Origin: Octopus bimaculoides
Taxonomy: Eukaryota
Assembly (NCBI RefSeq): GCF_001194135.2
Contig: NC_068997.1
Coordinates: 50,662,398 to 50,707,231, forward strand
Reading direction: 5' to 3'
DNA length: 44,834 nucleotides
The notes under the pieces were generated by a model. That model did not search any database, was not told the origin of the DNA, and saw only the letters and a program-made list of their open reading frames with translations. Made by a program: the position numbers and the translations under genes. Below, piece after piece: positions 1 to 44,834 of this stretch (position 1 is the stretch's first letter; every line of letters begins with the position of its first letter).

Positions 1-97
1 CACATTCTCATTTTTATATATATAGATATACTTTTCGTAATGAGATAAAAAAAAAAAACCAAGGCTGTGTATAATATAGAACATTTATAAATCGAAT

Positions 98-145
98 GTC
101 TTACAGCTGTTTCCAGGATATTTATTATTTCCCTTCATCGGAGAC
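98..145 (-). ncRNA. Variant type I hammerhead ribozyme motif
   Basis: Minus strand reads GTCT-CCGATGA-AGGG...TCCT-G-GAAA-CAGCTG-TA-AGAC. Palindromic stem III, GUA site, U4C core variant and one extra G. Confidence 0.55.
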
Positions 146-599
146 GGTGTGAGAGGATGATTAAGCAATAGTTAGTTTAGTTAAGATAGGAAATATAGAG
201 TGAATGTAGGGATATTGTATTTGTAAATATATTGTTTAGGCAGAGTGGTATACATATAAGATTCCAGTACCTTGTGAGTAAAGTCCAATTGTTTTTAAGA
301 TTGGTTGTTGGCATTGTAAATCCATTATTAAGATTCCAATCACTATCGCTCATAACCTATATATATATATACACACACACACGTAAGTGTCAGTGGACGA
401 ACAAGAGAAAGTGGCACTTAACACATTTCAAATGAGTTACATATATCTTTGAATAATAATTTGACTCTGTTCCAACTGACTTAAAGCTCTGTAGGCGTAT
501 GGGGTAAACCTAACTCATCAGATATCAGCAGTCTTCCGATATGTAATGAGATGGGTTCAAGGAAAAACTCTAAGTACACACACACACACACACAAACAC

Positions 600-800
600 T
601 GATAGACAGACAGATAGAATGAGACAGACAGACAGACAAACCAAAAAGATAGATACATAGACAAAGAGTAGATAAATAGACAAAAAGATAGATAGATAGA
701 TGGATGGATAAATAGAGAGGTAGATAGATAGATTGTTAGATAAAGAGATGGACGGATAGATAGAGAGGTAGGTAGATAAATAGATAGGTAGATAGATGGA
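600..800. repeat. (GATA/GACA)n microsatellite
   Basis: Visible directly; similar tracts at 1255-1325 and 8265-8360. Confidence 0.9.
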
Positions 801-890
801 TAAATTTACTTCTAATATAGGATAAAATTTTCTCAAAAAATTTCAAGTGGCCAGCATATTAAAATACCTTATAAGGGGAAAATTATAAAT

Positions 891-1249
891 AATTATAAAT
901 AAGGGCAAAAGAAAAAAATTTCTACACCAATATGCTGAGAAATAGACATTAAATCTTCAATCACCACATACCATATACATCACTATAAAATACACCCATG
1001 GATGCTTGTAAGTATTTCATTTATTTCTTATCGTATTCTCTGCTGATGAGGCGAAAAATCCGTTGGATTAATCCCGAAATTGATCAATACAGAGATAACA
1101 CTTTTTAAAAAATTCCGTTACCTTACTTTCCTCGATTCAACATGATGTGTATTTATAGTGATGTATATGGTATGTGTTGGTTGACGATTTAAAGTCTATT
1201 TCTCAGCATATTGGCATAGAAATGTTTTCTTTTGCCTGTATTTATAATT
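891..1249. mobile_element. Foldback element (arms about 891-1000 and 1141-1249) enclosing the hammerhead; probable Penelope-like terminal repeat relic
   Basis: The two arms of about 110 bp are reverse complements with scattered mismatches. The spacer holds the hammerhead. Confidence 0.6.
1037..1095 (+). ncRNA. Minimal type I hammerhead ribozyme motif (Penelope-like element associated)
   Basis: Stem I TCTCTG/CAGAGA, core CTGATGA, stem II closed by G-C pairs, GAAA, palindromic stem III TTGATCAA, predicted AUA cleavage after 1089. Confidence 0.75.
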
Positions 1250-1569
1250 GTTAGATAGGTAGACAGACAGATAGATAGATAGATAGATAGATAGGTAGAT
1301 AGATAGATAGGTAGATAGATAGATATAAATGTTTGTGTGTGTATCCATGAGTCAATTTCTGTCTGTTTTAACTTTGTCTCGACATTTGAATGATGAGTGA
1401 AAACAAGACCAACATTATCAGGAATGGCGCTGCTTGTTTACAATCAGCCACGTAAACATATCCGGCCAGTGAACTGTCCATTGTTCAAAGACTCAGGGAT
1501 AAATTATTTTACCTGGATGCAGGTGTGGTTTGGAAATAGGAAAGGTAACCAACCATAGAAAAATGTACC

Positions 1570-1913
1570 TCAGCAATGTGTCTCTGAATCATGCCTGAAT
1601 GATGGTAATTGAGTTGGGGTTGATAAGCGTTTATTTAGAACTCTTTTTGATCGGAGGGGAAGTGGAGGAGGAGGAGGTAGAGTTGATGAGGATGGTGGTG
1701 ATGGTGCATGTTCTGATGGGGGGTTCTCTAATTCTGGTGGTTCTGATTTCCTTCTTGGTAAAGGCATTGGTGGTCGTCTCAAAATTGAAGGATTTTCATA
1801 CATAACACTTCCTTGATGTTGGGGAATATTTTTAGATTTCCATTCACAAGGTTTAAACAAAAACTCAGGTAAAATTTGCAAGAAATTTCTGTTTTTCTGG
1901 TAAATACAAATAT
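1570..1913 (-). CDS. CABIT adaptor terminal coding exon (ICIYQKNRNFLQILPEF...VMYENPSILRRPPMPLPRR...PPPPPLPLRSKR...SETHC-stop)
   Basis: TTACTTGTAG acceptor in phase 1, open to TGA at 1572-1570. Contains YENP (1789-1800) and PPLPLR (within 1651-1677). Confidence 0.78.
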
Positions 1914-1952
1914 CTACAAGTAATAAAATAAAATAAAGTAAGTGGAAATATT

Positions 1953-1987
<35 letters not shown>

Positions 1988-2830
1988 CACCATCATCACC
2001 ACCAGCACCAGCACCAGCACCACCACCACCGTTTAACATCCACTTTCTATGCTGGCATGGGCTGGATGGTTTGACTCAGGACTGGCAAGCCAGGAGGCTG
2101 CACCAGGCTCCAATCTGATACGGCAAGGTTTCTGTAGCTGGATGACCTTCCTAATGCCAACCACTCCAAGAGTGTAGTGGGTGCATTTTACAAACCACAG
2201 GCACGGGAGCCAGTCAGGTGGCACTGGCATCGACCACGCTCGAATGGCACTTTTTAGATGCCACCAGCACGGGAGCCAGTCAGGCAGCACTGGCATCGAC
2301 CACACTCATATGGTGCTTTTTACATGCCACTGGCATCGATTACGCTTGAATGGTGCTTTTTACATGTCACCAGTGTGGTATGACGTCAGTGTCTGGGGAG
2401 GCTGACCGGAAGGGGAAAAAAGGTAGAAGGAGCCTCGATTGGCATTTCGTGCCCTTTTCGAACGGGGCTGCGGTCAGGACAAGACGTGTTAAGCGACGGT
2501 CTAGGTTTGGGAAGGTTTGGGAGAAGCAGCTGCTATTCCTGGTGTACTTTGGGTCGGGGCAAGCTTCAAGGATAGGATACCGCAAGACGGACTCGCAGTC
2601 GAGGAAAGGAAAACCGAGGTAAGGCGATTACATCTACTCGTACGCACACACCACAACCAGCACGGGAGCCAGTCAGGCAGCACTGGCATCGACCACAACA
2701 ACGATTTCACTTGACTCAGTAAGTCTTCTCAAGCACAGCGTATTATCTGATGATTGAAGGGTACTTTTAAACGGGCTGGTTATGCAACACCGGTATAAGC
2801 CATGGATACGATCTCACTTGGCTTGCTGGG
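1988..2830 (-). mobile_element. RTE LINE 3' region with tandem subrepeats, interrupted by the solo LTR
   Basis: Reverse complement of the 3' region seen at 26040-26974 and of the (GAT)n-tailed copy ending near 9398. Confidence 0.7.
2374..2655. mobile_element. Solo LTR, 282 bp
   Basis: Termini TGTGGT...ACCACA (TG..CA, 6-bp inverted) and 5-bp target duplication ACCAG at 2369-2373 and 2656-2660. GC/CpG-rich; interrupts an RTE 3' repeat. Confidence 0.75.
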
Positions 2831-4267
2831 TCTTCTCGATAATAATATATTGTTATTATTATTATTATTATTCAGGTCACTGCCTGAAATTGAACTTGGA
2901 ATCTTGGGGTTAGTAGCCTGCACTCTTAACCACTACACCATATGCCCGTAAGCATATGCTGTAGTGGTTTCAAATTTTGGCACAAGGCTAGCAATTTCAG
3001 GGAGGAAATAGGTCGGTTACATTGACCCCAGTACTTACTTTATTGCCCCTGAAATGATGAATGGCAGAGTCAACTTCTATGGGATTTGAACTCAGGATGT
3101 AAAGACGGATGAAATGTTGCTAAGCGTTTTGCCCTGCATGCTAATGATTCTGCCAGCTCAATGCCTTTATATTAAACGCCATCATCGTTTAATGTCCGTT
3201 CTCTATGCTGGCATTGGTTGAACGGTTTGACAGGAGTTGGCCATCCAGGGAACTGTCCAGACTCCAGTTGTCTATTTTGGCAAGGTTTCTAAGGCTGGAT
3301 GCCCTTCCTAAACATCAACCACTTTACAGGGTGTTCTGGGTGCTTTTTATGTGTCACCGGCATGGGTGCATTTATGCTCCGAATTTGATGGACATATAGT
3401 GGTACATAAGCCAAATCAGAAAATCTCTAGTGAGACTTTTTATTGATGTAGTTCGAAGAGACACAGAACAGGTCGAAACATGTGTTGTACCCAATAAAAT
3501 CTTTTACTCATTCCATCTATTTTATTAATACTATAGCAAAAATTTAGATTCAGATGAATTAGGTACTTAAGTTGAGGCACCAGAATTTAGTACGGTATTA
3601 TCCATACAGTTTCAAAATAAGGTGATTAAAATCAAAATAAGCAACAAGGATATCCAGAGGTAATGCAGCACGATCGTTTCAAGCGACTCCATTTAATTGA
3701 ACAATGCAACCATTACATCCGAATCTAAATTTTTGGTTATTAATACTTTTTATATATATATATATATATATATATCATCATCATCATCATNNNNNNNNNN
3801 NNNNNNNNNNNNNNNNNNNNNNNNNNNNNNNNNNNNNNNNNNNNNNNNNNNNNNNNNNNNNNNNNNNNNNNNNNNNNNNNNNNNNNNNNNNNNNNNNNNN
3901 NNNNNNNNNNNNNNNNNNNNNNNNNNNNNNNNNNNNNNNNNNNNNNNNNNNNNNNNNNNNNNNNNNNNNNNNNNNNNNNNNNNNNNNNNNNNNNNNNNNN
4001 NNNNNNNNNNNNNNNNNNNNNNNNNNNNNNNNNNNNNNNNNNNNNNNNNNNNNNNNNNNNNNNNNNNNNNNNNNNNNNNNNNNNNNNNNNNNNNNNNNNN
4101 NNNNNNNNNNNNNNNNNNNNNNNNNNNNNNNNNNNNNNNNNNNNNNNNNNNNNNNNNNNNNNNNNNNNNNNNNNNNNNNNNNNNNNNNNNNNNNNNNNNN
4201 NNNNNNNNNNNNNNNNNNNNNNNNNNNNNNNNNNNNNNNNNNNNNNNNNNNNNNNNNNNNNNNNNNN

Positions 4268-4374
4268 ACCACATGTCCATACCAGCGCAATCGTCTCTCT
4301 TGCACGCCACAACTGATGCTTCTAATGTTCAGCTTTTCTCTTAAGATACTTACACTCTGACGGGTATTCACATT

Positions 4375-4378
<4 letters not shown>
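4268..4378 (-). mobile_element. RTE LINE fragment
   Basis: Translates VNVNTRQSVSILREKLNIRSISCGVQERRLRWYGHV, near-identical to part of the 25.7-kb copy. Confidence 0.85.
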
Positions 4379-4412
<34 letters not shown>

Positions 4413-4908
4413 TATATAGCCAGGAAATGTAGGCGCATGGCTCAGTGGTTAGAGCGTCAGGCTGACAATGAAGTAGTAAATTTGATTCCCAGACTGGGAT
4501 GCGTGTCCTTGAGCAAGACACTTTATTTCACATCACTCCAGTTTACTCAGCTGGCAAAAACGAGTAGTGATGTAATTGGTGCCAAGCCGTATCGGCCTTT
4601 GCCTTTCACTTGGATAACATCAGTGACAGGGAGATTGGAGGCTGGTATGCATGGGCGACCATTGGTCTTCCATAAACAACCTTGCCAGAAATGTTTATAT
4701 TTCTGCAAATCCACCAGTTCAAATTGTCATCTTTTTATTAACTCCAAAATGATGAAAGTTGACCATGGTAGGATTTGAATTCAGAGTATAGAGAGCCATG
4801 CCTGTGTTAAATATTGAATAGCCTTGAGGCTAAATGATTACTATTAAATAACCAATCCTGGTAATCAAAGAAATTATATTTTTTTATCATAATCTGAAGG
4901 CAATTTAC

Positions 4909-5070
4909 CTGTGAAATTCCTTGCGTTGTATGTTGGTAATGAAGACAGATTTGACTTTAAACGTGCATAGTATGGGAGCCAAGCATATTTACTAGAGTAA
5001 CGTACATCATGAGCACGTTCGACGTCTATGTTTAACTCAATAGGCAGTATAAATTCACGAGCAGGCACAT
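4909..5070 (-). CDS. CABIT adaptor coding exon 4 (VPAREFILPIELNIDVERAHDVRYSSKYAWLPYYARLKSNLSSLPTYNARNFT)
   Basis: TTTTTTCAG acceptor, CAG|GTAAAT donor, 162 nt, phase 1-1. Confidence 0.82.
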
Positions 5071-5853
5071 CTGAAAAAAGATAATTAATGAAATAATGAG
5101 GATTTTACTTGAAAAATTATCATAAATACTATCTCACAGTGTTATAAAATGCAATCAGTGAATTAAAATTAATTTTCTATTTTTAATGGAATAGTGCAGT
5201 TGAAATCTTCAATAATAAAAGAAACTTGAAGACCACATTTTGATAAAAATATATTAAAGTTAGAAGTTTTAAGTATTTTCTAGACAGTGTAGACTTTACT
5301 AATCGCTTTCTTTTAATAAAGGTTATACACTTTTAACTAACTGATAAACAGCTTTCTTTATTTTAGAGTATAGAATTATAAAACATTAGGCCATATATCA
5401 CGATTAAAAAAAATTTATTTACTGGTTCTGCTGTTTTTTTTTCATGCAATAGAAGAAACATTGAGCCGAAGGATAAGATACCGAATTAGAAGTATTGAGA
5501 TTGAAGTCAAGAATGCAAAGAGAAAGCATAGCTATCAACCAGACAATTGGAGCCTGGTGCAGCTCTCTGGCTTGCCAGCTTCTGTCAAATGGACGATAAA
5601 TAATGATGATGGCCTTTGTGCGGGTGACACGTAAAAGCATCCACTACACTCCCTGAGTGGTTGGCGTTAGGAAGGGCATCCAGCTGTAGAAACTCTGCCA
5701 GATCAGATTGGAGCCTGGTGTTGCCATCTGGTTTCACCAGTCCTCAGTCAAATCGTCCAACCCATGCTAGCAAGTGTCTTCTACTATAGCCTCGGGCCGA
5801 CCAAAGCCTTGTGAGTGGATTTGGTAGACGGAAACTGAAAGAAGCCCGTCATA

Positions 5854-5900
<47 letters not shown>

Positions 5901-6344
5901 CTGTGTTTGTCCCCCCACCATCGCTTGACAACCGATGCTGGTGTGTTTACGTCCCCGTAACTTAGCGGTTCGGCAAAAGAGACTGATAGAATAAGTACTA
6001 GGCTTACAAAGAATAAGTCCTGGGGTCGATTTGATTCAACTAAAGGCGGTGCTCCAGCATGGCCGCAGTCAAATGACTGAAACAAGTAAAAGAGTAAAAG
6101 AGTATATGTATGTATGTATATAATACATATATGATAGGCTTCTTTCAGTTTCCATCTCTCAAATTCACTCACAATGCCTCGATTAGAAGACACTTGCCCA
6201 AGGTGCTGCACAGTGGGACTGAACCCGAGGCCATATAGATGGGGAAACAAGCTACTTAACCACACAGCCATGCCTGCATCTTTGGAGTCATAATATAGAA
6301 AATAATAAAAATGTCTAAAAATGATAAATAAAAACACATCATAC

Positions 6345-6527
6345 CATCGATCATATCGTAACACAGAAGAAATGTTAGGGATCTTTTCTGTGTAATTGTA
6401 ACTTCGCGTGTATATCTGAATAAATCATGGTGAGATGAAGTTGGGAGTTCAGACTGGAGATTAACAGTAAATGGTAAGGAATACTTCAGCAGAGCAGAAG
6501 CCAGTGTTTCTAATTGATTAGGTCTGC
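6345..6527 (-). CDS. CABIT adaptor coding exon 3 (RPNQLETLASALLKYSLPFTVNLQ...EVTITQKRSLTFLLCYDMID)
   Basis: TTATTTCAG acceptor, G|GTATGA donor, 183 nt, phase 1-1, stop-free. The L....KYSLPF.V pattern resembles the second CABIT half. Confidence 0.82.
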
Positions 6528-7281
6528 CTGAAATAAATAAATAAATGAATAGATAAATAGACAGACAGACAGATAAACAAACAGACAGACAGATATATAT
6601 ATATATATATATATATATANNNNNNNNNNNNNNNNNNNNNNNNNNNNNNNNNNNNNNNNNNNNNNNNNNNNNNNNNNNNNNNNNNNNNNNNNNNNNNNNN
6701 NNNNNNNNNNNNNNNNNNNNNNNNNNNNNNNNNNNNNNNNNNNNNNNNNNNNNNNNNNNNNNNNNNNNNNNNNNNNNNNNNNNNNNNNNNNNNNNNNNNN
6801 NNNNNNNNNNNNNNNNNNNNNNNNNNNNNNNNNNNNNNNNNNNNNNNNNNNNNNNNNNNNNNNNNNNNNNNNNNNNNNNNNNNNNNNNNNNNNNNNNNNN
6901 NNNNNNNNNNNNNNNNNNNNNNNNNNNNNNNNNNNNNNNNNNNNNNNNNNNNNNNNNNNNNNNNNNNNNNNNNNNNNNNNNNNNNNNNNNNNNNNNNNNN
7001 NNAAATTCATAAACTTATCAATAATATTCTCAGGAAATCAATATTTAATATTTCTAAAGATATATATCCAATATGACATGGTAATATAATGAATTTAAAA
7101 TATAAATATACGAAATATAAATATAAACATGTATAAAAATATGAATGTAGATAAAGATACATGTGAATATAAATGTGTATAAAAATTTTATGCGTAATTA
7201 AGCATGAATATTGTAAAGTCTAAAATATAAAAAAGCCTAAAATTTAAAGAATTAAACATCTGACGATCGTTTCGCGGATAT

Positions 7282-7315
<34 letters not shown>

Positions 7316-8113
7316 AATCCCCTGAGACCCCTTTTGGAGCCCCCCCACCTATATATACTGTCAAAAATGTGGTGCATGCAAGTATTTAATAAAGTGGGGG
7401 CACGTGGCTTAGTGATTAGGGCATTTGGCTCATGATCATAACAACAGGAGTTTAATTTCCAACAGTTCATTGTGTCCTTGAGCAAGACACTTTATTTCAT
7501 GTCGCTCCAGTTCATTCAGATGGCAAAAAAGAGAAGTAACTATATTTCAAAGGGACAGCTTTGTCACATTCCGTGTCATGCTGAATCTCCCTGAGAACTA
7601 CATTAAGGGTACGTGTGTCTGTGGAGAACTCAGCCACTTGTATGTTAGTTTCATGAGCAGGCTGTTCTGTTGATTGGATCAACTGAAACCCTCATCACCA
7701 TAACTGATGGAGTGCCAGTTCATGCATAAAGGAGAGGCCATTATTTTATGCCTTGCAACACAGGAAAACCATCTGATCCATACCAAGTGGTTACTTAACA
7801 AGGTTAAAAACCCTCACATATTTGGCATGTTTTGGTTCCTCTATAAAAACAAAAACAAAACAATGAAGATCAAAAGTCAAATAGGAGAAATGACCTTTCT
7901 ACAGGATCTTAGAATTAATGCTGCTGGATATACTGAGGTGCTGAAAGAGAAGTTAAAGACATTAAGGTTATGTAGAAGATAATCAGTGGCTCGTTACAAT
8001 GGCAACAGTATATCATGTAATGAAATAAATGGAGGGTGTTGACAAAGAGAATTCATAAATGATTTAATTAGGATAAGATGGCTAATTAGAAAAAAATGAA
8101 TATTAATAAATAC

Positions 8114-8222
8114 CTTTTGATATCGTGAATTGGCAGTCACTTTCATATGGTGCAGTTAAAACACAAACAGAATTGAAACCGATAACTCTTTCTTGTTGAA
8201 AGACCTTACAGACGGCAATCAC
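8114..8222 (-). CDS. CABIT adaptor coding exon 2 (VIAVCKVFQQERVIGFNSVCVLTAPYESDCQFTISK)
   Basis: TTTCCTTTAACAG acceptor, AAG|GTATTT donor, 109 nt. Phase 0 to 1 bridges the neighbouring exons exactly. Confidence 0.8.
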
Positions 8223-8324
8223 CTGTTAAAGGAAAGAAATTATAAATACATACATAGATACATATCTATCTGTCCGTCCATCTGTCTATCTATCTATCTA
8301 TTTAATCTGTCTGTCTGTCTAATT

Positions 8325-8362
<38 letters not shown>

Positions 8363-8492
8363 AGGGCTCTACCTTCTGGAACTCCAAATAAGACTCTGTC
8401 TCCAAAGAATTTATAACACATATGCACTTGTTATTAATATTGGCATAATGACTCTCCCCGGACACAATAAAAGACTTGCTTTTAATATTTAC

Positions 8493-8627
8493 CTGATCTT
8501 TTTCGAGTGTTGTCTCTTCTGAACTACCATAATATCCTTCTGCTGGTTTTATAATCATAGGTAGTCTGTAAGGCCCTTTAAAATACTCTGATAAATGTTG
8601 TTTTCTACCCCATAAATACATGGCCAT
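8493..8627 (-). CDS. CABIT-domain adaptor (GAREM/THEMIS-like), first coding exon (MAMYLWGRKQHLSEYFKGPYRLPMIIKPAEGYYGSSEETTLEKDQ)
   Basis: Acceptor TTTTACAG before 8677; ATG at 8627 in AAAATGG context; donor CAG|GTAAAT. The W...L....YRLP.I..GYYG pattern resembles the CABIT N-terminus (GAREM1 W..VPLDLLVSTYRLPQI). The exon is also open upstream of the ATG. Confidence 0.78.
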
Positions 8628-8844
8628 TTTCTCATGAAGCAGCAGCTTGACAACGAACAACCAAATATGAATTTGTGCTGTAAAAACAAATACAAAAAAA
8701 ATGAAATTAAATGTATGTTGTGTGGCTAAGAAATGTATTCCTCCAATCACATGGTTCTGGGTTCAGTCTCACTGTCCTGCACTTTGGGCAAATGTCTTCT
8801 ACTTCACTGATCACAACCTTGTGAGTGGATTTAGCAGATGGATT

Positions 8845-9120
8845 ATACGGGACCAGATACTGCAACAGCTTGGGTTTCAAGGGCCCACAGCTCTTGTATG
8901 ATATGACGTAGGTGTCTTCAGAACAAATCTGGATCTTCTCCTGTCAAGGGTTCCAGACGAACCTACCTCACAGCAAGAAACCCAGATGAGGGCAGCAGCA
9001 TCAAACTCCCTCATTCACCAAATGCCACATATTAGAGGAGGTTTCAAATAATGAAGGTGTAGCACAGTGGACAGTGGTGCCCCAGCATGATCGCACCTTT
9101 GGAGCTGAAGCAATTTAATG
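8845..9120 (+). mobile_element. CR1/L2-group LINE 3' end
   Basis: NSLGFKGPQL...FRTNLDLLLSRVPDEP...RAAASNSLIHQ-stop at 9051, followed by a GGTGCCCCAGCATG tail. Confidence 0.7.
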
Positions 9121-9402
9121 ATTTAAAGATTTACACACACACACACACAGCACGTAAAATACACCATTTTGAGCGTGGCTGTTACCAGTACCACCTGGCT
9201 GGCTTTCGTGCCGGTGGCACGTAAAAGCACTCATTACACTCTCGGAGTGGTTGGCGTTAGGAAGGGCATCCAGCTGTAGAAACTCTGCCAAATCAGATTG
9301 GAGCCTGGTGTAGCCATCTGGTTCGCCAGTCCTCAGTCAAATCGTCCAACCCATGCTAGCATGGAAAGCGGACGTTAAACGATGATGATGATGATGATAT
9401 AG

Positions 9403-9810
9403 GCACAGGCATGGCTGTGTAGTAAGAAGCTTGCTTCCCAACCACACGGTTCTGGGTTCAGTCCTGCGGTGTGGCAACTTGGGCAAGTGTCTTCTGCTAT
9501 AGCTTCAGGCTGGCCAAAAACCTTCTAAATGAATTTGGTAGATGGAAACTGAAAGAAACTCCATGTATATGTATTTATGTATGTGGTGTCTTTGTGTCTG
9601 TGTTTGCCCCCTCCCCCCACCATCACTTGACAACTGATGTTGGTGCGTTCATGTCCCCATAACTTAGCGGTTCGGCAAAAGTGACTGACAGAATAAGTAC
9701 CAGGCTTACAAAGAATAAGTCCTGGGATCAATTTCTTCGACTAAAAACCTTCAAGGCAGTGCTCCAGCATGGCCACAGTCAAACGACTGAAACGATTAAA
9801 AGAATAAAAA
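9403..9810 (+). mobile_element. SINE family 1 copy
   Basis: Colinear with 35079-35548. Confidence 0.85.
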
Positions 9811-10924
9811 GATATATATACATATATACACAAGCGAAGGCCTGCGACTTAGTTGTCAGCGTAATCAGCTCACAATTGTAATGTCAGGACGTAGATTCCT
9901 GGTTGTGTTGTGTCCTTGAGCAAGACACTTTATTTCACGTTGCTCCAGTCCACTCAGCTGGCAAAAATGAGTTGTACCAGTAATTACAAAAGGGCCAGCT
10001 TTGTCATATTCCGTGTCACACTGAATCTGCCTGAGAACTATCTCAGAGTTACGTGTGTCTGTGGAGTGGGCTTGGCCTTATGCATGTCAATTGTAAAATG
10101 TGGTTGGGTGATAGAAATTGCCCACACATATCTTATATCAGTGAGTGCATTTGTGAACAATGACAGGTTGACACAAATTTTGTTCACACAACAAACGAAC
10201 AATGGGACACATACACAACATAACAATATCCTGCAATAACTGCTGAATAATAATTGAGATCGTGATAAAATAATGATAAAGATATTTATGAAAAACATAA
10301 TATTGATAATGGTAAAAAGTTACAAAAATCTCAACAAGGACAATTATAGCAAATAATGATTTCAAATTTTGGCACAAGGTGAGCAACTCTGAGGCAGGAG
10401 GAAGTCGATTACATTGTCAACTGGTATTTATTTTATAGACCCTGAAAGGATGAAAGGCAAAGTCGACCTCGGTGGATATTGAACTCAGAACGTAAAGACT
10501 GATGTAAGGCCGCTTAGCATTTCATCTGGTGTGCTAACGATTCTGCCTGCTTGCCACCTTACTACTACTACTACTACTACTACTACTAATAATAATAATA
10601 ATTTCTTTATTGCCTAAACGGTGAACAGGTGTGGTCACGGTTAACATCCATTTTCCTTGCTGGCATGCGTTGGACGGTTCGACTGCACCAGGCTCCAGTC
10701 TGATCTGGCAGAGTTTCTACAGCTGGATGCCCTTCCTGACGCCAACCACTGCAAGCGTGTAGTGGGTGCTTTTTATGTGCCACCAGCACAGGGGCTTCAG
10801 GAGGTTTACGCAAAAATTCTAGATGGAAAATCATATAATATTCGTCGTTTTAGACATTGGAGAGGTACTTCATCAGACTAGCATAAAAGGTATGCTATTA
10901 CACTGGGCGTCCTTCAGACCTTGT

Positions 10925-11062
10925 TGTATGGAAAATATGTTTATTCTACCTGTGCATCTTCCACACACAAAAGCTATTTTCCCTGTTAACCTTCCTCTGA
11001 TATTACTGCTCCTCTTATGTGTCCATAGCTTACACCGGGTACATCTTATGAAAGTCTCTACC
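10925..11062 (-). mobile_element. RTE LINE fragment (Cys-rich segment)
   Basis: Minus strand translates GRLTGKIAFVCGRCTG. Confidence 0.55.
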
Positions 11063-11074
11063 TATATATATATA

Positions 11075-11272
11075 TATCATCGTAAATATACAGGGATTAG
11101 CATTGAGTTGCTTCTCCAACATACTGAAAATTTAGAAATAGCAGTCAAAAAACTACTGATTCTAAACTACAAATTTGTAGTTTAGAATCAGTAGATTTTT
11201 GACTGCTATTTCTAAATTTTCAGTATGTTGGAGAAGCAACTCAATGCTAATCCCTGTATATTTACGATGATA
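11075..11272. repeat. Spacerless 198-bp palindrome
   Basis: Centre 11173/11174 (CTACAAA|TTTGTAG), 99-bp arms with one mismatch. Confidence 0.9.
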
Positions 11273-11342
11273 AATGATTTTACCGATAAAGGTTTTTTTC
11301 NNNNNNNNNNNNNNNNNNNNNNNNNNNNNNNNNNNNNNNNNN

Positions 11343-11390
<48 letters not shown>

Positions 11391-12242
11391 GTCTATGTGC
11401 ATGTATGTATATATTTGATATGTAAAAATTAGAACAAATGCAGAGTTTCTGGGCAAAGACTTTCTGTATGTGCCATATGATGCTGTTTCATCGGAATGTC
11501 TCCATTAATTGTAATTCATAAACCCCTTTCCTATTAATGTAACAAATAAACCATTTTTGAATGCATAAAAAAGTCTCCTTGTTACATGTAAATAGACTGA
11601 AAACACAGAGTTTTCACTTGATATCACCTGTAGATTTTAAGTCAATAAATCTTAATAAAAGTAAGTCAAAATAAAGTCGAGATATAACTGGTGGGAGTTT
11701 ATTTATTTTATAGGTCATAGTATTAACTATAGTATCAATTATTTTATAGGTCATAGTTGAAGAAAAATTTCTTCCGAGAAAAATAGTACCTGTTAACTAA
11801 CTTATGTTCCAAACTCTCTCAACTTTAACAACAATTATGCCGACCAATTTTTACTCCTTTACACGATGTAGTATTTGCAATGTAATGATTTCAAAAAGGT
11901 AGTGAGAAAGTAACAAGAAATCACAAATTACTCATTTTACCCGGGTTACTAATTTAACACCTCCCTCGAACCGATTCGGCATTCCAGAAGCCTAAAGGAG
12001 GCGGGCTCCCGTTAGGGGCCTGAGAAACTTGAAGTAGCACGATACCGGATCAAACCGTTTCAATACTTCTAACTCCTACTAAATGTGTCGAGTGCTCCTT
12101 TTCTTTCGTTTGTCCACACGTTCGTGTATATATATATATATATGTGTGTGTGTGTAAATATGTTTGTCTTTATTTATATATACAGTGGGGGAATGGGTGT
12201 GATGTTTTGGCTGTACACAGCGGCCAAAGGGTGTAGCTTTAT

Positions 12243-12256
12243 GTCGCCATAGAAAC
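12243..12256 (+). promoter_or_regulatory. RFX X-box GTCGCCATAGAAAC
   Basis: Exact fit to the X-box consensus GTHNYYATRRNAAC, 6 bp before the ATG of a ciliary gene. Confidence 0.75.
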
Positions 12257-12262
12257 AGCAAG

Positions 12263-12378
12263 ATGGTGGACCGTTCGGAGACGTATAGTTGTAGCACGGC
12301 CACAACAAACGAAGCGGGTGATGAGCGTCTTCTTGAAATGAATAACGAGCAGTTGGAGAATTTAGTGAAAGATCTAGA
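12263..12378 (+). CDS. CCDC113: CCDC113/CFAP263 coding exon 1 (MVDRSETYSCSTATTNEAGDERLLEMNNEQLENLVKDLE)
   Basis: ATG at 12263 in a CpG-containing island, open to donor GA|GTAAGA. Phase 2 joins exon 2 in frame (GA+A = Glu). Confidence 0.85.
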
Positions 12379-15216
12379 GTAAGAGTTTTGATATGTCTAT
12401 TGCACTTTCTTTCGTTGAAATGTTTCGGTTTAAATTTTTCTCTTTATATTAATTATGTTAATTTAATTAACATACCTACACTTCATAACTTTCAGAAAAA
12501 TTTATATTGTTTTAATAAAATTTTCTATAGATATCTTTCTGATGTTATAGATTCCGATTATATCGAAATTCAATGTGAAAGAAAAAAGAGAAAAGAAAAA
12601 AAGAAAATTGTTGGGTGCACACACCTCACACATGGGGTGGGTGGGGCAAAATGAGTAATTTCTGATTTCTTGTTATTTTTTTTTTTTCCCTTATCTGTTT
12701 CAAATCGTTATATTGCAAGTATTGCATCGCCATTCTGTACTGTTGTATCAACTGTGCGAGACTTTGAAACATTCAGGTGACAGGTACATTTTTTCGAGAG
12801 ATTTCTCTTCAACTTTGACCCGGCTGTAATTGAGGTTGCTAATAAAATATCTGGAAAATTTTTGCCGTCTGACAATCAACATCCTTTTCTCTGTTGGATT
12901 CCTAGTAAATTTTCCCACACTAATGTCGAATTTGATCATTTTCAATTTACAAGAAATGATGTCTAAACTGGGGCAGAATGATTACTAATTACAATAATTT
13001 CTTCTCTTTAACTGCATAAATATGTCAGAGAGGAACTCCGGCAGGCGGAGGTAAGGANNNNNNNNNNNNNNNNNNNNNNNNNNNNNNNNNNNNNNNNNNN
13101 NNNNNNNNNNNNNNNNNNNNNNNNNNNNNNNNNNNNNNNNNNNNNNNNNNNNNNNNNNNNNNNNNNNNNNNNNNNNNNNNNNNNNNNNNNNNNNNNNNNN
13201 NNNNNNNNNNNNNNNNNNNNNNNNNNNNNNNNNNNNNNNNNNNNNNNNNNNNNNNNNNNNNNNNNNNNNNNNNNNNNNNNNNNNNNNNNNNNNNNNNNNN
13301 NNNNNNNNNNNNNNNNNNNNNNNNNNNNNNNNNNNNNNNNNNNNNNNNNNNNNNNNNNNNNNNNNNNNNNNNNNNNNNNNNNNNNNNNNNNNNNNNNNNN
13401 NNNNNNNNNNNNNNNNNNNNNNNNNNNNNNNNNNNNNNNNNNNNNNNNNNNNNNNNNNNNNNNNNNNNNNNNNNNNNNNNNNNNNNNNNNNNNNNNNNNN
13501 NNNNNNNNNNNNNNNNNNNNNNNNNNNNNNNNNNNNNNNNNNNNNNNNNNNNNNNNNNNNNNNNNNNNNNNNNNNNNNNNNNNNNNNNNNNNNNNNNNNN
13601 NNNNNNNNNNNNNNNNNNNNNNNNNNNNNNNNNNNNNNNNNNNNNNNNNNNNNNNNNNNNNNNNNNNNNNNNNNNNNNNNNNNNNNNNNNNNNNNNNNNN
13701 NNNNNNNNNNNNNNNNNNNNNNNNNNNNNNNNNNNNNNNNNNNNNNNNNNNNNCGAATCTTGAAATTAAAAAAAATAAATTGTGATGTGTTTCAGTATGT
13801 ATGTGTGCGCGCCCACCAATTTTTTTTTATCATAATCTACACTATCCCAAAGGTATTTGTAAAAAATTTCATTTAAAATTACCCATTTTTCTGGAAATTA
13901 TGAAGAAACAAACTTGATTCAGGTGAATTATCTGAAACTTCTTTCCAACAAGGAAATAAATTTTTATGACTAATTCTGATATAATTGTAATCAGTAATTG
14001 TTCATTTAAAAAAAAATCTACACCATCTGGAAGGTATACGAAAAAAAATTCCGTTGAAAAATATCAATTTTTGTGGGAGTAATGAGGAAGCCAATTGTGA
14101 CCAGTAGACACACATTTCTGTAGTTTCGCCATTAAATTTAGGTCCCTGCAGGTGCTTTAGAATTAACGTTTCATTTAATAAATATGTCGTAATTTAAAAA
14201 AAAATATTTCGGAAATATACTTAGCATGCACGTGATTTGGCGAAAGTAATGAATACGTACACCCGGTGTTTCGGAATAGGGTTTTTGTTAGGCCGAAAAC
14301 ACCTCCGCCAGTTATTTTATCTGAGACTGTGTTGAAACTAAATCAATTACAACTTGAAAGACACACGTAAAAACTGTTAACAGGGTGAAGTCAACCACGG
14401 GTATAATGTTTTAAACGAAATGATCAGTTTCTTTTTTCTTGTGTGTGCGTGTTTTTGAATAGCTAAATATGTCTTAAATGTGTTGTAAAATGGAAGTGAC
14501 CTGAGACCTTTTGGAAATAAAGAAAATTCACTATAAGTGTGTTGGAAAGTTTTAAATAAAGTTTAGCAATATATACAAATGGGAAAACCAGTGTAAGGGA
14601 CAGGTTAATTAATAACCGTAGTGACAAAGTAAAATTTAAAACAAAGCGGGACGGAAGATATTGTGGGAAAGTGAAGAAAATAATGAATTTATATATAAGA
14701 ATACAAATATACATACGAGTAAACCTCGATCTCTTGCCCACCAGAAATAACATCCAAATCTTGCCCCAAATTACACAGTACCGAATAAAAAAAAATAATA
14801 AAATGCGTAAGGACACAAAAATGCAATATGGTCGTATTAGGAACGCTTAAGTTTGCTTGATCAGAACAGATAAGGGTCGAATAACAATAATGATTACGCA
14901 TATGCACATATACGTGTACACATTAGCACTGGGAGAATGTGAATTGAAAGAGGATTGTGTAGCTTAAAAGTTCATTTTGCAAACATGTAATGGAAAGACC
15001 CCCGCCATTTTCTCGCATATTATTGGTTTTCTAAATGTTTTTTTTGGTCAAAAACCCACGTTTTCTGATACAGAGATTCCGGAAAATTGCCAAAAATTGG
15101 AATTTTGAAATAGCGGAATTCTAGGAATAGCTATTCAAAAACTCAGCCTAACTTTTTTTCTGTCTTCTCATTAATAAAAAGAAAAGGGTGGGGTTGAAAA
15201 TATTTCCTTAGTATAC

Positions 15217-16031
15217 ATCATCATCATCATCATCATCAACATCGTTTAACGTCCGCTTTCCATGCTAGCATGGGTTGGACGATTTGACTGAGGACTGGTG
15301 AACCAGATGGCTACACCAGCCTCCAATCTGATATGGCAGAGTTTCTACAGCTGGATGCCAGACAGCTGCTCTGGCAATGATCATGCTCGGATAGTGCTGT
15401 TAGTGCTCCACTGGCACAGGTGCCGGTCATTGAATATGGTTCATCGAATATGGTTCAATTACGATTTCGATTTCACTTGCCTCAACAGGTATTCGCAAGC
15501 AGAGTTTAGTGTCCAATGAAGAAGTTGGCATGGGTGCCAGTCGTCGAATTTGGTTCGATTTCAGTTTCACTTGCCTTNNNNNNNNNNNNNNNNNNNNNNN
15601 NNNNNNNNNNNNNNNNNNNNNNNNNNNNNNNNNNNNNNNNNNNNNNNNNNNNNNNNNNNNNNNNNNNNNNNNNNNNNNNNNNNNNNNNNNNNNNNNNNNN
15701 NNNNNNNNNNNNNNNNNNNNNNNNNNNNNNNNNNNNNNNNNNNNNNNNNNNNNNNNNNNNNNNNNNNNNNNNNNNNNNNNNNNNNNNNNNNNNNNNNNNN
15801 NNNNNNACAGGTCTTCGCAAGCAGAGTTTAGTGTCCAATGAAGAAGAAGTTGGCATGGGTGCCAGTCGTCGAATTTGGTTCGATTTCAGTTTCACTTGCC
15901 TCAACAGGTCTTCGCAAGCAGAGTTTAGTGTCCAATGAAGAAGAAGTTGGCATGGGTGCCAGTCGTCGAATTTGGTTCGATTTCAGTTTCACTTGCCTTA
16001 ACAGGTCTTCGCAAGCAGAGTTTAGTGTCCA
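15217..16031 (-). mobile_element. RTE 3' region with an expanded 97-bp tandem array
   Basis: Starts with (CAT)n. The unit ACAGGTCTTCGCAAGCAGAG recurs at 15807, 15904 and 16001, with a variant at 15485, across an N gap. Confidence 0.8.
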
Positions 16032-17202
16032 ATTAAGTAAACAGTTTAAGAGGATCCAAAATTTTAAAAAGAAATAAAAAAAAGTAGATTCAGTCAAATT
16101 TTTTAAACATAAAAGACCTGATGGATTAAAAGAGGGGTCAACAATGTTAAAAGAATTCTTTTGGATTCAAAGGAAAATTTAAACTATTGCAAAATATTTG
16201 ATTGCTATATATATATATTTTTTTAATTTCTAACTCCAAGGTTTAGTGTCTCATTGCAGCCCCTGATGTTTAGGGATTCCTGAGCCATGACCTTTATATA
16301 AGTCTGGCCTTGTATTATATATATGATAGATATATGTATGTATATATGTATAAATGTATGTATGTATATGTATATATGTGTGTATATGTATGTACATGTG
16401 TATATATATGTGTATTTATATCTATATTTGTATATATTAACACACATCAATGTTTGTTTTTATGTTCAATTATAATAAAAACAATTTTACATTATTCTGA
16501 TGGATTACTGCATATTTTTGTAGAGTAGTTTTGGCCAGTCAAGTCATTGTCAGGCAGTCCCACAATACCGTAATTAGCCAAAACTGCGAAGTCACTATCA
16601 ATAATATTCTCGTTTAAGAGCAATAAGTATATGTGTATGTGTGTGTGTGTACATATATGTATGTATTGAAATGTGTTGGGTTAGGTTGCATTGATTGGTG
16701 TTAGAAGATAAATGCAAAGCCTTTGTCTAGCCCAGAGCTAGAAAAAAAAGATTTTTTTACCCATACCTGTGGTAATGAGATCCTCTGTATCTGTTAGTAC
16801 GGCCTTTAAGATATTGTTTTACCTGTTGTATACATAAGAAGTAATACAGACGTATTAGCTCACCTATCAGTGACAACCGATAGCTGCTTGTACTGATAGG
16901 TACTTCTGTGTGCTTGTGTGTATGTATGCTTATAGATATATATATGTACTATAGGCACAGGCGTCACTGTGTTGTAAGAAGCCTGCTTTCTGGCCACATA
17001 GTTCCAGGTTCAGTCCTACTGCATGGCATCTTGGGCAAAGTGTCTTCTATTACAGCCTTGGGCCAACCAAAGCCTTGTGAGTGGATTTAGTAGCCGGAAC
17101 CAGAAAGAAGCCCATCAGAAATATATATATATATATATATATATGTTTTATTTTATTTTTTTTATCTAGTTTCAGCTCATGAGTTGTGGCCATGCTGGGG
17201 CA

Positions 17203-17235
<33 letters not shown>

Positions 17236-17898
17236 NNNNNNNNNNCATAACCAACAAGTGAAAAACGTGTAAACATACAAGAGATAAGTACAGGACAAAA
17301 TACAAAAGGAAGTCTAACTTTTCCTCAGTTGTCGACTGTTTATAACTCCCTATTTCATCAAAGAAGAATAAAATTCTCCAAACCACATATCTCTCACTAT
17401 ATGTAAACACACATAATGATTTTTTCCAGTTTGTAAATCTTACAAACTGTAAAAATGATTTTTCTAGATGTATTTACTAATCTCAGTGTGTGTTTACATA
17501 TAGTTGAGAGATATACATGACTTGGAGAATTTTATTCTTCTTTCAAGCAAACAGCTATATTTTCTACCTTGGCTTTCAATATATATTTTGCATTTTTGGA
17601 TCTGTTTGCTAAGCCACATAATCATTGCTTTTTTAACGATAATGATGATTTATTTTAATTTTGTATATATATATAATATAATATAGGATAAATTCTTTAT
17701 AAGAATTTATCAAGTAGTCAGCGTGAAAAAACCTCATAATGAAAAAAGAACGAAAAATTTCGTAATGAAAAAATTCATTGTTTCTTCATAGATATATTTA
17801 ATTATATATAAAGGGCATTAACTGTGTATCAATGCCTCACGCTATCGAGGGACTAAATAAGTAAAAAAAACTACCAAAAGTAAGCAACNNNNNNNNNN

Positions 17899-18080
17899 AC
17901 AGAAAATTGCACTACTGGGTACTGCACACATTCTACGCAAAACACTTTCAATACAGTAAACATAAGAGCACCACAGCAAACCACAGCACATACCCAAGGC
18001 GCACAGAGCTGCGCTCGGTAGTGAAGTGAAAGCACGTTATAAAAATAAAACTACTGAATAATAATAATAATAATAATAAT
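17899..18080 (+). mobile_element. R4/Dong-like LINE 3' end with (TAA)n tail
   Basis: QKIALLGTAHILRKTLSIQ-stop (17900-17959), short UTR, then (AAT)n. Confidence 0.75.
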
Positions 18081-20395
18081 AATCCTTTCTACTATAGGCA
18101 CAAGGCCTGAAATTTTGGGGAGGGGGGCAGTTCGACCCAAGTACACAACTAGTACTTATTTTATTGACCTGAATATAATAATAATAATAAAAATAATAGT
18201 CGCTGATACATCAATAATAATTATGAGTAGTAAAGAAACATCAGCACTGTCCATGGACATTGTTTAGTCAAAAAGTAAACGCTGTAAAGATGGACCCATA
18301 ACAAAACCAATCAAAAGAGAAAGAATGGTGGACAGATAACCATGAATACTAAGAAATTGTTGATTTATGATTTACACACACTACTATGCAACACTCTCAA
18401 AACATACAGGAATAAACTCATACCAGGCGTGGTTGTGTGGTATGAAGCTTGCTTCCCAACTACATGGTTCCAGGTTCAGTCTCACTGCATGGCATCTTGG
18501 ACAAGAGTCTTCAGCTACAGCCTTGGCTGACCAGAGCCTTGTGAATGGATTTGGTAGATGGAAACTGAAAGAAGCCTGTCGTGCATATATATATATATAT
18601 ATATATATGTCATATACATATATGTATGTACATATTTGTGTGATGTGGCAGGGATTTGACGGCTGGGTGCCCTTCCTAACACCAACCACTCTGCAGAGTG
18701 GACTCGGTGCTTTATGTGTGGCACTAGCACAGGCGAGGATAGTTTTGGCATGATTTTTACAGCTGGATGCCCTTCCAGATGCCAACCACGTTACAATGTG
18801 GACTGGGTGCTTTTAACATGGCACCAACACTGACAGGGTCACCAAGTAACTTGCAAGACAAGGAATTAGGAGAGGGACAGTGGGGGCATTTGAGGACGGG
18901 AACTTGTGTCGGAGGATGAAAGGTTAGAGGGGAAGCAGGTGTCTTGCCACAACAGGGCGGTGGGGTGGGGGTGGGGTCATTAGAGGAGGTGATCCGGTAT
19001 CAGATGATGAAAGGTTAGAGTGTAACAGAGAAATGGAGAGGTAGAAATAGGTGTCTTGCTATAGAGGAGGCAGATGGTAAGAGAGAGAGAGAGGGGGGTA
19101 TAAGAAAGAGGCCAGAAACAAGTGTACTGATGTAGTCAGAGGGAAAACAAGAGGAGGAGGAGGAGAGAGAGAGTGACTAAGGGAAAGAGAGAGAGAGGGT
19201 AGGAAAGGGCAAAAGTGTAAGAGAGATGGTGTAGGGCTAAGGTATACTCACAAGTAACAAGAATATGAGTGTAGAATCTGGGTATAAAAATAGGGTGTGA
19301 GTGTTGGGGGTGGAGGAGCAGCGATACAGTTTGTATGTATGTATATATCTATGTGTGCATGTCTTTGTGTCTGTGTTTGTCTCCCCCCCCACCCCCACCA
19401 CTTGATTGACAACCGGTGTTGGTGTGTTTATGCCCCTACGACTTAGAAGCTCAATAAACGAAACCTATGGAATAAGTACCAGTCTTTATAAGAAAAAAAA
19501 AGTCCTGGGATCAATTTGTTTAACTATGAACCATTCGTGACTGTGCTCCAGCACTGTTGTATTTCCCTCGGAAGACTCGCCGAGATAACACAACGAGTTG
19601 TACAATTTAATTATTACATTTATTATTCAATTGCATACAAAGAACGCACTCACCTAATGTTCGTTATAAATAAACAAAAGTCATGTCCGCCATATATATA
19701 TCAATGACATTTTACTACGACAGTCACACAAGACAACAATGAAACAATGAACTCAGACGAACCACATTGACACACGGAACGTCAGACGAATTTCATATCT
19801 AACAGTCCATATAACAAGCATGGTCACAGTGGAATGACTGAAATGAAAGATGAAAGACTCACTGAATATCCTGTTGTCGCTGGGTAATTTTCACAATTGA
19901 ATGCTTTCACAGATTTTGGAATAACACACCCACATAACTCGTTAGATTTTCTCTATTCATGGGAATTTTTCAAATGATTTTTCATCACTCCCAAGCAAAT
20001 GGGAGTGGGGAAAGCTTTTTATGATCTTGCAAAATAATATAAATTTTTTTCTACCCCCTTCTTCCGATTTTGGCCAACTTATTTTTTGCACTACACACTT
20101 GAAACGATGGGAGAAGCCTTGAAGGTTAATAAAAAAATATTTTAGAAATTGACAATTGTCATTACAATCTCCACTTTCTTATTTTCCAACAGAAAATGAA
20201 ACATAACTTCAAAATAATAGTGAATTTATAGGCGCAGGAATGGCTGTGTGGTAAGTAGCTTGCTTACCAACCACATGGTTCCGGGTTCATTTCCACTGCA
20301 TGGCACCTTGGGCAAGTGTCTTCTACTATAGCCTCAGGCCGACCAAAGCCTTGTGAGTGGATTTGGTAGACGGAAACTGAAAGAAGCCCGTCGTA

Positions 20396-20434
<39 letters not shown>

Positions 20435-20981
20435 TTGTGTGTCTGTGTTTGTCCCCCCAACATCGCTTNNNNNNNNNNNNNNNNNNNNNNNNNNNNNNNN
20501 NNNNNNNNNNNNNNNNNNNNNNNNNNNNNNNNNNNNNNNNNNNNNNNNNNNNNNNNNNNNNNNNNNNNNNNNNNNNNNNNNNNNNNNNNNNNNNNNNNNN
20601 NNNNNNNNNNNNNNNNNNNNNNNNNNNNNNNNNNNNNNNNNNNNNNNNNNNNNNNNNNNNNNNNNNNNNNNNNNNNNNNNNNNNNNNNNNNNNNNNNNNN
20701 NNNNNNNNNNNNNNNNNNNNNNNNNNNNNNNNNNNNNNNNNNNNNNNNNNNNNNNNNNNNNNNNNNNCCCACAACCACCTGGCGTCTTTCTTGTTTCTTT
20801 GTCACTCTGACATATATTAATGTTTCTTAATATTTTCCTCCCTATAAACACATTGGTGGTCCATTGTGGCTTGCAAGAAACAACAGCAAAAACAATTTCC
20901 TATTTAAATCTTTAACCCCACCCACATCAAGTGAGTCCATGTGTGCATGCGCGCGCGTGTGTGTGTGTAACAATATACATA

Positions 20982-21185
20982 TATTGGGTTGTCCGGAAAG
21001 TTCATGCCAATTTTCCAAAAGGTTCTTCTCATTCAATTCACGTGGTACCCAAACATCGTAGTGATTTGTGTACCCAAGCTTTACCAGGTGCTCATGAACA
21101 ACGGATTTTGATAGGTTGAGGCTTTCTGCCAATTCTCGGGTTGTGCAATGTGGGTTATTCTCAATTAATAACTTGATTTGTTTAC
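20982..21185 (-). mobile_element. Mariner deletion derivative
   Basis: IENNPHCTTRELAESLNLSKSVVHEHLVKLG...VWVPREL (HTH and WVPHEL-like motif), next to a TATTGGGTTG TIR-like end. Confidence 0.85.
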
Positions 21186-21242
21186 GTACCACCAGCATGG
21201 ATACCAATTCACGTGACACTGGTATCTGCTATGACTGCAATT

Positions 21243-21735
21243 TTGCTCGGCTTGGTAGGTCTTCATCTCAAGCATGACATAATGCCAAAGGTCCTCCATG
21301 AGGCCCAACGTTCAAAAGATGTTCTCTATGTGTCACCTGCACAGGTGCACTTGGCTTGACGGGTCCTCTAAAGCACAGCACATCGCCAAAAGGTCTCGGT
21401 CACCAGTCATTGCTTCTGTGTGGCCCCCAAGTTTGAAGATCATGCTTCACCACCTCTATGACAGATTCCCACAGTTAGAGATCAGCACTTCTTTACACAC
21501 CTGTCCTCCTCCATATGCATCACATGACCATACCAGCACAGTCATCTCTCTTGCACACCACGTCTGATTCTTCTTATGCCTAATTTTTCTCTCAAGATGC
21601 TTACACTCTGTCGAACATGCACATCCAGCAAAGCATACTTGCTTTATTTCTTTCAAGCCTATGCATGTCCTTGCGTGTCATAGCCCATGTTTCACTGCCA
21701 TGCAGCATAGCTGTTCACACACGGTTACATACAGA
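21243..21735 (-). mobile_element. RTE LINE fragment
   Basis: Diverged reverse complement of the RT C-terminus and 3' UTR at 25600-26050. Confidence 0.75.
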
Positions 21736-21995
21736 CATCCCCCCACATACATATACACACATGTGTCTATGTGCATATGTTATGTGACAGTAAGATAAGG
21801 TCAATCATTTTTCATTTGTTTATCAGTTTCAAGGTTTAAAGAATTCAACTACTACTGTTACCTGGCACATCAGGTATGAATACAATAAAAAAATATGATG
21901 TTCGTCTATGGTGGTCCATGTGTCATGTAACAGTGCAACTGTCGTAGCTTCATGTTGAGCAATATATTCTTCTTCATCACCATCATCATTATCAC

Positions 21996-22873
21996 CATGA
22001 AGTCATCACTGCATTTGAAAGAGCTGGATTTTGTTTATCAAAACTTACCCAATTAGAAAACAAACAGTCCAGGTTCAAACTGGAGATGAGACCTTATAAC
22101 AAGCCTAAAATTTATAAATTCAGTTTTTTGAGCAATATTAGTTCAGCTGAATGCCAATCATACATGGTGATGACCACCACATCACTCCACTGACACATAC
22201 ATTTAAACAGTTTCCATTTTATAAATTCCATTCTCTCTTTCGCTTCCTTTTTTTCCACTGGGGAAACTCGTGTTTTCCATGCTGGCATGGGTTGTATGGT
22301 TTGATAGGAGCTAGGACGCCAGAGAACTGCAATGGGCTCTGATGTCTGCTTTGGCATGATTTCTACAATTAGATGTCATTTCTGAATATCAACCATTTCA
22401 CCCAGAGTGGAACTGGGTGCTTTTTTGTGTGGCACTGTCACCATTGAGTTCACCAAGTAACTTGCAAGACAAGATCTCTTCAACTGAGGGTATCGGGGAG
22501 TAGTACTGTGGAAGGTGGCTATCTGCCAGGTGTGAAGAGGTTGAAGTGTGATATAGGAGCTGAAACAGGTGTGTTGCATTAGGGGGCAGGGAGGATACAT
22601 AGCTCCCCCAGTGGAAAAAGAGGAAGAGAAAGAGAGAATGGAATTTGTAAGATGGAAACTGTTTAAATGTATGTGTCAGTAGAGTGATGTGGTGGTCATC
22701 ACTGTGTATGACTGGTATTCAGCTGAACTAATATTGCTCAAAAAACTAAATTCATAAATTTTAGGCTTGTTATAAGGTCTCATCTCCAGTTTGAACCTGG
22801 ACTGTTTGTTTTCTAATTGCGTAAGTTTTGATAAACAAAATCCAGCTCTTTCAAATGCAGTGATGACTTCATG
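21996..22873. repeat. Inverted duplication with 268-bp arms (21996-22263 and 22606-22873)
   Basis: By eye the arms are reverse complements with roughly a dozen substitutions. The 342-bp spacer is repeat-derived. Confidence 0.9.
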
Positions 22874-24089
22874 AAAAATATTTAGCACTGATAACTGACA
22901 ATCTCATTTTCATTGAGTGATATCTGCAAAAATGCTGACAAATCAAAAATTGTTAATTGCAAGTTAGACTTTGATTTTTTGGTGTTTATATAAAGAGAAA
23001 AGAGGAAGGCAGACAAATGGTTTCTTTGTTACAGAAAGAGAAGGAAAAGTTGCTGACAGACTAGAGAGATTTGAACACAGCCATGTTACATCTGGCACAC
23101 TCAACGATCAGCCAGTCTGAACAACCAAATCTGTTACTAATCTAAAAATGGCAAGGGACACATGTACTCATTCTTCCAAGCTCTATTTCTCTGCACCCAA
23201 TTGCATTAGCTGTACAACCAAACCAGGGCCTCACGGAAGCCAAGTGATTGAGCTCCTTTTGAGTGTTGGGCCTTACAGAAGCAATGACCGAAACCTTTGG
23301 CATTATGTCATACTTGAGAAGAAGACCCATCAAGCCAAGGAAAATTGCAGTCATTCTGAGCCAAACTGCACCCCTCTTCATAGGTGACACCTATCTCGGT
23401 CAAGTCTTCCCACAGTCTCTTGCCTCATCTTCACTGGCCATCCTCTTTTTCTCCTGTCCACTTGATGGCTGCCCTTGTGGCCAAGCAGCTTCCTTCTCTG
23501 CATCTGGCCATGTGATATTGGCCAAGCAGCTCTTTTCATGATTGTTTGTTTGTGATGTGGTCATGGCAGATTATTTTCAGGATATTTCTTAGGCACCAGG
23601 AATGAAAAGCATTCACAATGTTGCAGATTCTCTCCCTTTGCCTCTATGTTTTACTTGCGTTCAATGCTGTAGGAATAACATCATCATCATCATCATTTAA
23701 CGTCCGCTTTCCATGCTAGCATGGGTTGGACGATTTGACTGAGGACTGGTGAAACCAGATGGCTACACCAGGCTCCAATCTGATTTGGCAGAGTTTCTAC
23801 AGCTGGATGCCCTTCCTAACGCCAACGGCTGTGCTCGAAATGGTGTATTTTATGTGCCACCTGCACAGGAGATGCATATAGATGAAGTTCAATCCCTTGG
23901 TGTCTGAAAGAGAATCACCAAATAAGTCTCAATCATTGGACAACTGCCATCATTCTGCCACATCTAATCTTGATCTCAGTTTCCGCCTAGGTACATAATG
24001 AACCGGAAAATTGAATATTTTGTCCAGTAAAATTAAACAATAAAAAAAACAGAAATTATTATGATTTTATTCTCATTCTTTAATTTTAG

Positions 24090-24384
24090 AGAAAAAAATG
24101 TTGTGCTTGAAATTGAAACCAAAATGTTTGAAGATTTTTATGAAAAGCAAGACCTCAATTCGGTGATGTTAAACGCATCAAATAACACATCTTCATTTGG
24201 ATCAACTGGAGAGATTTCTCGACCAATTGGCAGAAAACGAAGCAAAGTTCGTAACACAATTGATCGTACACTACGCTTAACGACAAACCAAAAATGTGAC
24301 ATTGCACAGAAGACTGTTGAAAAACTGAAAACTGAAATAAAGAAATCTACAGATGAAGCTGAAAAAGTGGTCGATACGTATAAA
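24090..24384 (+). CDS. CCDC113: CCDC113 exon 2 (EKNVVLEIETKMFEDFYEK...GRKRSKVRNTIDRTLRLTTNQKCDIAQK...VVDTYK)
   Basis: Acceptor TTTTAG, donor AAA|GTGAGT. Resembles remembered human CCDC113 segments (ALKTETEMFEKYY; RRRSKSR...LTADQKLELVQKE). Confidence 0.93.
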
Positions 24385-25004
24385 GTGAGTTTGTTATAAT
24401 TATTTGGGATTTTCTGTTTCTCTATAAAATTGTCTCAGTGATTTTTAAAAAAATTCTGCAGGTATGGCTGCGTGATAAAGAAGGTTGTTGAGATGTTATC
24501 TCAGAACAAATACTGCAGGAACTGGTCTATTGACAGTATGATACGTAGATGGCTATTTTAATTAATAACTGCCTCAGTTGCATATCTGAGCTATATATAT
24601 ACATGTANNNNNNNNNNTTATACAAAATAAACATTGCAGAATGAACTTAATATTTCTTTTATTACATAATTTATATTCAATTCAACAATTCACATTTTGA
24701 CCAATCTTGTGCCATGTTCATTAGCATGTCAGTAATCGTTGATTTAATCATATATATATATTTAACAAAGTAAAAGCAATACTTAACAATAAGATAAAAT
24801 CCCTGTGATGGCAAGAGATTGTGCAATTTGCAAACATTTCCCTCCACCACCATTACCCGAACTTCGAGCACCTCCTCTGTAATTTCCAACAGTATGGAAT
24901 ATTAAAAAGGCATTTTTTTTTTGCATGTGACACAGAAAAAAAGAAAAATATTCTGCTAAAAAAACAGATATTTGCATTTTACATTTAAACCATTTCTGTT
25001 TTAG

Positions 25005-25160
25005 GCAACAAGTGAACAATATGAATTAGAACTTAGTGATTTAAAGAAAGAAAGAATGGAGTTTGAACGTGATATTGTCAAAGGAGCGAGGAATCCAGAC
25101 AGTAAGAAAACAACAGCAGAACGAGTTATTCGATATTTTGAAGACCGATTCAGAGCAAAG
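25005..25160 (+). CDS. CCDC113: CCDC113 exon 3 (ATSEQYELELSDLKKERMEFERDIVKGARNPDSKKTTAERVIRYFEDRFRAK)
   Basis: TTTTAG acceptor, AAG|GTCAGT donor, 156 nt, phase 0-0, coiled-coil EFERDI motif. Confidence 0.93.
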
Positions 25161-25458
25161 GTCAGTTTTAATTCTTCGATATTCAAACTACTCTGTCAAA
25201 TTCAAAGCTTATTTATTCATATTGCTTTGAATTAATCCTGCATTATCTCATTGCTTTGGAATTTCGATAATGTGATTGTTTATTTTTTGAAGACATTGTA
25301 GGGTAAGGGTTAGGGTTGGAACAGGTCAATTTGTATATAAGACTAGTAGAGTAGTGAAACCGAATATGGATGGTTTAAGTTCTAAGTGGTTAGGTGTTCT
25401 GTTCTTACTTTTCAAGATAATTTTTTTTTAATTATCTGTCTAACCTTTGCCACATTCC

Positions 25459-26974
25459 AGGGAGAAAAACTAGAAGTAGTTGATAGCTTCTGCTATCTCG
25501 GTGACCAAATTAGTAGTCGGGGAGGATGCGCTGAAAGTGTAGCTGCTAGAATAAGAATAGCCTGGGCAAAATTCAGAGAGCTCTTACCTCTGCTGGTGAC
25601 AGAGTAAAGGCCAGACTGTATGACGCATGTGTACGAACTGCCATGCTACATGGCAGTGAAACATGGGCCGTGACTGCTGAGGACATGCGTAAGCTCGCAA
25701 GAAATGAAGCCAGTATGCTCTGATGGATGTGTAATGTCAGTGTGCATACTCGACAGAGTGTAAGTACCTTGAGAGAAAAGTTGAACCTAAGGAGCATCAG
25801 TTGTGGTGTGCAAGAGACGATTGCACTGGTATGGTCATGTGGCAAGAATGGATGAGGATAGCTATGTGTGAAAAAGTGCCACACCCTAGTGGTTGAGGGA
25901 ACCTGTAGAAGGGGTAGACCCAGGAAGACCTGAGATGAGTTGGTGAAGCACGACCTTCGCACTTTAGGCCTCACCGAGGCAATGACTAGCGACTGGGACC
26001 TTTGGAAATATGCAATACGTGAGAAGACCCGGCAAGCCAAGTGAGAGCATAATCTGTGGCCTCTGCCAGAAGTGTAGCCAGCTCACTTATTCATATCTTT
26101 ACTTCATTGGACACTAAACTCTGCTTGTGAAGACCTGTTGAGGCAAGTGAATTGGAATCGAAATCGAACCAAATTCGACGACTGGCACCCATGCCAACCT
26201 CTCCTTCATTGGACACTAACTCTGCTTGCGAAGACCTGTTGAGGCAAGTGAAATCGAAATCGTAATTGAACCATATTCAATGACTGGCACCTGTGCCAGT
26301 GGAGCACTAACAGCACCGTCCAAGCGTGATCATTGCCAGAGCAGCTGTCTGGCTTCCGTGCTAGTGGCATGTAAATAGCACCATTTNNNNNNNNNNTGCC
26401 AGAAGTGTAGCCAGCTCACTTATTCATATCTTTACTTCATTGGACACTAAACTCTGCTTGTGAAGACCTGTTGAGGCAAGTGAATTGGAATCGAAATCGA
26501 ACCAAATTCGACGACTGGCACCCATGCCAACCTCTCCTTCATTGGACACTAACTCTGCTTGCGAAGACCTGTTGAGGCAAGTGAAATCGAAATCGTAATT
26601 GAACCATATTCAATGACTGGCACCTGTGCCAGTGGAGCACTAACAGCACCGTCCAAGCGTGATCATTGCCAGAGCAGCTGTCTGGCTTCCGTGCTAGTGG
26701 CATGTAAATAGCACCATTTGAGTATGATCGTTACCAGCGTCGCCTTACTGGCACATGTGCCGGTGGCACATTAGAAAATCTTCCAGCGAAGTCGTTGCCA
26801 GTGCCGCTGAACTGGCTCCTGTGCAGGTGGCACATAAAAAACACCATTTTGAGCGTGACCGTTGCCAGTACCACACGACTGGCCCTCGTGCCGGTGGCAC
26901 GTAAAAGCACCCACTACACTCTCGGAGTCGTTGATGTTAGGAAGGGCATCCAGCTGTAGAAACATTGCCAAATC
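25459..26974 (+). mobile_element. 5'-truncated RTE-clade LINE: RT C-terminus (25459-26043, with stops and frameshifts) plus 3' UTR
   Basis: GEKLEVVDSFCYLGD...RIRIAWAKFRELLPLL...HGSETW...WYGHV...RGRPRKT, typical of RTE reverse transcriptase C-termini. Confidence 0.9.
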
Positions 26975-27459
26975 NNNNNNNNNNNNNNNNNCTGGGGCAT
27001 TGTAATTTATTTATATTGTATGTGTTGCAATTTAGGCACAGACATGGCAGTGTGGATGAAAAATTTGCTTTCCAGCCATATAGTTTTTGGTTCACTCCCA
27101 CGGCGTGGCACCATGAGCAAGTGTCTTCTGCTGAAGCCTTGGGCTGACCAGAGCCTTGTGAGTGGATTTGGTAGATGGAAACTGAAAGAAGGTCATCATA
27201 TACATGTGTGTGTGTGTGTGTGTGTGTGTGATATGTATATTTTCTTTTTTTCTTTTACTTGTTTCAGTCATTTGACTGCAGCCATGCTGGAGCATCGCCT
27301 TTAGTCAAACAAATTGACCCCAGGACTTATTCTTTGTAAGCATAGTACTTATCATTATATATATATATATATATGTCAGGTGTATGTGTTATACTTCATT
27401 AGACATATACTGAAATGAAAATCTAAAATTTGAAACTTATATCTCTTGTATATTGTCAG

Positions 27460-27540
27460 GATGCTCTCATTGAAAAATTCCGTCTGAAAATCTCAACTCA
27501 GAGAACGCAGATGAAAAAGCTCCTTCTTCAACTCAAGCAG
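27460..27540 (+). CDS. CCDC113: CCDC113 exon 4 (DALIEKFRLKISTQRTQMKKLLLQLKQ)
   Basis: GTCAG acceptor, CAG|GTACAT donor, 81 nt. Matches the EKLRLKN...KKMLLQLRQ segment of the family. Confidence 0.93.
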
Positions 27541-27734
27541 GTACATGTTAAAATTTACTTTTAAATCTTGGTTTCAAACTTTGGCCCGGTGTTCAGGTGG
27601 TACTGGTTTTATTGACCCCGAAAGGAAGAAAGGCAAGGTTGACCTCAGTGGAATTTGAACTTGCCCGTTCCTGTCAAACCATCCAACCCATGCCAGCATT
27701 GAAAATGGACATGAAATGATGATGATGGTGATGG

Positions 27735-27766
<32 letters not shown>

Positions 27767-28110
27767 CTCAATATGAAAATTTGCATATGAACAAACTGTT
27801 AGATCTACAGGGAGAAAATGAAATTCTGTATCATTCATACATGCATTTCTTGGGGAAGGGTTTAGTAAAAACCATGAACCCTTCTACTAAGGGTTAACAG
27901 ATACCATTGACCCTTCTACTTCACTGGTACTTTATTCTATTGACCCTAAAAGAATAAAAAGCAAAGTTGACCTTGGTGGGATTTGAACTTGACATGTAAG
28001 GATTTGGAAGAAATGCTGTTAACAATTCTGTCATCTCACAGCCAAAGGATTGGGAATTGAATAAAGAGATAAATCATTTATAAAATGGTTTCTCTTTTGT
28101 ATATTTTCAG

Positions 28111-28266
28111 AAAGAAGAAATGGGTGAAGTGTTGCATGCTGTTGATTTTAATCAGTTGAAGATTGAGAACCAACAATATATGGAAAAAATTGAAGAGCGA
28201 AACCATGACCTCCTCCATCTAAAACAAGAAGCTGGGAAAACTCAACAAGCTCTAAATTCAATCAAA
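28111..28266 (+). CDS. CCDC113: CCDC113 exon 5 (KEEMGEVLHAVDFNQLKIENQQYMEKIEERNHDLLHLKQEAGKTQQALNSIK)
   Basis: TTTTCAG acceptor, AAA|GTAAGA donor. Carries the family signature KEE.GE.LH.VDF.QLKIEN.Q..E.IE.RN. Confidence 0.97.
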
Positions 28267-28327
28267 GTAAGATGTAGCATCTAATTAAGTTCGCTGACCA
28301 CGACATTCAAATTTTTTTTCTCCTTAT

Positions 28328-28364
28328 TCTTTCTGTTGAAGAGCATAGCTCGAAACGTTAAAGA
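28328..28364 (+). ncRNA. Degenerate or variant hammerhead motif in CCDC113 intron 5
   Basis: TCTTT-CTGTTGA-A-GAGC/ATA/GCTC-GAAA-CG-TT-AAAGA. All three stems close, but the core has A6U. Confidence 0.4.
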
Positions 28365-28455
28365 CTTTCTCTATTCTCAAGCGTTAAACTAATACATCCA
28401 TTTGTTGTTTACACCACCTGTCCTCGTCTGTTGTTGTTTTCTTCGTAAATTCTCC

Positions 28456-28492
<37 letters not shown>

Positions 28493-28773
28493 AATGATTA
28501 CTAGAACTTAATTAGATGCCACATCATCCTGTCAAGTTGTTAGAAGATGATAGGGGTTCGCTCCCCTGCTTGCAATATATGTTGGGTGCAGATTGCATCG
28601 ATAACCAGTTAGAGAAAGCCTCCTCTCAGTGTTAAAATGGTAGTAATGTCGGTTTGTACTGAACAGCCATGTTGAAGTGGCAACAAACATTACTTGTTAG
28701 CAGAGTTAATACTTTCGTCTCTCATTTTTTTTATCTTGCTATTTTGCTTGTTGTTCTTGTGTATAATTTGCAG

Positions 28774-28881
28774 AAAAAGCTTCAAGAATTGGTGACAGAA
28801 TCAAAGAAACTGGAAACAGAAATCAAGATCCAAGAAGATCTTCAAGCTAGGATTGATGCCGAATTCGAGCAGGTCACAGAA
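28774..28881 (+). CDS. CCDC113: CCDC113 exon 6 (KKLQELVTESKKLETEIKIQEDLQARIDAEFEQVTE)
   Basis: TTTGCAG acceptor, GAA|GTATGT donor, 108 nt, phase 0-0, heptad pattern. Confidence 0.9.
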
Positions 28882-29048
28882 GTATGTTGGTGTTTTTTGA
28901 TGTTGTTGTAGTGAGAAAAGAAGGGGGCAGTAAACAGCCCTGACTTTCTGTATCTTGTCTCCATCTGCTAAGATTTATACGGGTTGATGTTCAATAGTTT
29001 TGCGCATCTGTTGTTCAACATCAGCAGAAATATAAAATAATAATTTAT

Positions 29049-29408
29049 TGCTTACCAACCACATGGTTCTGGGTTCAGTTCAACTGCGTGGCACCTTGGG
29101 CAAGTGTCTTCTACTATAGCCTTGGGCCGAGCAAAGCCTTGTGAGTGGATTTGGTAGATGGAAACTGAAAGAAGCCCGTCATATATATATGTATGTATAT
29201 GTTTGTGTATCTGTGTTTGTTCCCCCAACATCGCTTGACAACCGATGCTGGTGTGTTTACCTCCCCATCACTTAGTGGTTCGGCAAGAGAGACCGATAGA
29301 ATAAGTACTAGGCTTACAAAGAATAAGTCTTGGGGCCAATTTGCTTGATTAAAGGTGGTGCTCCAGCATGGCCGCAGTCAAATGACTGAAACAAGTAAAA
29401 GAGTAAAA
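29049..29408 (+). mobile_element. SINE family 1 copy, CCDC113 intron 6
   Basis: Colinear with 35079-35548. Confidence 0.9.
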
Positions 29409-29587
29409 GAATATGTGCATGTGTGGTGTGTGTTGGTGTGTTTACACCCTGTGACTCTTAAAAATTTCAGGCCTTGTGCTTATTGTAGAAAGGACTGCTA
29501 CTGTTTTTGCTGTTGTTGCTGTTGTTGTTGTTGTTGTTGTTATTCTTCTTCTTCTTGTGGTTATCATGCTGTCATTCTATATTCCAG

Positions 29588-29743
29588 CAAAAACTACAAG
29601 CAGGGAAGACAAACGAAAATCTAAAGGAACATTTATCGGACTATCAGGTTCCAGCTGTCATGGATTTCGTCACCGAGTCTGCTAAACTGAGAGAACTGCA
29701 GAAAATGAAGAAAACTTGGCAGAGAAAAGTTGAAATTATTAAA
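29588..29743 (+). CDS. CCDC113: CCDC113 exon 7 (QKLQAGKTNENLKEHLSDYQVPAVMDFVTESAKLRELQKMKKTWQRKVEIIK)
   Basis: TTCCAG acceptor, AAA|GTAAAC donor. Family motif L..Y.VP.VM.YV...W.RKVEI. Confidence 0.95.
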
Positions 29744-29977
29744 GTAAACAATATTTTTATACCAGTGATATAATGGGTGGAATAAACTACGTACATCATA
29801 GATAAAGCATATCTTTACTAACCTAGTACACCCACCGACATAGTTAAGCCCTGTACGGTGGTCGGCATTAGGAAGGGCTTCTAACTGTAGAAACCAAACC
29901 AAATCAGACTGGAACCTGGTGCAGCTTTCCATCTTGCCACCTCTGGTAAAACCATTCAACTGGTACATATTCTGATG

Positions 29978-30202
29978 GTCTCTTTTACTGAACTGCTAGA
30001 TTACAGAGATGTAAACACACCAATATCAGTTGTCAAGGAGTGGTGGGGGAACAAACACACACACAGATACTCATAATGGGCTTCTTTCAGTTTCCATCTA
30101 CCAAATCCACTCATAAGGTTTTGGTCAGCCCAAGGCTATAGTAGAAGAGACACTTGCCCAAGGTGCCACACAGTGGGACTGAACCTGGAACCATGTGATT
30201 GG
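29978..30202 (-). mobile_element. SINE family 1 copy, CCDC113 intron 7, inverted
   Basis: Diverged reverse complement of the 29049-29408 copy. Confidence 0.85.
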
Positions 30203-31349
30203 AGATGTAATTACATGGCAAGTGTTTTCCAGGTGTAATTGTGTGTTGAAACTGAACCCTTTGGCAATCAAATTATTCTGTCAAATATAAAACTTATTTA
30301 GTCACGTTGATTTGGGGCAGTCAAGCATTATCTCATCATCATCGTTTAACGTCCGCTTTCCATGCTAGCATGGGTTGGACGATTTGACTGAGGACTGGTG
30401 AAACCGGATGGCAACACCAGGCTCCAGTCTGATTTGGCAGAGTTTCTACAGCTGGATGCCCTTCCTAACGCCAACCACATCGTTTAATGTCTATCTTCCT
30501 TGCTAGCATGGGTGAGACGGATGACAGAAGCCAGCCAAGTAGAAAAACTACCCTAGGCTACTGTGTCTGTTTTGGCAGGATTTTATGGCTGGATGCCCTT
30601 CCAACCACTCCGCAGAATGGACTCAACTTGCTTGTGCTTGTGCCACCTAAAAAGCACTAAGTCCACTCTGCTGAGTGGTTGGTGTTAGGAAGGGCATCCA
30701 GCTGTAAAAATCCTGCCAAAACAGTCACAGAAGTCTGGTGCAGGCTTTGGACTGGCTGGACCTTGTGGTACTGTCCCACCCAAGCTAGCCTATGCAGATG
30801 GATGTTAAACAATGATGATGATGACAATGATGACGATGACCATTAAATTCACTCAAACATTTATTGTTTGCAACATATATCAAAATTTTTGTTGTTTATT
30901 GCAACCTGACCACTGAGGAAGTGTGTTGCATCTAGAAATTTCTAATTAGATTATATATTGCTTGGACTGGTTTCTTTGCTGTTATTTTTGTTGGCACAGG
31001 TCAAGCGTTCTGGTTGAGTGCACGCAGCACATGACTTTAGACATTTAGCTATCTTTCTACTGTATTCCTTCTTCGTTTGTTCATTCTCTCTTCTTTTGAC
31101 ATCTTTTTATGACCAATACTATGTGAGTCGGTAAATTGATGGTTTCAAGGACGGACTTTCTGGACAAGTTATAAAGGGGCAAAAAGGTGTGAGGCATCTA
31201 TGTGTAGTTATGCCAATATGTGATGGTTCACCCATCAGATATGACGAAAACCTAACAGGAGATTCTTGCCTCTCACAAAATAGAAACATTTCTTATGGCA
31301 TCAGTAGACAAAATAGAAAAGGTATTACCCTGGGGGATTGTGAGAGAGG

Positions 31350-31354
31350 TAGTA

Positions 31355-31400
<46 letters not shown>

Positions 31401-31502
31401 TGTTGTTGTGGTCATGGTAGCAGTAGTGGTACCTATTGTTGTTGGTGTAGTAGCTGTGTTGGTGGCAGAAGTGCCGATACTAGTGGTAATTGCAGTCGTA
31501 GG

Positions 31503-31545
<43 letters not shown>
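31350..31545. repeat. Compound (GTA)n/(GTG)n microsatellite
   Basis: Visible directly; explains the poly-Val and poly-Thr ORFs. Confidence 0.9.
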
Positions 31546-33359
31546 TATATACTACCAATACCAGTAAATATGAGGATATTAGCAATAATGAAAATAACTA
31601 GGACAATAATCCAAGTGGCAAGTTTGCAGACATTAAAAAGGTAAAAATAATTAGCAATAAATAGCATAATATTGCAACTAATTAAATATAATTAAAAACT
31701 TGGTTGAGTTAGAAGTAGGTAACTGAAATAGTTTTTTTCTCAGTAAATGAATTCATCCCCCCCCCCCCCATATACATGAATAACACCGATATGTAGATAA
31801 ATAGAAAAATATGTTGAAAAATGATTAAGTATATGGCGGTGCTCTAGCATGGCCACAGTCATTGGACTGAAACCTATAAAAGAATAAAAGAGAGGAGAAA
31901 AAAAAAGGAAAAAGAGAAGGTGTTAAGATGCGGTATGTTTTGTAAGAAACAGGGGTGTTATCCCGTTTAGACTTGTAATTGAGGCTGGGTTTGTATTCAC
32001 GTACACAGGTAGACTCAGTGACTTGTCTCAGTATGGCATCAGAGGCATGTGACCGTAGTCCTAATGCTGTGCAAGTCTGAACGGGAGATGGCTAGGTCTG
32101 GTCCAACTAAGCCAGCGTCCATTGCGGGATTTTTCTACAAGCTGAAGTAAAAGTAAGGGTCCACCTAGTTTGTTGTGGATGGAACAGACATGTGGTCATG
32201 TCATACTTCCAAAGTTATTCTTTAGTACAAGTTAGGCTCTTTTAATGCTGGGGTTGAGATCCTTGGTCTTATTGTGTTTACGTGTAAGTTTATGGGTGTA
32301 ATCAGAGAGAAGCAGGGACCTTGCTAACGTAAATTTTGCCTCTAAGGAAAAGCATCAGCATAAGGTGGCATGCAGACCCCTTTGTTGAAGGACACATTAG
32401 TGGGGTAGATTCCCCTCATGTCAAAAGACCTGTCTCATTTATCATCGTCGTTTAACATCCGCTTTCCATGCTAGTATGGGTTGGACGATTTAACTGAGGA
32501 CTGGTGTACCAGATGGCTATACCAGGCTCCAATCTGATCTGGCAGAGTTTCTATAGTTGGATGCCCTTCATAACACCAACCACTCCGAGAGTGTAGTGGG
32601 TGCATTTACGTGCCACCAGCATGAAGGCTAGTCAGGCGGTACTGGCAACGGCCACACTCAAAATGATGTATTTTACGTGCTACCTGCACAGGAGCCAGTC
32701 TGTGCAGAAAAAACATCATCAGGCATATTGTGAATATTAGGTTACTGGTGGTAATAGTGTACTGTCCACGTCAGTTTAGCAAAGCATTTTTTCTATATCC
32801 TAGCCTGCGTTTTAGCCAATCACTATCTTAGCATATTTGCATGGGTGTTAAAAATAATGGAAAATTCCATACAGTTTCATCCCAAATGATGGTTGTAAAT
32901 TGACACGAATGAGAAATACAAACCAGAGAAGAAAACAAGTATTGGTGGAAGACGGTAGAAATTCAAGAGGAAACAGATAAATGTAGAGGCTTCAAAGATC
33001 ACTTGAACCAAATACATAACTACACCCTTGACATTCAGCTTAACAGGTGGAAGTAAACTTTGTGACAGACTGAAAACTAAACATTGTGATTTGGAGAACA
33101 GCCACAATGCAAACTTTAGTCTATTGAATTGATAACAAGCATGAGTTTTATTTTGTAGTTGAGTCACAAGCCAGAATAAGAGCAGCCTTATCAGGGGGGG
33201 GGGGGTATGGGAAAAAGGAAGTGACCTATTTATTACGAGAGTGGTATTAGAGATGTGATTTGCATGTTATGCATCTAAAACAGTTTGATGTGATGGTCAT
33301 TTATTTTTAGAAGCTATAGTGAGACCAGTAATGCTGCTATTATTATCATTATTATTAAA

Positions 33360-33645
33360 GCGGTGAACTGGCAGAATAGTTAGCATGCCTGACAAAATGC
33401 TTAGTGGCATTTCTTTCGTTTTAATGCTCAGAGTTCAAATTCTACCAAGGTCAACTTTGTCTTTCATTCTTTCAGGGTCAATGTAATCGACTAGTTCCCT
33501 CCCTCCAAATTTTTCCCATCGCTACATTCTGAGTTCTAATTCCACCGATGTCGACTATCATAGTGCTGAGAAATTAAGTACCAGTTGAGTACTGGGCTAC
33601 TAGTCCCCCACCCCTAAAAATTTCAGGCCTTGTGCCTAATGTAGA
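33360..33645 (+). mobile_element. tRNA-derived SINE family 3
   Basis: GAACTGGCAGAATAGTTAGC head, GAGTTCAAATT B-box, GGCCTTGTGCC end. Copies at about 2965-3165(-), 10360-10560(-), 27915-28040(-), 36648-36845(+) and 44270-44455(-). Confidence 0.8.
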
Positions 33646-34113
33646 AAGTATTATTATCATTATCATTATAACTACCACTACTACAACTACAAATATATAA
33701 AGAAACTTGAATCCATCCATATGTTCTGTCTGCAACATAAAAAATCAAATGTCAAAATTTTTGGAAAATCTGATATTTCTAGTATCAAAAACATGCTGTT
33801 GCTGATTGCAGGACATTCTTGAATGTAAGATCATAAGTTCACTTCTCAATCGTGTCATAAGATGCCCCTGTGCCAGTGTCACATAAAAAGAACCCAGTAC
33901 ACTCTGTAAAGTGGTTGGTGTTAGGAAGGGCATCCGGCCATAGAAACCATGCCAAGATAGACAATTGAAGGCTTCGTGCAGCTTTCTGGCTTGCCAGCTC
34001 ATGACAAACTGTCCAACCCATGCCAGCATGGAAAACAGATGCTAAATGACGATGATGATGATATTTATTTCCAATTTCACTTATTTTTTTAATTTCTATA
34101 TTTTGTCTCACAG

Positions 34114-34182
34114 ATAAGTTACAATTCTCACCAAAAGAAATGGCTGGTACTGAAGAAATTCTCTGAAGAAATTCAAAGATGA
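34114..34182 (+). CDS. CCDC113: CCDC113 terminal exon 8 (ISYNSHQKKWLVLKKFSEEIQR-stop)
   Basis: Pyrimidine tract plus CTCACAG acceptor, TGA at 34180-34182. Aligns with remembered human MSLKGHRKAWNRMK. Total 378 aa. Confidence 0.85.
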   Translation: MSYNSHQKKWLVLKKFSEEIQR

Positions 34183-35078
34183 AGAGAACCAGGACAATTC
34201 TTTCATATAACCAAATGGACATAACAGACTTTCTAAGTGTGTTTGTGTATGAGTGCCAAATTGTGGCATTTTAATAGAGTGTGCATAATTATTATATCAT
34301 CAGCTTCAGAAACATATGTAACAAGCGTTTTACCTGTTCCATTCCCTCAATATTACGATGGACAGCTTACAAATTTTGCTTAAGAATTTATTGAAATTCT
34401 ATGAATGGTTGCGAACATGAGGTTGTCAGTTTGCTTACTCTGGCAGACTAATTAATTGCCAGTATTTGTAATTATTTCTTATTAATTATTATGTATTGAA
34501 GAGCTGTGTGTTGAAGAATCGGTGGAGGGAGGGATGAGATTTCTTATGATGCTGTATGTCACAATGGCACCCTCTGTGAGGGGTTGAGGATCCGAGAAAG
34601 GAAAGGAAGAAGGAGTGAGTTCATATCCCTAATTAGGATGTGGTCTTTTCATACGTTTCACTCTGAAAAAAAACGTTAAAGGCAATTTAGCTGTTGATTT
34701 TAGTACATCTACACCATTGGGATATTTTAAAAAACTTTTTCCTATTACTCAAACGAAAAATAAATAAATCTAAAACTTTTTTTTTCCCCAAACTTATTTC
34801 CATTACACTCAAGCAAAAAAAAAAAAAAAATTATGAATTTCTTTCTTTTCTAAAATCCTTTCCCCACCTCCTCAGAAAAAAATCTTCCCCACAAATTTCT
34901 TTATAATTGTAATCTATGCCGTTTGAAAGGTATTTATATCAAATTTCATTAAAATATATCCATTTTCCTAAAAGTTATGAGGGAAAAAATCGGATCTTGT
35001 GAATTTTCCGAAAGCCCTCTCTCCACCCCGCGGGTTCGTTGGCGCAAATATTTGTTTTCATATTCAATTAATAAACAT

Positions 35079-35548
35079 ATAGGCGCAGGAGTGGCTGTGT
35101 GGTAAGTAGTTTGCTTACCAACCACATGGTTCTGGGTTCAGTCCCACTGCGTGGCACCTTGGGCAAGTGTCNNNNNNNNNNNNNNNNNNNNNNNNNNNNN
35201 NNNNNNNNNNNNNNNNNNNNNNNNNNNNNNNNNNNNNNNNNNNNNNNNNNNNNNNNNNNNNNNNNNNNNNNNNNNNNNNNNNNNCGGGCTGACCAAAGCC
35301 TTGTGAGTGGATTTGGTAGATGGAAACTGAAAGAAGCCCATCGTATATATGTATATCTATATTTGTCCCCCCAACTTCGCTTGACAACCGAGGCTGGTGT
35401 GTTTACGTCCCCGTAACTTAGCGGTTCGGCAAAAGGAACCGATAGAATAAGTACTAGGCTTACAAAGAATAAGTCCTGGGGTCGATTTGCTCGACTAAAA
35501 GGCGGTGCCCCAGCATGGCCGCAGTCAAATGACTGAAACAAGTAAAAA
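35079..35548 (+). mobile_element. tRNA-derived SINE family 1, full length (partly in a gap)
   Basis: A-box-like GGCTGTGTGG, B-box-like GGTTCAGTCCC, central TA/TG microsatellite, GTAAAAGA tail. Other copies at about 5771-6102(+), 6132-6276(-), 16953-17112(+), 18425-18583(+), 19355-19552(+), 20229-20468(+), 27035-27190(+), 43920-44236(-) and 44459-44600(-). Confidence 0.9.
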
Positions 35549-37627
35549 GAAAAAAAAAAAAGAAAAATACCTATTACACTTCTTTTTTTTGTTTTGGTGA
35601 CCAGGAGTAATTATAATCCTGTTCACAAAGCATGTTTTGATGAAGCTTTTACCAATTAGCTTTTGATTTCTCATAGATTTTAAAGTATTTTTTTGCTTAT
35701 CGAGTGACAGAAAGAGGGTTGAGTGTTGCTTTTGAAGATTTTCTTTTCGTAAAAACGTGAAAAATGAAATAAGGGGGAAAATTTTAAATACTTGCGGTTC
35801 TTGGATAGGAGTAATTTTTACACAGTATCTTCTACAATCTTTCAGCTGTCGTTTCATATAAAAATTATTTCGATACATGTAATATATTTTCAGTTTTCTC
35901 AGAGTGTAGTTGGGTCTCAAGTGGGTAGCACAAACCTGGTATGTTTTATAGTTAAAACAAAATTTCCATTCAAATGGCAATTACTGGACGATTTCTGTTC
36001 AAGTCTGACCGCTTTCATTCGTACCAGAAACGCGAGCTATGTCGCAAATAGGCATATCGGTATTGTATAAATTCTATAATTGAAAAATTGGGGTACATTT
36101 TCAGATTAACACCCGCACGATTTTCACTAGGGTGTTGGGGTTTTAGGGTTAAGGTTTTAGGGGGCTATCTTTCGATTTGATGTGAGGAAATGCCAAGTGA
36201 AAAGCACATGGGTTTTGTTTACATCTAATCGGCTTTCGGCCTTTTCCGTGAAATTGCTTCGTTGAACACAAGACGTGAGGGAGCAACGGTGCGTGTATGT
36301 ATTATGATGTAGATGGTCATTCCGATGTACCTCTGCTGAAATACTAGAACTGTACTAAAACCAATGTTTACCAAATGAAAACTCAGACAATTTGTCTTAT
36401 AAATAACAATGGTTTATTAATGTTATTATTATTATTTTCATATTCTCCAAACATTGGTGTAGAAAAATAGTGGTTTTGGGGAAAAAAAAACTCTTTTGTG
36501 GGAATGATAAAAAGAAAATATTTTTTTTTACTGGCAAGTGAGAAGTCTTAGTCTGAGGTTCCGTAAATGGAGATTTTGGTGAAACTAATTACGACTAAAA
36601 ACATTGCATAATGTTTCATTGTTAATACCTTGTAGGCATAAGGCGTTGAGCTGGCAGAATCGTTAGCATGCCAGCGTTTTGTGTCTTTACGTTCTGAGTT
36701 CAAATTCCACTGAAGTTGATTTTGTCTTTCATCCTTTCGGGGTCGATAAGGTAAGTACCAGTTGAGGAGTGGGGGTGGGGGTTTAGACGTAATCGTCTGA
36801 CCACCTCCTCTGAAATTGCTGGCCTTGTGCCAAAATTTGAAATCATTATATGACAGTGTGGTTAAGAAGATGGATTTGCAATGACATGGTTGCTGGTTCA
36901 TTTCCCTGAGGGGAAATTGTCTTCTACTGTAGCTGTGGGTCAATTAGCATCATCAGCATTTAACGTCCATTTTCCATGCTGGCATGTATTGGACGGCTTG
37001 GCAGGAACTGGCAAAAGCAGGGGCTGCACCAGGTTCCATAGTCTGCTTAGATTTTGATAGCCTTCCTAATGCCAGAAACTGAAAGGAGCACACTATCTTA
37101 GAAAACGGATGGAAAAACTTCCTACTAAATTGTTTATCATGGATGAAAGCAGTGCATTATGAGAGAAAGGAATTCTAATGAGATTGTATTCAGCATGAAA
37201 ACTATCAAGAGAAATGTTAAGTGTGTGTAAAATTGCCTCAGTACGTTAGTACTTTAATTTGATTTATTTTACATCTGATGTGGCTTTGTTGAGACATTGA
37301 ACTACTAGTTCTTACAGTAGCTTTTCAAAATTGGCTCCATTCGAGGAGGCTGGATGTATAATTTTAGCCTGAGCTGCTTCTTTGAGGTGTTTTCTCTTCT
37401 TTATTACCTTTAGTTCATCTCAGGGGAGATGTTCATTAACTCTTGATTCCATGGGTGCATGTGCAATATACTGGGTGCATGTGTACATTCATATTATATA
37501 CACACAAAATACAAGAAGTGAAAAATTATTTGCACTTTTGCCAAAACTCTGTCGGTTCACTGTACTGTCTTCAGCGCTTGCTTGACCTTATCTGTTCCAG
37601 TTTTCTTTCTTGTGTGACAAGGTAAAC

Positions 37628-38700
37628 ATGGCTGCTCCGCTGGCAGTGTGCACCAAAGGAAAACAGAAATCAGTAACCCAATTTCTCCGGTCTGAATTTG
37701 CATCAGGGGCTGAAATTCATCACAGGTTTTCAATACAATATGAAAACAGTGCACTACCATGTAGAAGTGTGTATAAATGAATTGAGAAGTTTAAAAATAG
37801 CCTGACATGTGTGAAGCACAAAGAGGGAGCTGACATCCATCAACCTCAGACATGAAGATGCAACTGACTTGAGAAACGATTCTTGTAAACTGATGAGCGA
37901 CCATTGATGAGATGGCATGTTCTCTGCAAATTAGTCATGGTTCTGTATACAAAATCATCCATGACAAGCTTTGCTTCTATAATGTCTGTGCAAGATGGGT
38001 GCCAAGAGAGCTTACCAAAGTGCCTAAGTACAACTGTGTGGAGATCTGTCAACACTTATAAATATAAATGCGCCCTTTTAAAGCCTAGCGAGGCTCATGG
38101 GCCCGGTTTCCATGGCGTATGTGTTCACCAGCTGGACGGGACGCCAGTCCATCGCAGCGTTACTCATTTTTGCCAGCTGAGTGAACTGGAGCAATGTGAA
38201 ATGAAGTGTTTAGCTCAAGAACACAACGCGTCACCTGATCCAGGAATCGAAACCACAATCTTACAGTCATGTTGATGACACCCTAACCACTAAGCCACGT
38301 GCCTCCACCTGTCAACACTTTCTCAACCACAATAACAATGAAGGAGAAACATTGGGGTGGGGGGAGAATAGTCATGAGGGATGAGACTCTGGGTCCATCA
38401 CTCGAAGCTGGAATCCAAAAGGCAGAGGATGGAGTGGAAACACCTGGAATTGCCAGCGACAAAGAAATTCAAGACTCAATAGTTTTTAGGAACACAAAAG
38501 GGTGTATAGTGTAACACTACTTGGAAAAGGGGTCTATAGTCACCAGTGCAGGCTAGAGTGAAACCAGTAATTCACATCAAATTCCAGGATCTATTGCCAA
38601 ATCAAGTGTTATTAAAGCATGACAATGCATGTCCACATATGACAATCCACACTGTTGGAACCATTAAAAAATTGGGTTTTAAGCTGCTGGAATACTTGAA
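37628..38700 (+). mobile_element. Decayed mariner transposase interrupted by a SINE
   Basis: MAAPLAVCTK...GAEIHHRF...IEKFKN; CARWVPREL; HYLEKG; LLKHDNACPH. Contains stops and frameshifts. Confidence 0.85.
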
Positions 38701-38957
38701 AATGATGTAATTGGTTGTTGCACATCTTTAGCTTATGCAATTCCAGTGTACAGAGCAGTATCAATGGAAAAACAAAGAACGGTGCACCAGAATTGCATAA
38801 GCTGAAGATGCACAACGACCACTGAATCGTTGACACAAAAACTTAATCCTGAAAGTTTCCATGCTTGCAACATTTTACAAAGTCCTCTGGTCCCAATGAC
38901 GTTGAGGGCTGCCTCTTTTTTCATCGCATGTGGTTTGTTGATATATATATTCATGTA

Positions 38958-39332
38958 CTCTTTTACTTGTTTCAGTCATTTGACTGCGGCCATGCTGGAG
39001 CACCACCTTTTAGCCGAACATATCGACCCAAGCCTAGTACTTATTCTATCGGTCACTTTTTGCTGAACCACTATGTTACCGGGACGTAAACATACCAGCA
39101 TCGGTTGTCAAGCGATGGTGGGGGGACAAACACAGACACACATACATATATATATATATACATATATACAACGGGCTTCTTTCAGTTTCCGTCTACCAAA
39201 TCCACTCACAAGGCTTTGGTCGGCCCGAGGCTATAGTAGAAGACACTTGCCCAAGGTGCCACGCAGTGGGACTGAACCTAGAACCATGTGGTTGGTAAGC
39301 AAGCTACTTACCACACAGCCACTCCTGCGCCT
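38958..39332 (-). mobile_element. SINE family 1 copy, near full length
   Basis: Reverse complement of 35079-35548. Confidence 0.9.
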
Positions 39333-39805
39333 ATGTGTGTATTTTGTCTATATATATATATATATATATNNNNNNNNNNNNNNNNNNNNNNNNNNNNNNN
39401 NNNNNNNNNNNNNNNNNNNNNNNNNNNNNNNNNNNNNNNNNNNNNNNNNNNNNNNNNNNNNNNNNNNNNNNNNNNNNNNNNNNNNNNNNNNNNNNNNNNN
39501 NNNNNNNNNNNNNNNNNNNNNNNNNNNNNNNNNNNNNNNNNNNNNNNNNNNNNNNNNNNNNNNNNNNNNNNNNNNNNNNNNNNNNNNNNNNNNNNNNNNN
39601 NNNNNNNNNNNNNNNNNNNNNNNNNNNNNNNNNNNNNNNNNNNNNNNNNNNNNNNNNNNNNNNNNNNNNNNNNNNNNNNNNNNNNNNNNNNNNNNNNNNN
39701 NATTATATATATATAATTATTAATTGTTAATTGATTTATTAATTAATAAATTGATAATCCTTTACCCTTTTAATTTGTAATAAGTATATATATATATATA
39801 TATAT

Positions 39806-39960
39806 GTTATAAATGACAGACAAATGTTTTGATGAGTCTTTAACAATAAAAAATTCGAATATCACGACAAATTTGTATCCTAATTCAAAAACACGCTTTT
39901 GAGTCATTAAACAAATCGTTAAATAAATATTCATCGAAATATTTGTCTGTCATTTATGAC
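39806..39960. mobile_element. Small MITE-like element with 30-bp TIRs
   Basis: GTTATAAATGACAGACAAATGTTTTGATGA is nearly the reverse complement of 39931-39960. Confidence 0.6.
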
Positions 39961-40069
39961 TCCTTGTACACTCCTTATCCTTTGTTCTCGTATATTACTT
40001 TATGGTTTGTACAATGATACATTAAGGAGTATTTTTATTCGGAGTACTACTGGATTACTTGGATGCATA

Positions 40070-40440
40070 TTGTTGTTGGCACTCCGTCGCTTACCACGAC
40101 AAGGGTTCCCAGTTGATCCGATCAACGGAACAGGCTGCTCGTGAAATTAATGTGCAAGTGGCTGAGCACTCCACAGACACGTGTACCCTTAGCGTAGTTC
40201 TCGGGGATATTCAGCGTGACACAGTGTGACAAGGCTGACCCTTTGAATTACAGGCACAACAGAAACAGGAAGTAAGAGTGAGAGAAAGTGGTGGTGAAAG
40301 AGTACAGCAGGGTTCGCCACCATCCCCTGCCAGAGCCTCGTGGAGCTTTAGGTGTTTTCGCTCAATAATCACTCACAATGCCCGGTCTGGGAATCGAAAC
40401 CGCGAGTCCGCTGCCCTAACCACTGGGCCATTGCGCCTCC
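40070..40440 (-). mobile_element. tRNA-derived SINE family 2
   Basis: Minus strand GCGCAATGGCCCAGTGGTTAGGG...GTTTCGATTCCC head and TGAGCGAAAACACC core. Related copies at about 7385-7730(+) and 9840-10070(+). Similar heads at 4430-4690(+) and 38100-38310(-). Confidence 0.8.
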
Positions 40441-41013
40441 ACACTTGGATGCATATATTGTGACTTAAACAAACACATGAGAGAGAGAAAGAGAGAAACA
40501 TACCTGTATTAAAATAATAGATTGACCTTTAATATAAATGTTCACTTTCTTTGGTTTTGGATTTACAAAGAGACAACAGGATGCTGTGACATAGATGCCT
40601 TGCCAATAATATTAACAAATATAAAAGAAGTGAAATGGATTCAAACAATCAAAAGAAGGTTCGTAGACTCAGTTTGCTGTAGGTTTACCTAAAATCCTTG
40701 CCTTGTCTGTAAAGAATCTCTTTGGAATCAAGTCACATGACCAAATTTTGCAGAGAAAGATTATTATTGACAGAACTGATGACACATCACTTTACCTCAA
40801 TATATTATTGGTATTTGTGTTACTGGCCCTCTCTCCTCCTCCTCTTATAACAAAGAGTAAAACATGGCAGGATTTGAGTTTGGGGTCGAGGGGAATATAA
40901 TTTAGGTTCTGTAATGTTAGTGTTTCCCAGCCTTTTTATGGTTGAGGAACCCTTAAAATACATTCCATATCTCAAGGAACCTCTACATAGAAATCATTAT
41001 AAATCTTTATTAA

Positions 41014-41407
41014 CCCTTTTGTTACCATATTTATCTGTTGTTTTCAGTTAATTTTGAAAATATTGAAAAAATTTAGGAAAATAACTATTACTGTTAACTT
41101 TTCTGTTACCATATTTCTGTTGATATACACTGCCTTTGTTTCAATAAATTGTGAAAATATTAAGGAATTTAGTAAAATAACTTTGTTATTGACTTTTTTC
41201 TAAAGCATGTCTGTTGAAATACAATGCATTTGTTTCAATAAATTGCGAAAATATTGAAGAATTTAGTAAAATAACTTTGTAATTATTATGCTGGTGTTTG
41301 GAATAAAAATTAACATGAAATTTTGATGGAAGATTTTAATTTATATGACTTTAGGAAATTTGTATCAGAACCAAGAGTGATTTTAAGTGGATTTAGTATC
41401 AAAAGGG
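41014..41407. mobile_element. piggyBac-like MITE
   Basis: TTAA-CCCTTTTG...CAAAAGGG-TTAA, with internal tandem subrepeats. Confidence 0.8.
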
Positions 41408-41599
41408 TTAATATTTTTCCTTTTCAATTTCATAAAGTTAAATTTTGTAAGAGATTAAATAAATTGTAAAACTATCTTTAAAAGATTTGGCACTGCTAAA
41501 TTAATCCGTTGAACTCCACAAAGGAATTTTATAAAATTTCGTCTTAACCAAGAACCAGTTTAAAATCAAACTGCCCTCCCCACTACAATTCTCTATTAA

Positions 41600-41832
41600 T
41601 CCTTTTGTTATCATATTTCTTGTAAATATACACTGCCTTTTTGTATTATTTATTAATATAACTTTTGAAAATAATGAAGTATTCAAGAAAATAACTTGTT
41701 ATTTAGCTGGTGTTTGGAACAGAAATTAACATGGAATTTTGAAGGAAGGTTTTTAATTTAGATAATTTGAAATAAAAAGTTTGTATCATGGAATCAGGGG
41801 ACAGGGTCATGGGTGGGTTGGTATCAAAAGGG
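41600..41832. mobile_element. Second piggyBac-like MITE of the same family
   Basis: TTAA-TCCTTTTG...CAAAAGGG-TTAA, internally similar to 41014-41407. Confidence 0.75.
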
Positions 41833-42995
41833 TTAAATGGTTGCTTTTGCCCATAGGGTTACTTTACCATCTGCAGATATCAAGATTTTCCCCTTACCTT
41901 AGAGGGTGTGCTGTGGGAGTATAATAAAATTACAAACATTGAATTAAACACAAAATTAGCTCAAGAATACATTTGCATAAGATTAACCTATTTATCGGTA
42001 TTTTTAGAGGAACCCTTAAACACCTAAAGGAAACCTAGGGTTCCTGGGAAATGCTGCTGCAACGTACTTAGCCTGGCATCTTAGCAAATCAGCCATCTGT
42101 TTAGGTGTGAGCAAGAACTGGAGAAAGATGTTCTGATTCTTAGTGAACCAAGAAAGTCTATGATACAGCTTTGAGTTTTGGTTGAGCTGTCAATTCCTAC
42201 TGTGATTGCCAATACCCTGACACTAACGTGCATACATATCACCTGCCTTCCCTCTCACCTCATACCACTTTTTCTGTTTCTATCCAATCTCCTTACCAAC
42301 AACTGTTATGTAGCTGCCTGTCACTTCCTCTCTTCTATGGCTCTTTCTCTTTTCCTTTCCTTTCCTCTCTCTCTCCTATTACCAGTTCATCACACTCTTT
42401 GTATTCTATCTGCCAGGGACAAGACAACCCCCAGATTCTGGCAAATAAACAAATGGAGACAATATACAATACAGAGAACTCCTTAGTCTAGCTGCAGACA
42501 ACACAACCTCTCTGGTGCTGGAACCAGATTAAAAGGAACCCAATACACTTTGTGAAGCATTTGGTAAATGAACAGAAATAATACGGAGTACAGAGGACTC
42601 TTTAGGCTGTTCTGGGGGTAAAAGTAACAGCTCAAGTGTGGGTGCCATGACTAAATGCACCCAGTACATTCTGTGAAGGGTTTGGTAATAAGCAGGGCAT
42701 CCAGTGGTAAAGAAGCAACCCAAGAATGGAATGTATAAATGAGACATGGTCCTTGACCCACCAAGGGGGACAGTAACTCTGAACAAGACGAGGATGAATG
42801 ATATATATATATATAACATCATCATTTTTACATCCTCCTTACATGCTGACATGGGCATAAAAGTAATGAGGTATATATATATATATATATATATGATGAA
42901 CATTATCATTTTAAATCTATTTTTCCATGGTGGTAAGAGTTTGATGGTTTCATAAAGACCCAACCAACTCAGATGAAAAATGATAATGATGAAAC

Positions 42996-43029
<34 letters not shown>

Positions 43030-43316
43030 NNNNNNNNNNNNNNNNNNNNNNNNNNNNNNNNNNNNNNNNNNNNNNNNNNNNNNNNNNNNNNNNNNNNNNN
43101 NNNNNNNNNNNNNNNNNNNNNNNNNNNNNNNNNNNNNNNNNNNNNNNNNNNNNNNNNNNNNNNNNNNNNNNNNNNNNNNNNNNNNNNNNNNNNNNNNNNN
43201 NNNNNNNNNNNNNNNNNNNNNNNNNNNNNNNNNNNNNNNNNNNNNNNNNNNNNNNNNNNNNNNNNNNNNNNNNNNNNNNNNNNNNNNNNNNNNNNNNNNN
43301 NNNNNNNNNNNATTCT

Positions 43317-43449
43317 TCATACAAGAGGGTGTTGTAAAGTCCTTGTTGTCGGCCGATAGCGAATGTTTACACTGGAAGTTGTTGGGGTGTGGTAAACATG
43401 TTCGCCTTTAGAATATTCCATTGGTTGGTAGTCGATAAAGGAGTCAGTG
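43317..43449 (-). CDS. Candidate orphan terminal exon (TDSFIDYQPMEYSKGEHVYHTPTTSSVNIRYRPTTRTLQHPLV-stop)
   Basis: Strong pyrimidine tract TATTTTCTTCTTCTTCCATTACATCAG and a 43-codon non-repetitive frame. No partner exon or homology recognised. Confidence 0.3.
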
Positions 43450-44834
43450 CTGATGTAATGGAAGAAGAAGAAAATATTTAGTTAAGATTAAAGAGAGACA
43501 GAAAGAATAGACAAAAAAAAAAGAAAAACCCCAAAAGTTTCTTGAAATAAGAGAGTTTAGTTAAATAAAGTAAAAAAAAAAAAAACAATCCCAAAAATTA
43601 CATTAAAGAACATCACTGTTTTTAATGTTCACTTTTCCATGCTATCATGGGTTGGATAGAGTTTATTAAGGCAGATTTTCTATGGCTGGATGCCCTTCCT
43701 GTCACCCAACCCTCACCTGTTCCCAAGCAAGGTAATATTTTCCCCTTGGCCAGACATGTTTTTGCAGAATATTGGAAATGCACAACACTGCTTGTGTGAC
43801 AGTGACTTTCATTTACATCACAGAGTGTCAAGATAAGGAAACACAGACACATATATATATCATCATTTCCTCAGGAACTGCCAAGTCAAAATATTGAACC
43901 AATGCCTGCTGTCTGATTTTTTTCAGTTACTTGACTGCAGCCATGCTGCAGCGCCACCATTAGTCGAAGGAATCAACCCCCAGGACTTATTCTTTGTAAG
44001 CCTAGTACTTATTCTATTGGTCTCTTTTTGCTGAACTGCTAAGTTACGGGGGATGTAAACACACCAAAATCGGTTGTCAAGTGATGGTGGGGGGACAAAC
44101 ACAGACCCACAAACATAAACATGACAGGCTTCTTTCAGTTTCCGTCTACCAAATCTACTCACAAGGCTTTGGTTGGCCCAAGGCTATAGCAAAAAACACT
44201 TGCTCAAGGTGCTACACAGTGAAACTGAACCCGGAACCTTGATGGGCTTTTTTCAGTTTCTTAATTCTTTATTGCCCACAAGGGGCTAAACATAGAGGTG
44301 ACAAACAAGGACAGACAGAGGGATTAAGTCGATTATATTGACCCCAGTGCGTAACTGGTACTTAATTTATCGACTCCGAAAGGATGAAAGGCAAAGTCGA
44401 CATTGGCAGAATTTGAACTCCAAATGTAACGGCTAACGTTTCTGCCAGCTCGCAGCTTTTTTCAGTTTCTGTTTACCAAATCCACTCACAAGGCTTTGGT
44501 TGGCCCAAGGCTATAGCAAAAAACACTTGCCCAAGGTGCTACACAGTGGGACTGAACCTGGAACCATGTGGTTGGCAAGCAAGCTTCTTACCACAGCTAC
44601 ATACTGTTTCAACCAGCATTAACAGGCTGAGAGGTGCAAGTCAAAGGAGAAATGCAGCTGCAAATATACTGCTGGCATTGACTCGTAATCCTCACACTTG
44701 CAATATCTGCAGGCTTCTTTGCAAATTTTTGGAAAGACTCAAATACTACATGTGACATAAGTACTGTGACTGACAAAAGAACATGTAGGTTGTCGGATTC
44801 TCATGTTATCAAAACCAACAGGAGACTCCATCGT

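Follow-up and report, generated by a model that had tools for sequence, protein, structure and literature searches.

LOC106874805 of Octopus bimaculoides codes for a CABIT-core homologue with a disordered proline-rich tail

Gene structure and identity

The window analysed here is the whole 44,834-nucleotide stretch of Octopus bimaculoides DNA (NC_068997.1, positions 50,662,398 to 50,707,231), in which five coding exons on the minus strand are spliced into a stop-free open reading frame of 310 aa. Exons 1 to 5 have coding lengths of 135, 109, 183, 162 and 344 nt, and all four introns are of the GT..AG type, each with a polypyrimidine tract. The exon with the start codon (8493..8677, minus strand) follows the acceptor TTTTTACAG/CAC at 8678/8677 and consists of a 5′ UTR (8677-8628) and a coding part (8627-8493, aa 1-45, ATG at 8627-8625). 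Coding exon 2 (8114..8222, minus strand), which is likewise 109 nt long in O. sinensis, supplies aa 46-81 and the first base of codon 82, with which the CABIT core begins on its N-terminal side. It is followed by the phase 1 intron 2 (6528..8113, minus strand), which splits the codon of G82 and contains an assembly gap at 6620-7002. The C-terminal core part is encoded by exon 3 (6345..6527, minus strand; aa 82-142), the most diverged of the exons, which includes LLKYSLPFTVNL and FLLC137YDM, and the core ends in exon 4 (4909..5070, minus strand; aa 143-196; ILPIELNIDVE...KYAWLPYYA). Intron 4 (1914..4908, minus strand), also of phase 1, contains a second gap at 3791-4267 and SINE-like repeats; its O. 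sinensis orthologue is gap-free and measures 752 nt. Finally, exon 5 (1570..1913, minus strand) encodes aa 197-310 and the TGA stop (1572-1570), comprising the last domain strand, up to aa ~204 (window position 1891), and then the disordered proline-rich tail.

Over its full length, the predicted protein matches isoform X2 of O. bimaculoides LOC106874805 (XP_014778146.1 and others; UniProt A0A0L8GUJ8) at 100% identity, so the 310-aa model is neither a chance reading frame nor new. The five-exon gene is real: the five phase-compatible exons proposed in the initial annotation are confirmed by the splice sites and by the RefSeq identity. The same annotation suspected an uncharacterised molluscan member of the CABIT family. 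The family assignment and the word "uncharacterized", which is the RefSeq label ("uncharacterized protein"), both hold, but the gene is already in RefSeq and is thus not unannotated. Similarly, the proposed bound at 8677 is indeed the acceptor of the ATG exon, but a further 5′ exon, located here by its 3′ end only (14717..14753, minus strand; ATG at 14753, GTATGT donor after 14717), is used in RefSeq isoform X1. It adds a 29-aa N-terminal extension, and the N-terminus of this isoform (P0011) reads MLFLVGKRSRFT-PQIHIW...

Two caveats had been attached to the gene model, namely that the N gaps within introns 2 and 4 could hide exons and that a GTACAT donor-like site lies past the stop. The orthologous O. 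sinensis locus has zero N runs and coding exons of 135, 109, 183, 162 and 320 nt, exons 1-4 being equal in length to those of O. bimaculoides, and the gap-free locus of Argonauta hians is likewise divided into five coding exons, of which the third again measures 183 nt. The octopod proteins align collinearly over both gap-intron junctions. With this set of five coding exons recurring at two gap-free loci, the gaps conceal no further coding exon. The GTACAT site has no bearing on the coding sequence because TGA precedes it and the C-terminus (...SETHC, then stop) is identical in O. sinensis. Both RefSeq isoforms terminate in ...SETHC without a SAM domain, and a SAM-like exon was found neither in the window nor in the 10 kb that follow the O. 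sinensis orthologue on its 3′ side, in line with the SAM-less protein described initially.

CABIT homology and predicted fold

Against the Pfam CABIT profile (PF12736), the octopus protein scores a marginal 25.1 bits (E = 1.4e-5; gathering cut-off 24 bits), and its aa 92-163 match positions 169-242 only, not the whole 255-position profile. The N-terminal half alone gave no match in a Pfam search. The orthologues score 23.4 (O. sinensis) and 14.2 bits (Argonauta), and the relatives P0008, P0006 and P0005 score 39.1, 29.8 and 26.9 bits, respectively. A profile built from the N-terminal 204 aa together with the relatives retrieved THEMIS as its sole PDB match (E = 7.8e-5), spanning residues 272-344 and 441-463 of THEMIS CABIT2, and THEMIS/THEMIS2 is the only PDB family matched by the octopus domain profile; the profile of the C-terminal half alone did not retrieve THEMIS from the PDB. 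The initial annotation had called a single CABIT domain and proposed a Pfam search and structure prediction as checks; the Pfam score and the THEMIS match bear this call out. Only a single domain is present (aa 1-204), everything after it being disordered.

For aa 1-204, AF2 predicts a mostly β-structured fold (pLDDT 80, pTM 0.72), while the tail stays below pLDDT 50. Two long strands are predicted at 47-61 and 123-141, and the CABIT core has been described with two extended β strands (PMC13320886). The β-rich model may represent a CABIT core; two Foldseek searches against a PDB library (cut-off 2026-04-08) that apparently lacks THEMIS returned nothing significant, with hybrid tudor and YdhK as the best matches (E ~0.1).

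Absence of the SH3-like head

Positions ~67-162 of PF12736, as mapped on human THEMIS, are lacking in the octopus protein and in its hemichordate and annelid relatives. In this mapping, profile positions 59-162 correspond to THEMIS 340-440 and positions 152-250 to THEMIS 430-525; the human THEMIS reference sequence was checked and is 100% identical to 9iaz_B. CABIT1 and CABIT2 of THEMIS match profile positions 1-254 and 1-249, and the family members match positions 1 to 66, 76 or 82 and then 162 or 163 to 244 or 246, with at most 8 residues in between. The absent segment equals THEMIS ~348-440, that is, the published SH3-like head of ~90 residues, with boundaries of 347-436 in CABIT2 (bioRxiv 10.1101/2024.10.01.616165) and 90-177 in CABIT1 (PMC13320886). 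This suggests that the octopus domain is a core-only CABIT. The head carries the conserved buried cysteine, Cys152/Cys413 in THEMIS (bioRxiv 10.1101/2024.10.01.616165; PMC13320886; PMC13381594), and with the head this namesake residue is absent too. C137 of the octopus protein lies in the C-terminal core part, opposite SYLLISDF of THEMIS, and is G in most relatives. The "compact CABIT" described earlier is therefore correct as to the family, but the domain is not small and complete, as it misses the ~90-residue head with its cysteine.

When residues 347-436 were removed from THEMIS, its single-domain score increased from 20.1 to 26.2 bits, and the alignment continues directly into YPISELCKQFRLPFNVKV, which matches ETLASALLKYSLPFTVNL. 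The THEMIS 346/437 junction is aligned to octopus K81/G82, the position of intron 2, and this intron coincides with the head location of canonical CABIT domains. Where exactly the deletion falls is ambiguous: family positions 57-106 resemble both THEMIS 318-368 and 413-463. The compact domain is also encoded by an uninterrupted open reading frame on a 2-kb contig (P0007), so the compactness does not stem from a faulty gene model.

Relatives and divergence

An exhaustive HMMER search of 1.84 billion representative proteins detected orthologues in octopods only, together with few relatives, which are CABIT+SAM or CABIT proteins according to Pfam. The E values were 1.4e-53 for the Argonauta orthologue (37% identity), 7e-7 for Glandiceps and 1e-5 for Ptychodera. 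The nearest non-octopod relatives, comprising the transcript-type contig P0007 alongside the hemichordate proteins of Glandiceps and Ptychodera, pair a headless CABIT with a proline-rich linker and, after it, a SAM domain. The headless domain is shared by Glandiceps XP_077990283.1, Ptychodera XP_070534421.1 and Lamellibrachia KAI0207688.1 (collinear over ~200 aa at 19-26% identity), and these compact hemichordate and annelid proteins also share the post-domain PxxPx[RK] and RRxS motifs with octopus. In contrast to the hemichordate proteins, which retain the C-terminal SAM, the octopod proteins stop 60-105 aa past the domain. Because its closest non-octopod relatives carry SAM, the octopod gene most likely derives from a GAREM-like lineage but lacks the SAM.

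Like GAREM1/GAREM2 (FAM59A/B), the octopus protein possesses a single N-terminal CABIT-family domain followed by a disordered proline-rich region. The tyrosine and serine phosphosite-like motifs of its tail are GAREM-like as well, and so is the CABIT, proline-rich, SAM order of its nearest non-octopod relatives. The likeness is one of domain architecture; GAREM comprises 875 aa and the octopus protein 310. GAREM also has the C-terminal SAM and an LPYEEL-type ITIM for Shp2 (PMC8086153), both lacking in octopus, and its CABIT of ~344 aa is longer than that of THEMIS (bioRxiv 10.1101/2024.10.01.616165), whereas the octopus CABIT is headless. Compared with THEMIS/THEMIS2, proteins of T/B-cell signalling, octopus has one domain instead of two tandem CABITs and lacks both the head with Cys152/Cys413 and the PxRPxK Grb2-SH3C motif (PMC13381594); proline-rich sequence shortly past the domain is a shared feature. 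The EG-x-aromatic loop EGYYG (aa 30-34) lies near the same position as the Y34 loop of THEMIS and is a lead only.

Sequence comparison shows that LOC106874805 is fast-evolving. Amino-acid identity between two congeners is 73%, and dN/dS amounts to 0.70 overall (bootstrap 95% interval 0.48-1.07), the tail alone reaching 0.90. Identity is 86.2% in the exons and 92.1% in adjacent non-coding DNA, in the same direction for 5/5 exons, although the flank value is prone to ascertainment bias and other non-coding blocks are 78-89% identical. Both the dN/dS of 0.70 and the more diverged exons point to weak constraint on most residues.

Proline-rich tail

Proline accounts for 23 of the 106 residues (22%) of the tail (aa ~205-310). 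The two strings reported in the initial annotation are located at aa 235-238 (YENP; window 1789..1800, minus strand), which contains the sole tail tyrosine and fits pYxN, and at aa 279-284 (PPLPLR; window 1651..1668, minus strand), a class II PxxPxR within the conserved block PPPLPLRSKRVLN. YENP is kept in O. sinensis and corresponds to YDNP in O. vulgaris and PPNP in Argonauta, while PPLPLR is confined to O. bimaculoides and O. sinensis. The best-conserved tail block, RRPPMPLPRRKSE (aa 242-254, window 1741..1779, minus strand), includes PxxxPR as well as a basophilic RRKS site and is identical in O. sinensis, with RRPPMPLPR retained in O. vulgaris and Argonauta; this best-conserved element had been missed initially. 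Against the tail dN/dS of 0.9, the islands LPEFLFKPC, YENPS-LRRPPMPLPRRKSE, PPPLPLRSKRVLN, STPTQLP and SETHC stand out.

A proline-rich region thus follows the CABIT domain (PPLPLR, RRPPMPLPR), for which SH3 binding is predicted only. The ITIM-type pattern [SIVL]xYxx[ILV] had no match in the tail, whose lone tyrosine sits in VMYENP, and PxRPxK/RxxK had none in any octopod orthologue. In composition-preserving tail shuffles, PxxPxR occurred in 34%, Y.N in 4.6% and both together in 1.6%. The proposed Grb2-type docking motifs are hence present as strings in a disordered proline-rich tail, but PxxPxR arises readily in shuffles and Argonauta lacks both motifs. The evidence for YENP and PPLPLR as Grb2 motifs is weak.

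Alternative explanations

The protein could be a dedicated Grb2 adaptor, a minimal GAREM in which phosphorylated Y235 (YENP) would bind the Grb2 SH2 domain and PPLPLR its N-terminal SH3 domain. We regard this as doubtful. The YENP and PPLPLR blocks show no difference between O. bimaculoides and O. sinensis on a fast-evolving background, their joint occurrence in shuffles is low, and pYxNx and PxxPxR are the published consensus for Grb2 SH2 and n-SH3, respectively (PMC10968029, PMC13381594). Post-domain YxN also occurs in Glandiceps (YYEN) and Lamellibrachia (YYNL, YQNV), and every characterised CABIT protein binds Grb2 (bioRxiv 10.1101/2024.10.01.616165). However, the Argonauta tail ends earlier and has PPNP instead of YENP, a PxxPxR alone is expected in a third of shuffles, and the known proteins bind differently: GAREM uses mainly the c-SH3, its phosphotyrosines not being the direct Grb2 site (PMC10968029), and THEMIS uses PxRPxK/RxxK (Grb2-SH3C) plus both complete CABIT domains (PMC13381594), of which RxxK is absent here. 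In addition, the pan-octopod element RRPPMPLPR does not form a canonical PxxPxR.

It is unlikely, too, that the gene is lineage-restricted and fast-diverging, with its adaptor role lost or re-purposed under positive selection (immune or reproductive conflict) or relaxed constraint, and with incidental motifs. The high dN/dS, especially in the tail, the low identity between congeners, the divergence of all five exons relative to their flanks, the octopod-only orthologues and the absence of both SAM and head would all fit. Yet three octopod genera, Argonauta among them, keep the reading frame intact together with the lengths and phases of the exons, the AF2 fold is confident, tail identity is clustered in discrete islands rather than even, and the flank comparison is the biased one described above. 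Least probable, and largely refuted, is a gene-model artefact in which the true protein would be a full CABIT, with or without SAM, encoded by exons in the gaps or beyond the window. The gap at 6620-7002 does lie at the precise spot where a head-coding exon would be needed, and the window holds only 1.57 kb beyond the stop, but the gap-free O. sinensis and Argonauta loci yield the same five exons, and in intron 2 of O. sinensis neither an open frame resembling a head nor a tblastn match to THEMIS heads was found. Moreover, no SAM match lies within 10 kb 3′ of the O. sinensis gene, the stop codon and the final 5 residues are conserved, and the same compact domain recurs in P0007 and in four other lineages.

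Proposed function and significance

With a probability of roughly 55%, we consider LOC106874805, regarded as an expressed-type gene, to encode a CABIT-core homologue (aa 1-~204) with a disordered tail (aa ~205-310), a SAM-less GAREM-like derivative serving as a scaffold. The 310-aa protein would be cytosolic and non-enzymatic. Its β-rich fold, homologous to the CABIT core subdomain of THEMIS/GAREM without the ~90-residue head, may provide a second protein-protein interface, and the proline-rich islands may dock SH3 or similar polyproline-binding domains, with Grb2/Drk and CIN85/CD2AP-type SH3 domains as candidate partners. Y235 and the RRKS site could offer phospho-regulated docking. The adaptor function and all of these partners are what we infer for a modestly interesting variant of the known THEMIS/GAREM family.

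Among metazoan folds CABIT is a rare one, whose structure was not solved until 2024-2026 and whose role remains a matter of debate. Those who determined the CABIT2 structure speculated that its SH3-like head is an insertion into a core that already existed, and a natural headless family would make this idea testable, the octopus member having an intron where such an insertion would lie. A tentative further proposal is that the CABIT core exists alone in octopods, hemichordates and annelids, as the ancestral pre-insertion form or through clean exon-level loss, and that intron 2 lies precisely at the point of insertion or deletion of the SH3-like module in the THEMIS/GAREM lineage; the octopod copy may also be positively selected, given that divergence is higher in its exons than in its introns. 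If true, intron 2 would support the insertion hypothesis of Beyett et al. with direct evidence from a genome, and a CABIT protein could work without the conserved cysteine and the head. For cephalopod biology, the gene would add one more fast-evolving, octopod-restricted signalling component, a modest result alone. For the family, headless CABIT proteins would offer structural biologists a minimal ~200-aa core for expression and would reveal which functions, such as the binding of Grb2 or Shp, depend on the head with its cysteine.

Gene model and assembly gaps

The window is AT-rich and contains 14 N gaps together with many SINE-like repeats and (TA)n runs. The coding exons of the minus-strand gene LOC106874805 are located at 8627-8493, 8222-8114, 6527-6345, 5070-4909 and 1913-1570, separated by four introns that are all of the GT..AG type with good polypyrimidine tracts. 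The spliced coding sequence of 933 nt is stop-free, encodes 310 amino acids and terminates with a TGA at 1572-1570. This product is end to end 100% identical to the NCBI entry 'uncharacterized protein LOC106874805 isoform X2' (XP_014778146.1 and three further accessions; UniProt A0A0L8GUJ8). The five-exon model proposed in the initial annotation is therefore right, but already annotated and hence not new. The sole difference of isoform X1 (339 aa) is a 29-aa N-terminal extension, which is supplied by an upstream minus-strand 5′ exon (14753-14717) with an in-frame ATG at 14753 and a donor after 14717 that is spliced to the acceptor at 8678/8677. The extension, MLFLVGKRSRFTPQIHIWLFVVKLLLHEK, is hydrophobic and may represent UTR read as coding.

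Two N gaps lie within the gene, at 3791-4267 in intron 4 and at 6620-7002 in intron 2, and it had been cautioned that these could hide exons. Exon continuity over the gaps was tested by orthology with the corresponding loci of O. sinensis (L001) and Argonauta hians (L002), both of which are without N runs. The coding exons measure 135/109/183/162/320 nt in O. sinensis versus 135/109/183/162/344 nt in O. bimaculoides, and Argonauta also possesses five coding exons, with exon 3 again of 183 nt. Furthermore, the proteins of the three species are collinear over both gap-bearing junctions, and O. sinensis intron 2 revealed neither a plausible coding frame in an ORF scan nor a match to the THEMIS head in tblastn. 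No coding exon is thus hidden in the gaps. A GTACAT donor-like site after the stop codon had also been listed as a caveat; it cannot alter the protein because the TGA precedes it, and the ...SETHC* terminus is kept in O. sinensis.

The introns measure 270/1586/1274/2995 nt in O. bimaculoides and 7262/3400/4804/752 nt in O. sinensis, with the same sizes of exons 1-4, which is consistent with heavy transposon turnover. Microsatellites of the (TA)n or (ATG)n type border most of the assembly gaps examined (edges at 3740-3800, 4268-4420, 6590-6620, 7003-7340 and most others), and a recurrent SINE-like repeat family, with ORFs containing '...MPFLTPTTLQS...' at 18367-18753 and 33745-34029, has copies in introns 3 and 4. 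The assembly therefore breaks at these microsatellites and repeats. Elsewhere in the window, a minus-strand ORF at 20842-21219 encodes a helix-turn-helix typical of Tc1/mariner transposase N-termini (HTH_24, 27.9 bits; weak Transposase matches) and is probably a transposon remnant adjoining the gap at 20469-20767. A plus-strand open frame at 24061-24399 encodes 112 K/E-rich, coiled-coil-like residues with no significant Pfam match. Of the genes that neighbour the Argonauta orthologue, the upstream one, which is on the opposite strand (L002 1-665), contains a Pfam CCDC113_CCDC96_CC match and the downstream one Ribosomal_S19; the neighbouring-gene fragment is of low complexity, hence the synteny comparison with the window is uninformative.

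Homology to CABIT proteins and predicted fold

Pfam CABIT (PF12736) aligned residues 92-163 of the octopus protein with profile positions 169-242 at 25.1 bits, marginally above the cut-off of 24. An exhaustive HMMER search of 1.84 billion representative proteins, using an alignment of three octopus sequences as the query, returned only nine proteins at E ≤ 1e-3. These are the Argonauta protein (P0004, E = 1.4e-53), the hemichordate proteins from Glandiceps (P0005, 7e-7) and Ptychodera (P0006, 1e-5), a 465-aa ORF on a Logan contig (P0007), a protein from the annelid Lamellibrachia (P0008), a fragment from the gastropod Batillaria (P0010), the O. sinensis and O. vulgaris orthologues and a repetitive protein (P0009). 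Pfam CABIT was called in P0005, P0006, P0008 and P0010, with scores up to 39 bits. When a profile of the ~204-aa domain, built from seven of the nine proteins, was compared with 177,635 PDB sequences, only THEMIS was found (E = 7.8e-5). The CABIT homology put forward in the initial annotation is thus backed by two independent routes, the Pfam match and the PDB profile match. When word-indexed protein sets were queried with profile A3 or with the CABIT region from Ptychodera, nothing beyond octopus proteins or a single Ptychodera paralogue was returned and no named GAREM was reached, and PDB sequence searches with a single sequence and with the C-terminal half gave nothing relevant.

The AF2 model of residues 1-204 is confident (pLDDT 80, pTM 0.72) and predominantly beta, and its two long strands span residues 47-61 and 123-141; two extended strands are a trait described for the CABIT core (PMC13320886). 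In the AF2 model, the tail (residues 205-310) is disordered. Foldseek searches of the PDB with the full-length and domain-only models gave no match with E < 0.08 in a fold library dated to 2026-04-08, which apparently is without the THEMIS entries 9i3p, 9iaz and 9uou that the PDB sequence set contains. The EGYYG sequence (residues 30-34, window 8526-8540) forms a conserved G-aromatic loop whose Y33 is common to all octopods. In an alignment that is off by one residue and uncertain, this loop comes close to the Y34 loop of THEMIS CABIT1; in THEMIS, Y34 is an LCK site required for Shp1 binding (PMC13320886).

A CABIT domain without the head

The human THEMIS sequence used for mapping is 100% identical to PDB 9iaz_B residues 1-576. 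Its CABIT1 (17-264) covers Pfam profile positions 1-254, and its CABIT2 covers positions 1-70, 59-162 and 152-250 with residues 281-349, 340-440 and 430-525, respectively. The matches in the compact proteins come as two pieces. In P0008, residues 28-89 align with positions 1-66 and residues 97-181 with 163-246, while in P0005 residues 27-101 align with 1-76 and residues 92-176 with 162-244. For P0006 a first match is given (27-107 on 1-82), and the octopus protein has only the second (92-163 on 169-242). Accordingly, ~90 profile positions (~67-162) are without a counterpart in the compact proteins, which have at most 8 residues in their place. By the Pfam mapping, this stretch corresponds to THEMIS residues ~348-440 in CABIT2 and ~90-177 in CABIT1. 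These are the crystallographic SH3-like 'head' subdomains, which contain Cys413 and Cys152, the source of the CABIT name (bioRxiv 10.1101/2024.10.01.616165; PMC13320886; PMC13381594).

Removing residues 347-436 from THEMIS raised its top single-domain score against the compact-family profile from 20.1 to 26.2 bits, and in the resulting alignment KFKRRP runs directly into YPISELCKQFRLPFNVKV, matching octopus ETLASALLKYSLPFTVNL. The compact form is no prediction artefact, since P0007 is encoded without interruption by one ORF of a 2,031-nt contig, and the compact domain aligns collinearly across five lineages. The proposed compact CABIT thus holds as a single CABIT-family domain but not as a complete one, the head with the namesake cysteine being absent.

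An alignment by eye of octopus C137 (FLLCYDM) with THEMIS Cys413 (VLACEKI) was dropped after the Pfam coordinate mapping, which places octopus residues 92-163 on THEMIS ~447-517, with SYLLISDF opposite TFLLCYDM and LNMTVQ opposite LNIDVE. The HMMER alignment of octopus 88-150 to THEMIS 345-405 puts C137 on Cys401, not on the conserved Cys413, and was taken as a repeat-like ambiguity. THEMIS 318-368, before the head, and 413-463, at its end, both fit hh..LxIP....F.......Y.l.Ei.....LP..V.v at family positions ~57-106, which may reflect a repeat inside CABIT. Because these two segments resemble the same family positions, it is ambiguous where exactly the deletion starts and ends.

In head-deleted THEMIS, residues 346 and 437 meet at a junction (346|437) that the alignment to the compact-family profile places at octopus K81|G82. 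Intron 2 (window 6528-8113, phase 1) splits codon 82 and lies within 1 residue of the canonical place of the ~90-aa head. This position suggests that gain or loss of the head may have involved a module the size of an exon.

SAM domain and rate of evolution

Both isoforms end at SETHC, and tblastn with three SAM domains returned nothing above noise, either across the window or over the 10 kb that follow the gene in O. sinensis, in agreement with the earlier claim that the protein is without SAM. The Argonauta protein is even shorter (267 aa). Pfam SAM exceeded the cut-off in P0005 and P0006 and remained under it in P0007 (19.5 versus 23 bits). Since the closest outgroup proteins have a CABIT / proline-rich / SAM arrangement, SAM was most likely lost in octopods.

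The protein shows 73% identity between O. bimaculoides and O. sinensis. Nei-Gojobori estimates for this pair gave dN of 0.141, dS of 0.200 and omega of 0.70 (bootstrap 95% interval 0.48-1.07), with omega of 0.63 in the CABIT part and an almost neutral 0.90 in the tail. Within the same BLAST blocks against L001, exons show 86.2% nucleotide identity (909 columns) and the flanking non-coding sequence 92.1% (1,752 columns), the latter figure being partly an ascertainment effect, as other nearby non-coding blocks are 78-89% identical. All five exons are more diverged than their flanks, and exon 2 has 11 non-synonymous changes versus 1 synonymous change. Conservation of the coding sequence clearly does not exceed that of the surrounding DNA. 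The excess divergence of the exons could reflect accelerated evolution or, in part, ascertainment bias. Combined, the data point to relaxed constraint or positive selection, with the ORF, exon lengths and predicted fold still kept out to Argonauta.

Tail motifs and possible SH3 docking

The two Grb2-type motifs of the initial annotation are present: YENP (residues 235-238) contains the sole tail tyrosine, and PPLPLR (279-284) is a class II PxxPxR. When the tail was shuffled 20,000 times with its composition preserved, P..P.R arose in 34% of the shuffles, Y.N in 4.6% and the two together in 1.6%. Both motifs are kept in O. sinensis. The partial O. vulgaris model has YDNP, with PxxPxR not seen in that model, and Argonauta has neither, with PPNP in place of the YxN motif and the second proline block absent. 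The tail element common to all octopods is NPxxxRRPPMPLPR, neither canonical class I nor class II, which fits PxxxPR, a CIN85/CD2AP-type motif. Tail identity between O. bimaculoides and O. sinensis is concentrated in islands (LPEFLFKPC; YENPS-LRRPPMPLPRRKSE; PPPLPLRSKRVLN; STPTQLP; SETHC), and this pattern in a near-neutral tail argues for putative functional short linear motifs.

After the domain, distant relatives carry PxxPx[RK], RRxS and sometimes YxN. A basophilic RRxS follows CABIT shortly in most family members (PRRKSE, TRRKSR, PRRMSE, KRRTSS, FRRHSF; P0005, P0006, P0007, P0008; RRKS at window 1741-1752), which hints at a possible common serine-phosphorylation switch.

GAREM binds Grb2 via its proline-rich region, with the c-SH3 preferred over the n-SH3 domain, and Grb2 does not dock directly on its phosphotyrosines (PMC10968029; PMC8086153). 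THEMIS relies on PxRPxK in combination with its two complete CABIT domains (PMC13381594), and the octopus protein contains no RxxK motif. Because of the motif pattern and these published binding modes, SH3 docking is a reasonable mechanism, with Grb2 as one candidate only.

The initial observation is thus confirmed, and its interpretation holds in part. The gene product is a divergent CABIT-superfamily protein that has neither SAM nor the head and ends in a disordered tail with short motifs. What is new is not the Grb2 motifs but the core-only CABIT, which a few other invertebrate proteins also have, and the presence of an intron where the head would sit. Judged by its sequence, the octopus protein would most likely act as a small scaffold for proteins with SH3, and possibly SH2, domains.
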